The notes below the pieces were generated by a model, which was given only the letters and a program-made list of their open reading frames with translations, was not told the DNA's origin and made no database searches. From Chloroflexota bacterium (GTDB taxonomy: Bacteria; Chloroflexota; UBA11872; VXOZ01): a stretch of 64,000 bases of DNA. The stretch covers positions 2,837,044-2,901,043 of the forward strand of contig OZ242272.1 in NCBI GenBank assembly GCA_965207135.1, in the 5' to 3' direction. Positions 1-64,000 of the stretch are shown here, one piece after another (the stretch's first letter is position 1; every line of letters starts with the position of its first letter). Both the position numbers and the translations under genes were made by a program.

Positions 1-200
1 TCCATTTCTTCCAGTGTCACTGTTGGACCATCATGCCGCAGCACACCGAACAGGCGGCCGATGGGGCGTACCTTGACGATCCGCACGTCCTCATCCTGGA
101 TGATATAGCGCACTCGATCCCCTGGTTGTAAGGCAAGGGCTTCCCGCACGGGCTTAGGTAGCGTTGTCTGGCCTTTCGTAGTAATACCAGATTCAATCAT
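1..200 (-). CDS. AbrB/MazE/SpoVT-type DNA-binding protein (antitoxin-like), N-terminal part. It starts at 200 and runs off the window start.
   Basis: The reverse-complement reading from the ATG at 200 gives MIESGITTKGQTTLPKPVREALALQPGDRVRYIIQDEDVRIVKVRP. This is a typical swapped-hairpin AbrB/MazE/VapB-like fold signature (KGQ..LPK..RE.LGL.PGD.V). No stop occurs before position 1, so it is not in the ORF track. Confidence 0.5.
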   Translation of the reverse strand, partial: MIESGITTKGQTTLPKPVREALALQPGDRVRYIIQDEDVRIVKVRPIGRLFGVLRHDGPTVTLEEM

Positions 201-549
201 TGTTAATCTCACTTTTGCATTGTCTATTGTTTCTATTTCTTACTAACTTCAGTATAGCAAAGGATATTATCGAATTGCATTGCTTATCAACTCCCTGTCC
301 GCGTTTGCATCGCGCCGACAAAGCGGATTTCGCTGGGAAATCCCCGAGACCCTTCCGGACCTCATGAAATAGCGCGTCGCAAAATGATCCCTAAGGGAGA
401 GGCCTGAATACCCTATCATGCCGCCCAGGACCCCACTCATCCGGGCCAAGTCCGTCGTCCAACAGCGGATAGCGGTCTGAAAGGCCGAATGTATAGGCTG
501 ACAGCCTCAGTTGGAGCCGCTGCGTATATACCATGAAATTGAAGAGACC

Positions 550-1116
550 CTAGGGATACCGCCCAATCAGGAGCACGGGAATCCAGGTAAGCCAGTACAC
601 AAGCATTACCAGAAGTCCAATTACAAACAAGAAGATGAAGAAAGGGACGAGTAGGGCAAACCGGAATAATCCACCGGCGAGCGGCAGCGCCAATAAGCGG
701 TTCGGCTGGGCCGGTTTCGCAAATTCAAGCCGTACGCCATCGCTAGACTTGAGCGAAAACCCAGGGTACGTATCGCTGAGGCCGAGTGCAAAGCAGTTGG
801 CTTTGGCTGTCAGCCGCATCGAACCAACGGCGAGGGCGTAGGCAGGCTCCCAATACTTGCCCGTAAAGAGCACGACAAACGCATTAATGATGCTAAGGAA
901 GGTCGCGCCGAAGTCTACGAACAAGAGCCAGAAACTTACCGGAATCACAATCACGAGCTTGACTGCGCCGCCAATCACCGGCAACGCCCACAGACGATTT
1001 GGATTCTGTGGGTATTCTATGGTCAGCGATGAGTGGTCTCTTGCTTGTGTGGGAGCGCCGCTGTTCATGGGCAAGTCTCCTGTTCTCTTCACCACCCGCG
1101 TCCAAGCGAATACCAA
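550..1116 (-). CDS. DUF4389-like integral membrane protein
   Basis: 188-aa ORF with two pairs of hydrophobic helices (PVIGGAVKLVIVIPVSFWLLFV... and LLVPFFIFLFVIGLLVMLVYWL). The repeated internal architecture is typical of the DUF4389 family. The family name is from memory. Confidence 0.5.
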   Translation of the reverse strand: MVFAWTRVVKRTGDLPMNSGAPTQARDHSSLTIEYPQNPNRLWALPVIGGAVKLVIVIPVSFWLLFVDFGATFLSIINAFVVLFTGKYWEPAYALAVGSMRLTAKANCFALGLSDTYPGFSLKSSDGVRLEFAKPAQPNRLLALPLAGGLFRFALLVPFFIFLFVIGLLVMLVYWLTWIPVLLIGRYP

Positions 1117-1361
1117 TGCACAGAGTCTTGTGAATATTGAGCACGAATTACGCGGGACAAGACTACTCTACCGGCTCAATGCAACCATGACAAACCAAGT
1201 TGCAATCGCATTGGACAACTGTCTTGGCGCGCTTCTCGATCCGTTGGGTCACTCATCACCGTGGCACGTGGTTTGCCGCCCACAATTTGACGTACACTGA
1301 TTGGAGCCATGTTTCGCTACTGACCACGCACCAGGCAGAAACCTGCGCAAAGGAACATCAC

Positions 1362-2525
1362 ATGATCCGAATCACGAGCGATTTCGAGTGCGGCAACGGC
1401 AAGGAAATCGAGCAAGTGGCGGCGGACCACTTCCGCCTCCAGGTCGACGGCGACAAGCAGAGCGGCTACTGCGCGTACTTTTGTTTCGATGTGATCAGCG
1501 AGGGGCCGGCGGCAGACGTGACCATCGAGCTGTGGGAAGATGCAAAATTCGAGAAGCCCACCGGTTTCCGCACGCTCTTCCCCACGACAATCTGGTTCAA
1601 GCCGGTGGATTTCCACCGTTACCGCCCCTTGCCCGGCACGCCGCCCGCCAGCAGCGGGGGTCACATCACCTTCACCGTGCCGGTAGAGCAAGACCAGAGC
1701 GTGCGGGTCGCTATGACGTACGTGGCGCCGTACAGCGAGGTCGCCGCGCTGCTGCGCGAATATGCAGAAAGACGCGCCGACCGCTGTAAACGCTTCTCGG
1801 TGGGGACGACCGTGCAGGGACGGGAAATCCTGGGACTGCGCGCGGGCACGCCGGGCAAGCCGAAACTCTTCTGCGTGGCCGGCCAGCATCCCCACGAACA
1901 CGCCGGTGTGTGGGGCGTATTCGGCATTGCCGACTTCATCTCTTCAGCGTTGCCGGAGGCTGAAGCGCTGCGCGACCAACTCGACGTGTATGTCGTGCCC
2001 ACGGTGAACCCGGACGGCAACGTGCTCGGCAGGAACGCCTTCAATGCGGAGGGTTTCGACATGTATCAGGCCTTCGGCGATACCCCCGATGCCGCCCTGC
2101 CGGAAGCGCATGAAAGCCGCCTGCTCTGGAACTGGGTAGCCACGGAACAGCCTGCGCTCTGGCTGAACTTTCACTGCTTCACCGGCTGGCGGCTCAATAG
2201 CGAGTTTCCCTACGACGGCTGGTATGAGGTGGAAGACTACGGCCTGTTCAGCGATCCTGTTCAGCGCCGGCTCTATAGCGCCATCTGCGACACGATGCGC
2301 CTGGAAACCGACGGTCCCTCCACCCACGAGCGCGCGAGCATCCACCAGCCCAATACGCTTTGCTACCAATTCGCTAAACGCCTTGGCCTTCCCCATGCCT
2401 TTTATGAAATAAACAACGGCACGGCGGGCAAGCACCTGGGCGCGCAGCGGGCGATTCACGTCTTCAAGCGGGTGACGAACACGCTGCTGCATCTCTCGGA
2501 GACCTCTCCGGTGACGAGAACATGA
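1362..2525 (+). CDS. M14-family zinc carboxypeptidase-like protein
   Basis: HxxE zinc-ligand motif in GQHPHEHAG and an NPDG motif (VVPTVNPDGNVLG). An internal ATG at 1362 (MIRITSDFECGNGK) is preferred over the track start at 1200. Confidence 0.7.
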   Translation: MIRITSDFECGNGKEIEQVAADHFRLQVDGDKQSGYCAYFCFDVISEGPAADVTIELWEDAKFEKPTGFRTLFPTTIWFKPVDFHRYRPLPGTPPASSGGHITFTVPVEQDQSVRVAMTYVAPYSEVAALLREYAERRADRCKRFSVGTTVQGREILGLRAGTPGKPKLFCVAGQHPHEHAGVWGVFGIADFISSALPEAEALRDQLDVYVVPTVNPDGNVLGRNAFNAEGFDMYQAFGDTPDAALPEAHESRLLWNWVATEQPALWLNFHCFTGWRLNSEFPYDGWYEVEDYGLFSDPVQRRLYSAICDTMRLETDGPSTHERASIHQPNTLCYQFAKRLGLPHAFYEINNGTAGKHLGAQRAIHVFKRVTNTLLHLSETSPVTRT

Positions 2526-2759
2526 GTGTCAATCCAGTGAGTACAGCGCATACCGCCAGATAAATCGTCACTAGACTGTTGGGGCGACGCCAATTCCACG
2601 ACACCTAAGCCCGATGACCACAGGATGAGTCGCTGTTGAGCCCGAGTTTCTTGGTCGACTCCGGAAAGACTATTCAAGGCGCCTACTTTCGTTTTCACAG
2701 GTACGGCAGTTTCCCTTTTTTTACGTGGTGTGGTAACCACTTTACTCGCTGCCATAAAC

Positions 2760-2787
2760 TTGACAAAAAAAAACACTAGTGTGTTAT
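2760..2787 (+). promoter_or_regulatory. Candidate sigma70-like promoter (TTGACA-N16-TGTTAT) upstream of the metzincin gene
   Basis: A perfect TTGACA at 2760-2765 sits in an AT-rich intergenic stretch about 90 nt upstream of the 2873 CDS. The -10 element is weak. Confidence 0.3.
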
Positions 2788-2872
2788 CTATACAGAATCA
2801 CATAGATGCGGTAATTCTGTCTCATCTTGGAAGGAAGTATTGAATGCAAGTCAAGAATGAGTCGCGGCGACA

Positions 2873-3436
2873 TTGGATTCGCCAGGTGAAAGGGAACCGA
2901 CAATGGTTGGCCGAGAGCTAATACATCGAGCAGGCGTAAGCATTACACTTGTAGTGAGCAGCATGCTTCTCCTTACAATGCCGTTACTCGCCCACTACTT
3001 TCTTGGATATAGCGCAGTGGACGTAGGTGACAATGGACGCGAAATCCGCTGGCTGGATTATACCCAGTACGATGATGCGCGCTCTTGGGCAATTGACCAG
3101 TGGCACGCACAAGGCAAAGTGGCAATTTTACCACAAGCTGCAGGACACATCGTCGACCTCGAATGGCGTGACTACAATGACTGTGGCCCGGATGCCTACA
3201 TTGCATATTATCAATACTATCCGTATGGTATTGACAAAGTATACATGAACACGTGCAAGATGAATAGCAAGACATCTGCACAGAAGCGGTCCGTGGCAGT
3301 GCACGAGCAAGGCCATGCCTTAGGGCTGGCCCATAATCCAAGTAATGATCAGATTATGTATGAGTTCCCCGCGTCAATAGCTTACACCACGCCGCAGGCG
3401 CATGACCTCCAGGATTATCACGAACTTTGGCCCTAA
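2873..3436 (+). CDS. Secreted metzincin zinc metalloprotease, snapalysin/M7-like
   Basis: HEQGHALGLAH (HExxHxxGxxH) is followed by a Met-turn in IMYEFP. The N-terminus has a hydrophobic signal/anchor (ITLVVSSMLLLTMPLLA). The size, about 180 aa, is typical of snapalysin-like enzymes. The start could instead be the internal Met at 2903. Confidence 0.7.
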   Translation: MDSPGEREPTMVGRELIHRAGVSITLVVSSMLLLTMPLLAHYFLGYSAVDVGDNGREIRWLDYTQYDDARSWAIDQWHAQGKVAILPQAAGHIVDLEWRDYNDCGPDAYIAYYQYYPYGIDKVYMNTCKMNSKTSAQKRSVAVHEQGHALGLAHNPSNDQIMYEFPASIAYTTPQAHDLQDYHELWP

Positions 3437-3515
3437 TGAGCAATTGCTCGGGAAGATGCAGCGCACCGCTGGTGCTGCGCAAGAGTCCAAGTGTAGTTGG
3501 AAGAAAGTAGGTACG

Positions 3516-4109
3516 ATGAAGGCCATAGTGCGAAGTATGAACTTGCTCTTGGGAACGCTCCTCTGCGTTCTAGCCGTTACAGGTTGCGGCACTGCCGGCC
3601 CGCAGACCACTGGCTCGTGGTCGTTTAATCACAAGGACATTCGCAAGGTGGTGGGCGCCTCCACCCACATATTCGTCGGTCGGGTAGTGGCAGTGGAGGG
3701 CAACAAAGGAATACCGACGTCAGGGCCAGGCAATGAGTTTATCCCGCAGACGCAATTCTCTGTAGAAGTGCTGGAGAACATCAAGGGTGAGCTCTCCGGG
3801 ACCGTAACGGTGAACCAAATGGGTGGGACCGATGTCAGCGGCACCGTCGTGGTCATGAAGGGAGATACACTCCTTGAAGTTGGCGAGACCTACCTGCTAG
3901 CCACATGGCATAGCTCAGATGATGGCTGGCATAGCATCGTAGCCGAAGGCTATGGAAACGTGAAGGTTGAAGATGCAGATAAGCGGTCACGAGAAGTGGA
4001 GCGATATCGCTCGGCAATAGTGCATCAGATACTGCCGTCATCCCCTGAATTCGAGCAAGTTGGAACAGTACCGGTTGAATTCAGGCTGCCGAATGCGTCT
4101 GAACGCTAG
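3516..4109 (+). CDS. Hypothetical lipoprotein
   Basis: Start at the internal ATG 3516 (MKAIVRSMNLLLGTLLCVLAVTGCG) with a lipobox LAVTGC. The gene overlaps the 3' end of the protease gene in another frame. No recognisable domain. Confidence 0.55.
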   Translation: MKAIVRSMNLLLGTLLCVLAVTGCGTAGPQTTGSWSFNHKDIRKVVGASTHIFVGRVVAVEGNKGIPTSGPGNEFIPQTQFSVEVLENIKGELSGTVTVNQMGGTDVSGTVVVMKGDTLLEVGETYLLATWHSSDDGWHSIVAEGYGNVKVEDADKRSREVERYRSAIVHQILPSSPEFEQVGTVPVEFRLPNASER

Positions 4110-4262
4110 GTCTGCCTACAGAGGAGTCGCGGCGAATCCTGGTTGGCTTGTCAGCTTGGTGAAACAGGTGGGAATGGACAAATAGCATAGGGACATGAGA
4201 TGTACTGCTCCCATGGTGTTGCATCCCTTTCTCGCGCTATCCCCATTCAGATGTCTGTGCCG

Positions 4263-6752
4263 CTACGCCGTAGCCTTCACCCGATTCAGTTCCGGGTGTA
4301 GTGCAAGGGCGAGGACTTCGCTCACATTCTCAACCGGGTGAAACGTTATGTCGTCCCGCACGTGTTCCGGGATGTCAACCAAGTCTTTCGTATTCTCCTT
4401 CGGCAAGATGATCGTGCGGATACCGGCGCGGTGCGCGGCGAGTACTTTTTCCTTGAGGCCGCCGATAGGCAGCACGCGGCCGCGCAGAGTCATTTCGCCC
4501 GTCATGGCCACGTCACGCCGCACCGCCCGCTCGGTAAGCGCTGAGATGAGCGCCGTCGTGAGCGTAATGCCGGCGCTCGGGCCCTCTTTCGGCACGCCGC
4601 CCGCGGGCACATGTATGTGGACGTCCAGTTTTTCCCAATTGAAGTCCTGCAGGCGCAGTCGCTTTGCGTGCACGCGGGCGTAGCTTAATGCCGCGCGACC
4701 GGATTCCTTCATCACTTCACCGAGTTTGCCGGTCAACAGGAGTTTGCCCTTGCCTGGCACGAGGGTTACTTCCACCGCGATGATATCGCCGCCGAACACC
4801 GTCCAAACGAGACCTGTTGCCGTGCCGACTTGGTCTACGTCTTCCGCCATGCCATAGAAGAACTGGGGCGCGCCCAGAAACGTATTCAGGTTCCGCGTGC
4901 TCACTGAGACCGTTGCGTTCTCGCCCTCTGCATGCTTGCGCGCGACCTTGCGGCAGACCGTCGCCACCTGTCGTTCCAGATTGCGCACGCCCGCCTCCCG
5001 CGTGTACTGGCGCACCATGCGGCGCAACGCGCCTTCGGTAAAGCGCACGTTGCTCTTCTTCAAGCCGTGCTCGGCCCGCTGCTTCGGCACAATGTAACGA
5101 GTGGCGATGGGCAGCTTGTCTTCCTCGGTATAGCCGGGAAGTTCGATCACTTCCATCCGGTCGCGCAACGCAACTGCCAAAGTGTCTACGGTGTTGCCCG
5201 TAGTTATAAAAATGACGTTTGAGAGATCGTAGGGCACCTCAAGATAGTGGTCCGAGAAGGCGTAGTTTTGCTCCGGGTCCAGCACCTCCAGCAAGGCCGC
5301 CGACGGGTCCCCGCGAAAGTCTGCGCCCATCTTCTCGATCTCGTCCAGCATGAAGACAGGATTTACGGTGCCCACTTGGCGCATGGCCTGCAGAATTCGC
5401 CCCGGCAAAGCCCCCACGTAGGTGCGCCGATGGCCGCGAATCTCGGCCTCGTCACGAATTCCGCCCAGAGACATGCGCACGAATTTTCTGCCCAGTGCTT
5501 GCGCAATCGAAAGGCCTAGGGATGTCTTGCCCACTCCGGGCGGCCCCACGAAGCAGAGAATTGGCGTGCGCACGTCGGGCGCAAGCTTGCGCACCGCGAT
5601 GTATTCGAGGATGCGTTCCTTAACTTTGGGCAGGCCGAAGTGATTCTTGTCTAAGACCTTGGTCGCGTGCTCGATATCGAGATCGTCTTGGCTCGGCTCT
5701 CCCCACGGCAGCGCCAGCAGCCAATCAAGATACGTCTGGATAACGCTCACTTCCGGGCTGGCCGTGGGCATTGCTTCCAACCGGTCGAGCTCTTTGTACG
5801 CCTTCTCTCTTACATCCTCAGGCAGTGGAGTCTCCTCCACGCGCTCGCGCAGCGCGGCAATGTCGCTACTGACCTGATCGGTCTCTCCCAGCTCTTTATG
5901 GATGAGCTTAAGTTGCTCGCGCAAGAAGCGCTCGTGCTCCTCAGCGTCCGTGGCGGTGGGCGCGGCATCCTCGTCGATCTTCTGTTGCAACGCCAGAATC
6001 TCTAACTCGCGCCGCAGGTGGGAGATCACCTTTTCCACACGAGCGGTCACTTCGAGCTCTTCCAGCAACTCCTGTTGCACCGGCGTCGTCAGATCGATAG
6101 TGTACGCGATGAGGTCTGCCAGGGCGCCTGCGTCATTTGTGTTGATTGCTTGCACGTACGCCTCTTCGGGAAGGTCCTTGCTGAGTTCCACCGCTTCCTT
6201 GAAGAGCGCGAGCATGGCTTGCATCTGAGCCGCTAGCTCATCTCCATCCGCGGCCGGTGGCTCAACGACAATCGCCTGCACGCGTATGTGCGGGTCCATT
6301 TGAAGAAAGTGGGTAATGGCAAGTCGGCGTTTCCCATCAACCAGAATGCTCACGCTGCCGTCCGGCATCTTGAGCGTCCGGCGTATCGAGACCTCCACAC
6401 CCACAAGGTAGAAGTCTTCAGGATTAATGTCGTCGATCGTTGGGTCGCGCTGTGTGACCACGAATAGGCGCCGGTCGCTGTCGAGCGCATTGCTCACGGC
6501 CTCCAAGGACCGTTCGCGCGCCACGATCAGCGGCACCGTCATGCCTGGGAACACCACCTGGTCGCGAATTGCCAGCACCGGCAATTCAACCGGATGCAGC
6601 ATGGCCTCCATCAAGTCCACCTGCTGGTCGCGGCGGCCCCCGGATCGCGACTTCCGCCGCTTGGCTCCGTCTCCGTTCGCGGTCGCCGCCTCAGAGCGCT
6701 CTTTCGTAGATTTCTGTTTTTTGTCTGCCACTGCCTCGTTCTCTCTTGCCAT
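4263..6752 (-). CDS. lon: ATP-dependent protease La (Lon)
   Basis: Walker A GPPGVGKTS, a Lon substrate-binding N-domain, and the proteolytic Ser motif PKEGPSAG. The start is taken at MARENEAVADKK (ATG at 6752). Confidence 0.93.
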   Translation of the reverse strand: MARENEAVADKKQKSTKERSEAATANGDGAKRRKSRSGGRRDQQVDLMEAMLHPVELPVLAIRDQVVFPGMTVPLIVARERSLEAVSNALDSDRRLFVVTQRDPTIDDINPEDFYLVGVEVSIRRTLKMPDGSVSILVDGKRRLAITHFLQMDPHIRVQAIVVEPPAADGDELAAQMQAMLALFKEAVELSKDLPEEAYVQAINTNDAGALADLIAYTIDLTTPVQQELLEELEVTARVEKVISHLRRELEILALQQKIDEDAAPTATDAEEHERFLREQLKLIHKELGETDQVSSDIAALRERVEETPLPEDVREKAYKELDRLEAMPTASPEVSVIQTYLDWLLALPWGEPSQDDLDIEHATKVLDKNHFGLPKVKERILEYIAVRKLAPDVRTPILCFVGPPGVGKTSLGLSIAQALGRKFVRMSLGGIRDEAEIRGHRRTYVGALPGRILQAMRQVGTVNPVFMLDEIEKMGADFRGDPSAALLEVLDPEQNYAFSDHYLEVPYDLSNVIFITTGNTVDTLAVALRDRMEVIELPGYTEEDKLPIATRYIVPKQRAEHGLKKSNVRFTEGALRRMVRQYTREAGVRNLERQVATVCRKVARKHAEGENATVSVSTRNLNTFLGAPQFFYGMAEDVDQVGTATGLVWTVFGGDIIAVEVTLVPGKGKLLLTGKLGEVMKESGRAALSYARVHAKRLRLQDFNWEKLDVHIHVPAGGVPKEGPSAGITLTTALISALTERAVRRDVAMTGEMTLRGRVLPIGGLKEKVLAAHRAGIRTIILPKENTKDLVDIPEHVRDDITFHPVENVSEVLALALHPELNRVKATA

Positions 6753-6766
6753 AAACTTTAATTCAC

Positions 6767-7435
6767 CTATGTGGTCGCAAGACCACACCGTTTCAACAAA
6801 GCTGCGGGATTCTCCCGGCTAATTGCTTCGATCTGCGCTCGCTCCAGTCCCGCACCAAGTATGATATTGGCCACCACGGACTCCGTGAGCAGGTCTCCCG
6901 GCGCGTGCGTGTCACTGTTCACGATCATGACAGCGCCGACTTGCTGACAGACCCGCGCCACGCAACCGTTAGCGGCGCTGTGTCCCTTGCGCGCGCTGAG
7001 CTCAAATGCCAGGCCGCGCTCGCAGCCAACGCGGGCATCTGCCGCCGTCAGCAGGCCGGGATGCGCCAGGACATCAACCGCCGCGCACTCCGCCGCCGCG
7101 GCATTTGTGCCCGGCGGCACGGGCTCCGAAATCGTCTCGCCGTGGACCGCTACCACTTGGGCCCCCGCCGCTTTGCAGCGTTCTGCGAGCGCGCCGAGTG
7201 CCCGCGGCGCCACGTGCGTAATCTCTACGCCGGCAAGCGCGGTGATAGGCAGTTCCCGGTTTATGACTTCACATTCACGCAGCAAGGCTTCGCAGACGTA
7301 CTGATAGTTAGCGTACCCCACGTGATCGGTGATAGCTATTGCCCGGTAGCCGACGGCAACGGCGCGCTGCACAAGCTCCGCGGGAGAGAGCACCCCATCG
7401 CTGAGGAACGTATGGGAGTGAAAATCAATAATCAT
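6767..7435 (-). CDS. PHP-domain metal-dependent phosphoesterase
   Basis: N-terminal MIIDFHSHTFLSDG...AIAITDHV PHP signature with downstream His/Asp ligands. It lies 14 nt upstream of lon on the same strand. Confidence 0.75.
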   Translation of the reverse strand: MIIDFHSHTFLSDGVLSPAELVQRAVAVGYRAIAITDHVGYANYQYVCEALLRECEVINRELPITALAGVEITHVAPRALGALAERCKAAGAQVVAVHGETISEPVPPGTNAAAAECAAVDVLAHPGLLTAADARVGCERGLAFELSARKGHSAANGCVARVCQQVGAVMIVNSDTHAPGDLLTESVVANIILGAGLERAQIEAISRENPAALLKRCGLATT

Positions 7436-7533
7436 TCGTGCAACGCATCAGTGACTGCCTAACCTCAAGTGAATTCCTACACTCAGTGTACCTAAGCGGA
7501 AGGAACGGCTACAAACCGCGGCGAGCGCACGGT

Positions 7534-9132
7534 CTATTTGACAAATGCCCGCAGCTCTTTCGCAATCTCCCCGCTGTTCACCACGGTTACGTCCCCCGCA
7601 CTGGCAAAATCAGTATCGACCCGCCACCACTGGAAGGCAGCCCGCTGCGCGCGCACAACGACGACGTTGCCATAGTCCTGCACGCCCATGGGCAGCCCAT
7701 AGCGCTCCAGCCAATTGGGCGTTCCCAATACAAAACTGGAAATCGCGGGTGCGCTGTCCATCAGGGCAACGTGCCGGGCAACTACCTCTTCCCAATCAAG
7801 CCCGTCATCGCCGGACGTATCCGCCGGCCGCGGGATGAGATATTTGGTAGCAAGCACTGAATCGAAGCCCTTGGCGCTAAGGATGTCAAAAACATTCAGG
7901 TAGGCGAACGTCTGGGTTTCGGGTTGCCATTGCAACACGCCTTTTTGGAAGAACTGGGTCGGCTTGCCCTCAAAGGTAATGGCGCGAGTGAGGGGATAAC
8001 CCAGCGCTCCGGGTCCTCCCACCCGCCGAAACTCCGCGAGAAACGGCACCGCGTGATACCAGTCCGAATCATCCACAACGTCGTAACACGGTATCGTCAC
8101 TCTGTTTCCGGCAAGCGTGGGCGTTTGGCCCGTTGTCTGACTGTAGCACGCAAACTCTCCAGTAACGTATTCGGTGAGCAAGCGCGGCGTCCCCTTTACA
8201 AAGCGCAACTGGATTGTGCGCGGCACGTACGCAGACTGTGTGGAAAACGACCACGAGCGCGCAAACGAGCCAACCCTGCTCCCGGCGGCATTTCCTGAAA
8301 CGCTTACGGTAAATGTTTGCCCCGCGCCGAGAGGAAGCTGGGTCATAAAGTAAGCCCAACCATCATCATCAACCCGGAGGAAGGGCAAAGACACTCCCGC
8401 TTGGTCAACGATCTCAATGTCCGTAATCTCGATCGGCTCCTTCTCCCAGGGCGACGTGCCGATGCTGATGGGACTGCCGACGAAGCCGTCGCGGCCCGGC
8501 AATGGGTTCGGCCGTTCCGTCCGCGGCAGGAATTCAGGCGGCACCGCCGTTTGCCCATTCCCGGGATAGGTGTAGAGGCGGTCCACGTCCGGCGCGCCGA
8601 CAAGACATCCACCTAGATTGAAAACACTGCCGTTATCGCTCTGCCCAAACCCCACGCGCGTGAGGGCCGGGTGCAACATGACTGTGCGGTGATAGACGCT
8701 GTTTACCAGGGCCTCCACCGCCGCTATCGGATCCTTACCAATAGTGGAGGCAGACTCGCCCGAGCATCTTCCGGTAAACCCCGCAGCCTTCATGCGGTCT
8801 GCGGGCGTCACGCCGGTGAAACCGAAACTCAGTGGGTCTTGCGCATGCCCGGTGAATCCATTGACTGCATAATACGCCGCGTGTCCCACTGCCGCTCGCT
8901 GCAACGCGGAGTCGACTTGCACAAGCGGCACCTGCGCATGCGCCCGCAATTCGTTCAGCCGCGCGACGGCTTGCGCTTGGGGCGTGGTTCCCGCCGCCTG
9001 GATTGGCGCCAGCGGTGCGAATAGCACACATAGAACGACAAGCGTGAATGCCGCCAAGGACTGCCTGAAGCTCCAGCCAGGACAAGCTGTCGCCGTGGAA
9101 GGGGAATAGTTCCCTGAGGATTGCCGATCCAT
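7534..9132 (-). CDS. Secreted CAP/SCP-domain protein with a C-terminal extension
   Basis: N-terminal signal (FTLVVLCVLFAPLAPIQAAG). A CAP-like block (LNELRAHAQVPLVQVDSALQRAAVGHAAYYAVNGFTGHAQD) is followed by about 300 aa of unknown function. Confidence 0.55.
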   Translation of the reverse strand: MDRQSSGNYSPSTATACPGWSFRQSLAAFTLVVLCVLFAPLAPIQAAGTTPQAQAVARLNELRAHAQVPLVQVDSALQRAAVGHAAYYAVNGFTGHAQDPLSFGFTGVTPADRMKAAGFTGRCSGESASTIGKDPIAAVEALVNSVYHRTVMLHPALTRVGFGQSDNGSVFNLGGCLVGAPDVDRLYTYPGNGQTAVPPEFLPRTERPNPLPGRDGFVGSPISIGTSPWEKEPIEITDIEIVDQAGVSLPFLRVDDDGWAYFMTQLPLGAGQTFTVSVSGNAAGSRVGSFARSWSFSTQSAYVPRTIQLRFVKGTPRLLTEYVTGEFACYSQTTGQTPTLAGNRVTIPCYDVVDDSDWYHAVPFLAEFRRVGGPGALGYPLTRAITFEGKPTQFFQKGVLQWQPETQTFAYLNVFDILSAKGFDSVLATKYLIPRPADTSGDDGLDWEEVVARHVALMDSAPAISSFVLGTPNWLERYGLPMGVQDYGNVVVVRAQRAAFQWWRVDTDFASAGDVTVVNSGEIAKELRAFVK

Positions 9133-9219
9133 GAAAACTTGATGATTCTACAAGCTCAACCCAGCAAAGCGGGCACACTGCCTACTTCTAGGATAAACCC
9201 ACACCGCATATTTCGTCAG

Positions 9220-11136
9220 CTATTGCTGCTGGGTAAGCCAGATCGGACTTGCCCACGCGGTCTGGCGATTGCCCTGCGTGACGCGGAGGTAATAGAAAAC
9301 GAACGGCCGGTCGTCAGGATACGAAGGTGCAAGCGCCAACGCTGCCAGGGGTTCGGCGTCCGTCCATTCACCTTCCCAAAAATCACAGCCGGGTTGCTCT
9401 GTGAGAACAACTTGGTTGTTGCGGAGTAACTCTATCCGGTCGATGCGGTACGTACCTGCCACCCGCATGGCGAAATGGCGGGGTGGGTATCGATCCAAAT
9501 TCACGGCTAGGTCGGTACCCATGGGCGCGTCGTTCATGGTGAAGTCCAGGAGAATGCGGTCGCCGGTGGTAGCATAGCAGCGTCGTTCGTTGAGCGCTTG
9601 CCAGATGGCGTCGCGCGTCAACTCGCGCGCCACCACACAGGCGAGACCGTTGCCGTCGTCCACGAAAAAGCTGCCCTGGTTCGCCAAGCCGTGATGGGAA
9701 TCCGTGCCGCCAATGAAGCCGAGACGGTGTCCCATAGCCAGCGCCCGTTGCACGCTGTGGGGGCCACCCGTTTCCGAGATACCCCAGCTTGAGCAAATCT
9801 CCACCAGCCGTTGGTGCGTATCGTTGCGGTAGTCCCAGTTGGTGACGTTACCGAACTTGGTGTGATGCGGGATCGTCAGGGCTTCCCGGCCCTTGAGATT
9901 CTCCCAAAGCTCGTCCGGCGTCATGCCGCCCGGGCCGAACGAACAGATAAATTCGGCGCTATCGCCGCGGTGGTAGATGTTCTTGTGGCCGTTGGGATTG
10001 CCCGTGCCCCACTCGTGGCTGACCAACGTAACGAAGCGCTGGGAATCGTTGAAGGAGTTTGAAGTGTCCACCACCTCTTGCCAGACGTCGTCGACGATTT
10101 CAAAGCGCATCTTGTAATGGTTGGCAGGCGCACAGAAATCGAGACCGGCCACGTCGCGCCCCCACTCGAAGAATTCCGTCGTAGTACCCGTACCCTGGCT
10201 GTGCCACATCTGGCTGTGCATCTCGCCAAAGTAGATTCCTCGATCTGGCAAGAAACCCGCGCCGATGGGATTGCTCTTGCCCGCGATGCCGGTAGCCGGG
10301 TCAACTACTGTGACACGTTGAATGCCCGGCCGGGTGGCTTTGGCTTGCATGGTAGCGCCGGTGGCATCTGCCTTCTGATCAAGAGCAACGCCTCCCGGCA
10401 CATCCAGTCCTTCAGAGACGATGGTGTGGACATAGCCTTGATAGCCGGTCGCGGCATTGTAGCTGTAGCCGTCGACCGGCAGCACGCGGATGGAAAACTC
10501 CTCACCCGGTCGCACGACAGCAGGGGCAAACACCTTGAAGCGCTCGGCATGCGCTCCAACGACTTGTACGGTCGGATGGGTCGCGGCCCGGCGGTACGAG
10601 CCGTCGCCCTGGCAGTCCACACCCACCGTAAAGATTGCCACTTGCGCGTAGCGCTGCGCCTGCACCAGGTTGCCGTCGGGCGGTCCCAGGATAATTCGTA
10701 CTGAGTCTCCAGGACCCAACTCGCCTTTCTGCACCACCACGTCTACCAGGTCCATGTGCCGACCCCAGGATGCGGCATGGGCCAGCTTCACGTCAGACCG
10801 GGAGCACTCTACATCGGTGAACGCCCCATAGCCCACCTTGCGAATCTGACCCTTGTCGCGGCTGCCGACGGTCTTGAGCCCACGCGGATAGGGATTGCCC
10901 AAATGACACTCCCAGGTGCTGGGCACTTCCATAGTAATGTGCCCGCCGGTGGGCAGCGTGAGGTCCGGACCCAATGTGAGAGTCGCCACAAAGGTATGCC
11001 CGCTGGCAGCCTCCACTTCATTGGGCGTCATTTCCCCATTGATATCGGCCGGCGGCTCGAATTGCCAGGAGCGGTTGATCGGGAACCAGTCGGAGGTGTT
11101 GTCGAAGAGGCGCGGCGTCGACAGAGTTTCTGACAT
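9220..11136 (-). CDS. Hypothetical large protein, possibly a DUF3604/PHP-like metal-dependent hydrolase
   Basis: 639 aa from ATG 11136 (MSETLSTPRLF), preceded by an AAGGG RBS. An internal IYFGEMHSQMWHS motif resembles a PHP-like metal site. No clear signal peptide. The family assignment is from memory and weak. Confidence 0.5.
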   Translation of the reverse strand: MSETLSTPRLFDNTSDWFPINRSWQFEPPADINGEMTPNEVEAASGHTFVATLTLGPDLTLPTGGHITMEVPSTWECHLGNPYPRGLKTVGSRDKGQIRKVGYGAFTDVECSRSDVKLAHAASWGRHMDLVDVVVQKGELGPGDSVRIILGPPDGNLVQAQRYAQVAIFTVGVDCQGDGSYRRAATHPTVQVVGAHAERFKVFAPAVVRPGEEFSIRVLPVDGYSYNAATGYQGYVHTIVSEGLDVPGGVALDQKADATGATMQAKATRPGIQRVTVVDPATGIAGKSNPIGAGFLPDRGIYFGEMHSQMWHSQGTGTTTEFFEWGRDVAGLDFCAPANHYKMRFEIVDDVWQEVVDTSNSFNDSQRFVTLVSHEWGTGNPNGHKNIYHRGDSAEFICSFGPGGMTPDELWENLKGREALTIPHHTKFGNVTNWDYRNDTHQRLVEICSSWGISETGGPHSVQRALAMGHRLGFIGGTDSHHGLANQGSFFVDDGNGLACVVARELTRDAIWQALNERRCYATTGDRILLDFTMNDAPMGTDLAVNLDRYPPRHFAMRVAGTYRIDRIELLRNNQVVLTEQPGCDFWEGEWTDAEPLAALALAPSYPDDRPFVFYYLRVTQGNRQTAWASPIWLTQQQ

Positions 11137-11195
11137 GAACAAACCCTTGCGTCGCATCACCAAACAGTGATTTTTAGGCGAGTTTAGCAACCGGT

Positions 11196-11232
11196 CGCCC
11201 TCACCCTAACCCTCTCCCCCGGGAGAGGGGAC
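11196..11232. repeat. REP-like hairpin repeat, family B, copy 1 (CCCTCACCCTAACCCTCTCCC-N-GGGAGAGGGGA)
   Basis: Near-identical elements occur at 13681-13721 and 27183-27218. CCCTCTCCC and GGGAGAGGG form an inverted repeat. All copies are intergenic at gene 3' ends. Confidence 0.7.
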
Positions 11233-11384
11233 ACTCGCCCAGAGCCGCCAAAACTACCTAAATCCCCACTTTCGCGGGGTTGAAAGAAAAAGTGCTTAAT
11301 ACCTTGCCTGTCAAGAATGTGCGTAACGCGACTATCGATTGACTGGCCTAAGCTAGGTGAGGCCTTTGTCCAACGTGTCCACCG

Positions 11385-12164
11385 CTAGAGTTGCGGGATG
11401 CATGCTTTGCCGTTGCGGGCTACCGGCATTCCGGCGTAGGCGCAGCGGTTGCCCCACTGGTCGATGGCTTCCTTGCTCTTGTACTCGTTGATGACCTTAT
11501 GGCGGGACGTGTTGCTGTAGTTGTTGCCCGCGGTGTGCAGCACCATCACGTGGATGAAGAGCACGTCGCCGGGCTTGGCAAGCATCGGCACGGGCTCGTA
11601 GTCCGCCACCTTCTCGTCGGCTACGGTATGGCCGTGTGACGTCTCCCACTCGCCCATCAGGTGGCTGCCGGGCAGCACCGTAGTCGCGCCTTGGTCTACG
11701 TCGTTGGCGTCCAGGTAGATGATGGCCGCCGCCAGGTCCGACTTGCTGTGACGCTCGTACGGCCAGTCCTGGTGCCAGCCCTGTTCATTCGTGAAGCCCG
11801 GCGGATTGTTGCGCACCTTGCCGTTGTGAAAGTCGATGTCCGGGCCGAAGAGGTCGATGAAGACGTTCACTATGCGGGGGTCGGTAACGTTGTTGAACCA
11901 GTAATCGCTCGCCAACGGCTGGTCCATGATGCCCTGCACGTTCTTGGGGTTGTAGGGGTCGATGGGATACCCCTCCGCCTGCTCCATGAAGTTGTAGCGC
12001 AGGGCCTCGGGGCGTCCGTCGGTATTCGTAATCAGATCGTGAAACTCCGCTCGCATGACCTCCATCTCCGCGGCGTCATACAAGCCTTCCATCACCAGAT
12101 AGCCGTTATCATCGAAAAACTGCTTCTGCTCCGGCGCCAAAGTCACCAGTTGCGCGGTCGCCAT
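11385..12164 (-). CDS. Phytanoyl-CoA dioxygenase (PhyH) family Fe(II)/2-oxoglutarate oxygenase
   Basis: PhyH-type N-terminus (FFDDNGYLVMEGLYD). A conserved HQDW...D facial-triad region and a C-terminal LPGSHL...H motif are present. Confidence 0.75.
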   Translation of the reverse strand: MATAQLVTLAPEQKQFFDDNGYLVMEGLYDAAEMEVMRAEFHDLITNTDGRPEALRYNFMEQAEGYPIDPYNPKNVQGIMDQPLASDYWFNNVTDPRIVNVFIDLFGPDIDFHNGKVRNNPPGFTNEQGWHQDWPYERHSKSDLAAAIIYLDANDVDQGATTVLPGSHLMGEWETSHGHTVADEKVADYEPVPMLAKPGDVLFIHVMVLHTAGNNYSNTSRHKVINEYKSKEAIDQWGNRCAYAGMPVARNGKACIPQL

Positions 12165-12246
12165 GGATTCCTCTCCTTCTCAAGCCTCGCCTTATCTTAC
12201 AAGAAACAAACTCATCTCCGTTGATTATACAATCATTCCCGTCAGG

Positions 12247-12278
12247 CAGGCGCAGGTTGCAAACCTGCGCTACCAGAG
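12247..12278. repeat. Hairpin repeat, family C, copy 1 (GGCGCAGGTTGCAAACCTGCGCTACC)
   Basis: 9-bp stem GCGCAGGTT/AACCTGCGC with a 3-nt loop. A second copy at 45948-45978 has an identical core plus TACC[A/G]GAG. Confidence 0.65.
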
Positions 12279-12463
12279 TCATTGCCTTGCTACATCTCCC
12301 AAGCCTAATTCCCTAGGACGAAATAGCGAAGCCGTAGCGCGGGGGCTTGTCCCCCGCTCTTTGATCGACACCAGACCGGCGCGGTCAGTGCTTGCGGAAT
12401 CTTCTCAGGTAAGAACACGCACACATTCACCGCGCGGCCTAATTGGTAGTCTCGCAGCAGCGA

Positions 12464-13504
12464 CTACTGCTCCACCAAGACACGGCCGCCGCCGTGGGAG
12501 CTTTCATACACCGCCTCGCCGAACGTGAGTGACTTGTAGCTATCCCAGAGATCGGGGCCGGTGGTCTCCAGACCCAAGCAGCGGCGGGCGAAGTTGCGCA
12601 CCTCGCCGGTGTAGCCGTAGTTCATCTGGCTCCGCCCTAACCCGGTCCAGGAGGGGTCAACCGTGTAGTTATAGCGGCCAAAGTGCGGCGTCACATCCGT
12701 CCACTCCTCATGCGGCTGATACGTGACCTTCATCATGTCTTCACACACCACGTGGTTCTCAAACCCAATCAGCTCCAGCGTCTCGATGATGTCGCGGAAC
12801 GCTGCCTTGGAATCGAGCGTATTCAGGTCCATCTGGCCCACCGTGCCGTTCACAAACTCCAGATTGATGAGATACGAGAAATTCTGCGGTCCCACCTCGT
12901 AGTAGAGGGCGTTCACGGCGCGCACGTCCCCGCCAAAGAAGCGCACCAAGTCGAAGATGTGCACGCACTGGCCGATGAGAAACGCGCGCTTGGCGGAGTC
13001 AATACCCCAAATCTGCGGATACTTGCCCTGCCCGAACTTGACCTTGAGCACGTGCAGCCCGCCAAACTCCGGCCGCGCCACAATCTCCTTGGCGATCGTG
13101 TACACGTCGGCGAAGCGCTTCATGAAGCCCACCTGGCCCCACGTGTTATTCGCCTCTGCGAGTTCGGCCAGTTCCTTGGCCTCAGCCGAAGTATTGGCCG
13201 ACGGCTTCTCCGTGTAGACCGGCAGGCCGCGCTTGAGCACCACCGGCGCCAGCTTGTATTGCTGCGGCGCCGGGCCGATGGTGAAGACACCGTCCAGCTC
13301 TTCGGTATCGAGCATCTTCTCCATGTCGGTGTAGACGCGCCGCGCGCCAAAATTGCGGGCATTGCGCTGCGCTTTTTCCTCGTCGATATCGCACACAGCG
13401 ACAAGATCAATCTCAGGAATGAGTTGAATCTGCGGAAAGATCGAGGCGGTGGCAAAGGAGCCACAACCGATGAAGGCAAGTCTGGCTCGGCGCTCGGTAC
13501 TCAT
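12464..13504 (-). CDS. Gfo/Idh/MocA-family NAD(P)-dependent oxidoreductase, tandem copy 1
   Basis: Rossmann motif AFIGCGSFA near the N-terminus and the typical EKP motif (PVYTEKPSA). Strong AAGGAG RBS before the ATG at 13504. Confidence 0.8.
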   Translation of the reverse strand: MSTERRARLAFIGCGSFATASIFPQIQLIPEIDLVAVCDIDEEKAQRNARNFGARRVYTDMEKMLDTEELDGVFTIGPAPQQYKLAPVVLKRGLPVYTEKPSANTSAEAKELAELAEANNTWGQVGFMKRFADVYTIAKEIVARPEFGGLHVLKVKFGQGKYPQIWGIDSAKRAFLIGQCVHIFDLVRFFGGDVRAVNALYYEVGPQNFSYLINLEFVNGTVGQMDLNTLDSKAAFRDIIETLELIGFENHVVCEDMMKVTYQPHEEWTDVTPHFGRYNYTVDPSWTGLGRSQMNYGYTGEVRNFARRCLGLETTGPDLWDSYKSLTFGEAVYESSHGGGRVLVEQ

Positions 13505-13680
13505 GGGGAAATTCGCTCCTTGCGATGGGGGGCACGGTGCAAGCGCACTGGGGAGAATATTTCGAGAGCAGCCTCATTGCACCGTCAAGAGTATTACGGC
13601 AATTATATTCCCAGGCTGCAAGCGTATCAATGCCGGGCTGTCCCTCGCATTTGCCCAGACATGGCAGCATAGTCGATCAG

Positions 13681-13721
13681 TCGCCCTCACCCAAGCCCTC
13701 TCCCGTCGAGGGAGAGGGAAC
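13681..13721. repeat. REP-like hairpin repeat, family B, copy 2
   Basis: TCGCCCTCACCCAAGCCCTCTCCCGTCGAGGGAGAGGGAAC. It lies between the two tandem oxidoreductase copies. Confidence 0.65.
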
Positions 13722-13763
13722 TCTCTCGCTTCCGCTAGGGTTACGCAAGGTTCTTGATGGCCT

Positions 13764-14804
13764 CTACTGCTCCACCAGCACCCGGCCGCCGCCGTGAGAG
13801 CTTTTATACACCGCTTCCCCGAACGTAAGCGCCTTGTAGCTGTCCCAGAGGTCGGGGCCGCTGGTTTCCAGACCCAGGCAGCGGCGGGCGAAGTGCTCCA
13901 CCTCGCCGGTGTAGCCGAAGTTGCGCTTGCTGATCGAAAGGCCGGTCCACGAGGGTTCGAGCGTATAGTTGTAACGTCCCAGGCGCGGCGCCGCCTCTGT
14001 CCACTGCTCTTGGGGCTGGTACTTGACCTTCATCATGTCTTCGCAAACCACGTGGGTCTCCATGCCGATGAGTTCCAGCGTCTCGATGATGTCGCGGGTC
14101 CCCACCTTGGAATCGAGCGTATTGATGTCCATGTGGCCGACCGTGCCGTTCACAAACTGCAAGTTGATGAGATAGGAGAAGTTCTGCGGGCCGACCTCGT
14201 AGTAGAGTGCGTTCACGGCGCGCACGTCGCCGCCAAAGAAGCGCACCAGGTCGAGGATATGCACGCACTGGCCGATAAGAAACGCCCGCTTGGCGGAGTC
14301 GATGCCCCAAATCTGCGGATACTTCCCCTGGCCGAACTTGACCTTGAGCACGTGCAGACCGCCAAATTCGGGACGGGCTATGACTTCCTTGGCAATGCGA
14401 TAGACGTCGGCGAAGCGCTTCATAAAGCCCACCTGGCCCCACGTGCCGTTGGCCTCGGCCAATTCGGCCAATTCCTTGGCCTCCGCCGAGGTATTGGCCG
14501 ACGGCTTCTCCACGTACACTGGCAGGCCGCGCTTGAGCACCACCGGCGCCAGCTTGTATTGCTGCGGCGCCGGGCCGATGGCGAAGACGCCGTCCAACTC
14601 CTCCGTATCGAGCATCTTTTCCATATCGGTATAGACACGCCGCGCGCCAAAATTGCGGGCGTTGCGCTGTGCTTTCTCCTCGTCGAGGTCGCACACGGCG
14701 ACAAGGTCGATCTCGGGGATGAGCTGAATTTGCGGAAAAATCGAAGCCGTGGCAAAAGAGCCACAACCGATGAAGGCGAGTCTGGCACGACGCTCAGAAC
14801 TCAT
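13764..14804 (-). CDS. Gfo/Idh/MocA-family oxidoreductase, tandem copy 2
   Basis: About 90% identical at protein level to 12464-13504. The start is taken at MSSERRARLAFIGCG (ATG 14804) with an AAGGAG RBS. The track start at 14825 is probably too long. Confidence 0.8.
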   Translation of the reverse strand: MSSERRARLAFIGCGSFATASIFPQIQLIPEIDLVAVCDLDEEKAQRNARNFGARRVYTDMEKMLDTEELDGVFAIGPAPQQYKLAPVVLKRGLPVYVEKPSANTSAEAKELAELAEANGTWGQVGFMKRFADVYRIAKEVIARPEFGGLHVLKVKFGQGKYPQIWGIDSAKRAFLIGQCVHILDLVRFFGGDVRAVNALYYEVGPQNFSYLINLQFVNGTVGHMDINTLDSKVGTRDIIETLELIGMETHVVCEDMMKVKYQPQEQWTEAAPRLGRYNYTLEPSWTGLSISKRNFGYTGEVEHFARRCLGLETSGPDLWDSYKALTFGEAVYKSSHGGGRVLVEQ

Positions 14805-15208
14805 GGAAGATTTCACTCCTTGCATGCTTTCGTGGTGCAGACATTTGCCGATCGGGCTGTCTCTGGCTGCTGGTCCACGCCGAGAAGAGTATTACGGCAA
14901 TTATATTCCCACGCAGCGGAAGCATCAATGCTGCGTGGTTTTGGCAAAGTCCCATCAGGAAATGAGAGGAAAGCTCGATCGGTCATTCCGGCGAATGCCG
15001 AAATCCAGTGCCTTGGCTTCCGGCGGAAGAGCAGAGACGCACTTCTCTTTCAAGGCGTGAGACATTCGGAGCGATTTCCGCAGCAGGTATACTCTGTAAC
15101 AGGCGGTCAGTTGTATTCAAGGCCTGACACTAACATGAAAGATGTTGCCAGCCACACCACGTCAAGCAAGCACGTGAGAACGCGAAGGTATCAAAAAGGA
15201 GCACCCCC

Positions 15209-16801
15209 ATGGGCGAGCGACCGAATTTCCTCATAATTCTTACCGACCAGATGCGCGGCGACAACATGCGCTGCGCCTGGCGCGACTGGCGCGACGATAC
15301 GCCGCTCCAGACGCCCAACCTCGATCGGCTGGCGGCCGGCGGGGCGCTGCTCACGCGGGCGTATGTCAACAATCCGCTCTGCATGCCCTCGCGTTCCACA
15401 CTGCTCACCGGGCTGACCCCGCGCGGGCACAACGTGCGCACCAACGGCATCGATCTGGATCCCGCCTTTCCCACGGTGACCGGCACGCTCGCAGATGTGG
15501 GCTACCGCACCCACAGCATCGGTAAGATTCACGTGCGCGTGGCCGGCGAGCCCATCGGCGTAGACCCCGAAACGCTCGATCCGCGCGACTTTCCCGAAAC
15601 CCGCTGGATGTGGCGTAATCGCAAAGTTTCCGCGTTGCCCACGCCCTACTATGGCTTCGCAAGCACGGAGTTGACCATCGGCCACGGGCCCGGCAATTTT
15701 GACAATCACTACCTGTGGCTGGAACGCGAGCATCCGGAAGTGCTTCCCCATTGGAACCGGCAGGCATCCACGCCCGCAGCGAGCGGCGCCGAGCAGTCCT
15801 ACCGCATCAACGTGCCGCCGGAGTACCACTACAACACCTGGATCGCCGACCGCAGCATCGCGTACATGCAGGATGCAGCCGATCAGGAACAACCGTTCAT
15901 GCTCTGGGCCTCGTTTCCCGATCCGCATCATCCCTATGCCGCGCCGGACCCCTGGTATTCCATGTACGACCGCGATTCGATTCCACCCCCGACGCGGCGC
16001 GAGCATGAGCTCGACGAATTGCCGCCGCACATGCGGCTCATGTACGAGACCGATCAATGGACCTCCGGTCGCCGGTTCGCCACCAAGATGCCGGACGAGC
16101 AGATGCGCGAGATCACGGCCATCACCTTTGGCATGGTGTCCTTCATCGACGAGCAAGTGGGCCGCATGCTGGACTCGCTCGACGAGCTTGGCCTGGCAGA
16201 CAACACGATTGTCGTCTTTACCGCCGACCACGGCGACCTGCTGGGCGATCACTGGCTGCTCAACAAGGGACCGTTCCACTTCGACGGCATGCTCAACATA
16301 CCGTCCATCTGGCGCTGGCCGGCGCAGTTCCCGGCGGGCCAAGTTTCACGGAGTCTCGTTTCGCACTTAGACATCCCGCCTACGCTGCTCGACCTGGCGG
16401 GCGTGGAACCGCCTGAATACGGCCCGCCGTTCATGAAGGGCGTGCCGCAGCCGGAAGCGGAACGGCAAATGGCAGCGTGGCCGGGACGCTCGCTCACGCC
16501 GTTGCTCACGGGCGCGGCGGATTCCGTGCAGGACGCGATCATCATAGAGAACGACGAGGACTACATCGGACTGCGCCTGCGCACCCTCGTCACCGACACG
16601 CACCAACTCACGGTCTACGTCGGCGACGACGGCGAGCAGGAGTACGGCGAGCTATTCGATACCCAGAGCGACCCCGGCCAACTTCACAACCTCTGGCACG
16701 TTGCCAGTGTGCAAGGCCTGAAACGCGAACTGAAGGTGCGGTTGGCGGAGGAACTCATTCGCACAGACAACCGGATGCCGAGACGGCAAAGCCATGCGTG
16801 A
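15209..16801 (+). CDS. Sulfatase (arylsulfatase family, formylglycine-dependent)
   Basis: The N-terminal PNFLIILTDQ and the C-x-P-x-R formylglycine motif in NPLCMPSRSTLLTG. Strong AAAGGAG RBS. Confidence 0.85.
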   Translation: MGERPNFLIILTDQMRGDNMRCAWRDWRDDTPLQTPNLDRLAAGGALLTRAYVNNPLCMPSRSTLLTGLTPRGHNVRTNGIDLDPAFPTVTGTLADVGYRTHSIGKIHVRVAGEPIGVDPETLDPRDFPETRWMWRNRKVSALPTPYYGFASTELTIGHGPGNFDNHYLWLEREHPEVLPHWNRQASTPAASGAEQSYRINVPPEYHYNTWIADRSIAYMQDAADQEQPFMLWASFPDPHHPYAAPDPWYSMYDRDSIPPPTRREHELDELPPHMRLMYETDQWTSGRRFATKMPDEQMREITAITFGMVSFIDEQVGRMLDSLDELGLADNTIVVFTADHGDLLGDHWLLNKGPFHFDGMLNIPSIWRWPAQFPAGQVSRSLVSHLDIPPTLLDLAGVEPPEYGPPFMKGVPQPEAERQMAAWPGRSLTPLLTGAADSVQDAIIIENDEDYIGLRLRTLVTDTHQLTVYVGDDGEQEYGELFDTQSDPGQLHNLWHVASVQGLKRELKVRLAEELIRTDNRMPRRQSHA

Positions 16802-17694
16802 TTCTTAGAGTCTCTACTGGCTTTATGTGCAACCTGCTACACTAGCAAAAAATGGCATTGGCCGCTGCATCAACGACTGAGAGTGTCCCAATATGATGCC
16901 TCCCGGCCACTGGATACTTTAGGGGCCAGTCAAACACATGCAAACCCCTCATGAATCTCTGCCGTCACTCATGAGAGCATTCTTAACCGAGCTATTCCGA
17001 GAGCGCCTTCCCAATGCTGTCAATAGGGTGATGATTGCGCTGCGTTGTACGTACCCCGAAGAGAAAGAGACAGCGTATTCACTGGACTTGAGAATGAGCG
17101 GCAGAGTGCGCTACGCCGTGCGCCGCGAACTGATCCTCGCCAATGGGTCAAAAGCGGTGCTGTACCAACTGGAAAGTGATGTCCGAACCCCGGAGATTCA
17201 TTAAGACTGGCGCTGCCCCTCGACACGGTGACTTACCGTTTAGCTGGCACTTTACGTGGGGCCAGAACTTGGCATCTGAAACCAGGCCTAATCCAGTACA
17301 ATTGGCACGAGGCAAGACTCGCTGAGCCGAAGCGCACCCCCATCGGCGCGTAGAAGTGTCGTAAGAAAACCTCCCCGCAGTCACCGTCTTACACCGATCA
17401 AACCGCCACGACGTGAATTGGAGGAATAGTCGGGAATAGCCGGCATAGGGTTGTGCTCACCGTATTCGACCAAGAGCGCGGAAAAACGTCGTGGACTATC
17501 GTGCCAGAGCGCAGCAAGCCACTTCCCCGGACTTTATGTCACCGCGCATTGAGTGTGAGGCATTCCGGCATTGGGCGAAGGGGATTGCAAAGTCTCGCGA
17601 ATGGTTTTGCAGTGTCTCATTGAGAAGCACCGGCAGTCGTAAGGGAGTACTGCGAAGGGCGTGCACGCGTACAGCGCGTGGCCGCGCAGAAGAT

Positions 17695-17725
17695 GGAGCG
17701 CAGGCCTGAGGCCTGCGCTCCTTTT
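17695..17725 (+). terminator. Orphan rho-independent terminator: GGAGCGCAGGCC-TGA-GGCCTGCGCTCC followed by TTTT
   Basis: Perfect 12-bp GC-rich stem, 3-nt loop and a T tract. It lies in a 1-kb region (16802-17811) with no convincing CDS. Confidence 0.5.
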
Positions 17726-17811
17726 GACTATGGCACTTTTTCGCCGGCACCGGGCCGACTTCAGTTCCTCTATGGAGGCTCGCCCAGAGCTTCCAATATC
17801 AGTTCTGCGAC

Positions 17812-19095
17812 CTATACCCGATAGTAATCCGCCACCTTTGCGAACATCGTGGCCATATCCTCGATGTCCTCGGCGGAGTGCTTGTCGGTCCACGTCCAGC
17901 GGACGGTGGTATCCACGTGCTTCTTTGCCTCGGGGCACATAGCCGCGCTGTACTCGATGTCTTTGGCAAACTCGTTCATCGGATGGTCCCACGGCCAGCC
18001 GGACCTGCCGGCCACGTGCGCCTTGTCCTGCATGAAGACATGGCTATCGGGCACGAGATAGTACGGCGCGGGGCCGCCGCCCGGCGTGAGGCCTTCAGCC
18101 AAGAGCGCTTCCGAAAACTCCCAGATGGAGCACCGGAACTGATCGAGATCAAGACGCACGTGGTAGAGCCAGTGAATATGGTCACTTCCTGGAGGAGTGA
18201 ATGGCGGCGTAAGACCGTCAATCTCATCAATTAGAGAGTTCAGATGCGCGGCTCCCTGCCGCCGCCGCTCGTTCTGCTCCTCGAGCACCCCAAGCTCGGC
18301 CAACGCCAGTCCCGCCTGGAACTGACCGAAGCGATAGTTCAAGCCGAACGATTCGTGCTTGCGACCGTAGTTCGGGTGCGAAACGGCGCCGCGCGTGAGC
18401 GCAAAGCTCCGCACACGATCGGCGACTTCCTCACTATCCGTGGTAACGGCCCCGCCATGGTCCGCCGTTAAGTGCTTTTCCGCATCAAACGAAAAGCCGC
18501 CGACGTCGCCCAGCGAACCCGCTTTTCCCTTCACATTCCGTCCTGAATAGTTCGCGAGCGGCGCTTGGCAAACATCTTCTACGACGGTGATGTTCTTGCT
18601 CTTCCCCAGCGCCACAATCTCTTCCATTGGGCAGAGCAGACCGTAGAAGTGAACGGCAACGATGACTGCCGTGCGCGGCGACAGCACTTTTGCGATGGTC
18701 TCGGCGGTGACGTTTCCCGTGCGCACGTCCACATCGGGAAAGATTGGGATTGCCCCCTGGGCAATGATGCCGGCGATTGTGCCGAAGTCGGTAATGGGAC
18801 TCACGACGATTTCGTCGCCAGGGCCGGCGTCCAAGCCAGCATAGAGGGAGTGGAGCGCGGCCGTGCAATTCGCAATGGAAACGCAGTATTTCGTGCCGGT
18901 GGCCTCGGCAAACGCCTCCTCGAAGCGGCTGATCATGTTGCTGGAAACTCCGCCGTCCAACACCGCGCGCACGTTGTCGTAGGCGCTCTCCGGCACATAG
19001 CGAGGAAACACTTGCGGCAGCGGGTTATCCGACCCCCGCACCGGCGTACCTCCCTCGATGGCCAGACTCACGTCCGCAGGACTCTTGATTGCCAT
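17812..19095 (-). CDS. DegT/DnrJ/EryC1/StrS-family PLP-dependent aminotransferase
   Basis: Family-typical N-terminus (LAIEGGTPVRG...FPRYVPESAYDNVRAVLDGG). Length about 430 aa. Confidence 0.78.
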   Translation of the reverse strand: MAIKSPADVSLAIEGGTPVRGSDNPLPQVFPRYVPESAYDNVRAVLDGGVSSNMISRFEEAFAEATGTKYCVSIANCTAALHSLYAGLDAGPGDEIVVSPITDFGTIAGIIAQGAIPIFPDVDVRTGNVTAETIAKVLSPRTAVIVAVHFYGLLCPMEEIVALGKSKNITVVEDVCQAPLANYSGRNVKGKAGSLGDVGGFSFDAEKHLTADHGGAVTTDSEEVADRVRSFALTRGAVSHPNYGRKHESFGLNYRFGQFQAGLALAELGVLEEQNERRRQGAAHLNSLIDEIDGLTPPFTPPGSDHIHWLYHVRLDLDQFRCSIWEFSEALLAEGLTPGGGPAPYYLVPDSHVFMQDKAHVAGRSGWPWDHPMNEFAKDIEYSAAMCPEAKKHVDTTVRWTWTDKHSAEDIEDMATMFAKVADYYRV

Positions 19096-19471
19096 GCCGC
19101 ACTCCTTTCCAAAGTTAATTTATTGAATTATACACAGTTGTACGGTACAAGACATACTCCCCGCTGTCTTTGGCAGCGCACTTCTAGAGTTCTTGATGAG
19201 TAACTTCCGCGCACTCTTCCTTTCCGATCATGGTTCGATCCTTCGACGAGCTCAGGACAAGCAAGCTCACCACGAACGGATAGCGCCAACGCTCGGTTGC
19301 ACCCACGCCGCTCCCATCCAGGAGGAATGCAATGGCTCCTTCCCACTAGGCCTGAGGTTGTCGCAGGCCAACCTGTGCATGTGGCGAGGCCAGCGTCCTG
19401 AAGCCCAGGCACGATCGCCTAACCTGCATCACAAGTACGGAGCCACTATTCCGCACAGGCAGTTCGTTTAA

Positions 19472-20461
19472 TCACACCTGCGGGATCGCCACCAGCGTAT
19501 CAGAATCCGCTGCCTCTTTGGCAGTGAGCGCTACCTGCATGGATTGCAACGCGCTCGCGGTATCCACCAGTGGCTCTTGCCCTGCGCACGCCTTCAGGGC
19601 GAAATCGGCAAACACGTTCTGGGCCGCTGAGAGATCTGTCACTTGACCCGCGTGGTCGCTATTGTAGAGAATCACCTCGCCCTTCGCGGTGATCTCCACC
19701 TGTCCGTCGGTGCCCAAGACCCTCATGCGGCAGTCCATGCCGGCAAAGGCCGGGCTCACCAGGCGGTGGTGCTCCATGATGGCGGTCGCGTTCCGTTCTT
19801 GCAGGAAGTAAAGCTGGCCGGCATTGCGGTAGTAGGGGTCATCGGGCCGGGCAAAGTTTGATTCCCGCGCCAGTACGTGCGTGTACTCCAGTCCCGTAAT
19901 CCAACGGAGCGCATCGATGTCGTGGATGAGCAGGTCGGGAATGGGACCCCCGGAAAGCCGCTCGTCGAAGAACCACGGCGCGCGGGTCTCGCGCTTTTCC
20001 ATGGCCGAGCGCATGCCGTAGCTCTGCACGACGTCTCCGATAGCGCCGCTGCGCACGATCTCATGCAGTTTGGCGTAGCCGGGCTGGCCGCGCAGGGTGA
20101 AGAGCTGCCCGACTTTGCGGTCCGGATGTTCACGCACGAGCGCCACTGTGGCGTCAAGCTCTTCCTGTGTGATCATCAAGGGCTTGTCGGCGGTGACGTG
20201 CAGTCCCGCCTTCAACGCATCAACAACAACCCGTCCTTGATGGGCAGGAATCAGGCAGACCGCCGCCACGTCGACTTGCTCTTGCGCGAACAGCGTCGCA
20301 TGGTCGTCATAGAGCCTCGCGCCGTACTTGTCTTGTATCTCGTCGGCGCGTGCGCCCGCTTGGGCGACCGCAGCCAGCTCAATTTCATCCGATTCGTCTA
20401 TGCCGGCAAACACGTGCGGTGCATGCTGTTCCACCCCCACCATGCCTACTCTAATTGCCAT
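19472..20461 (-). CDS. Gfo/Idh/MocA-family oxidoreductase
   Basis: N-terminal Rossmann MAIRVGMVGVEQHAPHVF and a central ADKPL motif. Same strand as DegT, 376 nt upstream of it. Confidence 0.75.
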   Translation of the reverse strand: MAIRVGMVGVEQHAPHVFAGIDESDEIELAAVAQAGARADEIQDKYGARLYDDHATLFAQEQVDVAAVCLIPAHQGRVVVDALKAGLHVTADKPLMITQEELDATVALVREHPDRKVGQLFTLRGQPGYAKLHEIVRSGAIGDVVQSYGMRSAMEKRETRAPWFFDERLSGGPIPDLLIHDIDALRWITGLEYTHVLARESNFARPDDPYYRNAGQLYFLQERNATAIMEHHRLVSPAFAGMDCRMRVLGTDGQVEITAKGEVILYNSDHAGQVTDLSAAQNVFADFALKACAGQEPLVDTASALQSMQVALTAKEAADSDTLVAIPQV

Positions 20462-20840
20462 CAGTTACCGTATTCCTTTCTCAAGAAGCGTGTGTTTCCG
20501 CCGCGATTCCGCTCTCTTAACCCCGCTTACCCCTATCGAGGCGATGTTCCTTGAGAGATAGTACCGCAGGCGTGAGTTTGACGCACGGACGGACGCAGCC
20601 GAGGAACGCAATTCAGTTGCTACATATTCTGTCGCTGACATCGTGTGACCGGTATTAGGGCAATCATTGCCTATCTCCTTGCCGCAAGGACACGATGTGT
20701 CGCCCGCAACAGTGCTCTCTGCGCCTTCTCCCAACTGTCTCGGCGCAGCCGAGCGAGGCAAGACTCGCAGCCGCAAAGTCTAACTAGCGCGTAGCACAAG
20801 GTTGCAACGTGCGCCCATCCGTGGGCAACCCTTAAAGAGA

Positions 20841-20868
20841 GGAGAGATACGGAATCCCGTATCCCTCC
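20841..20868 (-). terminator. Candidate terminator hairpin downstream of the binding-protein gene
   Basis: GGAGAGATACGG-AATC-CCGTATCCCTCC with 11 of 12 bp pairing. It is followed on the minus strand by TCTCTTTAAG. Confidence 0.3.
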
Positions 20869-20904
20869 TGATCATTCGCTAACAATCGCGGCGTCTACCA
20901 CAAC

Positions 20905-22296
20905 TTAGCAGATGCAACCGCCCTCTTCCAGGGCAATCGTAGCCACTTGCTGCAGTTCGTCCTGCACTTCCTGGACGGTGCGCGCGCCGTCCTCGATGTC
21001 CTTCCAGCCCTGGCTCCAAGCGCCATTGACCTCAGATTGCTTCACAATCTGCTTGGCGCCCTCGCTGAGTTCCGCCATCTGGGCGTAGACATTGGCATCC
21101 TCATAGGGCCACAGGGTCACCGGGCTCTGCTTGCGGCTGGCCGTGTAGCGGCGGCCGCCGAGCTGAGCAATCTGCTGGTCGGACTCCGGACCAATGAGAA
21201 TCTTATAGAGTTCCCAGGCCAGGTCCGCTTGTGGCGCCGATGAACTCAGATAGTTCGCGTTCAACGCCTGAATGGTGGTGCGTCCGCCGGGACCCTCGGG
21301 CAGCAGCGTGTGTCCAATGTTGAAGGGAGTATCCTTGGACATGATGTTCGCTTGGAAGCTGCGCGTATTGGCGCCGCTTGCCAGGCGCGCAGAGAGGGTC
21401 TCCTCTTCAAAGGACGCCGAAGCGTCATTCTCACGCGGCGTGCTGATACGGGGTGAGACCTCGTGCTTCGTGACCAGGTCCTGCGCGGCCTGCACCGCAG
21501 CCGCGAATTCCGGCGTAGTCATCGTCGCCGCGGTGATGTCGGCGTTCCACCAGTCCGCGCCCCAGGCCTTGAGATGATGCCCAAACCAGCCGGTGGAGTG
21601 GTAGGCATAGAAGAAGCCCCAGCGCGTGGTGTTCGCGCCTTCCTTCTTGGTGAGTTTCTGCGCAAACTCAAGCGCAGCGTCCCACGTCCATTTGCCGTCC
21701 GCCGCCAGCTCGGCAGGCGACGTCAGACCGGCCTCGGTGACCTGGTCCGCGTTGTACCAGAACTCCTTGCCCTGGTTGAACCAGGCAATGCCGTAGATCT
21801 GGCCCTGGATCTTCTCCAGCGCGTGATCGTAGAAGTCATCGCGGGACACGTCGCCGTCTTTGGCGATGAACGGGTCCAGCGGCTGGATCATCTCGTTCTG
21901 CGCGAATTGACTGATATAGGAGAAGTGGCCGTAGTACATGTCAATCGGCACGTTACCCGCAAACGAGCTCACGGCCTTCTCGATGAGTACCGCAAAACCG
22001 CCGGTTACCGGGTCTACCTCAAGTTGCACTTCGGGGAACTGCGCCCGATAGTTATCGAAGATCTGGCCGAAGTTATCCTCCCACACCTCCTGTGTGGTGG
22101 TGTAGTGGAGGTAACGGACCGTCTTCGGCTCCATAGCCTTGGTTTCCTCAGCCGGTTTGGCCTCTGCCTCTGCCGCCGGTGCCTCGCCCTCGGCCGGCAT
22201 AGTAGTTACGGCCTGCCCGCACGCGGCCGCCAGCAAGCCTGCGCCAGCCACCAAGCTGCCGCCAAGCAATGTTCGTCGCGTTACTGTCGCTCTCAC
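20905..22296 (-). CDS. ABC transporter solute-binding protein (family 1, sugar-type), Tat/lipoprotein
   Basis: The start is taken at GTG 22296 (M)RATVTRRTLLGGSLVAGAGLLAAACGQ, with a GGAGGAAG RBS 8 nt upstream. Twin-arginine motif plus a lipobox. No permease or ATPase is adjacent. Confidence 0.78.
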   Translation of the reverse strand: MRATVTRRTLLGGSLVAGAGLLAAACGQAVTTMPAEGEAPAAEAEAKPAEETKAMEPKTVRYLHYTTTQEVWEDNFGQIFDNYRAQFPEVQLEVDPVTGGFAVLIEKAVSSFAGNVPIDMYYGHFSYISQFAQNEMIQPLDPFIAKDGDVSRDDFYDHALEKIQGQIYGIAWFNQGKEFWYNADQVTEAGLTSPAELAADGKWTWDAALEFAQKLTKKEGANTTRWGFFYAYHSTGWFGHHLKAWGADWWNADITAATMTTPEFAAAVQAAQDLVTKHEVSPRISTPRENDASASFEEETLSARLASGANTRSFQANIMSKDTPFNIGHTLLPEGPGGRTTIQALNANYLSSSAPQADLAWELYKILIGPESDQQIAQLGGRRYTASRKQSPVTLWPYEDANVYAQMAELSEGAKQIVKQSEVNGAWSQGWKDIEDGARTVQEVQDELQQVATIALEEGGCIC

Positions 22297-22705
22297 GTTT
22301 TCTTCCTCCGGGTACATAAAGCTAAATTCTTCACCGTTAATAGTACATGCACCGTGTAGATGGTGCGCTCTCGGGCACGTGCGCTGCCGTCTCGCCCTAA
22401 AGAAACCGCCAATTCTCCTTTCTCAATTCATCCAATACGCGCCGTAGCGCGAAACGCCGTCATTGCACAACCAATTGCCCGTACAGGTTGAAATGTCGTT
22501 GAAAGTAGTATACCAGCGTGTCATCCATTAGCAAGCCGACGCAGATGCAAAGTGGAATCTGTGGCCCCTTCCGACTGCGCGAAGCGACCTATAGTATTGC
22601 CAGAACGATCATTTGCGTTAACACAGTAGGATTTTTTGCAGTGTATACTGTACAAGCCAAAGACAGAATTAACTTCCGTATCGGGACAGTGCTGGAGGCA
22701 CATCC

Positions 22706-25309
22706 GTGAAGAGACTCGTAGCGCTGCTCGGCTTCGCCCTGTTCCTGCTGTTCCCGACCTCCGTCGCGGCGGCGGACTGCCAGTTCGTGCTGGGATTCAA
22801 GACGGTACGGGATCTCATCGGCCACGAAATTGTCGGCGCGTGTTTAGAAAGCGAGCGCTACAACCACATTGGCGACGGCCTGCAGCAGACCACCGGCGGC
22901 CTGCTCGTCTGGCGCAAGACCGACAATTGGACCGCCTTCACCGACGGCTACCGCACCTGGATCAACGGCCCCAACGGCCTGGTGCAACGCCTCAATACCG
23001 AACGCTTCGCCTGGGAAGCCGACTACGCCCCCGGGCTCGTGTCCCTGAGACGGAGCGACCCCGAGGCTGCGGCGGCCATAGAGGCCCTACCCTGGGTGCG
23101 TGACGGCATCCGCAGCCATCCGCCGCTATATCGAGGCTTTGAGTTTGAGCTGAATAGGGTTTCAGATCTCATTGACTTGGCGCACAACTCGCGGTCGGCA
23201 TTTACAAACCTGATTGGCAAGCCTCGGATTCTGAATGACTTCGCCCCGTTTCCCCGAACAGAGGCGGTGAGAGGCGTGGCCGGTGACCTCTGGGCCGACG
23301 TCATCATCGGCCAGCCGGACTTTTCGCAAGTCTCTGAGGAGCAAGTAGTACCGTTCAAGGTGTTCAACCCGGGCGGTGTGGTTGTCGATCGCTCAGTTTC
23401 CCCGGGAAGGGCCTACATCTGGGACGCGGGCAATAGCCGAATTCTCGGTATTGACCTGAGCACGTGTTATGCCGGGGAGGGACCCTGTTCGGCAGACGTA
23501 GTTATCGGTCAACCGTCAGCGTTCGATCACTCCGCCTGCAACGGCGATTCCAATTTGCAGAATTTTCCCGTACGGGCCGCAGCCAGTGCCGAGACCCTCT
23601 GCGGCATCATCGATGTCGCCATTTCGGTGGACGAAGAACACACCTTTGTGACCATGGCGGTCGACGCCCACGGCAACCTCTACGTACCGGATTCCCTGAA
23701 TAACCGCGTCCTGAAGTACAATCGTCCGTTCGAGACTGACTCCATTGCCGATGAGGTTTGGGGACAAAGTGACTTTTCCGGCATAGTCTGCAACCGGGAT
23801 AGTCCGACAATGCGACCAAACCGCGAATCGCTTTGCTTTCACTCGGCTACGTATCGCGTGCGCATGGGCTGGTTTGCCAGTGGTGTGGAAATCGATCCCG
23901 CGGGAAACCTCTGGGTAGCGGATGCCGCCAATCACCGCGTCCTTAGGTATCCCATAATTCACACCACAGGAGTCATCGCCAAACAGGCCGATCTGGTGCT
24001 CGGTCAGTCTGGCTTTCAAAGCAATAGCTGGGGTGCTGGACGTAACGAGCTCGATTCCCCGGCGGCGGTCAGAACCGATGCAAGAGGTCATGTGTACGTG
24101 GCCGACAAGGGCAACAATCGCATCTTGGTGTTTGCGCCTCCCTTCACATCGGGGATGGCGGCAACCACCGTGATCAGTTCCAACCTGAGCCGCCCAACTA
24201 CGCTAGAGATTGACCCGACTAGAAACGGCGTGTGGATAAACAGCTCGGATAGCAATAGTCTCAGTTTCTGGCCTATGAGGGGTTCTGGGACAAGAGCATC
24301 ACAATTGAGCATTCCGGGCCGAAGTGGGGGAGGCATCGGCATCGATAGTGCAGGGAATCTCTTGTTGCCATTGATTTCATTTACCCAGGATGTTTACCGC
24401 TTCCCCGCCAGTAGATTGAACACGCATGCGAGCTCTATCGGCGAGCCAGACAAGAGGCTGTTCTATCCACCCGGTGGGATCAACTTTAAGGGGGATCGGG
24501 AGATCCGCAATGGAACAGGCGTTGCGGTATTCAAAGACCAGCTAATCGCCGCAGATACCAAGCGGTTGCTCTTTTGGAATGGGGTAGCCGGGCTCAGGAA
24601 CGGCCAGCCCGCTGACGGCATAGTCGGCGAAGCTTATTGGACACCTGCCTGGGAAACGTGCTGCGGCCAGATCAAAGTAGATGGGGCGGGAAGGCTATGG
24701 GTCTTGGGCACTGACGTCACACGGTACATCAATGTCTATCAGCTACCCCTGACCACACATTCGGAGCCGATAAAGACCATAGCGATGGAGGGAGCGACTT
24801 TTCCGGTGCTGGGAACGCACAGATGGGTAACACTTGGCCGTTATATTCGTGGCGTTGCTCCGATAGGAAATGGAGAAGCAATCTGGATCAGTGATTCTCA
24901 CAATCACCGCGTGGTGCGCCTGCGCGATCCGCTAACCAATCCGGTAGTAGACGTGATCCTGGGACAGAGGGATACTGCAGGAACGAAGTGCAATCGCCGT
25001 GCTCACATCGGCCCGTGGGATAGGCCCCAGGAGGTTGTTGGCGCGCCGCAGGACGACATGCTCTGCTTCCCGGGCGCGCTCTCTATGATCGGCTGGGAAA
25101 TCTCTTCGTCTCCGACCATTCGCTTGAAGTGGCAGGCAATTGGCGGCTCCTGGTATTCCCGCGCCATGTCACCCCTACAGGCAATGTTTCAACCATCTTT
25201 GCCCCTGCCGCCACGAAGGTCTTCACTGACTTGGGCGCGGTGGAAGAGAGGTACTTTACAAATGCTTGGGAACCCGGACAAACTGTTGAAACCGGCAGTG
25301 TCTACCTAG
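22706..25309 (+). CDS. Large secreted NHL-repeat (beta-propeller) protein; the reading frame breaks near 25087
   Basis: GTG start with a GGAGG RBS and signal peptide MKRLVALLGFALFLLFPTSVAAA. Multiple NHL-type motifs (NNRVLKY, NHRVLRYP, NNRILVFAPP, HNHRVVRLRD). The last roughly 70 aa of this frame are low-complexity and non-protein-like. Confidence 0.75.
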   Translation: MKRLVALLGFALFLLFPTSVAAADCQFVLGFKTVRDLIGHEIVGACLESERYNHIGDGLQQTTGGLLVWRKTDNWTAFTDGYRTWINGPNGLVQRLNTERFAWEADYAPGLVSLRRSDPEAAAAIEALPWVRDGIRSHPPLYRGFEFELNRVSDLIDLAHNSRSAFTNLIGKPRILNDFAPFPRTEAVRGVAGDLWADVIIGQPDFSQVSEEQVVPFKVFNPGGVVVDRSVSPGRAYIWDAGNSRILGIDLSTCYAGEGPCSADVVIGQPSAFDHSACNGDSNLQNFPVRAAASAETLCGIIDVAISVDEEHTFVTMAVDAHGNLYVPDSLNNRVLKYNRPFETDSIADEVWGQSDFSGIVCNRDSPTMRPNRESLCFHSATYRVRMGWFASGVEIDPAGNLWVADAANHRVLRYPIIHTTGVIAKQADLVLGQSGFQSNSWGAGRNELDSPAAVRTDARGHVYVADKGNNRILVFAPPFTSGMAATTVISSNLSRPTTLEIDPTRNGVWINSSDSNSLSFWPMRGSGTRASQLSIPGRSGGGIGIDSAGNLLLPLISFTQDVYRFPASRLNTHASSIGEPDKRLFYPPGGINFKGDREIRNGTGVAVFKDQLIAADTKRLLFWNGVAGLRNGQPADGIVGEAYWTPAWETCCGQIKVDGAGRLWVLGTDVTRYINVYQLPLTTHSEPIKTIAMEGATFPVLGTHRWVTLGRYIRGVAPIGNGEAIWISDSHNHRVVRLRDPLTNPVVDVILGQRDTAGTKCNRRAHIGPWDRPQEVVGAPQDDMLCFPGALSMIGWEISSSPTIRLKWQAIGGSWYSRAMSPLQAMFQPSLPLPPRRSSLTWARWKRGTLQMLGNPDKLLKPAVST

Positions 25310-25569
25310 GATCAAGGCAGACTGCCACTTGGGAACCGGCCTTCGACAGTACAAACAGAATGGTGGTGGGTTACAACAGCTACATGGCGCCCAGATTCGT
25401 CGGCTACTACGATAGCCCGCTCGGCCCGAACACTACTCCAAACGGATTCTTGAAGGACCTTGGCTCTATGCCGTATGCGGCAACGTTCGATGAAAACGAC
25501 AACCTGTACGTGGCCGATCAAAACCGTAACAGAATTCTGATATATTGGAGACCCTTCAAGAACCAATAA
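25087..25569 (+). other. Continuation of the NHL-repeat protein in the -1 frame (frameshift)
   Basis: In the frame of track ORF 25129-25569 the upstream codons from 25087 read DRLGNLFVSDHS, the expected NHL strand. The ORF ends NDNLYVADQNRNRILIYWRPF, another NHL repeat. A stop at 25021-25023 in this frame limits its upstream extent. Confidence 0.55.
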
Positions 25570-25816
25570 TAGAGGTAATTTTGATAGGAACCGCTTTGAA
25601 AGTCAGCCACGGCTTCCAGTTGCCTAAGGCAAAGTCAATGGGCAATTCAGGCGCAGCGGGCACTCGCAACCAGTGAAGTACCAAGGCTCCCGCCAACTGA
25701 ATCGTGGAATCAGAAGGCATGGGCCAAGCGGCTGACCATACCGCCTCCTACGTCTGCTGCCCGACCATCCCCTCTGGCACTCACTGGCATCGATAGAGAT
25801 GCTACCCAGCTCGCTC

Positions 25817-27025
25817 TCACTCTCGCCAGGTGGACTCGCCGCTGGCGATGGCGATCCCTTCTGCCGCGGCGTAGAGATAGCGCTCGGCCCAGGCTGTGGT
25901 GGCTTGCAGATCGTAGTTCCACGACTGCACGGCGTAGAACATGCAGTGGGAGTGGAGCCGGGCGAGGTTTGGCGTGAAGAAGGCCGCCGGTTTCCACCAC
26001 TGTCCGATGGGACGGTGGTCGTTGTGGTCGCCGAGCCGCTGGCGCATGACCGCATTGAAACGCTCAACGTACCCCGGATCCGTTTCAGGCGGGTAGATGT
26101 CCGCCATGCCGGGATTGAGCAGGTGCAGCTTGCGCACCCCCAGGTGATCTTCCTGTCCCGGTGGAATCGTGCGGTAGTGAGCGTGGAACTCCAGATAGGC
26201 CTGGGTCGGCGCCAGCCCCACGTAGTCTGCCAAGGCCTTGCTCTCCACCGGACACGGTTCGCCACTCACCGCCGCTTTGTAACCGCCGGCCACCACCTCG
26301 CCGCTGCCATTGAGCAGGCTGTAGCCTTCCGCCGCGCCGTCAGGATTGATCATCGGCACCAGGCAGACCTGATAGTTGTCCAGCAGCCAGCGCGAATCCG
26401 TGAGATCGACCGTGAGCCGCCGGGCCAATTCCACCAAGCGTTCCGCCACCGGCTCCGCGCCCTGGGACGTGCCCGCCATTACGATGCGCTTGGCGCGCGG
26501 CGCGGTCTCAAGCGCCCAGATTTTCCGGCCTTTCGCAGTTTCGCCCAAAACGCGGGTCGACCAGTTATGCCCCTCGGTTCTCTCCAGTGCTGCGAGCTGC
26601 GTCTCCAGCTCTGAAGGAGCGATGAACGGCATGCTGCCCATGATCACGGATTCTCCTGCCTGCAACGAGAGCGTGATGAGCACGTCGCTGGTGTCCGGCA
26701 CGTTGGTGGCGTGCTCCAGTGGAATCGGCTCCCAGCCCGCAGCGCGCTTGACAAAGCCGCCAAATTGGATATACCAGCCGCCCAAATCCCTATCTGTGTG
26801 GACGTGGATACGCAGCGCGGGTGTCTCCCGGTGTGCCGTAATGCGCACGCTATAGCGGTACTGCGTCGGCACCCCCTTAAAGTGCTCGTCGAAGCCCGTG
26901 GGCTTGGGGTCAACCCGCGTAGCGAGATGCACGGTGCCGTCATCGTCCAACGACACATCTTCCGCCGCGGCCGCCTCAAACTCTGTGTCAAAGGTCACAC
27001 CGAGTTCATCTATAGTCTTCCTCAT
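25817..27025 (-). CDS. M14-like carboxypeptidase paralog; the zinc-ligand His appears substituted
   Basis: It shares the NPDG block (VPMINPDGAAEG) and overall layout with 1362-2525. The position of the HPHE zinc motif reads TSQGAE. Confidence 0.6.
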   Translation of the reverse strand: MRKTIDELGVTFDTEFEAAAAEDVSLDDDGTVHLATRVDPKPTGFDEHFKGVPTQYRYSVRITAHRETPALRIHVHTDRDLGGWYIQFGGFVKRAAGWEPIPLEHATNVPDTSDVLITLSLQAGESVIMGSMPFIAPSELETQLAALERTEGHNWSTRVLGETAKGRKIWALETAPRAKRIVMAGTSQGAEPVAERLVELARRLTVDLTDSRWLLDNYQVCLVPMINPDGAAEGYSLLNGSGEVVAGGYKAAVSGEPCPVESKALADYVGLAPTQAYLEFHAHYRTIPPGQEDHLGVRKLHLLNPGMADIYPPETDPGYVERFNAVMRQRLGDHNDHRPIGQWWKPAAFFTPNLARLHSHCMFYAVQSWNYDLQATTAWAERYLYAAAEGIAIASGESTWRE

Positions 27026-27125
27026 CGGACATTCTCCTTGCGTGGACTAGAGCTTTGGCATTCGGTCTCGTCTCGTCGAGAGAGCAACATTGTCTTTGGG
27101 TTGGACAACTTGGTAAGAGTATGAC

Positions 27126-27157
27126 ACGTAGGGGCACGACATGTCGTGCCCCTACGT
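27126..27157. repeat. Perfect 32-nt palindrome, repeat family A, copy 1 (ACGTAGGGGCACGACATGTCGTGCCCCTACGT)
   Basis: The reverse complement is identical to the forward sequence, giving a 14-16 bp stem. A second copy lies at 32576-32603. Confidence 0.8.
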
Positions 27158-27182
27158 TTTGGAACCCATAGCTGCTAGGAAT

Positions 27183-27218
27183 GCCCTCACCCTAACCCTC
27201 TCCCACGAGGAGAGGGGA
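27183..27218. repeat. REP-like hairpin repeat, family B, copy 3
   Basis: GCCCTCACCCTAACCCTCTCCCACGAGGAGAGGGGAC, 25 nt downstream of palindrome A. Track ORF 27141-27344 is just a translation of these repeats. Confidence 0.7.
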
Positions 27219-27313
27219 CTAATCCAATGCATAGGGAAGGACTGCGCGACTCGACAACCGGAGAGTCAACCATATTCCCCAGTAGGTCTTCAATTACCAC
27301 GTGCAAGCTGCGA

Positions 27314-28231
27314 CTACGCTACATTTGGAACCACGCGGTCGTAGATTTCGTCATTCGTAGCGACCCAGCAACCGCCGGGCTTTGCCAGCGCGTAGGGCAA
27401 GACTGATTCCAACACGTCGCAATGGGGATCTCTGGCGGCCAGTACCGGCGGATGGAACGTCATGGTCAGTACCTGGCCGTTGTCGTGGGCGTGGTCGATG
27501 CCGTGCTTGAGCAGATTGATGAACTCCCAGCGGTCAAGGTCCAAATAGCGGAAGCCCCAAATGTCGGTTATGCCCGTGGGCGGGAGCTCCGGCAGACCGT
27601 TGGGATAGCGATAGGGCTGCAGCGAATCAAGACTCTCTCGCATGGCCTTTTCCAAGCTTTCTTGCGTTGGCCGCAGCTGCGTGGGATCCACCTGAAATCG
27701 GTAGTGCGAAGAGGCGTAGCCAAATCCCTCATCCTGCAACAGGTCTTGCACCGCAGGAACGTCTTGCAGACCGTCCACAAACCCACCCGGCGTGCGGAAG
27801 CCAACGGGATCAACGCCGAGCGTCTCGCGCATGGCGTGGCTGGTCTGGCGGAGCTCGTCGCGAATGCACGTGAGCGCAGAACGGCCATGGGCCCACCACG
27901 GCGCTGCCGCATAGGTCACCTGGAGTTGCGGGATCTCTTGCGCCCGCACATTAACATGAGAATACGTATGGTTGCCCAGAGCATGCCCTGCGTCCACCGA
28001 TTCTCTCAAATAGTCGAGATCGGGATCCTCTAACGCGCTGCCTACCAGGAAGTAATGCAGCTTGACACCGTATTTCGCGGCCACTGCATTCAGCTTTTGA
28101 ATGTACTGCTTGCTGTCCGCATCGATGGCCCCCTTGCGGTGGTCCCACACCGACGTCCAGTACGGAAAATTGGTGCACATCTCCACGTCGAACGTCAGGC
28201 TTAGACAGAACGCCGCGCCATTCGGGTACAT
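27314..28231 (-). CDS. Polysaccharide deacetylase (NodB-homology) family protein
   Basis: LTFDVE...FLVGSALED...HALGNHTYSHVN contains the NodB motifs 1-3 (TFD[DV]E, H-x-x-x-H). Confidence 0.78.
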   Translation of the reverse strand: MYPNGAAFCLSLTFDVEMCTNFPYWTSVWDHRKGAIDADSKQYIQKLNAVAAKYGVKLHYFLVGSALEDPDLDYLRESVDAGHALGNHTYSHVNVRAQEIPQLQVTYAAAPWWAHGRSALTCIRDELRQTSHAMRETLGVDPVGFRTPGGFVDGLQDVPAVQDLLQDEGFGYASSHYRFQVDPTQLRPTQESLEKAMRESLDSLQPYRYPNGLPELPPTGITDIWGFRYLDLDRWEFINLLKHGIDHAHDNGQVLTMTFHPPVLAARDPHCDVLESVLPYALAKPGGCWVATNDEIYDRVVPNVA

Positions 28232-28370
28232 TCTTCTTCTCCCTGATTCAGAGTTTCTCGCTTAACTGTGCCGCCGGCCTACCGGAACTGCCGCTGCATC
28301 TCAATCCGGTGCCCAAACTCCCTACCGACGTTCCCCCATTATATGAATGACGAAGGGCATCGCCCTATCC

Positions 28371-29192
28371 TCAGCGCGCCTTCTTCACTGCTACCACAAC
28401 CGCGAAGATTAGCGTTGCCACCAATGCCATGGACGGCCCGGAGGGCAAGTTGTAGTGAAACGAGAGGTAGAGCCCCGCCACGGCGGAGATAGTGCCCAAG
28501 AGCGCTCCTGTAAACATTGCCCTGGGAAAATTTCGCACCAGCAGGAATGACGTTGCCGCGGGCGTGATGAGCATCGCCAGCACGAGGACGATCCCCACGG
28601 CCTGGATGGCTAGCACGATGACTACGGCGAGCAACGCCAACAAGAGGTAGTCCAGCGCCTGTGTGGGCAAGCCAATGACTGACGCGCCTGCTGGGTCAAA
28701 GCTGGCAAACACCAACTCCTTGTGGAGCAGATAGAGTATCACCAGCACACCGGCGGCCATGACTGCAGTAATCGTCACGTCGCGGGTGGTCACGCCCAGC
28801 ACCTGGCCCAAGAGGATGTCTTCCAGGCTCACCCGCAGTCCGCGGGTGAACGACAGCATGACTACACCTAGAGCAAAGAGTCCGGCAAACAGGATACCCA
28901 CCGAAGTATCGGCGCTGACACCGGCGCGCCGAATGAGGTAGCCACTGAGCAAGGCCACCACGATGCCCATAGGCATCGCGCCCAGGAACGGGTTGACGCC
29001 AATCACGAACGCCGCCACCATGCCGGGCAATACGGCGTGAGAGAGTGCGTCACCCATAAAGCCCAAGCCTTTGGTGACCACGTATGCGCCCAGCATGGGG
29101 CACATTATCCCCACAAGCACCGAAACAATCAGCGCTCGCAGCATAAAGCCGTACTGAAACGGAGCGATGAAGATATCGGTTATGACATCCAA
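28371..29192 (-). CDS. znuB: Metal (Zn/Mn-type, ABC-3) ABC transporter permease
   Basis: Polytopic membrane protein of the ABC-3 family with a conserved GDALSHAVLPG motif. It is directly downstream of, and overlapping, the ATPase gene. Confidence 0.75.
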   Translation of the reverse strand: MDVITDIFIAPFQYGFMLRALIVSVLVGIMCPMLGAYVVTKGLGFMGDALSHAVLPGMVAAFVIGVNPFLGAMPMGIVVALLSGYLIRRAGVSADTSVGILFAGLFALGVVMLSFTRGLRVSLEDILLGQVLGVTTRDVTITAVMAAGVLVILYLLHKELVFASFDPAGASVIGLPTQALDYLLLALLAVVIVLAIQAVGIVLVLAMLITPAATSFLLVRNFPRAMFTGALLGTISAVAGLYLSFHYNLPSGPSMALVATLIFAVVVAVKKAR

Positions 29193-29981
29193 TTAACGCT
29201 GCTCGCTCTCGTAGGCACGGTAGATGTCCACCGAGCGGTACAGCTCGTCCATGACTTCCGGAATCAGCACCTCCGCCGTGGGTCCGCAGGCGATAACGCT
29301 GCGGTTGAGGCACAGACAATCGTCGGTCAACCGCCGGATGTAGCTGATGTTGTGCGAAGCGAGGAGGATGGTCTTCCCCGCGTCGCGCATCTCTTGCAGC
29401 ACAAGGGTCATGACCTCTTGGGAGGTGAAGTCTACTCCCCGAAAGGCTTCATCCAGAATCAGCACCTGCACATCCTGCGCCAGGGCGCGGGCGACGAAGA
29501 CCCGTTGCTGCTGTCCGCCGGAGAGTTCCGCAATCAGAGCATCGCGCCTGTCCCACATCCAAACTTGGTTGAGGGCGTCCTCCACGGCTTGCTTGTCGGC
29601 GCTCCCCGGCCGGCGAATCCACCCGATCTGCCGCGTTCGGCCCAGCATCACCATGTCCCGCACCGTCATGGGCAGGTCCCAGTTGATATTCTGGCGCTGC
29701 GGCACGAACGCGACCTGCCCTCGCGAGTCCCCTATCGACTTGCCGTTGATGCGGACCCGGCCCCCTCTGGACGGGATGAGACCGGTGAGTGTATTGAAGA
29801 GCGTGCTCTTGCCGGCGCCGTTGGGGCCAATAACGCCCATGATGCGAGAGCTGTTCGCGGAGAAGGTAACACCATTGAGCACCTGGACCTCACCGCGGTC
29901 CACGTAGAGGTCCTCCACGGAAAGTGACGGCAGGGCCGCGTCGCTAGACTGCTCCCGCGTACTTTCTGCGGCCACGTTCAT
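29193..29981 (-). CDS. znuC: Metal ABC transporter ATP-binding protein
   Basis: Walker A GPNGAGKST, signature LSGGQQQRV and Walker B ILDEAF. It overlaps the upstream binding-protein gene by 4 nt. Confidence 0.8.
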   Translation of the reverse strand: MNVAAESTREQSSDAALPSLSVEDLYVDRGEVQVLNGVTFSANSSRIMGVIGPNGAGKSTLFNTLTGLIPSRGGRVRINGKSIGDSRGQVAFVPQRQNINWDLPMTVRDMVMLGRTRQIGWIRRPGSADKQAVEDALNQVWMWDRRDALIAELSGGQQQRVFVARALAQDVQVLILDEAFRGVDFTSQEVMTLVLQEMRDAGKTILLASHNISYIRRLTDDCLCLNRSVIACGPTAEVLIPEVMDELYRSVDIYRAYESEQR

Positions 29982-31171
29982 TGCAACGCCTCAACAACGA
30001 GCCGGACGTTGGACTGCACCATGGTGATGTAGGTATCCGCGCCACTGCCCTCGGATCCGAGGGAATCCGAGTAGAGCCGCACGAGCGTTGCGCCGGCCTC
30101 ATTCGCCAAGGCGGTGGCGAGGCGCTCCCGCGCAATCTTTTCACCAAATACTGCCTGCACGTCACGCTCTCTCATCAAATCGACGAGATGCGCCAGATGC
30201 TCCGCTGACGGTTCCGCATCTTCAGCAATCGACAGGATTATCCCCACAACCTCGAACCCGTAACGAACCGCGAAGTAACGGAAATAGTCGTGCGAACCGA
30301 GAATCAACCGCTTCTCAGCCGGCACCGCGTTGACCTGTTCCAGCGTCCATGCGTGGAGTGCCAGGACTTCCGCGTTGTAGGCGGCTGCATTGGCTAGGTA
30401 TTCGTCCGCATGATCCGGATCGAGTTCCGCGAAACGGGCGGCAATCGCATTGATCGCAACTACAACACGGAGTGGATCGAACCAGAAGTGCGGGTTGTGC
30501 GCCCCGTGGTCGTGTCCGTGCTCAGCTTCTTCGTCGTCGGCGTGGCCGTTGTCTTCGTCATCGTGGCCTTCATCCTCGTCGTCGTCATGGCCTTCTTCTT
30601 CGTCATCGCCATGGCCATTGTCATCATCGTCATGACCTTCTTCTTCATCGTCGTCGTGGCCGTCGTCGTCTTCGTCGTGGCCTTCATCCTCGTCGTCGTC
30701 ATGGCCTTCTTCTTCATCGTCGTCGTGGTCGCCCTCATCCTCCGTATCGCCCAGGATGGGATCGACGAGGTCGCCCAACGTCAGCACTATCGACGAATCC
30801 CGCGCCACATTGCGCAAGAGCTCTTCAAGCCAGAAGCCCTCCATGCCCAGTCCGATGGCAATAATCAAGTCGGCTTCTGCGATTTTGGCCGCGTCGCGGG
30901 GTCCGGGTTGGAAACCGTGCGGGTCCACGTCTGTCGGTATGAGGCTTGCCACTTCCACACGTTCGCCGCCGACTGCCTTGGCCCAGTCCGCGAGGACATT
31001 CGTGACGGCAATGACACGAATCGCCGGCGCCTCAGAGGGCGCGGGCTCAGCGCTTGGCTCGTCGCCTCCGCACGCGGCAACAGTTACGAGCACAAGTATC
31101 ACGAACGCCGTCCACAGACTTTGCCGCAGACGGCGGAACTGGGCCATGCTCCTGCCGAAAACTCGTCTCAT
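29978..31171 (-). CDS. znuA: Metal ABC transporter solute-binding lipoprotein (ZnuA-like) with an expanded His/Asp/Glu-rich loop
   Basis: Lipobox VTVAACGG and a TroA/ZnuA-like fold (DPHFWFDP-type HNPHFWFDP). An acidic His-rich loop of about 85 aa is present. The start could be 31171 or 31147. Confidence 0.78.
   Translation of the reverse strand: MRRVFGRSMAQFRRLRQSLWTAFVILVLVTVAACGGDEPSAEPAPSEAPAIRVIAVTNVLADWAKAVGGERVEVASLIPTDVDPHGFQPGPRDAAKIAEADLIIAIGLGMEGFWLEELLRNVARDSSIVLTLGDLVDPILGDTEDEGDHDDDEEEGHDDDEDEGHDEDDDGHDDDEEEGHDDDDNGHGDDEEEGHDDDEDEGHDDEDNGHADDEEAEHGHDHGAHNPHFWFDPLRVVVAINAIAARFAELDPDHADEYLANAAAYNAEVLALHAWTLEQVNAVPAEKRLILGSHDYFRYFAVRYGFEVVGIILSIAEDAEPSAEHLAHLVDLMRERDVQAVFGEKIARERLATALANEAGATLVRLYSDSLGSEGSGADTYITMVQSNVRLVVEALQ
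30495..30745. repeat. In-frame degenerate tandem repeats (units about 24 and 45 nt, plus a 38-nt exact duplicate) encoding a (GHDDDEEE/GHDDDDN)n loop
   Basis: Protein segment DEGDHDDDEEEGHDDDEDEGHDEDDDGHDDDEEEGHDDDDNGHGDDEEEGHDDDEDEGHDDEDNGHADDEEAEHGHDHGAHNPH. The DNA block GTGGCCTTCATCCTCGTCGTCGTCATGGCCTTCTTCTTC occurs twice (30563-30600 and 30678-30716). Confidence 0.8.
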
Positions 31172-31255
31172 CTTCCTGAAACCTCTTTGTTTCTATGCAA
31201 CACACCTGCCGTTTGGGATAAAAGCCTCATGCTAGCCCGCCTAACTCACCCGACG

Positions 31256-32080
31256 CTAGCGTTGCGTCGCCGCGACCGCCTGGCACGCCTCAATGAACTG
31301 ATCGTACCCGATCGTGTCCCCCACTGCCTGTTGAAAGTACTTTAGCGCCGAACGGGTCATGAGCCGCTCGGGAAAGGTATCCGGGTACTCCACTGCCAGC
31401 GTCGCTTCACGAATGAGGAAGACCCTATAGCCGTAGCCCAGCATCGGTTGCGTAGCGCCGGCGGAGCCCAGGATGCACATGTTCGTCGCGAACCCCGTGT
31501 AAATGAGATTCTTGATGCCCTTGCTGCGGCAGATGCGGTCGAACTGGGCGCTGGTGAGAATCACCTGATCGCCGGGCTCAGCGTCGCATGACTGGATGAT
31601 GCGCATCTGCTGCCAGCCGTCCCAGTCGCTGTAGCCTTTGCCGTGGGAGCGTTCCGCGCGCTCCAGGTTCCAACCCGGATTGGCCTCCGGCGGGCGCGCC
31701 GGTCCGGGCGGCGGGTTCGTATCTTCTTCTTCCAGCATGTAGTGGACCGAGTCGTACTTCATAGCAATGTTCCCCGGCTCCACGTGAAATATCTGCATGC
31801 CGGCATCGCGAGCGGCTGCGATTGCCGGGCGGATATAATTGTCGGCAATCCGTACTGATTCACCTTGGTTTTCGAGCGTGCCCATGTCCACAAAGTATTC
31901 ATCCGGCACTGCCGGACCATTCACGTCGCCCATGTTCCAGAGATGCAGCGCGACGAAGCCGGTTTCCGCCGGATTGAGATTGAACTCTTCTTCAACCCAA
32001 TCGGCATCACGCAAATTGGGCGTACCCCAATGCGTGCCCAGCAATCGCAGACCTACCTTTGTTTCGGTTGCCACAGTCAT
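31256..32080 (-). CDS. Isochorismatase-family (cysteine hydrolase) protein
   Basis: NLIYTGFATNMCI is the catalytic Cys region of the isochorismatase fold. The N-terminus carries a conserved D...K arrangement. It is larger than typical members because of an internal insertion. Confidence 0.65.
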   Translation of the reverse strand: MTVATETKVGLRLLGTHWGTPNLRDADWVEEEFNLNPAETGFVALHLWNMGDVNGPAVPDEYFVDMGTLENQGESVRIADNYIRPAIAAARDAGMQIFHVEPGNIAMKYDSVHYMLEEEDTNPPPGPARPPEANPGWNLERAERSHGKGYSDWDGWQQMRIIQSCDAEPGDQVILTSAQFDRICRSKGIKNLIYTGFATNMCILGSAGATQPMLGYGYRVFLIREATLAVEYPDTFPERLMTRSALKYFQQAVGDTIGYDQFIEACQAVAATQR

Positions 32081-32150
32081 TCATCCCTCCGCAATTAATT
32101 GCGAGATTTCTTGTATGATAGGGGAGGTAAACTTGCCCCACGTAAGCGGC

Positions 32151-32480
32151 TCACGGTAGAAGCACTTGCAGGACAGCAAGGACGCCAGCCGCGCCCACGA
32201 CGAGAGTGCCCAAGCGCAGCGTCAGACGCAATTCCAAGTCTTTCAGGTCGGCTTTCGTTGATTGCGCCAACGCTTGTAGATGCATATCTAATGCTTGTAT
32301 GCGAATGTCTAGCGCTTGAATTTCAGTTTTGGTCATTTGCGCTAGGTCTTGCAGATCGGCTTTGGTTGCTAGCGCCTCGTGAGATTCGCCGACCGCGCCA
32401 ATTGGGGCCTCAGCTTGTGTTTCGTTGAAGCCGGCAGCTGTGAGCGTCTTTACGGCCTTATGGGTATCGAATACAGCCAT
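32151..32480 (-). CDS. DUF1640-like coiled-coil protein with a C-terminal transmembrane helix
   Basis: MAVFDTHKAVKTLTAAGFNETQAEA... has repeated ATKADLQDL/STKADLKDLELR heptad-like units and ends LGTLVVGAAGVLAVLQVLLP. A paralog lies at 59437-59737. Confidence 0.65.
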   Translation of the reverse strand: MAVFDTHKAVKTLTAAGFNETQAEAPIGAVGESHEALATKADLQDLAQMTKTEIQALDIRIQALDMHLQALAQSTKADLKDLELRLTLRLGTLVVGAAGVLAVLQVLLP

Positions 32481-32575
32481 TGGTCGCCTTTCTTACTGCG
32501 TGCGCATAGTCACATCACGCACGTTCCTTTGCGAGACACCACGCCACCACTCTCACACTATGTCCATACTACTGC

Positions 32576-32603
32576 GTAGGGGCACGACATGTCGTGCCCC
32601 TAC
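32576..32603. repeat. Perfect 28-nt palindrome, repeat family A, copy 2 (GTAGGGGCACGACATGTCGTGCCCCTAC)
   Basis: The core is identical to 27128-27155. It is intergenic, between the binding-protein gene and the DUF1640 gene. Confidence 0.8.
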
Positions 32604-32659
32604 AAAAGTTAATCATGCAATCACTTTAGCCACCGACCATCGGCCGGCGAGCGACTACG

Positions 32660-34051
32660 TTAGCAGAGGCAGCCGCCCTCGCGGAGCGCGTTCTCGGCAA
32701 CCCTTTGCATCTCTTCCTGGACCTCTTGGACCGTCTTGGTTTCCAGCTCCAAGGCTTCCCAGTTTTCGGTCCACGCAGAGTTGACGTCAGACTGTTTGAC
32801 CACCTGACGCTGTTCCACGCTGATCTCGGCAGAGCGCGCGTATACTTCCGGATCCTCATAGTCGTAGACTGTGAAGCCCTGGAAGTTCTTGTTCGATACG
32901 TAGCGTCCGCCGCCCAGCGGCACGATGAAGCTCTGACCTTCCTGGCTCAGCCAGAATTTGTAGAAGTCCCATGCGCCATCGGGATTCTCAGAAGAGCTGG
33001 AGATCCAGTTCGCGTTGATGGACTGCACGATCTGGCGTCCCGCCGGACCATTCGGCAGCATTTCCATCTCTACCGTGAACGGTTCCTCCTGGGACATTAT
33101 CTGCTCTTCGATCGTCCGCGTGCCGTACGATCCCCAGGTGCGGCCCGCCAGCAATTGCGTGTTGAAGTCCGCTGCCACGTCGTTCTCACTTGGGGCGGCT
33201 CGACTCGGCATCACGCGGTGCTTCGTCACCAAGTCAGCGGCAAACTGTGTGCCTTCGGCAAACTCTTGCGAGAGCATAGCCGGCGCCGAAAAGTCTTCAT
33301 TCCACCACGTTGCGCCATACGCCATCAAGTGGATCCAGTGCCAACCGAATGAGTAGGAGGGCGTCCAGAAGCCCCACTGCGTCACGTTATTGCCCTCTAC
33401 CGTGGTCAGTTTCTTCGCGCCTTCCAGCAACGCATCCCAGGTCCACGTGCCCTCGGCTTCATGCTCCTTGGGAGTCTTGAGACCGGCCTCGGCGTAGAGA
33501 TCGGCGTTGTACCAATACTCTTTGCCGTTGGTGAACCAAGCAATACTGTACACCTGTCCTTGGATACGCTCCGTCGCCCAGACGTGATAGTCGTCCTTGC
33601 TGACCTCAGCGTCTGCCGACAAGAACGGCTCCAGCGACTGGATCATCTCCGCCGTCGCGAACTGGCTGATGTAAGAAAAGTGGCCGTAGTATACGTCGTA
33701 GGAAATGCCGCCGGCAAACGACGCCAACGCCTTATCGATGGTCTCCGCGAAACAGCAAACCGTAGGGTCGACCTGCAGGTCGTACTCCGGATACCGCTCG
33801 CGGAACGTGTCAAAGAAGGCGCCAAACGACTCGTCCCACACCGCTTGATTCGTGGTGACGTGCAGGTACTTGACGATTTTCTGCTCGGCTGGGGCCGGGG
33901 CCTCGGCAGCCTTTTCTTCCTTGGGCGCTTCCGCCGCAGGCGCGTCGCCTGCAGGGGCGGTCGCTACCTGCCCGCATGCCGCAAGCAGCAAGCCGGTACC
34001 GGCTACCGCAGTGCCGCCAAGGAACGTCCGTCGTGTCAAATCTCCACGCAT
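32660..34051 (-). CDS. ABC transporter solute-binding protein (family 1), Tat/lipoprotein; paralog of 20905-22296
   Basis: MRGDLTRRTFLGGTAVAGTGLLLAACGQ carries a Tat motif and a lipobox. It is clearly homologous to the 20905 gene, including the shared C-terminal ...LEEGGCIC / LREGGCLC. Confidence 0.78.
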   Translation of the reverse strand: MRGDLTRRTFLGGTAVAGTGLLLAACGQVATAPAGDAPAAEAPKEEKAAEAPAPAEQKIVKYLHVTTNQAVWDESFGAFFDTFRERYPEYDLQVDPTVCCFAETIDKALASFAGGISYDVYYGHFSYISQFATAEMIQSLEPFLSADAEVSKDDYHVWATERIQGQVYSIAWFTNGKEYWYNADLYAEAGLKTPKEHEAEGTWTWDALLEGAKKLTTVEGNNVTQWGFWTPSYSFGWHWIHLMAYGATWWNEDFSAPAMLSQEFAEGTQFAADLVTKHRVMPSRAAPSENDVAADFNTQLLAGRTWGSYGTRTIEEQIMSQEEPFTVEMEMLPNGPAGRQIVQSINANWISSSSENPDGAWDFYKFWLSQEGQSFIVPLGGGRYVSNKNFQGFTVYDYEDPEVYARSAEISVEQRQVVKQSDVNSAWTENWEALELETKTVQEVQEEMQRVAENALREGGCLC

Positions 34052-34436
34052 GACCTGCCTCCTGCAAAAAATGCTGTCTCTATTAGGAAACTAACCTGCG
34101 GGCGGTCCGCCCTTAGGCCAATGCTCCAAGTCAACTCGCGATCCAACTATCATCCTCTCAGGACCTTGCCTTCACCTTACAGCGGCTGCCCGCACATGCG
34201 AGAGCGCTTTATCCTGCTGAGCTCGCATTCTTGATTTAATTGACCCCTCCTTTGCGTGACCCCTCAGCGTACACACCATCTATTAAGAAGAAGACAAGAA
34301 CTGCAAGAAAGTTATAGCACGTTTTTGAACAGTTGTCATCCGATTTAGCAGGACTAACGGTTAGGCTGCCTGTGCGAGAAGCCGGGCAATGAACGCCGCT
34401 CTTTGCACCACTGGAGTATTTTTCTCCAGCGCGTAG

Positions 34437-34465
34437 TTGACAGCCAACAATTACCGTTTTAGAAT
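34437..34465 (+). promoter_or_regulatory. Sigma70-type promoter TTGACA-N17-TAGAAT
   Basis: Consensus -35 at 34437-34442, an exact 17-nt spacer, and -10 TAGAAT at 34460-34465. It sits about 85 nt upstream of the ATG at 34550. Confidence 0.55.
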
Positions 34466-34549
34466 GCCCCCAGCTACGAGGGGTGGCCTGGCAGGATTAT
34501 GGCGAATCATGCCAGAAGCAAAGTTGACAACAAAGAAGGAGGTAGCGCC

Positions 34550-35992
34550 ATGCTCGAAAGTACGTCTCTATCCCGACGTCGCCTACTAGCGGGGTCGGCA
34601 ATGCTAGGGGCAACGTCTGTCGTTTTTGCCGCCTGCGGCGGCGCAGCGCCGGCAGACTCCGGCTCCATGGAGGAAGCCAAGGCAGAGCCGGAATCCAAAG
34701 AAGCAGCGCCTGCTAAGGAAATGGAGAGCGTAAATATCGTCGCTTTCCTTAAGGTGCCGACTGAACTCGAGCAAGAGTTCATGCAGAACATGGCCGACCC
34801 GTACATCGCCGAGAATGAAGGAACGACGGTTGAGCTCGTTTCTCAGGTAGGCGGTACGGCCGACCGTGTTGCCAAGATCAAGACCATGCAGGCCGGCGGC
34901 ATTCCGCCGGACATCTCCGAGTTCCCGCGCCGCGCCTTTGCGCAGGTGATGCAGGACCTCGCCCAGAACATGGATGACCTGGTCAAGGCTGCCCAGCTCG
35001 ATTTGAGCGTCTACAATCCGAATCTCCTCGAGCGCGATGCCATGTTCCAGGGGCAGGTCTACCTGCTGCCCATGGGTCACGGCGGCAACGCCCACGTGGT
35101 CATGATCAACCCCAACTACTTTGAGGCAGCGGGACTCGACTACCCGTCGGCGGACGTGGAGAACTCCTGGACGTGGGACGAGTGGCTTGAAGTGATGGTC
35201 AAGCTGCGCGAATTCGAGGGGGACGAAGTGAGCCAGTGGGCGATGGGCAACCACGCACACGACTGGTGCTCATGGCAGTTGCTCTGGGGCGACGAGTGTA
35301 GCTGGATTTCGCAGGACCTGACAACGGCCACCTGTGATTCCGAAGCCATGATTGACTGCTACACGAGTTTCTTCGATCTCGTGCACAAGCACAAGGTCAT
35401 TCCGCCGCAGGCTGACCGCAACGCCACGTATTTCGGCGGGCAGAATCCCTTCCTGACCGGTCAGGTGCCGTTGATGATCTCTGCGCCGCGCAGTTTGCCG
35501 CTCACGTACGCCGACCAGGCGCTCGAGCAGGGCGTAGACTTCGTGATGGCGCCCATGCCGCGTGTGGAGCGCTCCACGCCGGACGCCAACCAGCACAAGC
35601 TCGGTCTGGTTTACGGCAGTGAAAAGCGTGAAGCGGCCTTCAACTACATGGTCTTCCTTCTCGACAAAGGACGCTTGGGCAAGTTCGTCCGCAGAATCCC
35701 GGCTTGGATTCCTGAGATTGAGCCCTTCATCAATGAAGCGTTCGATGGGTACACCAACCCGCGCATTTCGGTGGCACAGGACGCACTCGCGACTGCCGTC
35801 CCGCAGTGGAATGTGGGTACGACGCCCGTGAGCGGTCAGATTACGACTCTGCTCAACGAGAATGGCGACGCTAGGCTTTGGACCGGTGAGCAGGACGCGG
35901 CGACCTTCCTCAAGGAAATTCAGCCGACCATGCAAGCGATCGTGGACGACGGCCTCAAGATCATCCGCGAGAAGCTTGGTAGCTGGCCGTAA
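34550..35992 (+). CDS. ABC transporter solute-binding protein (family 1), Tat/lipoprotein
   Basis: The start is taken at ATG 34550 (MLESTSLSRRRLLAGSAMLGATSVVFAACGG), with an AAGGAGG RBS 7 nt upstream. Tat motif plus a lipobox. Confidence 0.8.
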   Translation: MLESTSLSRRRLLAGSAMLGATSVVFAACGGAAPADSGSMEEAKAEPESKEAAPAKEMESVNIVAFLKVPTELEQEFMQNMADPYIAENEGTTVELVSQVGGTADRVAKIKTMQAGGIPPDISEFPRRAFAQVMQDLAQNMDDLVKAAQLDLSVYNPNLLERDAMFQGQVYLLPMGHGGNAHVVMINPNYFEAAGLDYPSADVENSWTWDEWLEVMVKLREFEGDEVSQWAMGNHAHDWCSWQLLWGDECSWISQDLTTATCDSEAMIDCYTSFFDLVHKHKVIPPQADRNATYFGGQNPFLTGQVPLMISAPRSLPLTYADQALEQGVDFVMAPMPRVERSTPDANQHKLGLVYGSEKREAAFNYMVFLLDKGRLGKFVRRIPAWIPEIEPFINEAFDGYTNPRISVAQDALATAVPQWNVGTTPVSGQITTLLNENGDARLWTGEQDAATFLKEIQPTMQAIVDDGLKIIREKLGSWP

Positions 35993-36061
35993 ATCGACTG
36001 CAGCGCTGAGTCACTGCGCGTGACCTATAAGTCGCTTGCATTGCGATTGACGCTGGAACGA

Positions 36062-36105
36062 AACGGCCGCGAACCCATGGGTTCGCGGCCGTTTCCGCTT
36101 TTCTT
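36062..36105 (+). terminator. Rho-independent terminator after the binding-protein gene
   Basis: Perfect 32-nt palindrome AACGGCCGCGAACCCATGGGTTCGCGGCCGTT followed by TCCGCTTTTCTT. Confidence 0.6.
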
Positions 36106-36221
36106 GGCCGAGAGGCGACGTCTTCCCCTGGCGCGCCTTCCGCCGTTACCCGACAACCGGTTGAAGGCCGGCTGCCGCACACAGCCGGCTGTGCCCGTTT
36201 CTGCACCTCCGCGAAAGCGGG

Positions 36222-36500
36222 TCAGGGCAGCATCAGCCGTTGCTGACTGCTCTTCGGTACGCGCACAACCTCGCCTCGCGCCTCTAGGTCGAGCTTCACT
36301 GTAGTTACATACCAGGAGATGGACCCTGAAAACGTGCTTGCCAGCATGTTGCGCACCTCCGCCGTCAAGTCATTAAACGTCAGCGTGCCGCTCACGCGCA
36401 GCGATTGGAGAATCGCCTCGCGCACTGCATCGTACTTGTGCCTATCGATGTTCACGCCGGTTTTACCTGCGGGATGCAGTGTCATGATCTTGTCTGCCAT
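36222..36500 (-). CDS. Small hypothetical protein (92 aa)
   Basis: Non-repetitive, protein-like composition (MADKIMTLHPAGKTGVNIDRHKYDAVREAILQ...). No recognisable motif and a weak RBS. Confidence 0.4.
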   Translation of the reverse strand: MADKIMTLHPAGKTGVNIDRHKYDAVREAILQSLRVSGTLTFNDLTAEVRNMLASTFSGSISWYVTTVKLDLEARGEVVRVPKSSQQRLMLP

Positions 36501-36692
36501 TCGCTGCGCTCGCTTTCTGCCGAGATGCTGTATGCGCGTCCTTCTTCAGTCGGAAGACGCCTTGGGCAATCCCATGCTATTGCTCAATCTATTGCTATAC
36601 TCATTCCTGCAGAAAGGCTCGCCGAGCGCAGCCCTTCCATCCGTTGACGCGAGCACCCTTCCAGTGGTACCGTTCCAAAGTAACCCCAAGGT

Positions 36693-38057
36693 GTGGAGTC
36701 AATAGTGAGCAGACCACAGACGCTTCGAGGCTTCAACAACCCCCTCTCGCGTCGCCACCTCCTCCTTTACAGTGCCCTACTGGCTGCTGCCTGCAACCGT
36801 ACCGAGGCCTTCGGCAACGAGCAAGACCCGCTCAGCCTGCGCCTCGTCTACTGGGGCTATGAACCGCAATTGCTCGCCTGGAATTTGGACCGGTTTACCA
36901 CGCAATACCCCGGTTTGCGGGTCACGCCGGAGGCATTCAGTTCGGACTATTTTCAGACCGTTAGTCTCCTCTTGAATGAGGGTCAACCCATAGACACCGT
37001 CTATGTGCGGGAGACCGATCTTGCGGCGTGGGCGGAGGCCGGCTGGCTCGAACCGCTTGATGGACTCGACGGCATCAAGCAGTATCGCGACTCCATGATT
37101 CCCCAGGCGGCAGCGGGCATCCAATACAAGGGCGAGACGTATGGTTTGCCCTATTATACGGAGTGCGCGCACTGGGTCTACGATGAGAGCATTCTCCAAA
37201 GCGCCGGGATCACACTGCCCCCGGCGACCTGGGATGAAGTAGCGCAGCAGGCGCGCGAAATCAAGCGGCGCGGCTTGATAGAGTACCCCATTCGCCTAAC
37301 TTACCGCACACACACCAGCACCAACATTGACTGGTGGTCGATGGTATATTCACGCGGTGGGACGTTCTTCGACGAAGTGCTCAATCCCATATTCCATCTC
37401 GCCGGCTCCGCTGCAGAGCAAACACTTAATTGGCTCCTAGACGGCATCTACAGCACTGAAATCATCCATGCCGACGTCCTTGGTAGTAGCTACGAAGCGG
37501 CTCTACGCAACCCAACCGCATTCACTATCCAGCCCGGCTATAACTTCCTCTTCAACGTACAGGAGGGCGCCAACGTTCTCGGAAGCCGCCGGGTTGCGCT
37601 CTTTCCGGGGAATGATCCTACGCAAAGTGGATCGGTAATGTGGACGCGGCTCTACGCAATCCCAAGCGGGAGTAAGAATATAGAGGCCGCTTGGGAACTC
37701 CTGCAGTACCTCGGCGGCCTCGATCGTGAGAACCGCTACTTCACGCCGCTCTTTTGGTTTGTAAACCGCTCCTTGGGCAGCGCATACGAATCTCTTTACT
37801 CGGAACCGCAGGTAAAGTCCTTGGCGGAAGAGCGTGGTTTGGGGGACTTGAGCGCCTATCTGCAGCAACGACAGATTGCTCGCCCGCATGAAGGGCGTGA
37901 GGTGCCGTGGTTCCAAGAGTGGGAACACTTTTCACAGCTCGGGATCCAACGAGTGTTGCTCCGCCAAGTGTCGCCGCGAGAGGCGCTGCAACTAATGGCT
38001 GATAAATTCTATGAACTGCGCATTGAGTGGAGCGCGGTGACTTCGCGCCTCGCGTAG
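36693..38057 (+). CDS. ABC transporter solute-binding protein (family 1) with N-terminal signal/lipobox
   Basis: GTG start, possibly 36705 with a GGAG RBS. N-terminus RRHLLLYSALLAAACN. The length and composition are those of an SBP family 1 protein. Confidence 0.72.
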   Translation: MESIVSRPQTLRGFNNPLSRRHLLLYSALLAAACNRTEAFGNEQDPLSLRLVYWGYEPQLLAWNLDRFTTQYPGLRVTPEAFSSDYFQTVSLLLNEGQPIDTVYVRETDLAAWAEAGWLEPLDGLDGIKQYRDSMIPQAAAGIQYKGETYGLPYYTECAHWVYDESILQSAGITLPPATWDEVAQQAREIKRRGLIEYPIRLTYRTHTSTNIDWWSMVYSRGGTFFDEVLNPIFHLAGSAAEQTLNWLLDGIYSTEIIHADVLGSSYEAALRNPTAFTIQPGYNFLFNVQEGANVLGSRRVALFPGNDPTQSGSVMWTRLYAIPSGSKNIEAAWELLQYLGGLDRENRYFTPLFWFVNRSLGSAYESLYSEPQVKSLAEERGLGDLSAYLQQRQIARPHEGREVPWFQEWEHFSQLGIQRVLLRQVSPREALQLMADKFYELRIEWSAVTSRLA

Positions 38058-38103
38058 ACTTCGCGCCTCGCGGCGACTTCGCGTGGCGCGGCAACTTCGC
38101 GCA
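38039..38103. repeat. Four degenerate tandem copies of an approximately 17-nt unit (GACTTCGCGCCTCGCGN)
   Basis: GACTTCGCGCCTCGCGTA GACTTCGCGCCTCGCGGC GACTTCGCGTGGCGCGG CAACTTCGCGCAG spans the stop codon of the preceding gene. Track ORF 38027-38239 is a translation of it. Confidence 0.7.
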
Positions 38104-38227
38104 GTTAGATGCGGCAAGGCGGCGCAGACCGCGCATTCTGACACGTACCTTGCAGCCCCCTGCACCGTTAAGCCAAGAGCGCTGCGACCGAATGGTCGCA
38201 GCGCCTTATTTTAAGACTAATGGTAGC

Positions 38228-38494
38228 TTAGCCGCGTAGGCCAAGATCCTCGATGAGCGAGCGATACCGCTCGGGATCGCGGCGGTGGAGATACCGCAAG
38301 AGACGTCGTCGACGCCCTACCAGCCTGAGCAAGCCCATCTCCGAGTGCTTGTCGTGCTTATTTTCACCCATATGGGCCGAGAGTTGCTGAATGCGATTGG
38401 TCAGCAACGCTATCTGCACCGCGGACGAACCAGTGTCGTTCGCGCTCTCGCCATGCTCCGCTACAATGCTCTTCTTCTGTTCTGTCGTCAGCAC
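38228..38494 (-). CDS. rpsO: 30S ribosomal protein S15
   Basis: [74 protein letters not shown] matches the S15 consensus throughout. GTG start with a GAGGT RBS. Confidence 0.92.
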
Positions 38495-39056
38495 GCCGCT
38501 CTTACCTCATCATAAGTAATGAACTATAAGGAATTGATCGTCTCCCTATAGTTGCACGTTCGCTTCATCAGCGCAACCAATTAGACGGAAGGAATCGCTG
38601 AATTACCCCAAACAAGAGCTGATGTCATGCAGTTTAGCCTTAGAGACGTTTGACCGCAGGTTCGCCAGACATGACTTAATGAGGACGATAGAGTAAATTG
38701 AAGATTGCAAAGAGCTAGGGCAATCAAGAGGGGAGTAGTGCAAGGACGCTGCATGATCAAGGACGAACCTGCAGCCAAACGCGATTAGTATAACACGTTT
38801 GTTTTTGTAGGTAAAGTACTTACGGCGTCCTTAGGCTTATTCCCCTCTGATTGTTGAGTACAAAGGTCGGCGGCGGCCAATCCAGGCCGCACCGAGCGCG
38901 GCTCCCGCAACACCGTCTCATGGCGCTGCAGGACGGACAAGAGCGCACGGCGTCTCCTCATTCGTTGACTTCACGCAAATTCGCCACGTAGACTGAAGGC
39001 AGGTGAAGAGTCTGATTCGTTGCTACTACTGTCTTCACGTAGCCCAAAGCTAGGCC

Positions 39057-41687
<2,631 letters not shown>

Positions 41688-41853
41688 CGCACCGAAGCAC
41701 CCGGAATTGGGTGGATCTCGCGAATCAGTGAACGCTTGAGCCCAATTGGCAATTAGCGCGGAGCTTATGCCCTGCCTCTTGACGCAAGCAGGAAACACAG
41801 TCTCGGGCCAAGCGCCTAGGCTCCAGTTCCCAGACGATTGCGGAGGGACTTCT

Positions 41854-42645
41854 GTGATTATCGACGCACACTGCTATCTTGGCCGAAATCCAATCTGGGA
41901 AGCCCAGGGCATGCCTGCCACCATGCACGGCAAAGACATGGTGGCGTACATGGACCGGGGCGGCGTGGAGCGGGCGCTGTGCGCGCCGCCCGGCGTGGGC
42001 GCCGCCGACGACTTTGCCGCCGACCACGAGCGCATTGCGCGGGCCATCGCCGACTATCCCGACCGCATCTACGGCTTTGTACGCGTCAAGCCGCCGCGCG
42101 GCCGGCAAGCCATCGACGAGATGCACTATTGGCTGCAGGAGCGCGGCTTCCACGCCGTGAAATTCAACACAATCGATGCTTCCACCTACGGCGCAGGCAC
42201 CTACACGCTCGCCGACCGCGCGCTGATGGGGCCGGTCTTGGAAGCAATCGCGGCGCTTGAGGTTCCGGTCATGATCCACACGGGCGAGGAGCATGGCCAC
42301 ACGTGCACGCCGGCGCTGGTGGCCGATCTCGCCCTCGACTTTCCCGACATTACCTTCATTATCGCCCACGCGGGCGTGCCGGGATTTCTCCCGGAAGTTA
42401 TCCCCTTCATGCGCAGAGCTGAGAATACGCTCGTCGACCTCGCCGGCGTACTCCGTCCCATCTTTGTGCAGAACCTCGTGGACGCCATTGGCGCCGAGCG
42501 CGTGCTCAACGCCACAAACGCCCCGCATATGCCCATCGAATTCGGCCCCCAACTCATCCAACGCCACTGCCGCAAGCTCACTGCCGCGCAACAAGAGGCC
42601 ATTCTATGGGGGAATGCCACGAGTCTGCTCAGCATAGCTACGTAG
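41854..42645 (+). CDS. Amidohydrolase-2 (PF04909-type) TIM-barrel metal-dependent hydrolase
   Basis: The start is taken at GTG 41854 (VIIDAHCYLG), with a GGAGGG RBS. Conserved His/Asp metal ligands are present (IIDAHCY, HTGEEHGH, IIAHAG). Its 3' end overlaps the convergent helicase gene by 8 nt. Confidence 0.68.
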   Translation: MIIDAHCYLGRNPIWEAQGMPATMHGKDMVAYMDRGGVERALCAPPGVGAADDFAADHERIARAIADYPDRIYGFVRVKPPRGRQAIDEMHYWLQERGFHAVKFNTIDASTYGAGTYTLADRALMGPVLEAIAALEVPVMIHTGEEHGHTCTPALVADLALDFPDITFIIAHAGVPGFLPEVIPFMRRAENTLVDLAGVLRPIFVQNLVDAIGAERVLNATNAPHMPIEFGPQLIQRHCRKLTAAQQEAILWGNATSLLSIAT

Positions 42646-45193
42646 GCGGATACCGCTCCAGAAGGTAAAGAAGGCGTTTATCGTCTACAAGTTCTACGCG
42701 GCTGTCCCGGAACTCTTGCCAAGCACTCTTTGAAAACGTCCCGTTCGTCACGACAACTGCGTTCGTGGCGTCCGGTTTACTGCCAAGCACACCCGCAAGC
42801 TGACGTACAACTGGTACACCAACGACACTTTCACTCTCGGTATGCTTGCACTGGATAAGACGCTTCTCCCGAGCCCCGATTGCCTGTCGCTCTGCGACAA
42901 CGTCTACGCCTCCGTCACGACTATCGCGTGTCTTGTCTGCCCGATAGCCCATTGCCTGATAGAGCCGCGCAACAAGCTCTTCAAACCCAGACGGACTAAG
43001 CTCCCGCAGTCGTTGCTTGTCCCAAGGACCCGACCATCGGGGTGCGCGCGACGCACCCAGTCCCTCGTCAGCTCTATGAGAGTGACCCAAACGCGATCCG
43101 TCATTCCCGCTTTCGCGGGAATCCATCTTCTCTTGGCGAGCGCGCTGTTCCGGCAACGGCAGGCCCATTACCTCAAGCAAGTCTTCTAGTGTGAGCTTTT
43201 CTTCAACCTCGCTCTGGGCTTCACTAGGGTCCTCTACATACGCCTTGAAAAGCGCTTCCTTACCTTGAAGATTCTCGTAGATGCCCTCCTCGACCGTGTC
43301 TATAGTGAAGAGAGACGTATTGAAGACTGTTTTCCCCTGGCCAATGCGCAACACTCGTCCCAACGCCTGCTTGTGCGTCGCTGGGTTCCACCAGTGATCA
43401 AACAGAATGACATGGTTCGCTTTCTGCAGATTCAAGCCCACGCCTCCCGCTTTCAGACCCATCAACAGCACTCGGAAGCTAGAATCGTCCTCAAAGGTCT
43501 TCAGTAATTCTTCGCGCCGCCCGGTGCCCAGCTTGCCATCATAGATATCCAACATCTGGAAGTCACGCTCCAGTCCTTCTTTGAGAGAAGGCAAAGAGAC
43601 CCCTGGGTACTGCGAAAAGATCAGGATTTTATCTTCGGGCGCAATTTCACGGAGGTGCTCTGTCAGGTAATCGGCCTTTGCGCTGCTGCCTGTCTCCGGG
43701 TCGAAATTGCAGAGTTGTTTGAGCTTTTGAAACCGCGCAAAGACATGCACCTTCGTCACGTTCTCTCCCAAGTCGCGTATCTCCTCCTGCGCTTCATTGA
43801 GCGCAGCATTATAGGCAACGCGCTGCTCCGGCGTAAGCCTCAACCATCGCTCTTCTTCAACCACTGGCGGGAGATCAAGCACATCTTCCTGTCGCCGCCG
43901 CAGCATGAGAGGCCGCATGAGTTCCTCCCTTTCTTCAGGTGAGCGCCATTCCCATAGCGCAAGTGCATCAATGCATCTCTTTACGTGTGCTGCCACTGTG
44001 GCGTCTACGGCAACAAGTTTCAGTATGCTCGCAAGGTCATCCGGTTTGTTTTCCAAGGGTGTTGCCGTCAGCGCCCAACAGCGTCTACGCGGTAGGCCTC
44101 GCACCGCCCGCGTTACCCTTGCGTTGGGATTCTTGACCTTGGCGGCTTCATCCAGAATCACGAGCTCGAATTCCGCCAGTTGCTGCACTTTCGGCAAGTC
44201 TTCTCGTAGCGTCTCGTACGACACAACCCAGACGTGCGCTGGCACTTCCCACTGTTGCGCCCGCTGTTCCTTGGTGCCGTCAACCACCTGAACCCGCACT
44301 TCGCGCTGCGCCCATAGATCCCATTCTCGCTGCCAGTTTATGAGCACAGACTTCGGCGCTACCGTCAAGATGCGGATCACACTTGCCTTCCTAAGCAAGA
44401 CACGGGCCGCCACAATCGCCTGCGCCGTCTTGCCTAGACCCATTTCGTCCGCCAGCAACGCGCCGCGCCGTTCTACAAGGAATTCAATGCCTTGAACTTG
44501 ATAAGGCACAAGCTTCTTACCGTCGGGAAACGGGAATACGCTCGTAAAGGTCTTTGGGTCAAGTGGCGGCTGCAAATAGAGCCACAAGAGTTCAAGCACA
44601 TCCGCGATCGAGACGCCCTTTTCCTTTGTCGGCGGCTTCTTCTGCTTTGCGGTGCGCTCGCGGCGGCAGGTTTCGCAAGAACCGCGCGGCAAGCCATGCT
44701 TGCATGCAGTGGCAGCAGCACTCCCCAGCGACGGCAGTAAGGAGGGTTGCTCGGAAGCAGCGTCGTCAGCAGCGGTTCGCCCTACGATTCTCACGTTCTT
44801 GCCGAGCAAGTCAATCATATCGTGTACAGCAGGAAAGGGCATTGTCGTGACAGACTGAAGCAATGCCAGCGCGTCGAAGACCTCCACGTCCGCCTCTATG
44901 CCGACCTCCATAGACAGTACACTCGGCGCGTCAATATGCGCAGGCACCACGTAGGTGCTCACTGCCGCCAAAGCGAGATCATCGCTGCAGTGAGGCTCCG
45001 CCAGCATTGGAACATCTACTGCCTCCGACGAAAGCGGCACAAACTTCTGCAACGTGTGATGAGGGAAAACCTTGTGGATTTCGTTCAAAGCACGAGGCGT
45101 AAGTCCGGTGTCAAGCCGGTCAACCTCAAGCAACTGCGGCAGTGAAAACGGCGCTGCCCGTTTTGCGGCATTGAGGCGAAGTTCTCCCAACAT
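42638..45193 (-). CDS. SNF2-family helicase fused to a C-terminal Mrr-type restriction endonuclease domain, with an N-terminal region of about 200 aa of unknown function
   Basis: SNF2_N motifs LVPYQVQGIEFL, DEMGLGKT, ILDEAAKVKN and LTATPLEN. Helicase-C motifs LLMGLKAGGVGLNLQKANHVILFDHWWNP and QALGRVLRIGQ. The C-terminal 130 aa (FEELVARLYQAMGY...GGVDVVAE...LIQCKHT...VVTNGTFS) are Mrr_cat-like. The N-terminal region contains a possible small Zn-binding cluster CKHGLPRGSCETC. GGGAG RBS. Confidence 0.8.
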   Translation of the reverse strand: MLGELRLNAAKRAAPFSLPQLLEVDRLDTGLTPRALNEIHKVFPHHTLQKFVPLSSEAVDVPMLAEPHCSDDLALAAVSTYVVPAHIDAPSVLSMEVGIEADVEVFDALALLQSVTTMPFPAVHDMIDLLGKNVRIVGRTAADDAASEQPSLLPSLGSAAATACKHGLPRGSCETCRRERTAKQKKPPTKEKGVSIADVLELLWLYLQPPLDPKTFTSVFPFPDGKKLVPYQVQGIEFLVERRGALLADEMGLGKTAQAIVAARVLLRKASVIRILTVAPKSVLINWQREWDLWAQREVRVQVVDGTKEQRAQQWEVPAHVWVVSYETLREDLPKVQQLAEFELVILDEAAKVKNPNARVTRAVRGLPRRRCWALTATPLENKPDDLASILKLVAVDATVAAHVKRCIDALALWEWRSPEEREELMRPLMLRRRQEDVLDLPPVVEEERWLRLTPEQRVAYNAALNEAQEEIRDLGENVTKVHVFARFQKLKQLCNFDPETGSSAKADYLTEHLREIAPEDKILIFSQYPGVSLPSLKEGLERDFQMLDIYDGKLGTGRREELLKTFEDDSSFRVLLMGLKAGGVGLNLQKANHVILFDHWWNPATHKQALGRVLRIGQGKTVFNTSLFTIDTVEEGIYENLQGKEALFKAYVEDPSEAQSEVEEKLTLEDLLEVMGLPLPEQRARQEKMDSRESGNDGSRLGHSHRADEGLGASRAPRWSGPWDKQRLRELSPSGFEELVARLYQAMGYRADKTRDSRDGGVDVVAERQAIGAREKRLIQCKHTESESVVGVPVVRQLAGVLGSKPDATNAVVVTNGTFSKSAWQEFRDSRVELVDDKRLLYLLERYPPT

Positions 45194-45207
45194 GGCAAAT
45201 CTCCCAG

Positions 45208-45756
45208 TTAGCGAAAGCGTTCGTCCTCTATTTGGAGCACGCTCACCGCCTTCTCAATCCGCTCAAACGGCTCAAAGAGGTCAATGCTATCGGCTATATG
45301 ACGAAAAAGCTCTTCTGCTTCACGAATGTCATCCTTGTATTGAGGATCGGCCTCTAGTGAAACGGGTTGGGTTCGTTTCGACTCTACGGTAACGCCGGAC
45401 GAGTCGCTACCGACCGATAGAGTTTCACCGACTCGACGCAGAAAGATGACAGGCCAGTTTGCCGCATCCCGCAGCCCTACGAGAAAGGGTTTGTCGACTA
45501 AGAGAATCTCCGGTTTCACTTCAACCTTATCTAGAAGCGGTCTCCCGATTATGTCAATCCCCACGTGGGGCTCAAGTGAAGCTCCGTAGATCACTCTCTG
45601 CACTTGCGAGATTCTCACCGGTGCCGTTACGCGAAATTCCTGCGGCACGCCCCGTTCATCCGTAATGAGTACCGCCCCCAAACGCCCTCCTTCTTGGTTG
45701 ATAGCAAGCAGTGTGAGGAATCCTATTGCCAGCGCTTGCCCATTCCCGTCAGCCAT
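45208..45756 (-). CDS. Hypothetical protein (182 aa), translationally coupled upstream partner of the SNF2-Mrr gene
   Basis: Strong AAGGAG RBS 7 nt before ATG 45756. Its stop at 45208-45210 lies 14 nt upstream of the SNF2 start codon at 45193. No recognisable domain. Confidence 0.55.
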   Translation of the reverse strand: MADGNGQALAIGFLTLLAINQEGGRLGAVLITDERGVPQEFRVTAPVRISQVQRVIYGASLEPHVGIDIIGRPLLDKVEVKPEILLVDKPFLVGLRDAANWPVIFLRRVGETLSVGSDSSGVTVESKRTQPVSLEADPQYKDDIREAEELFRHIADSIDLFEPFERIEKAVSVLQIEDERFR

Positions 45757-45947
45757 CAGTATTCTCCTTGTAGACGCAAACTGCTACCGTAACGGTAATG
45801 TATTCAGTGACTGGCAAGCAAGAACGCACATATGCTCGCTAGCGAGTCTTGCCAACCGTTGAGTCCGCAGCGTAGCGTAAAGATTGATTTCGGCTTTCGC
45901 CGGCATGACGGCCTAGCTGCTGTCTATCTTCATAGCAACAACGTGGT

Positions 45948-45978
45948 GGGCGCAGGTTGCAAACCTGCGCTACCGGAG
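45948..45978. repeat. Hairpin repeat, family C, copy 2
   Basis: GGGCGCAGGTTGCAAACCTGCGCTACCGGAG lies in the divergent intergenic region between 45756 and 46046. Confidence 0.65.
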
Positions 45979-46045
45979 CAAACCACCTAAAACCCACTTT
46001 CATGGTAATGACGGATTTGTCAGGACGTTTGTAGGAGAGCCAGCC

Positions 46046-47632
46046 ATGACTTCTTCGTATGACGCCATCATCATCGGCGCGGGCCACAACGGACTCGTCA
46101 CGGCCGGCTACCTGGCGCGCGCCGGTTGGAAGGTGCTGGTGTTGGAACGCCGACCCGTCGTCGGCGGGGCCTGTGTGACCGAAGCGGTATTCCCCGGCTA
46201 TCGCGTCTCCACCGCTTCCTACCTGGTAAGCCTGCTCCAGGAAAAAGTGGTGCGCGAACTGGAGCTACCTCGTTACGGTTATAGGTTGTTCCCTAAGGAT
46301 CCCGCGTACTTTGCGCCTTATCCCGACGGCCGCCACATGTTCATGTACCAAGACATGGCGCGCACCTGCCGGGAGATTGCCAAATTCTCAGCCCAAGATG
46401 CCGAGCGCTATCTCAACTACGAGACGTACATCGAGCGCATCGCGAAACTCATCGAACCGCTCTTGCTGCAGCCGCCGCCCCAGTTCCCGCCCCAACGGCT
46501 CAACGACTGGCTCGACCCGCTGCGCGCGGGACGTACGCTGTTAGGTCTCTCTCCGAAACAGTTGGCGGATGCCGTCAAACTCATGACGCGCAGCGTACAG
46601 GCTATTCTGGACGAGTGGTTCGAATCCGACGCTCTCAAAGTCGCCCTTGCCACCGACGGCGTGATCGGCACGAACGGCGGGCCCCGCACACCGGGCACCG
46701 CCTATGTACTTCTGCATCACGTCATGGGCGGCGTCGGCGGGGTGCGCGGCCTTTGGGGTTTTGTCGAGGGCGGCATGGGCGCGATCACCCATGCGCTCGC
46801 GGCCTCGGCGCAAGCCCACGGTGCGCAGATCCTCACAGACGCGCCGGTGGCCAAAGTGAGTACGCGCAACGACAGCGCCACGGGCGTGGTGCTCGCCGAC
46901 GGGTCCGAATACGCGGGTAAAGTTGTCATTTCGAACGCCGACCCCAAACGCACCTTCCTGAATCTTGTCGAGCGGAGCGCCCTGCCGGAGGAGTTCGTTG
47001 TGCAGATCGAGTCCTACCAGTGTGAAGGGTCGTCATTCAAGCTCAACCTCGCCCTGGGCGAGTTGCCGGACTATTCAGCCTTTCCCGGCACAACCCTCGG
47101 ACCGCAACATAAAGGCACGACCCACATCTGTCCCACGATGGAGTATCTGGAGCGGGCGTGGGACGATGCCAAATTCGGCAAGCCATCTGAACGACCACTG
47201 CTGGAGATCACCATTCCAACCGCGTATGATTCTTCGCTCGCGCCCGCCGGCAAACACATAATGGGTGTTTTCGTGCAGTACGCGCCGTACCGGCTGCGAG
47301 GAAGCACGTGGCCGGAGGAGAAAGAGAGCTTTATTCGACGCATCATCGACACCCTTGCCGCGTATGCGCCCAATCTGCCTGGCGCCATCGAGCACGTGCA
47401 CGCCCTCTCTCCGCTGGACCTGGAGCAGGAATACGGGCTCACCGGCGGCAACATATTCCACGGCGAGCTCAGTCTCGACCAGCTCTTCTTCATGCGGCCC
47501 GTGCTGGGTTGGGCGCGTTACGCCACACCGGTCCGCAACCTCTATCTCTGCGGCTCCGGCACCCATCCCGGCGGCGGCGTTACCGGCGCTCCCGGACACA
47601 ACGCGGCCATGGAGCTACTGCGAAAGCAGTAA
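46046..47632 (+). CDS. Phytoene desaturase-family (CrtI-like, COG1233) FAD-dependent oxidoreductase
   Basis: Dinucleotide-binding DAIIIGAGHNGLVTAGYLARAGWKVLVLERR...GGA motif. The size, 528 aa, fits amine-oxidase/phytoene-dehydrogenase-like proteins. Confidence 0.78.
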   Translation: MTSSYDAIIIGAGHNGLVTAGYLARAGWKVLVLERRPVVGGACVTEAVFPGYRVSTASYLVSLLQEKVVRELELPRYGYRLFPKDPAYFAPYPDGRHMFMYQDMARTCREIAKFSAQDAERYLNYETYIERIAKLIEPLLLQPPPQFPPQRLNDWLDPLRAGRTLLGLSPKQLADAVKLMTRSVQAILDEWFESDALKVALATDGVIGTNGGPRTPGTAYVLLHHVMGGVGGVRGLWGFVEGGMGAITHALAASAQAHGAQILTDAPVAKVSTRNDSATGVVLADGSEYAGKVVISNADPKRTFLNLVERSALPEEFVVQIESYQCEGSSFKLNLALGELPDYSAFPGTTLGPQHKGTTHICPTMEYLERAWDDAKFGKPSERPLLEITIPTAYDSSLAPAGKHIMGVFVQYAPYRLRGSTWPEEKESFIRRIIDTLAAYAPNLPGAIEHVHALSPLDLEQEYGLTGGNIFHGELSLDQLFFMRPVLGWARYATPVRNLYLCGSGTHPGGGVTGAPGHNAAMELLRKQ

Positions 47633-48097
47633 TTGCAAGTGCTCTCTATCGCTCCAGTTTCATGCTGAAGGCACGCAGGAATCCTGTTCCTGCCGTCATT
47701 TCAAACGGAGCGCAGTGTGTGAGGTATCAATAGAGTCGGGTATTCATTGACTATGATTGGGTGCAATCGGCCCTGAACACAATCTTGATTCAAGAAGATG
47801 ATCAAACCATTAGACTTGGTCGCCGATTTGGATCGAGTTCTAGCCCAAGACACCGGTGAATCAAGTGAGGCACTAGCCCAGCCTAGGGTGTGAGAGCGGA
47901 GAGACTCAAAAGATAATTCCCTGCTTGCGCGGGCGTGTCAGACAGGATCAAGGCTTCATCTCGAGCAACATGGGCACAGCCGAAGAGACTACCGGCAAAG
48001 TTGTACCCAATAGCCCAAACTGTTACCATGGAAATAGTGTATCTTGGCGTAATTTGCGCTACGGACAGAACTCTAATGTTGAGAGAGGAAACTCACT

Positions 48098-51000
48098 ATG
48101 GCCATAAGCGGTAAAGCATTGCAGCAACGCAACTATGGCAAGTTGCCGGAGATATTACCGCTACCTGACCTGATAGAACTACAAATGCGGTCCTTCCGCT
48201 GGTTTCAAACTGAAGGGCTGCGCGAAGTCTTCGCGGAGATTTCACCAATCGAAGACTTTACCGGCAAGAACTTCGAGTTGAGTTTCGAAGTGCCGGAGAA
48301 CCCCTTCGACAGGCCACCTTACGATGAGAACGAGTGCCGAAAACGCGACCTCACATACCAATCGCCGCTCCGTGTGCGGGCCAAGCTGCTCATAAAGCAG
48401 ACGGGCGAAATCAAAGAGATGACCGTTTTCATGGGCGACTTTCCGCTCATGAGCACGTCCGGCACGTTTATCTATAACGGCACGGAACGTGTGGTGGTGA
48501 GCCAGTTGGTGCGCTCGCCGGGTGTCTACTACACCCGCCGCGAAGACCCGTCCGGCAGCCGGTACCTCTACAGCGCCAAGCTCATTCCCAATCGTGGGGC
48601 ATGGCTGGAGTTCGAGACCAGCGCCAAGGACATTTTGACCGTAAAGGTAGACAAGCGTCGCACCATTCCGGTAACAGCGCTCTTGCGCGCGGTCGGTTAC
48701 GGGTCTGATTCAGAATTGTTCGGCCTCTTCCACGAAGTCGATACGAATGACAGTCACCCCTATATTGCCACCACCATCGGCGGACAGGACGGTGCCCAGC
48801 GGCGCGATCCTTCGGACTCCCACGAGACCGGCTTGCGCGAAGTTTACAAGCGCATTCGGCCCGGCGATCCGGTCACGCTCGATAACGCCAAGAACCTCAT
48901 CGAGTCAACATTCTTTAATAGTCGCCGTTATGACTTGGGCCGTGTGGGACGATACAAGCTTAACAAGCGCTTGCAGATGCCCACGCCGCCTGAAGTACGC
49001 ACGCTCACGCCGGAAGACCTCGTATACATCGTGCGGCGGCTCATCGAGCTCAACAATTCGCAGAATCCCCCGGACGACATCGATCACCTGGGGAACCGGC
49101 GCGTGCGTGCGGTGGGTGAGCTCTTGCAGAACCAGTTTCGCATCGGCCTGCTGCGCATGGAGCGCGTCATCAAGGAACGCATGACGCTCCAGGACCCGGC
49201 AACGGTAACGCCGGCAGCCCTGATCAACACCCGTCCGGTGGTTGCTGCAGTCCGCGAGTTCTTTGGCGGCAGCCAGCTTTCGCAGTTTATGGACCAGACC
49301 AACCCGCTTTCTGAGCTGGGGCACAAGCGCCGCCTCTCGGCCATGGGGCCGGGCGGTCTCTCGCGTGACCGCGCGGGCTTTGACGTGCGCGACGTGCATC
49401 ACTCGCACTATGGCAGAATCTGCCCCATCGAGACTCCCGAAGGCCCGAACATCGGCCTGATCGGCAGTCTGGCCAGCTATGGGCGCGTCAACGATTACGG
49501 TTTTATTGAGACTCCTTATCGGCGGGTATTCAAGTCTCTTACATTTACTGGCGCCGGAGAAAACCTTCTCGGGCATAGGGTAACAAGCGACGTCTACTTC
49601 AAGATTGAGTCCGGGAAGAAAGTCACTGAGAAGAAGATACGCGCTCTTGCAAATCTTGAGCTGGAAGGTACCAAAATTGCCGTCCGTCCCTTTTCAAGCA
49701 CATATGGAGTCGAACCCATTGCACTCTCGCGGGAGGAGGCAAGTGACTCGGTAATTGCGCCGGTCAATGTCTTCCATCGAGTCTCGGATTACTCGGATTA
49801 TATAGAGTTCTACGAGGACCGACCGAAGATTTACGCCGGTCACCGGTTCAAGCAAGGGTTACCAGAAGAGATTAGCTATTTGGATGTGCCCTCTGGCCAC
49901 TATCGACCTGTTCGAAACTCCATAACTTACGGACACGACGGCATTGACCCCAGCGGCCACGCAGCGAGGCAGGACATTGACACAGTCCTCATCTTGGCGG
50001 GAACGAAAGTTACCGAGAAACAGTTGGCAATCCTAAGGGACCTAGAGTTGGCAGGTGTCGAGATTCCCGTCCGTCCCTTTGTCAGCCAGGACGACAACGA
50101 TATCGTCAACTGCTCACGGGAGGAATTGGAAGAATCCGTAATCGCGCCAGCCGGTACCCCGGTCAACGACGCAGGTGAGTTCACAGAAGAACGTATCAAG
50201 GTGTATGACGGATCCGGGTTGCGAAATGACGCCTCAAACCGAGTCAACTATTTAGAGGAGTCCCCCGAGCGTTACCGGCGCGTCTATAACTCAATTGCTG
50301 TTTCACGTGACGGCATTGATCCAATCGGCCACACGGCGAGAAAAGATCTTACCATACGCGTAATCTCGGAGGGGGCTAAGATCACCAAGAAGCAGGTGGC
50401 GATTCTAAGAGACTTGAGGCTGGAAGGAACAAAAATTACCGTCCGTCCCTTTGCCAGCCCAATCGAAGACGATCTCGCCGCAATCTCCCAGGAGGAGTTG
50501 AAAAACTTCAAAGTCACGCCGTCCAATGCACCAATCAACGATATTGGCGAGTTCACAGAAGACCAAATCGAAGTGTATGACGGACGCGGCTTCCGGAAAG
50601 AGGACCCACAGCGGGTCAACTTTTTGGAGGTACCCTCCGGGAAGTACCTTAGTGCTGGAGACGTCTTGGTCTCTATCACCTTCGCAAATGACGGAGTAGA
50701 CCTCCGCGGACACGTGGCTGCACGAGAATTCAGGAAGCTCCTTATAGCAGAGGAAGCCAAGATCACCGAGCGAGAAGTAACACTTCTTAAGAAGGCACTG
50801 ATGAATGGTGCAGAAGTTCCATTACGTCCGTTTGCAAGCATGGATGCCGACCGTGTTACCTACCTCTCCAAAGATGTGCACGGTGTCTCCTATCTCTCCG
50901 CCGATGAGGAAGACCTGTACATCGTTTCCCAGGCAAATGCCCGCGTGAACGATGTGGGTGAGTTTGTGGAGGACCGTGTCGCCTGCCGTGCAGGCGGGCA

Positions 51001-52717
51001 GTTCCTGCAAGAGGTCCCCGGACGCATCGACTTCATGGACGTGTCGCCCAAGCAGATCGTGAGCGTGCCGACGTCGCTCATACCTTTCTTGGAGCATGAC
51101 GACGCAAACCGGGCGTTGATGGGCGCGAACATGCAACGGCAGGCGGTGCCGCTCCTCACACCGGAAGCGCCGTTGGTAGCCACCGGTATGGAATGGAAAG
51201 CGGCCGAAGACTCCGGTCAGGTGCTCTGCGCTGACGTTGACGGCATTGTCAGCAGCGCTACCGCCCGCGAAATCCGGCTGCTGGGCGATGACGGCGAGGA
51301 ACACATTTATCCTCTCAAGAAATTCGAGCGCACGAACGCTGCCACCTGCTTCAACCAGCGCGCAATTGTGCGCAAGGGTGAACGCGTGGTTGCGGGCCAA
51401 CCGCTTGCGGATAGCTCTTCAACGGACAACGGCCAGCTTGCCCTCGGACAAAACGTGCTCTGCGCCTTCATGTTCTGGGAAGGCGGCAACTACGAGGACG
51501 CCATCATCATCAGCGACCGCGTGGTGCAGGACGACCTTTTCACTTCCGTTCACGTTGAGAAGTACGAATGCGAAGCGCGCGACACCAAGTTGGGACCCGA
51601 AGAGATTACGCGGGACATTCCCAACGTTGCTGAAGAAGCCCTGCACAATTTGGATGAGAACGGCGTCATCTACGTGGGCGCGGAAGTCCACCCCGATGAC
51701 ATTTTGGTGGGCAAGGTCACGCCCAAGGGCGAAACGGACCTGACCGGTGAAGACCGGCTCCTGCGCGCCATCTTTGGCAAAGATGCCCGAGACGTCAAGG
51801 ATACGTCGAAGCGCATGCCGGCCGGCGAACACGGCAAAGTAGTAGACGTGCACGTTTTCAACAAGGAAATGGGCGACGAACTCTCCAGCGGCGTCAATGA
51901 AATGGTAAGAGTGTCCGTGGCCTCGAAGCGCAAGCTCATGGCCGGCGACAAAATGGCAGGCCGGCACGGCAACAAGGGCGTAGTGGCTCGCATCATGGCG
52001 GTCGAAGACATGCCGCACCTTGCCGACGGCACGCCGGTAGACATCGTGCTTAGTCCGCTTGGCGCGCCCTCACGCATGAATCTCGGTCAGATTCTTGAGG
52101 CGCATTTGGGCTGGGCGGCCCACGAACTGGGTTTCCAGGCCGTGGTGCCGGTCTTTGACAGCGCGGGCGAAGGTGAGATCGAGAGTGCATTGAATTCAGC
52201 GGGTCTGCCCAGCAACGGCAAAGACACGCTTTACGACGGCCGCTCCGGCGAAGCCTTCGACCAAGTAGTAACGGTGGGCTGGGTGTATATGCTCAAGCTT
52301 GCCCACTTGGTAGAGAATAAAGTGCACGCGCGGTCCACCGGCCCCTACTCTCTGATTACGCAGCAGCCCTTGGGCGGCAAAGCCCAGTTTGGCGGCCAGC
52401 GATTCGGTGAAATGGAGGTTTGGGCGCTGGAAGCCTATGGCGCCGCCTACACGCTGCAAGAGATGCTCACGGTAAAGTCCGATGACGTGCATGGCCGTGT
52501 GAAAACGTATGAGGCGATTGTCAAAGGGGAAGAAGTCCTCCAGCCGGGAATCCCGGAGTCTTTCAAGGTTCTCGTGAAGGAACTGCAGAGTCTCGCGCTG
52601 GCTGTTGAGGTGCTCAATGAGAATGAAGAAGAGATCCGCTTCTCTGAAGAAGGCGACTCAGAAGGCCTGCCCGATCTTGGCGGCATCAACCTGCAAGGTC
52701 GCGAGCATCACGAATAG
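48098..52717 (+). CDS. rpoB: DNA-directed RNA polymerase subunit beta, carrying a lineage-specific insertion of about 455 aa
   Basis: All beta conserved regions are present ([61 protein letters not shown]). The 1539-aa length comes from an insert between [10 protein letters not shown] and YLSADEED. Confidence 0.95.
49618..51000 (+). repeat. Four tandem modules of about 125 aa (about 375-390 nt) inside the rpoB insertion
   Basis: Units begin [75 protein letters not shown] and [25 protein letters not shown]. Each contains ...VIAP...ND.GEFTE..I.VYDG.G.R.....RVN.LE.P. The nucleotide composition is visibly AT-richer than the flanking rpoB. Confidence 0.75.
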
Positions 52718-52899
52718 CTCAGGCTTGAAGCCTATACCCGCCCGCAAGCAGATGGATTCCCGCTTGCCCGGGCGCCACGTAGCGCGGGGGCTAGTGCCTC
52801 GTTCGCGCGAAGTGACAACAAGAAACACTACCAACGAGACTTCCCCTCAGCACAGTATCGCAGGATTGAATCCTGCGGCCACAGGAGGCGTATTGTTCT

Positions 52900-55800
52900 A
52901 TGCTCGACGTTAACGAGTTTAACGCCCTACGCATCGGTCTCGCGTCACCGGAACTCATCAAGAGCTGGTCCTATGGCGAGGTGACCAAGCCGGAAACGAT
53001 TAACTATCGCACGCTCAAGCCGGAGCGCGACGGACTATTCTGCGAACGCATTTTTGGTCCGACCAAAGACTACGAATGCTATTGCGGCAAGTACAAGCGC
53101 TACCGCTACAAGGGCATCATTTGCGATAAGTGCGGTGTCGAAGTAGCCCGCTCCCGCGTGCGCCGCGAGCGCATGGGACACATCGAGCTTGCGGCCGCAG
53201 TTAGTCACATCTGGTACTTCAAGGGCACTCCCAGCCGCCTGGGGCAGTTGCTCGATATTTCGCCGCGCAACTTGGAACGCGTTCTCTACTTTGCTGCCTA
53301 CATCATCAGCAAGGTTGAGACAGAAGTCGTGGAAGACGCGCTCGCAAACCTGGAAGAAGAAGAAAAGGACCGGCGCACGCAGCTTGAAGCGCAGACTCAG
53401 GAGCGCATCCAGGAAATCGAGGAGAAGCTGGTCACCGACCTGCAGAACCTAGACGACGCCATCTCCAAAGATGACGACCAAATGGATGAGTTGATCGAGC
53501 AGGCGACCGTTGCGGAAGAGCATCATGTCACGGAACTCCGCGATCAGCTTGCCGATTGGATGGGCGTCGCCGCCGAGTACGACCTCATCGTTCCCTGGCA
53601 GGAAGACCCATTTATTGCCGAAGATGAAGTAGTCGAGAAAAAGCTCTTGACTAGCTTTGAGAAGGCCAGCGACGAGTACATCACAAGCATCGCCGACCGG
53701 GTCCAAGTGGAGCAGGAACAACTCAGGGAAGCCCTGCCCGCGAGCCAGGAAGCCCTGCGCGAAAAGGCGGATAGTGAAATCGCGGACGCGCAAGAGCAAA
53801 TGGAGAAAGAACTGGCGGCGCTGCCGGAATTCATGGCGCAGAAGGCCGAAGATCTCAAGCTGCTGCAACCGCTGCTGATTCTCGATGAAACCCTCTACGT
53901 GCGCCTCACGCAAACGTGCGAAGGCATGTTTGAAGCGGCTATGGGCGCCGATGGGCTGCTGGATGTTTTGCGCGGCGTCGATCTCGATGCGCTCGCGGCT
54001 CACCTGCGAGATGAGGTGCGCTCAAACTCCAGCCAAAAGCGCAAACGAGCCATCAAGCGGATGCGCATCGTGGAGTCATTCCGACGCTCCGGCAACCGGC
54101 CGGAGTGGATGGTACTGTCGGTGCTGCCGGTGCTGCCGCCCGATCTGCGCCCCATGGTGCAACTGGACGGCGGGCGCTTCGCTACGAGCGATCTCAACGA
54201 CCTCTACCGACGTGTCATCAACCGCAACAACCGGTTGAAGAAACTCTTAGACCTAGGCGCGCCGGAAATTATCATTCGCAATGAAAAGCGAATGCTTCAA
54301 GAAGCAGTCGACGCGCTCGTCGACAATGGACGACGCGGACGAGCGGTAGCAGGCTCCACCGGCCACAAGCTGAAGAGCCTCTCGGACTTGCTACGCGGTA
54401 AGCAGGGGCGTTTCCGCCAGAATCTGCTAGGCAAGCGCGTAGACTACTCCGGTCGTTCCGTCATCGTCGTCGGCCCCGACTTGAAACTTCATCAGTGCGG
54501 TCTGCCCAAACGCATGGCGTTGGAGCTGTTCAAGCCTTTCGTCATGCGCACTTTGGTGGATAGCGGCCATGCTGCAACCGTGAAGATGGCAAAACGCATG
54601 GTAGAACGCGGCGCATCCGAGGTCTGGGATGCCCTGGAAGAAGTGACCACCAATCATCCGGTGTTGCTGAATCGCGCACCTACCCTGCATCGCCTTGGCA
54701 TACAGGCGTTTGAGGTGGTGCTGGTGGAAGGAAACGCGGTACAGCTTCATCCGCTCGTCTGCCAAGCGTTCAATGCGGACTTTGACGGCGATCAGATGGC
54801 AGTGCACGTGCCCCTTTCCCGCCAAGCGCGGGAGGAGGCTTACGATCTCATGCTCTCGTCACGAAACTTGCTCCTGCCCGCCGATGGTTCACCCGTTGTC
54901 AGTCCCACGAAAGACATGGTCCTGGGGTGCTACTACCTCACCAGTTTCGAGACTCCGACCAATGGCAACGGCAGCGCAGACCTGGAAGGGGCAGAGCTCA
55001 AGTCACGCGTTTTCAATGACTTCGATGAAGTCATGCTCGCGCACGATCTGGGCATGGTCGGACTGCGTGAAGTCATCAAGATTCGGGCCAATCCCGTTGA
55101 CGTGCCGGATAGCACGGAGAACCCTGACAATTCGCTCCAGTATGGCGAGCTCTATGCTGCCACGCCGGGGCAAGTGATCTTCAACCGTATTCTGCCCCGT
55201 GCATTGCGCTTCCGACAGGAGGTCATGGACAAGGGCAACCTGAAGGATGTGGTGGATGACGCTCTGCGGAGAGCCGGGTCGGACGAAGCGATTCGGCTAG
55301 TGGACGATATCAAGGAAATCGGCTTCCACTACGCCACCCTCTCCGGCTCGACAATTGCCATGTCCGACATTGAAATGCCGAGCGAGAAGACGGAAATCCT
55401 CGCTGATGCTGAAAAGCGCGTGGCACTCATCGAGCAGCAGTATAGCCGGGGGATCATCACCGATCAGGAGCAGCGGGACCTGGTAATCCGCACTTGGAAA
55501 CAGGCGCAAGATGATGTCACTGACGCAGTGAAGTTAAACCTGAGCGAAGGCGGCAACGTCTTCATGATGTCGGTTTCCGGCGCGGCCAAAGGCGGCTTCG
55601 AGCAAGTCCGTCAGTTGGCTGGCATGCGCGGCTTGATGGCCGACCCGCAGGGACGCGTCATTCCATTGCCGGTGCGTTCGAACCTCCGCGAAGGCCTGAG
55701 CGTGCTCGAGTACTTCATCTCCACCCACGGGGCGCGGAAGGGTCTGGCCGATACGGCGCTGCGTACCGCAGACTCCGGCTACTTGACCCGCCGTCTCATA

Positions 55801-57444
55801 GACGTGGCGCAAGATGTAATCATCCGTGAGGATGACTGCGGCGCCGCTATCGGCATTACGACGCACGCACCGCAAGACCGCGATGTTGCCGACACGCTCG
55901 GCGAGCGCGTAACCGGTCGCTTTGCCCTGCATCCCATCATCGATCAGCGCACCGGCGAGATCATCGTGGATGCCGGACAACTCATCGACGACGAAGAAGC
56001 CAGGGCTATTGACGACGCCGGCTTGGAGAGCATCCAGGTGCGCAGCCCCGTAACTTGCCAGGCGCGGGTTGGGCTCTGCGCCAAGTGCTACGGTCGGGAC
56101 CTAGCCCGCAATGCGGTAGTGGCCGAGGGCGCTGCGGTGGGCATCATCGCCGCCCAGTCCATTGGCGAGCCGGGCACCCAGCTTACCATGCGTACTTTTC
56201 ACACCGGCGGTGTGGCCACCGAGGACATCACACGCGGTCTACCGCGCGTGGAAGAACTCTTCGAGGCGCGCCAGCCAAAAGGCGTCGCCACGATCAGCGA
56301 CATCGACGGCGAGGTCGCCGTCGAACGCGCTGACGACCACCTACAGGTTACTGTGACTTCGGTTCAGACGTTTACCGAACGCATCGAGGTGCCGGCTGGC
56401 TATACGCTGCTCGTTGACGAAGGCGAAGAGGTGCCGTACGGCCATGTCCTCGCCCGCCAAGAAGCAGGAACCGAAGGAAAGCCGGAGGATGCCGCAGGTA
56501 AAGGTACCGAGATAGCTGAGCAGGAAATCTTCGCCCACGTCGCAGGCAGCGTAACTTTGGAAGACGGTTTCGTTATTGTCAACTTCCAAGAAACCGAAGA
56601 GCGCGAATACGCGGTGCCGCTCTCTGCGTACCTGCTCGTCAAAGCCGGTGACACCATCCGCGCCGGTGACCAACTCACAGAAGGTTCGAAGAACCCGCAG
56701 GATGTTCTGCGCATCCTGGGTCGTGAGGCTGTCCAGCGCTACCTCGTGGACGAGGTCCAAAAGGTGTATCGCTCACAAGGCGTGTACATCAACGACAAGC
56801 ACATAGAGGTCATCGTCCGGCAAATGTTGCGGCGTGTCCGCATCGAACACGCCGGCGACACTGATTATCTCCCAGGAGAGCTCGTGGATAGGCTCAAGTT
56901 CGAGGAGTCCAACGAGCGCGTTCTGGCCGAAGGCGGGGAGGCGGTTACTGCCGAACAGATGCTGTTAGGTATTACCAAGTCCAGCCTGCAGACGGACTCG
57001 TTCCTGGCTGCCGCCTCGTTCCAGGAGACCACCCGCGTTCTTACCGACGCGGCTCTTGAAGGAACGGTTGACCGATTGGTGAGCCTCAAAGAGAACGTCA
57101 TTATCGGCAAGCTCATTCCGGCCGGTACCGGCATTCGCGCCCGCGAAGAGGCAGCCGCATTGCGTAGCCGACAGGCCGCGGAACAGGCAGCCGCAGCCCT
57201 CTTCACGGATGAGGACGACTCCGACGGTGATGGGGAAGAGGTGGTCGCCGCGTCTGCGGCGAAGCCGGCCGCGACGTTGCAGGAACAAGCAACGCGATTC
57301 TTCGAGAGCGGCGATGGCGAGGAACCTGCTGCGGAGGCTAGTCAGGAAGTCCCAGCCGCGGAGATATCGCGCGAAGAGCCCGCCGGCGATGCATCTTCAG
57401 ACGAACCTACTGCGGAAGCATCGTCCGAAGAGCCCACGACGTAG
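52900..57444 (+). CDS. rpoC: DNA-directed RNA polymerase subunit beta'
   Basis: Zn-finger [20 protein letters not shown], the catalytic NADFDGD, and trigger-loop and bridge-helix regions. The long acidic C-terminal tail gives 1514 aa. Confidence 0.95.
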
Positions 57445-57489
57445 GTCGCATCCGGCTGACTGGGTCGAGGGGTTGTTTGTACGCTTTGA

Positions 57490-57545
57490 GAGCAGGGCAG
57501 GGGTGAGTACTTAGTGCTCGCTCCTGCCCTGCTCGCTTTCTCGCA
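57490..57545 (+). terminator. Candidate terminator of the rpoBC operon
   Basis: 12-bp stem GAGCAGGGCAGG...CCTGCCCTGCTC with a 21-nt loop, then GCTTTCTCG. Confidence 0.4.
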
Positions 57546-57574
57546 ACTGCGACGTCCCGCCCCCGAAGGACGAG

Positions 57575-58042
57575 CTATGCCTGGCGGCGAGGCGTATCCC
57601 TGTCCTCCGAATTGAGGACTATGGTCACCGGCCCGTCGTTGACAAGCGACAGTTGCATCATCGCGCCGAATTCACCGCAGCCGACGGCAATCCCCTGCTT
57701 GCGCAGCTTGCTGACAACCTGCGCAAGCAGTGGTTCCGCTTCCGTCGGCCGGGCGGACTTGGTAAAGCTCGGCCGACGGCCCTTCCGGGTCTCGCCGTAG
57801 AGCGTGAATTGGGACACAATAAGCAGCGCGCCCTCCACGTCTTGCACGGAGAGATTCATCTTGTCCGCAGCATCGCTAAAGATGCGTAACGTGGCAAGCT
57901 TTGTTGCAATGTAGGCCGCGTCATCCTCGGTATCGCCCGTTTTCACCGCGATGAGGGCGACAAGCCCTTGCTCGATGCGGGCGACAAGCCTCTCTTCAAC
58001 GTCGACGCGCGCTTCGCGCACGCGTTGCACCACAGCCAACAT
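57575..58042 (-). CDS. dtd: D-aminoacyl-tRNA deacylase
   Basis: MLAVVQRV...SQFTLYGETRKGRRPSF...NDGPVTIVL carries the Dtd signature motifs SQFTL and NDGPVT. Confidence 0.85.
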   Translation of the reverse strand: MLAVVQRVREARVDVEERLVARIEQGLVALIAVKTGDTEDDAAYIATKLATLRIFSDAADKMNLSVQDVEGALLIVSQFTLYGETRKGRRPSFTKSARPTEAEPLLAQVVSKLRKQGIAVGCGEFGAMMQLSLVNDGPVTIVLNSEDRDTPRRQA

Positions 58043-58391
58043 AAAGTTATCCTAAAGGGGCTTTAACGTAGTGACAGTGCTCTTGCAGAGTATACCATGC
58101 GCTTGGGTGCGCCTTGGCATGCCACAACGGCTGTTTCTGGGGTATAATGGGGTCTATGGAGCGGGCCAAACCAAAGGCGGTGTGTGCGGATCGATTGAGT
58201 GCGGATGACGCCTCTCCGGTTTGGTTCGCGCTCGCACCAGAGCGCACAAGAGTGTGCGGAAATCATATAACAGTAGGCGGCACAGCGTGACGTGCCCTTG
58301 GTGGGGTGCATGTTCTACGCTGTGATTTGTGCGTAATGTGATTTCGAACTAAAGGCTTCCAGCCTGCGGTGCCAAAGGAGGTAACACGGGA

Positions 58392-59435
58392 ATGGGTCAA
58401 AGCCAGAAACCAACCGACCGGATCTCGGACGCGGAACTTCCGGTACGCGAAGCCGGCGATCTCGGCAATTACGAAAACGACCAACTTCTCGACTTCTACT
58501 CCAGCATGCTATTCGTGCGGCGCTTTGAAGAGCGGGTCGCCGAAATGTATCTGCGCGCCAAGATCGGCGGCTACTGTCACCTCAATATCGGGGAAGAGGC
58601 CACGGTCGTGGGCACGCTCAAAGCCTTGCGCGAGGACGACTACTTCTTTGGAAGTTACCGTACTCATGGTTTTGCCATCGTCCGAGATCTTTCGCCCGGC
58701 GCGGTCATGGCGGAGCTCTTTGGCAAGCGGGATGGCTGCGCGCGCGGCCGCGGCGGTTCCATGCACCTGGTCGACCCCGATCGGCGTTTCATGGGTGGAT
58801 ATGGCATCGTTGGCGGCAGCATTCCCCTTTCCACAGGGGTCGCATTCGCAAGCAAGTACCGCAACACAGACGAAATCGTCATGTCGGTCTTTGGCGACGG
58901 CGCGACCAATATCGGCACCTTCCACGAAGCCCTCAATATGGCCTCTTTGTGGAAGTTGCCCAATCTGTTCATTTGCACTAACAATCAATATGGCATGGGC
59001 ACCAGCGTTGCGCGCGCCTCCGCAGTTACGGAACTGTGGAAGAAGGGCGTCGCTTACGATATCCCCGGGTACAAGGTCAACGGCATGGACGTGCTGGCGG
59101 TCTATCAGCTCACAAAGAAACTAGTGGAAGAAGTGCGCCGCACGAAAGAGCCGATATTCGTCGAGTGCGTAACCTACCGCTACCGGGGCCACTCAATGGC
59201 CGATGCAGGCAAGAATTACCGAACCAATGAGGAAATTGCAGCGTGGCGCAAGCGTGATCCGGTGGAGAACTTCCGCAAGCGTCTCCTCGAGGGCGAGATC
59301 TTCACGCAAAAGGACGCCGACGCCATTGAGGAAAAGGTGCTTGCCAAGGTGCAAGACGCGGTAGACTATGCCGAAGCGAGTCCCTTCCCTGACGTAGCCG
59401 ATCTGCAGCAGTTCGTCTACGCGGAGGATGCGTAG
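58392..59435 (+). CDS. pdhA: Pyruvate dehydrogenase (or 2-oxoacid DH) E1 component alpha subunit
   Basis: TPP-binding E1-alpha fold with GDGATNIGTFHEALNMA and YRYRGHSMAD (phospho-loop-like). Confidence 0.9.
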   Translation: MGQSQKPTDRISDAELPVREAGDLGNYENDQLLDFYSSMLFVRRFEERVAEMYLRAKIGGYCHLNIGEEATVVGTLKALREDDYFFGSYRTHGFAIVRDLSPGAVMAELFGKRDGCARGRGGSMHLVDPDRRFMGGYGIVGGSIPLSTGVAFASKYRNTDEIVMSVFGDGATNIGTFHEALNMASLWKLPNLFICTNNQYGMGTSVARASAVTELWKKGVAYDIPGYKVNGMDVLAVYQLTKKLVEEVRRTKEPIFVECVTYRYRGHSMADAGKNYRTNEEIAAWRKRDPVENFRKRLLEGEIFTQKDADAIEEKVLAKVQDAVDYAEASPFPDVADLQQFVYAEDA

Positions 59436-59512
59436 GCATGGCAGTGTACGATACTCACCGAGCCGTAAAGACACTCACTGCCGCCGGCTTCAGTGAGGCA
59501 TAGGCGGAAGCC

Positions 59513-59737
59513 ATGATTGATGCTATGGGCGACTCTCATGATGCACTCGCCACTAAAGCCGACCTGAATAAATTGGCTCAGGCAACCAAAGCCAACCTCA
59601 ATGAACTGGCTCAGACTACCAAAGCCGACTTGCGAGAGCTAGAGTTGCGCATGCGCTTACATCTGGGCGCATACGTGTTTGCAGCGGCTGGCCTTGTAAT
59701 AGCAGTGCTGCTCGCATTGGAGTGGTTGCCGCGCTAA
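59513..59737 (+). CDS. DUF1640-like coiled-coil/TM protein paralog (74-aa version), inserted between pdhA and pdhB. A conserved 21-codon segment plus an in-frame TAG lie upstream at 59437-59502.
   Basis: MIDAMGDSHDALATKADLNKLAQATKANLNELAQTTKADLRELELRMRLHLGAYVFAAAGLVIAVLLALEWLPR is homologous to 32151-32480. Upstream, MAVYDTHRAVKTLTAAGFSEA-TAG aligns codon for codon with the paralog N-terminus. Confidence 0.5.
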   Translation: MIDAMGDSHDALATKADLNKLAQATKANLNELAQTTKADLRELELRMRLHLGAYVFAAAGLVIAVLLALEWLPR

Positions 59738-59794
59738 GCACTATTGGCTGGTGGCTCCATTTTGCCACCAACTAGCTCAGGGAGCACAGGACCA

Positions 59795-60772
59795 ATGGCC
59801 GAAATCACGTACCGTGAAGCCTTGCGCGATGCCCTCATTGAGGAAATGGACCAGGACCCGGATGTCTTCATCATGGGTGAAGAGGTGGGTGTCTTCCAAG
59901 GCGCATACAAGGTCACTGAGGGCTTGCTCGACCGTTTTGGCGAAAAGCGGGTCGTCGATACACCGATCGCCGAGGAAGGCTTTATCGGTATTGGCACCGG
60001 CGCGGCGATGACGGGTTTACGCCCCGTCGTAGAGTTGATGACGATCAATTTCGGCATGGTTGCAATGGACCAGATCGCGAACCATGCCGCCAAGATCAGC
60101 TATATGTTCGGCGGCAGACTTAAGTGCCCCATGGTCATTCGCGCTCCCGGCGGTGGCGGTCAGCAGCTTACAGCCCAACACTCGCACAGCCTGGACGTGT
60201 GGTTTGCGTACATTCCCGGCCTAAAGGTGGTCGCACCGGCGGTGCCGGCCGATGCCAAGGGCATGCTCAAGACCGCCATTCGCGACGATAATCCCGTGAT
60301 GTTCTTGGAACATCTCTGGCTCTACAACACCAAGGGCGTGGTGCCGGAAGGCGAGCATACGGTGCCCTTTGGGGAAGCTGACGTGAAACGCGTGGGCAGC
60401 GATGTCACCCTCATCGCGCACTCGCGGATGGTTCTCTTTGCGTTGCAAGCTGCCGCTCAGTTGAGCGAAGAAGGCATTAGCGTGGAAGTCATAGACCTAC
60501 GCAGCATTCGCCCGTTGGATGCGGAGACTCTCGTCCACTCGGTGCAGAAGACCAATCACTGCGTCATAGCCGAAGAAGAGCACCGCTCTTTTGGCGTCAA
60601 TGCCGAAGTGGCCGCGACCATCTATGAAGAAGCGTTTGACTACCTGGATGCCCCCATCGAGCGCGTAGGCGGCGTGGAAGTGCCCATGCCTTATTCCAAA
60701 CCCTTGGAGCAAGAAGTGATTCCCAGCCCGGCAAAGATCGTGGACGCCGTCAAGCGAACCCTCGGCAGCTAA
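59795..60772 (+). CDS. pdhB: Pyruvate dehydrogenase E1 component beta subunit
   Basis: The start is taken at MAEITYREALRDAL (ATG 59795). Transketolase-like pyrimidine-binding and C-terminal domains are present (GEEVGVFQGAYKVT, VRAPGGGG). Confidence 0.9.
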   Translation: MAEITYREALRDALIEEMDQDPDVFIMGEEVGVFQGAYKVTEGLLDRFGEKRVVDTPIAEEGFIGIGTGAAMTGLRPVVELMTINFGMVAMDQIANHAAKISYMFGGRLKCPMVIRAPGGGGQQLTAQHSHSLDVWFAYIPGLKVVAPAVPADAKGMLKTAIRDDNPVMFLEHLWLYNTKGVVPEGEHTVPFGEADVKRVGSDVTLIAHSRMVLFALQAAAQLSEEGISVEVIDLRSIRPLDAETLVHSVQKTNHCVIAEEEHRSFGVNAEVAATIYEEAFDYLDAPIERVGGVEVPMPYSKPLEQEVIPSPAKIVDAVKRTLGS

Positions 60773-60799
60773 GCCGGTAGGAGAGGATATTCGGCAGAT

Positions 60800-62038
60800 A
60801 TGGCACGCGAAATTCCCATGCCGCGGCTGAGCGACACGATGGAGGAAGGCAGAGTCCTGCAGTGGTATAAGCAGGTGGGCGATAGTGTCAAGAAAGGCGA
60901 GTTGCTCGCTGAAATCGAAACCGACAAGGCCGTGATGGACCTCGAGTCGGTGGAGGATGGAATTCTGCTGCAACTAATCGTTGCAGAGGGTGGCGCGGCA
61001 GCCTTGGGTGCGCCGATAGCACTCGTGGGAGATGAGAGCGAATTAGGCAAGGAAATTGCCGCTGCCGCGCCAAACGCGGCAGGCGAAGCAGCCCCTCAGC
61101 CAAGCACTGCCGGAACTGACGGCGCCACCGCGAGCACTGCTACTCCTCCCGCGCAGCCTGCCAGTGCAGCGGTCGCAGGCGGGGCTGCCGGCCGCATCAA
61201 AGCGTCGCCGCTCGCGCGTCGCCTCGCAGCGGAGCAGGGCATTGATCTTACCAAGATAAAGGGCACTGGGCCCGGCGGTCGCATTGTCAGGGAAGATGTT
61301 GAAAACGCGGCGCACGTTGTCGCGGTAGCAGACGATCCTGCCGCTGAGCCAATTTCCTCTGAGGTAGCCTCGCTCTCCCGCATGCAGTCCACAATTGTCC
61401 GGCGTATGCTGGAAAGCAAGACGACGGTGCCGCACTTCTACGTGACAATGGAAGTGGACATGGGCGCGGCAAGGGAGATGCGCGCCCAAGTCAATGCGGC
61501 CTGGAGTGAAGAAGAGCGCATCAGCTTCAACGACATCGTTATCAGAGCTTCCGCGCTCGCTCTGATGCGGCATCCGGAAGCCAACGGCTCCTATCGCGAC
61601 GGTGGGTTTGTCTACCATCAAGAAGCAAACATCGGTATTGCCGTGGCTGTGCCGGACGGTTTGCTTGTCCCCGTGCTCAAGAACTGTGAAACCAAGCCGC
61701 TCCGCCGCTTGGCAGCGGAAGCCAAGGTGCTGGTGGAGCGTACCCGCGCCGGCAAGAATAGACCGGGCGACTTGGAAGGTGGCACCTTTACCGTCTCGAA
61801 TCTCGGCATGTTCGGCGTGCGCGACTTCTACGCGATTGTAAATCCGCCCCAGGCAGCCATCATTGCCGTAGGGGCGATTGAACAGCGGCCTGTCGTCCGC
61901 GAGGGCGAGATCGTGGTGGGCAACATCATGAACCTCAGCCTCTCGGCCGATCACCGCATTCTGTACGGCGCGCCCGCGGCTGAGTTCTTGCGCGACCTGA
62001 AGGACCTCTTGGAGAATCCCTATAATCTCCTCGGCTAA
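60800..62038 (+). CDS. pdhC: Dihydrolipoamide acetyltransferase (E2)
   Basis: Lipoyl domain with LAEIETDKAVMDLES, a subunit-binding domain, and the catalytic C-terminal domain with the DHR motif (SLSADHRILYGA). Confidence 0.9.
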   Translation: MAREIPMPRLSDTMEEGRVLQWYKQVGDSVKKGELLAEIETDKAVMDLESVEDGILLQLIVAEGGAAALGAPIALVGDESELGKEIAAAAPNAAGEAAPQPSTAGTDGATASTATPPAQPASAAVAGGAAGRIKASPLARRLAAEQGIDLTKIKGTGPGGRIVREDVENAAHVVAVADDPAAEPISSEVASLSRMQSTIVRRMLESKTTVPHFYVTMEVDMGAAREMRAQVNAAWSEEERISFNDIVIRASALALMRHPEANGSYRDGGFVYHQEANIGIAVAVPDGLLVPVLKNCETKPLRRLAAEAKVLVERTRAGKNRPGDLEGGTFTVSNLGMFGVRDFYAIVNPPQAAIIAVGAIEQRPVVREGEIVVGNIMNLSLSADHRILYGAPAAEFLRDLKDLLENPYNLLG

Positions 62039-62217
62039 GTTGACAGGCAACCAAGCTTCTTGGCACATGCATAGGGCGAACCGGATGTTCGCCCTATTTG
62101 ATTCCTACGCCGTGCTTTCGGCAAGATGGAGTCAGTACATCTGACGGGAAACCAAAGAAAGACTAGAGCAGGGATTGCCGCCCGCGGGCTGGCGCGATCA
62201 CCTGAAGGAAAGGCGCA

Positions 62218-63633
62218 ATGGCAGAATCCTCATACGATGTCGTGATTATCGGCGGTGGGCCGGGAGGCTATCCGGCCGCTATTCGCGGCACGCAGCTTGG
62301 GCTGAAGATAGCGGTGGTAGAGAAAGAAAAGCTCGGCGGCATTTGTCTCCACAAGGGCTGCATCCCAACGAAGGCGCTACTCGAATCTGCCGAGCACTTG
62401 CACCACGCCCGCGACGAAAGCGAATCATTCGGTATCATCGCCCCGGATGTCTCTTTCGACTACGCCAAGGTGCTCGCCCGCAAGTCTCAGGTGATAGGGC
62501 AACTCCACAAAGGCGTCCAGGGCCTATTGAAGAGAAATAAGATAGATGTCTACTTCGGCACCGGATCCTTAACGTCTCCGCAATCGGTGCACGTAGCGAG
62601 CAGTGACGGCGGCCATGACCTCCGCGCGACAAACGTCATCATCGCGACGGGCTCGCGCCCGCGCAGCCTGCCCGGGCTGGAAATTGACGGCAAGGCCGTG
62701 ATTAGCAGTGACCACGCACTCGAACTAACGACACTGCCGGATTCCGCCATCATCCTGGGGGCGGGGGCGGTTGGCGTGGAGTGGGCTAGCCTGCTCCATG
62801 ACTTCGGCGTGTCGGTGACGGTCGTTGAGGTCATGCCTACGCTGGTGCCGCTGGAAGACGCGGACATCGGCAAAGAACTCGGCCGGTCTTTCAAGCGGCG
62901 CGGCATCACGGTCAAGACCGACGCAAAGCTAATCGTTGACAGTGTAAAATCCACTCAGGATTCTGTTTCAGCCGCCATTGAAACGCAAGGCAAGCTGGAG
63001 TCCCTGCAAGCAGAAAAGCTGCTGGTTGCAGTGGGGCGTGCCGGCAATATCGAAGACGTGGGACTGGAAACTGTCGGTGTGACCGCGGAGCGGGGCGTCA
63101 TTCCAGTTGACGGATACGGCCGCACGAATGTACCGCACGTCTACGCGATTGGCGACGTCGCCGGCGGATACTTGCTGGCCCACAAAGCCACTGCCGAAGG
63201 GCACGCCGCCGTGGAACACATCGCCGGCGAGGAGGCATTCCCGCTCGATCCTACGCGGGTGCCGCGTGCCACGTACTGCCGCCCTGAAATCGCCAGCATC
63301 GGTCTCACGGAGAAAGAGGCGGGCGAGCAAGGCAGAGACGTGCAGATCGGTCGTTTTCCCTTTGCCGCGCTAGGCAAAGCGCTGATAAAGGGACAGACGG
63401 AGGGCTTTGTGAAGATGATTTGCGACGCGAAAACGGGTGAAATCCTGGGAACCCATGTCATCGGCCCCAATGCGACCGACATCGTCGCTGAGATGGGACT
63501 GGCCCAACTCTTGGAGGCAACTCCGCTGGAAGTCGGCCTCAACATGCATCCCCATCCGACGCTGGCGGAAGCAATCATGGAAGCATCTTGGGACGTGAAC
63601 CGCCGTGCGGTCCACGTATTCCGCAGACGCTAG
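62218..63633 (+). CDS. lpdA: Dihydrolipoyl dehydrogenase (E3)
   Basis: FAD motif VVIIGGGPGGY, redox disulfide GGICLHKGCIPTK, an NAD-binding GAGAVGVE motif, and C-terminal HPTLAE. Confidence 0.92.
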   Translation: MAESSYDVVIIGGGPGGYPAAIRGTQLGLKIAVVEKEKLGGICLHKGCIPTKALLESAEHLHHARDESESFGIIAPDVSFDYAKVLARKSQVIGQLHKGVQGLLKRNKIDVYFGTGSLTSPQSVHVASSDGGHDLRATNVIIATGSRPRSLPGLEIDGKAVISSDHALELTTLPDSAIILGAGAVGVEWASLLHDFGVSVTVVEVMPTLVPLEDADIGKELGRSFKRRGITVKTDAKLIVDSVKSTQDSVSAAIETQGKLESLQAEKLLVAVGRAGNIEDVGLETVGVTAERGVIPVDGYGRTNVPHVYAIGDVAGGYLLAHKATAEGHAAVEHIAGEEAFPLDPTRVPRATYCRPEIASIGLTEKEAGEQGRDVQIGRFPFAALGKALIKGQTEGFVKMICDAKTGEILGTHVIGPNATDIVAEMGLAQLLEATPLEVGLNMHPHPTLAEAIMEASWDVNRRAVHVFRRR

Positions 63634-63692
63634 CAGCTATGGAGCCTATCTGAAATCGCAATCTTGGAAACGCAGTCTTGGAGCAATTAACT

Positions 63693-64000
63693 ATGGCGAC
63701 AAGTTTTGACGTACGCGACCCAGCCTTCCTCAAGCTCGTGCCGCAAGACGCGGAACTCGAGCGCGTTGCGGGCGGCTTCAAGTTTACCGAAGGGCCGGTC
63801 TGGCGGGACGACACCTTGCTGTTTAGCGATATTCCTAACAACCGGACCGTGCGCTGGCAGGAGTCGGAAGAAGGCTTCTCTGTCTCCACTTATCGCACAC
63901 CTTCGGGCAACACGAACGGCCTGACGCTGGATCGTGAAAGCCGCCTCATCTCATGCGAACACTCAGCGCGCCGCGTGAGCCGCCAAGAAGTTGACGGCAC
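63693..64000 (+). CDS. SMP-30/gluconolactonase/LRE-like protein, N-terminal part; it runs off the window end
   Basis: From ATG 63693 the reading is MATSFDVRDPAFLKLVPQDAELERVAGGFKFTEGPVWRDDTLLFSDIPNNRTVRW, the typical N-terminus of gluconolactonase-family proteins. There is no stop in the window. Confidence 0.55.
   Translation, partial: MATSFDVRDPAFLKLVPQDAELERVAGGFKFTEGPVWRDDTLLFSDIPNNRTVRWQESEEGFSVSTYRTPSGNTNGLTLDRESRLISCEHSARRVSRQEVDG

Follow-up and report, generated by a model that had tools for sequence, protein, structure and literature searches.

HmaA, of the Hma / Type-1 BREX-related system, carries a SNF2 motor followed by a C-terminal PD-(D/E)xK nuclease and alone restricts phage T4, for which its ATPase motifs and its nuclease are each required (PMC11232893; PMC12839542). 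ZorD is described in PADLOC as a SNF2 ATPase with an Mrr-like nuclease, and requires the ZorABC membrane complex. Mrr-type Type IV enzymes share the Mrr_cat domain with its D…QxK signature, possess an Mrr_N DNA-binding domain and have no linked methyltransferase. DdmDE and PIWI-RE combine an Argonaute-like protein with a helicase and a REase-fold nuclease. Endonuclease V (EndoV, Nfi) recognises deaminated bases as well as mismatches and flaps, and PIWI domains hold nucleic-acid ends.

We analysed a gene pair within a 64,000-nucleotide stretch of a Chloroflexota genome (hereafter the window), whose helicase shares the motor-nuclease plan of HmaA and ZorD and the Mrr_cat signature of the Type IV enzymes, yet differs from each of them. 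HmaA is longer (~1,180 aa versus 851 aa), ends in a NOV_C/DUF3883 nuclease rather than Mrr_cat, and is partnered by a DUF1156 methyltransferase and a DUF499 ATPase instead of an EndoV-like protein; its PADLOC model matches the window protein only at aa 553-646 (E 2.5e-19). ZorD has no small EndoV-like partner, whilst in comparison with the Type IV enzymes the window protein lacks Mrr_N and has a SNF2 motor and a separate partner instead. DdmDE and PIWI-RE offer an analogy to the pair, not a group to which it belongs: the binder here, not known to use a guide, is a bare EndoV-like core of 182 aa without MID, PAZ or N domains, and the helicase is of SNF2, not DinG or DdmD, type. Neither EndoV nor UPF0215/DUF99 gives a sequence-level family match to the small protein, which, unlike EndoV, has no EndoV N-terminal helices, does not conserve the Asp/Glu/Asp catalytic positions and is almost always linked to a SNF2 gene.

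The gene pair and its helicase

The two same-strand open reading frames of 182 and 851 aa reported in an earlier note on this DNA were both found, on the minus strand, within the following arrangement:

42606-46045, no strand: inserted cassette of ~3.44 kb, missing from three close relatives (homology breakpoints, low GC)
45757-46045, minus: non-coding leader of ~290 bp, 5' of the small gene, presumed to carry the promoter (sequence read)
45769-45764, minus: AAGGAG ribosome-binding site (RBS) of the small gene, 7 nt ahead of its ATG, within the leader
45208-45756, minus: small-protein gene, first of the pair; 182-aa product with a predicted EndoV/PIWI-like RNase H fold without the canonical catalytic acids, from a large unannotated family
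45194-45207, minus: 14-nt spacer containing the helicase RBS, GGGAG (45205-45201)
42638-45193, minus: SNF2-Mrr helicase gene (851 aa), second of the pair
44519-45193, minus: helicase N-terminal region, aa 1-225 (alignment, AF2)
44666-44704, minus: putative zinc knuckle, C164-x-H166-G167…C173-x2-C176 (invariance, model)
43244-44518, minus: SNF2 ATPase / dsDNA translocase core, aa 226-650 (Pfam, invariant motifs)
43010-43243, minus: variable linker, aa 651-728 (alignment)
42659-43009, minus: Mrr_cat PD-(D/E)xK nuclease, aa 729-845 (Pfam, invariant columns)

The two genes are tightly coupled. The TAA stop of the small gene occupies 45210-45208 and the helicase ATG follows 14 nt later at 45193, as had been read before; the stop was also said to lie inside the helicase RBS, but GGGAG sits just 3' of it. 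The strong AAGGAG site claimed for the small gene is indeed in the sequence. A sigma-70-type scan of the leader returned zero sites. In homologous pairs the two genes are spaced comparably closely or share 1 to 23 nt.

Pfam resolves the 851-aa protein into SNF2-rel_dom (aa 231-496, E 2.9e-42), Helicase_C (aa 506-618, E 1.8e-17) and Mrr_cat (aa 729-845, E 7.1e-29) behind an N-terminal region, in agreement with the three parts proposed for it. All four SNF2 motifs quoted in the earlier note are present (DEMGLGKT 249-256, DEAA 348-351, LTATPLEN 375-382 and QALGRV 609-614), with key residues invariant in four homologues of 36-71% identity. The core reads Walker A GLGKT, DEAAKVKN and QALGRVLRIGQ, and the nearest solved structure to this motor is the Sulfolobus SNF2/Rad54 core 1Z63 (E 8e-53). 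Alignment of homologues revealed that D760, D764, Q781 and K783 of Mrr_cat are invariant, and that the distal linker (~aa 682-724), of low complexity, is absent from L004 and shorter in L001. Judged by its sequence, the protein is a SNF2-type ATPase with intact motor motifs fused to an Mrr-type nuclease with an intact D…QxK. We rejected its identity with ZorD, DrmD, DpdE and HmaA, and likewise with RapA, a helicase type without nuclease residues that had been raised as a counter-reading: the RapA score is 47 bits against a cut-off of 576, and the nuclease residues are intact.

Modelled alone with AF2, the helicase N-terminus is largely predicted to be disordered (mean pLDDT 54.7). Its sole confidently folded piece is a hairpin-plus-helix (pLDDT 81-88) at the C-x-H...C-x2-C metal site putatively assigned before, where none of C164, H166, G167, C173 and C176 varies across 24 N-terminal homologues; the knuckle is deleted in the divergent homologue L001. 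The alignment also shows two conserved motifs, (A)GKAY around G138 and DVFDLLLPxLQPP at aa 198-210. The N-terminal motif was found in 25/42 helicases with a small-protein partner, as opposed to 0/63 without one.

The small partner protein

The earlier note could place the 182-aa protein in no family, and searches of Pfam, PADLOC, NCBIfam and PHROGs with the window protein returned zero matches. Its own family is large: a threshold of E<=1e-3 yields 1,603 cluster representatives and one of E<=1e-10 yields 1,254, with few exceptions 170-200 aa long. Zero matches to Pfam and NCBIfam were obtained for 125 sampled members, whose single PADLOC match, one member to Cas4_II (E 0.0046), is at chance level. 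Membership of a housekeeping family had been named as grounds for abandoning the proposal; the small protein is outside every such family tested, yet has an EndoV-type fold, and it looks like a disabled endonuclease V with an EndoV/PIWI-type RNase H fold.

Residues were mapped onto EndoV by a weak profile alignment (probability 4-14%) together with secondary-structure order. On this mapping, strand beta1 (residues 11-16) is at most 13% acidic across the family, residue 53 is Gln in 99% of members, and residue 88, aligned by hhalign to an EndoV catalytic Asp, is acidic in 26%, and the Asp-Glu-Asp catalytic set of EndoV has probably been lost. A conserved polar cluster (D33, E40, R42, Q53, Y57, D159, E162 and R166) could constitute a putative non-canonical active site.

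Insertion and recurrence

Inserted between an amidohydrolase and an oxidoreductase gene that otherwise form a pair, the cassette is variably present among close relatives. Three relatives, L129, L130 and L131, have an empty site; their oxidoreductases share 94%, 87% and 84% identity with that of the window. Homology to them ends at ~42605 and restarts at ~46055; in these relatives the two genes overlap by 4 bp, whilst in the window the cassette separates them. L129 carries an Eco57I-type methyltransferase and a BsuBI/PstI REase (R-M) inserted ~2 kb from the empty site. A locally AT-richer composition, suspected earlier, is borne out if modest: GC is 55.3% for 42606-46045 versus 58.6% for the whole window, only 1.3% of equal-sized windows being this low, and GC3 is 0.54-0.61 in the cassette genes versus 0.68-0.79 in neighbouring genes. 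A search for terminal direct or inverted repeats at the cassette ends found none. A mobile, horizontally acquired cassette is the best reading, and its variable presence in close relatives strengthens an accessory or immunity interpretation of the pair.

The small-protein family is almost always encoded directly upstream of a related SNF2 clade. A SNF2 core lies downstream in 24/35 metagenome loci and the helicase N-terminal motif in 2 more; where enough downstream DNA was available the helicase was shown in 26/27, L121 being the only testable locus without it. The pair also occurs in 11 genome loci, from Chloroflexi, Pirellulales, Planctomycetaceae, Schlesneria and Entotheonella, and in several looked-up contigs, such that the synteny in relatives on which the earlier proposal hinged extends across phyla. 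L001, L004 and L005 combine the small protein (34-69% identity) with SNF2-Mrr in differing genomic contexts.

Fusion to Mrr is optional: roughly half the helicases with a partner have no Mrr domain, and those of four Planctomycetota and one metagenome have no recognisable nuclease; no consistent nuclease gene was found near the nuclease-less ones. Cleavage is therefore not a universal output, and the small protein and SNF2 form the conserved core, with Mrr dispensable in many relatives. There is also a five-gene form with two additional BrxD-like ATPases. Such forms in L016, L019 and L020 have the SNF2 ORF directly against the ATPase gene upstream of it, with no space for the small gene, and no Mrr match was found in their helicases. 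The module had been called a minimal two-gene one: two genes it has, but given the five-gene form it is minimal only in a relative sense.

The pair's neighbours in the window (S15, SecA, Amidohydro_2, FAD oxidoreductase, RpoB and RpoC) are all of housekeeping types, a setting that we counted against the immunity reading. As noted before, no ZorA/ZorB/ZorC, methyltransferase, PglZ or PLD gene adjoins the pair there. Elsewhere, it neighbours an MmeI-like methyltransferase, an OLD/TOPRIM ATPase, a PDC-S26 nuclease and a DEAD-MZB helicase (L089), HsdR, UDG, Mrr, NERD-UvrD and HipA (L127), or toxin-antitoxin or transposase genes (L004 and L128), and in L001 it adjoins RecQ and RuvA. Clear defence islands account for only 2 of ~9 independent annotated contexts.

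Proposed function and alternatives

We lean, with somewhat better than even confidence, towards a horizontally acquired two-gene cassette encoding a DNA-targeting immunity system, with a non-catalytic EndoV-like sensor or regulator. The earlier note's proposal, that helicase-nuclease and novel accessory protein may make up a compact immunity (or repair) module not described before, came through three in silico attempts at refutation. In favour of immunity are the variable presence and low GC and GC3 of the cassette, the R-M genes near the empty site of L129 and the defence neighbourhoods of L089 and L127, with HmaA, a SNF2-nuclease fusion that restricts T4 by itself, as a precedent. Weighing against it, besides the housekeeping setting in the window, are the many partnered helicases without Mrr, the small share of defence islands among the annotated contexts, and RecQ and RuvA beside the pair in L001. 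Tight gene coupling, and an adaptor motif present only in partnered helicases, suggest that the small protein and the helicase may form a complex. The EndoV-like subunit would read some abnormality in DNA without any catalysis of its own; this recognition would license the SNF2 motor to move along the duplex, which Mrr would then cleave. Such a scheme would be akin to that of HmaA and of motor-nuclease restriction enzymes, with labour divided as in DdmDE and PIWI-RE. As no methyltransferase is linked, self/non-self discrimination would depend on the sensor's readout and not on host methylation.

An accessory DNA-repair or genome-maintenance module is unlikely, though less so than the other alternatives. 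In such a module the EndoV-like subunit would detect stalled forks or bases that are deaminated or damaged, and the SNF2 motor, like Mfd, RapA or Rad54-type enzymes, would remodel or remove the proteins there, with Mrr, if present, incising. EndoV is itself a repair enzyme, the many nuclease-free partnered helicases suit a remodeller, the nearest solved motor is archaeal and Rad54-like, and both RecQ and RuvA in L001 and the housekeeping surroundings in the window fit this account. It fits poorly with patchiness among close relatives, an insertion that disrupts an operon, foreign-looking composition, R-M, OLD, HipA and PIN genes co-located in other genomes, a fused nuclease of Mrr restriction type, and the loss of EndoV catalytic residues, unusual in a repair endonuclease.

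A slightly slimmer chance falls to a toxin with a safety catch, in which SNF2-Mrr would be self-toxic and the small protein an inhibitor or chaperone, freed or inactivated on infection to give abortive infection, instead of the small protein itself specifically recognising DNA. However, the small protein also partners SNF2 proteins with no nuclease to restrain, L016, L019 and L020 have neither room for its gene nor an Mrr match, and its well-conserved EndoV/PIWI nucleic-acid-binding fold exceeds what an inhibitor needs; a small gene that comes first and is tightly coupled or overlapping, as is typical of antitoxin-toxin pairs, the absence of catalytic residues and the toxin-antitoxin genes beside several loci are what this explanation has in its favour.

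It is improbable that the small protein is an active nuclease or nickase working through D33, E40, D159 and E162, delivered by SNF2 and with Mrr as an optional second blade. These four acids are nearly invariant and accompanied by R42 and R166, RNase H-fold enzymes are typically nucleases and the protein is kept beside nuclease-less helicases, but secondary-structure order suggests that the acids lie off the RNase H/EndoV active-site positions, and an acid-free beta1 with an invariant Gln at the helix position would be the pattern of inactivated relatives.

An orphan ZorD, as a remnant of type I Zorya, is hardly credible: although ZorD models, with their PADLOC description of a SNF2 helicase with an Mrr-like nuclease, are the best PADLOC matches (E 3.6e-68), these span the SNF2 core only (aa 223-667), so that of the ZorD architecture earlier ascribed to the protein only this core likeness stands, DpdE and DrmD models score almost equally, the NCBIfam ZorD equivalog, with a cut-off of 1500 bits, reaches 146, the entry 8QY7, a putative ZorD whose deposited name is just 'DEAD/DEAH box helicase', matches more weakly than Sulfolobus SNF2, ZorA, ZorB and ZorC are absent from the window and all related loci, and the partner is a different, conserved protein.

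Taken together, recurrence of the pair in several phyla and the lack of a named family for it make the cassette a credible candidate anti-phage or anti-plasmid system of a new kind.

The helicase-nuclease and its relatives

Both genes that the earlier note had described were recovered, together with every motif it quoted, the domains and the metal-site residues, and its observation is therefore confirmed. The pair and its signals are laid out as follows:

45769-45764, reverse strand: AAGGAG ribosome-binding site of the small gene, 7 nt 5' of the first ATG, read from the sequence
45208-45756, reverse strand: small gene, 182 aa, ORF call in the window
45205-45201, reverse strand: GGGAG ribosome-binding site of the helicase gene, in the 14-nt gap between the small-gene TAA and the helicase ATG
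42638-45193, reverse strand: SNF2-Mrr helicase gene, 851 aa, ORF call in the window

The AAGGAG site and the 14-nt distance from stop to ATG had been read correctly by that note, whose sole slip was to place the small-gene stop inside the helicase ribosome-binding site; GGGAG comes after it. Junctions are also tight at other loci, with overlaps of 1-23 nt, and a scan for sigma-70 promoters and terminators gave nothing convincing. Pfam assigned the following domains to the helicase:

aa 231-496: SNF2-rel_dom, 145 bits
aa 506-618: Helicase_C, 64 bits
aa 729-845: Mrr_cat (PF04471), 100.7 bits

Alignment revealed that the motor residues (GLGKT, DE(A)A, TxxPxEN and Q609/R613/R616) and the nuclease residues (D760, D764, Q781 and K783) are invariant, even against homologues at 36-37% identity. 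The protein displays the hallmarks of the SNF2 family (SNF2-rel_dom with Helicase_C, Walker A, DExx box and motif VI arginines) and of an Mrr-type catalytic domain (Mrr_cat with D…(Q/E)xK), such that, at the level of sequence, one polypeptide unites an intact SNF2 motor and an intact Mrr nuclease. The Mrr_N winged-helix DNA-binding domain (PF14338) has no Pfam match in the helicase, unlike the stand-alone Mrr of the defence island L127, which carries it.

Among solved structures, the Sulfolobus SNF2/Rad54-like core 1Z63 comes closest (E 8e-53), followed by 8QY7 (E 6e-34), named in the table only as a DEAD/DEAH box helicase, which we take to be ZorD. Database searching placed the protein in a large family of 600-900-aa SNF2 + Helicase_C + Mrr_cat proteins at 33-41% identity. 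Its best PADLOC matches were the ZorD, DpdE and DrmD models, each limited to the SNF2 core, and the named families were assessed by their NCBIfam equivalog cut-offs.

Named helicase families and systems rejected for the window pair
ZorD: NF041790, 146 bits against a cut-off of 1500, aa 306-624 only; no Zor genes alongside
DrmD (DISARM): 72-73 bits against 610-950; DrmABC genes not beside the pair
DpdE (Dpd): 60.6 bits against 500; Dpd genes not beside the pair
RapA: 47 bits against 576; RapA has no partner genes, and the nearby rpoB/rpoC are divergently placed
HmaA (Hma / Type-1 BREX-related): no NOV_C match; HmaA model matched only in part
Hma system: neither DUF1156 methyltransferase nor DUF499 ATPase beside the window pair

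With every equivalog far under its cut-off and PADLOC matches confined to the SNF2 core, the helicase falls in no named defence helicase family and, judged by these matches, is a generic SNF2 dsDNA motor with an Mrr-type nuclease. The likeness to ZorD drawn in the earlier note holds for the SNF2 core and not elsewhere. As had been claimed, no Zor genes lie alongside: the neighbours are S15, SecA, Amidohydro_2, FAD oxidoreductase, RpoB and RpoC, and ZorA, ZorB and ZorC are absent from these and from the annotated related loci. The RapA score and the invariant nuclease residues likewise set the helicase apart from RapA-type proteins without a nuclease. Two close SNF2 relatives without Mrr among the database matches (P0047 and P0049) have a precomputed match to PF00542 (ribosomal L7/L12 C-terminal domain), which would be an odd fusion.

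The N-terminal 230 aa were modelled poorly (pLDDT 54.7), the sole confident part being the stretch around the putative metal site C164-x-H166-G…C173-x2-C176. These residues, which the earlier note had picked out, are invariant in 24 of 24 N-terminal homologues and lost in one divergent helicase homologue. A wider motif set ((A)GKAY, the Zn knuckle and DVFDLLLPxLQPP) occurs in 25 of 42 helicases partnered with the small protein and in none of 63 unpartnered ones, a distribution consistent with a docking region for the small protein.

A small partner with a predicted EndoV-like fold

Scans of the small protein against Pfam, PADLOC, NCBIfam and PHROGs returned no match, bearing out the claim that it belongs to no recognised family, and no model for it is present in PADLOC 2023, NCBIfam June 2026, Pfam or PHROGs. 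A word-based search found only 8 relatives; an exhaustive profile search gathered 1,603 cluster representatives, 1,254 of them at E<=1e-10 and nearly all 170-200 aa long. The sole named relative, at 90% identity, points to an uncultured Chloroflexota bacterium as the source organism. Scanning 125 relatives gave no matches in Pfam or NCBIfam and one in PADLOC (Cas4_II, E 0.0046, chance level), and the family profile found only chance matches among PDB sequences. Among viruses, close-relative patterns found no relative in IMG/VR, and a BFVD fold search produced generic RNase H matches only (E>=3e-3).

The AlphaFold2 model, built from the 125-sequence alignment, is confident (pLDDT 92.5, pTM 0.89) and predicts a single RNase H-like domain with the EndoV fold, ordered beta-beta-beta-alpha-beta-alpha-beta, then more strands and two C-terminal helices. 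Structural matches behind EndoV were UPF0215 (11.6), RNase HII (10.1), Argonaute PIWI domains (9.0-9.5, hence weaker than EndoV) and the UvrC C-terminal domain (8.9), and Foldseek ranked them in the same order.

EndoV catalysis uses an Asp in beta1, a Glu in the helix after beta3 and a second Asp where beta4 ends (T. maritima D43, E89 and D110). Global hhalign of the family profile against EndoV gave nothing, and local hhalign was weak (probability 4-14%), setting window D88 opposite the catalytic Asp at the end of beta4 and E162-P-F-x-R166 opposite the P-E-P-T-R motif. Across the family, acids reach a frequency of at most 0.13 in beta1 and 0.26 at residue 88, and residue 53 is Gln in 99% of members, a mapping by secondary-structure order and weak alignment that is firm for 'no conserved acid' and not residue-exact. 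The partner therefore combines a modelled EndoV fold with loss of the canonical catalytic triad, and is probably a divergent, non-catalytic EndoV-like protein. Alternatively, the nearly invariant polar set of the family (D33, E40, R42, T44, Q53, Y57, G58, D159, E162 and R166) would form a non-canonical active site.

Two assignments were rejected. Membership of Endonuclease V itself (Nfi, Endonuclease_5) finds neither a Pfam match, for the window protein or the 125 relatives, nor a PDB sequence match, and an Argonaute-type protein (DdmDE, PIWI-RE or short pAgo) does not fit 182 aa with one RNase H-like domain and no MID plus PIWI.

Linkage of the two genes and insertion of the cassette

Directly behind the genes for homologues of the small protein at 34%, 38% and 69% identity, and in the same orientation, lies an SNF2-Mrr gene in every case (3/3), two of these pairs sitting in unrelated genomic contexts. 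Across species-representative genomes, the small gene lies directly upstream of an SNF2 gene in all 11 loci in which it is detectable (Chloroflexi, Pirellulales, Planctomycetaceae, Schlesneria and Entotheonella), and at none of 65 more distant, longer SNF2 proteins from the same scan. Scanning metagenomes with the small protein as seed (9-sequence alignment) yielded 35 loci, of which 24 have an SNF2 core downstream, 2 more the helicase N-terminal motif, and 8 are too short to judge; only in L121, a truncated copy, is the helicase not found in the 1.4 kb downstream. Small gene and SNF2 gene are thus almost always linked and, as the earlier note had suggested might be tested, syntenic in relatives from several phyla (11/11 genome-scan and 26/35 metagenome loci).

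The nuclease is less constant. No Mrr match was found in the helicases of the genome-scan loci, all Planctomycetota ones included, or in those of several metagenome loci, and, on these domain matches, the Mrr fusion is optional in partnered helicases. Pfam scans of five such Mrr-less helicases revealed no recognisable nuclease, and the genes downstream of them are mutually unrelated. In the defence island L089, a helicase without Mrr is followed by a separate PDDEXK_4 gene (PADLOC PDC-S26); the small gene there (7390-7990) is split over two frames, 7390-7869 and 7808-7990, for which a frameshift, an error in sequencing or incipient decay could account.

A further arrangement comprises five genes, in which a ~260-290-aa unknown protein, two BrxD-like P-loop ATPases and, usually, a divergent small EndoV-like protein accompany the SNF2 protein, the first three genes preceding that for SNF2:

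L087, 4232-10238: five-gene locus, SNF2 fused to Mrr
L088, 4326-10187: five-gene locus, SNF2 fused to Mrr
L127, 6435-12166: five-gene locus, SNF2 fused to Mrr
L016, L017, L019 and L020: further five-gene loci

The Mrr fusion thus occurs in 3 of the 7. The divergent small protein is encoded in L087, L088, L017 and probably L127; L016, L019 and L020 have no room for it, because the ATPase gene upstream directly adjoins the SNF2 ORF. With only weak BrxD, SngB and DndF matches for the ATPases in PADLOC, the arrangement may be a separate, unnamed multi-gene system around the same motor.

At the window locus, we searched Mb-scale contigs with close oxidoreductase homologues for the flanking genes. 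Three relatives (L129, L130 and L131; oxidoreductase at 94%, 87% and 84% identity) have Amidohydro_2 and oxidoreductase genes overlapping by 4 nt with nothing between, and DNA alignment set the break points of the cassette at ~42605 and ~46055:

42606-42645, forward strand: amidohydrolase 3' end, last 13 codons replaced by cassette sequence, ending …EAILWGNATSLLSIAT in the window and …EAILGKNALRVFDIPA in L129
L129 3170-6192: genes for an Eco57I-type methyltransferase and a BsuBI/PstI restriction endonuclease, plus a 200-aa ORF, lying as an insert in the secA-amidohydrolase gap

The new amidohydrolase stop shares 8 nt with the stop region of the convergent helicase gene, and the oxidoreductase gene no longer has a 4-nt translational overlap with the amidohydrolase gene and has acquired a new leader. 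The cassette occupies the same site in L005, a less closely related genome (77% nucleotide identity); with closer relatives empty and this one occupied, cassette distribution does not track relatedness. Its GC is lower and its GC3 much lower than in neighbouring genes, in agreement with the AT-richness noticed before. The insert of L129, the closest genome without the cassette, corresponds to ~41690-41850 of the window, and with these restriction-modification genes the short secA-amidohydrolase stretch behaves as a defence-gene insertion hotspot. The cassette is therefore accessory and variably present, with empty sites in three relatives and restriction-modification genes beside the same locus in L129, and behaves as mobile.

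A transposon or integrative-element origin was rejected: the cassette ends bear no target-site duplication and no terminal or inverted repeats, and no integrase or recombinase gene was found. Nearby, rpoB (48098-52717, forward strand) encodes 1,539 aa, as compared to 1,153 aa in L129 and L130 and 1,279 aa in L131. The extra sequence contains about four tandem repeats of ~100 aa each (motif K(I/V)TEK(Q/K)(V/L)AILRDL.L.G..I.VRPF), whose number seems variable among near relatives.

A putative immune role

On the question raised in the earlier note, whether the pair sits in variable defence islands, two loci are clear islands. L089 contains an MmeI-like methyltransferase, OLD/TOPRIM ATPase, PDC-S26, a DEAD-MZB helicase and another SNF2; L127 contains HsdR, UDG, a stand-alone Mrr, NERD-UvrD, PDDEXK_1, HipA and Gp49/HTH. 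Other contexts are neutral, as in the five-gene locus L088. HicB and a transposase neighbour the pair in L004, PIN, MazG and HTH_3 lie in the L128 neighbourhood, and the pair of L001 adjoins RecQ and RuvA. In the Schlesneria locus L018, a DUF4238 gene (5264-6436) lies directly 3' of a nuclease-less partnered SNF2 gene; DUF4238 is a defence gene and characterises a reported defence system made up of one gene. As evidence for a defence role, these neighbourhoods are suggestive but anecdotal.

We propose that the small protein would bind the helicase, perhaps via its N-terminal motifs, and recognise an abnormal DNA feature, and that recognition would license ATP-driven translocation and cleavage by the SNF2-Mrr protein. 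In DdmDE, an RNase H/PIWI-fold binder is found with a helicase and a restriction-fold nuclease, which, with PIWI-RE, provides a precedent for this layout of binder, helicase and nuclease. PIWI-RE combines an RNase H/PIWI-fold binder, a helicase and a restriction-fold nuclease (PMC3702460). HmaA, likewise an SNF2-nuclease fusion and so a precedent for the window helicase-nuclease, is sufficient against T4 (PMC11232893).

Given the nuclease-less variants, cleavage by the helicase is not a universal output, which keeps two alternatives alive: a repair or remodelling module, and a small protein that is itself an active nuclease. The nuclease-less helicases fit both.

Full-text literature searching found no description of the small protein with SNF2-Mrr, and the published BREX-related, Dnd, domain-centric-discovery and YprA systems were set aside as other systems. 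The earlier proposal of an undescribed helicase-nuclease module with a novel accessory protein is supported, with immunity as its putative role. Taken together, the pair is a real and well supported conserved mobile module, which we rate as a candidate immunity module of the motor-nuclease kind whose EndoV-derived partner is new.

A broader, rather unlikely generalisation is that the small proteins form an unnamed and widespread class of subunits that confer specificity in immunity, dead EndoV cores that read abnormal bases or DNA ends and pass the target on to an SNF2 motor, whether or not it has a nuclease. In invading DNA, the cores may read DNA ends or bases that are deaminated, hypermodified or abnormal in another way; in the boldest version, the core may hold a short nucleic-acid guide, as a minimal proto-Argonaute-like protein. 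If true, at least 1,600 sequence clusters from several phyla would belong to the class, in the two-gene form and in the five-gene form with BrxD-like ATPases.

Bacterial immunity repeatedly uses motor-nuclease fusions as effectors (ZorD, HmaA, DdmD and Type I/III/ISP restriction), and to our knowledge their target selection is for the most part poorly understood. The pair is a compact example with two proteins, and the subunit that likely provides specificity or control is recognisable as an inactivated relative of a repair enzyme that reads lesions. Should this be confirmed, an unannotated protein family of more than 1,600 clusters would join the defence catalogue, and the pair would provide an easily testable system for the licensing of an SNF2 motor on foreign DNA, with the nuclease-less and five-gene variants as natural comparisons. 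EndoV and the Argonaute PIWI domain have this fold in common, and confirmation would reveal an immune sensor that uses the fold of a repair enzyme and stands between the two.

Follow-up and report, generated by a model that had tools for sequence, protein, structure and literature searches.

A small gene of the CCDC90-like family (formerly DUF1640) lies between the E1-alpha and E1-beta genes, pdhA and pdhB, of a 2-oxoacid dehydrogenase operon in the window, the name used here for the whole 64-kb stretch of DNA that was analysed, and it is broken by an in-frame TAG at its 22nd codon (Table 1). The genes that flank it encode E1-alpha on one side and E1-beta, E2 and E3 on the other, with D-Tyr-tRNA deacylase and rpoC genes further upstream, and the same order, rpoC, dtd, pdhA, DUF1640, pdhB, pdhC, lpd, is repeated in the contigs of relatives. 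The initial annotation of this DNA, which was made from the sequence without database searches, had remarked on the oddity of a coiled-coil membrane gene inside a pdh operon, and the families of the genes that flank it (PF00676, and PF02779 with PF02780) confirm that this is indeed where it lies.

The reading frame opens at ATG 59438, two nucleotides past the pdhA stop codon (TAG, 59433-59435), runs through MAVYDTHRAVKTLTAAGFSEA to the TAG at 59501-59503, continues as AEAMIDAMGDSH and closes at TAA 59735-59737. The next in-frame ATG, at 59513, follows the TAG by 9 nt. An in-frame TAG within a DUF1640-like gene had been reported in the initial annotation and is present at codon 22, although the positions assigned to it (59500-59502) and to the start codon (59437, 1 nt past the pdhA stop) were incorrect. 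Relatives have the same end point for pdhA, and of the 16 related Chloroflexota loci tabulated, 14 use TAG as its stop codon. The public annotation (P0010, on a contig of 3,551,770 bp) covers only the 74-aa ORF of the gene.

Table 1. Coordinates of the interrupted gene, its operon signals and neighbours, its paralogue, and the equivalent loci of related genomes.
Feature	Position	Strand	Remarks
CCDC90-like/DUF1640 gene, 99 codons, broken at codon 22	59438..59737	+	orthologues in same slot
In-frame TAG, codon 22	59501..59503	+	T at 59501, against A (AAG, Lys) in closest relatives
74-codon ORF from conserved Met26, possible restart product	59513..59737	+	no Pfam match on its own
33-nt (11-residue) tandem repeat, 2.2 copies, LAQxTKADLxE stalk units	59555..59626	+	TRF
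C-terminal hydrophobic membrane anchor, codons 76-94 (LGAYVFAAAGLVIAVLLAL)	59663..59719	+	Kyte-Doolittle mean 2.51 over 19 residues
E1-alpha gene (pdhA), 2-oxoacid dehydrogenase operon	58392..59435	+	PF00676, 309 bits
GGAGG Shine-Dalgarno within end of pdhA, 10 nt before ATG 59438	59423..59427	+	anti-SD pairing -9.5 kcal/mol
SD-like GTGAGG, 14 nt before ATG 59513	59493..59498	+	anti-SD pairing -6.5 kcal/mol
GGGAG Shine-Dalgarno of pdhB, in 57-nt spacer	59780..59784	+	-7.2 kcal/mol
E1-beta gene (pdhB), true start ATG 59795	59795..60772	+	PF02779, PF02780; start conserved in relatives
Intact paralogue, 109 aa, CAA (Gln) at aligned codon	32151..32480	-	59% aa identity; P0036
Insert-free loci	L007-L011, L013, L016, L017: near 5026-5050; L014: 5044-5101		TAG, two bases, ATG
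Broken copy, L012	5044-5371		1-nt frameshift near codon 12, stop lost; shifted frame ends 5 nt before Met30
Broken copy, L026 (L012-like)	1010-1271		at least 2 frameshifts
Broken copy, L015	5032-5262		stop three codons early, no stalk repeats, Arg in anchor
Broken copy, L028	26-292		codon 21 is TAG, a single C-to-A change away from TCG in its relative L031

Transcription and translation signals

Promoter-like sites are found only upstream of pdhA, at 58071-58148, and no terminator-like site occurs between 58000 and 60300; the inserted gene is presumably co-transcribed with the rest of the operon. The leader of about 250 nt between these promoter-like sites and the start of pdhA matches no Rfam family at the gathering threshold.

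For translation, the GGAGG within the end of pdhA serves the inserted gene, and in relatives that have no insert a GAGGA or GGAGGA at the end of pdhA precedes pdhB. The 57-nt spacer in front of pdhB, which holds its present Shine-Dalgarno sequence, arrived together with the insert. The longest ORF for pdhB begins at TTG 59744, and the conserved start at ATG 59795 fits the 325-aa product of all relatives. The SD-like GTGAGG in front of ATG 59513 is built from ancestral Ser-Glu-Ala codons and is identical in the related loci L003 and L005. Its pairing energy is similar to those of the sites that serve pdhB and lpd (the latter -6.7 kcal/mol), and pairing of -6 kcal/mol or better is reached by 12% of random positions.

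Family and architecture of the encoded protein

When the stop codon is read as Gln, the product matches Pfam PF07798 (CCDC90-like, formerly DUF1640) with 34.4 bits against a cut-off of 33.5, in agreement with the DUF1640-like assignment made from the sequence at the outset, and precomputed matches to the same family exist for the orthologues. A profile built from 27 homologues finds two known structures: 6h9l, an uncharacterised prokaryotic protein, is matched with E = 1.2e-7 through ATKEDIEALRK repeats, and 6h9m, the head of CCDC90B fused to GCN4, is matched with E = 1.3e-3 through FDTH...GF..TQAE. In the latter alignment residues 4-35 correspond to the CCDC90B head. The protein encoded in the window thus has a profile score above the family threshold, a head motif followed by a coiled-coil stalk, and a C-terminal anchor; the head spans residues 1 to about 35, the stalk is made of 11-residue units, and the anchor occupies residues 76-94.

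The same architecture of head, neck, stalk and membrane anchor is described for the MCUR1 family in one review (PMC8224590, citing Adlakha et al. 2019), and the head is presented as the interaction module of the family there and in a second review (PMC7519068, citing the same work). Codon 22 falls in the middle of the head, the family-defining part of the protein, within its conserved N-terminal motif, and the module removed by the stop is most likely the one that carries specificity.

The features shared with the MCUR1/CCDC90B family, to which the prokaryotic protein in 6h9l belongs, are the head motif (FDTH...AGF..xAEA), which aligns to CCDC90B in 6h9m, the 11-residue stalk repeats (ATKxDLxxLxx), which align to 6h9l, and the C-terminal anchor. 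The window protein is, however, much shorter than its eukaryotic counterparts, at 99 aa, and it is set apart also by the placement of its gene within a 2-oxoacid dehydrogenase operon, by a number of stalk repeats that differs between close relatives and by the stop within the head. Trimeric assembly is known only for the solved relatives, and we know of no function for any bacterial member of the MCUR1/CCDC90B family.

Orthologues and the origin of the TAG

Orthologues of the gene lie in the corresponding pdhA-pdhB slot of related Chloroflexota genomes assembled from metagenomes. A protein search returns many full-length relatives of 67-89% identity, which are true orthologues since the gene order rpoC-dtd-pdhA-gene-pdhB-pdhC-lpd is identical. 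A PdhA scan of species representatives puts the window among uncultured Chloroflexota of this kind, and the nearest genome is CATQHC010000009 (L005, on the same contig as L003), with 98% PdhA identity, and its DNA is 95.4-96.7% identical to that of the window over 9 kb.

At the DNA level codon 22 specifies Lys in all 13 intact orthologous loci that were read. It is AAG in the three nearest genomes (four loci) and AAA or AAG in the other intact loci, and the aligned DNA reads GCA AAG GCG in L003 and GCA TAG GCG in the window. Lys AAG in the closest relatives implies that the TAG is a single A-to-T transversion from the ancestral codon. The comparison of orthologous pdhA-pdhB regions that had been proposed to see whether insert and TAG are conserved therefore gives a divided answer, with the gene occupying the slot in some relatives and the TAG at codon 22 shared by no orthologue. 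When metagenomes were scanned with the protein in its Lys form, only three distant loci came up, L026 among them, none with the TAG allele. The allele has been seen on a single contig of a single assembly.

These results change the picture that the paralogue alone had given. By tblastn the window holds just two copies of the gene, 59% identical in amino acid sequence, and the minus-strand copy at 32151-32480 does have CAA (Gln) at the aligned codon, as first described. From this copy it had been argued that two substitutions separate CAA from TAG, which would be unusual for a fresh nonsense mutation. That argument rests on a paralogue, whereas the orthologues have Lys, one A-to-T change from TAG in its AAG form; across the wider family the aligned position varies among Lys, Gln and Met. 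The comparison of a paralogue in place of an orthologue can in this way make a fresh mutation seem exotic. The excess of synonymous differences reported for the first 20 codons of the two copies does hold, but the counts of nine codon differences and seven synonymous ones do not: 11 codons differ, eight of them synonymously (the GAG/GAA pair at codon 20 had been missed) and three with replacement (Y/F, R/K and S/N).

The intact paralogue sits among unrelated genes (window 29978-35992) for a ZnuA-type protein, two SBP_bac_1 solute-binding proteins and an isochorismatase-domain protein. A third paralogue of 101 aa (P0076) lies elsewhere in the same genome, and the family is multi-copy in these Chloroflexota.

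Selection and the age of the lesion

Among intact orthologues dN/dS is about 0.02-0.14 in each segment of the gene, whether before the TAG, in the remainder of the head after it, or in the tail with the membrane anchor; judged by these ratios, intact copies of the gene are clearly functional. Purifying selection on both sides of the TAG, as initially proposed, is therefore real among the intact orthologues but is not informative for the time since the TAG arose. Such selection predates the lesion and reflects how the family and its orthologues have evolved over a long time.

On the branch leading to the window, polarised by three taxa with L005 and L006, the 80 alignable codons contain the TAG and two synonymous changes; under a stricter criterion, by which a nucleotide must be unique among ten sequences to be counted, the TAG and a single synonymous change remain. 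The translations also show an Asp-to-Asn replacement within a repeat unit, to which no polarity is assigned. A test for relaxed constraint on this branch gives a Fisher p of 0.50, on too few changes to show either constraint or decay. The lesion appears from these counts to be young.

Turnover of the gene across the clade

Among 14 representatives of related species, nine do not have the gene, pdhA and pdhB being 3 nt apart in eight of these and 56 nt apart in the ninth. In a neighbour-joining tree of PdhA and PdhB, drawn without support values, the insert-free loci L016 and L017 are nested in the insert-bearing group, implying repeated clean loss. The insert is bounded on both sides by ATGGC(A/G)G, a motif made up in each case of a start codon and an Ala codon, those of this gene at one end and those of pdhB at the other, and these repeats could offer a simple route to precise deletion.

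Four further copies, those of L012, L026, L015 and L028, have been broken independently. The L028 copy carries five replacements at positions that are invariant in six intact orthologues, all of them past its TAG, and its unique changes divide 5:3 into non-synonymous and synonymous ones, where the intact copies taken together have 16:41 (one-sided Fisher p = 0.065), which suggests that this copy is decaying. With clean loss in many relatives and broken copies in several, the gene is dispensable.

Orthologues differ in stalk length too, the shortest stalks having no repeat unit and the longest seven or more, and the window differs by one unit from a relative that is 96% identical. The 33-nt repeat is present in 2.2 copies in the window, in 7.4 copies in L006 (5159-5403) and in none in L015, and the size of the orthologous proteins moves in steps of 11 residues, from 77 to 154 aa.

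One neighbouring gene also shows an irregularity. In L033 (445-1500), on a low-coverage contig whose name carries 3.41x, the called pdhA has 315 aa and some 108 nt separate its end from the DUF1640 gene, whereas the pdhA of L034, whose DUF1640 protein is identical, has 353 aa. The shortening of the L033 pdhA, by about 35 residues, may reflect either faulty assembly or damage to the 3' end of the gene.

Discussion

The TAG is in our view probably a recent loss-of-function mutation of an accessory gene, one that is often lost in this clade. An ancestor of part of the Chloroflexota clade gained the gene, with its head, stalk and anchor, exactly at the junction of pdhA and pdhB, and strong purifying selection acts on it wherever it is intact. 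In the lineage of the window, a single A-to-T change at 59501 converted Lys22 (AAG) to TAG. Translation is expected to begin at ATG 59438 through the GGAGG and to end after 21 residues, within the head, so that the full-length protein would be absent; some ribosomes may restart at ATG 59513 to give a headless 74-aa fragment of stalk and anchor, although nothing points to selection for such a fragment. The dehydrogenase genes should be little affected, since pdhB has its own Shine-Dalgarno sequence in the 57-nt spacer. The TAG would thus be the first step of a loss that is already complete in many sister lineages.

That TAG is the commonest stop among the long ORFs of the window, and is also the stop codon of pdhA, counts for reading it as an ordinary nonsense codon. 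Three observations count against a plain loss of function. Only one assembly carries the allele. The window copy shows no decay beyond the TAG itself, which leaves a still-functional arrangement conceivable. The early stops in other broken copies lie nearby: the TAG of L028 is at the neighbouring codon and likewise precedes Met26, and the shifted frame of L012 ends before Met30. Such clustering of early stops could go beyond chance.

Could the interrupted gene instead be a functional split gene, in which translation stops at 59501-59503 and restarts at ATG 59513, and the headless stalk-anchor protein is retained? The initial annotation had held termination and reinitiation to be mechanistically possible from the ATG 9 nt past the TAG, and so they are: the codon is there, with an SD-like sequence upstream of it that is close in strength to those of pdhB and lpd. 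In a weaker form of this explanation, only early stops beside a restart codon would be tolerated, since continued translation averts polarity on pdhB, pdhC and lpd. In favour of a restart, there is no terminator between pdhA and pdhB and two other lesioned copies, L028 and L012, stop just before a conserved Met. However, both Met26 and the GTGAGG belong to the ancestral coding sequence, and their identity in the intact copy of the closest relative (L003/L005) implies that they are not adaptations. The arrangement of stop and restart occurs in no other genome, and the 74-aa fragment has neither the conserved head nor a Pfam match. In L028, the closest analogue, the replacements at invariant positions past its TAG suggest decay, and two stops would fall next to each other by chance in about 8% of cases, given that a single step would turn some 25 codons into a stop. 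We therefore regard a functional split gene as unlikely, and a real concentration of early stops immediately before a conserved internal Met (codon 22 in the window, codon 21 in L028, and L012) as more doubtful still. If it were true, it would mean that in an essential dehydrogenase operon only those knock-outs with an immediate restart of the ribosome escape transcriptional polarity, or alternatively that the headless isoform of stalk and anchor has a use of its own; in both cases the locus would be a natural example of an operon influencing which of its loss-of-function alleles persist.

The base itself might also be wrong, through a base-call or consensus error or through a minority variant fixed in the consensus of a metagenome-assembled genome, in which case the organism would really have AAG and an intact gene of 99 aa. 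The TAG allele is confined to one contig, there is, apart from that base, not one non-synonymous difference from the closest relative in the 80 alignable codons, and likely assembly lesions are found in related contigs of low coverage, as in the shortened pdhA of L033. On the other hand, the change is a substitution and not an error of homopolymer length, and the long genes that adjoin the locus are of the same size as those of the relative (rpoC has 1514 aa both in the window and in L003), so that the assembly does not appear locally error-prone. Four other copies at this locus carry lesions that look real, which makes a lesion here unsurprising. An error of this kind we think rather improbable.

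Far less probable again is programmed decoding of the TAG to yield a full-length protein, whether by readthrough, by a suppressor tRNA or by insertion of pyrrolysine at the former Lys. The residue replaced is Lys, of which pyrrolysine is a derivative, and the frame past the TAG is still open and unchanged. Yet the TAG is kept by no orthologue, which argues against programmed readthrough or recoding, and AAG to TAG is a trivial one-step nonsense change to a codon that terminates pdhA two bases upstream of this gene. In the 64-kb window there are no tRNA genes, and hence none with a CUA anticodon, nor any Rfam family at the gathering threshold, and the 96 nt at 59495-59590 fold no better than shuffled sequences (z = -0.39). 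Pyrrolysine or suppressor decoding was set aside on these grounds, and the wider alternative of stop-codon readthrough or recoding raised in the initial annotation is very unlikely as well.

A recent loss-of-function mutation, the reading that we prefer, gives the window gene most of the marks of an ordinary nonsense pseudogene: a single-base change from a conserved sense codon, with intact copies in the closest relatives and deleted or broken copies in sister lineages. It differs from such pseudogenes in that there is no secondary decay as yet and the operon, with a strong Shine-Dalgarno sequence, is retained. A peptide of 21 residues, and perhaps a restart product as well, is probably still produced. 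Restart of translation past a premature stop has its classical examples in the lacI and T4 rIIB restart mutants, which the window gene resembles in having an in-frame ATG within 9 nt of the stop and an SD-like sequence upstream. In contrast to a conserved restart arrangement, restart here, as judged from sequence alone, would be an accidental by-product of mutation.

As originally posed, the finding comes down to a textbook one-step nonsense allele of little import. What has modest value is the setting: a bacterial member of the MCUR1/CCDC90B family within the 2-oxoacid dehydrogenase operon of one Chloroflexota clade, strongly constrained where it is present and yet repeatedly lost or broken, with a stalk that changes by 11-residue steps between near-identical genomes. 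Its placement in the operon and the variation in stalk length could guide experiments on the role of this family in bacteria.
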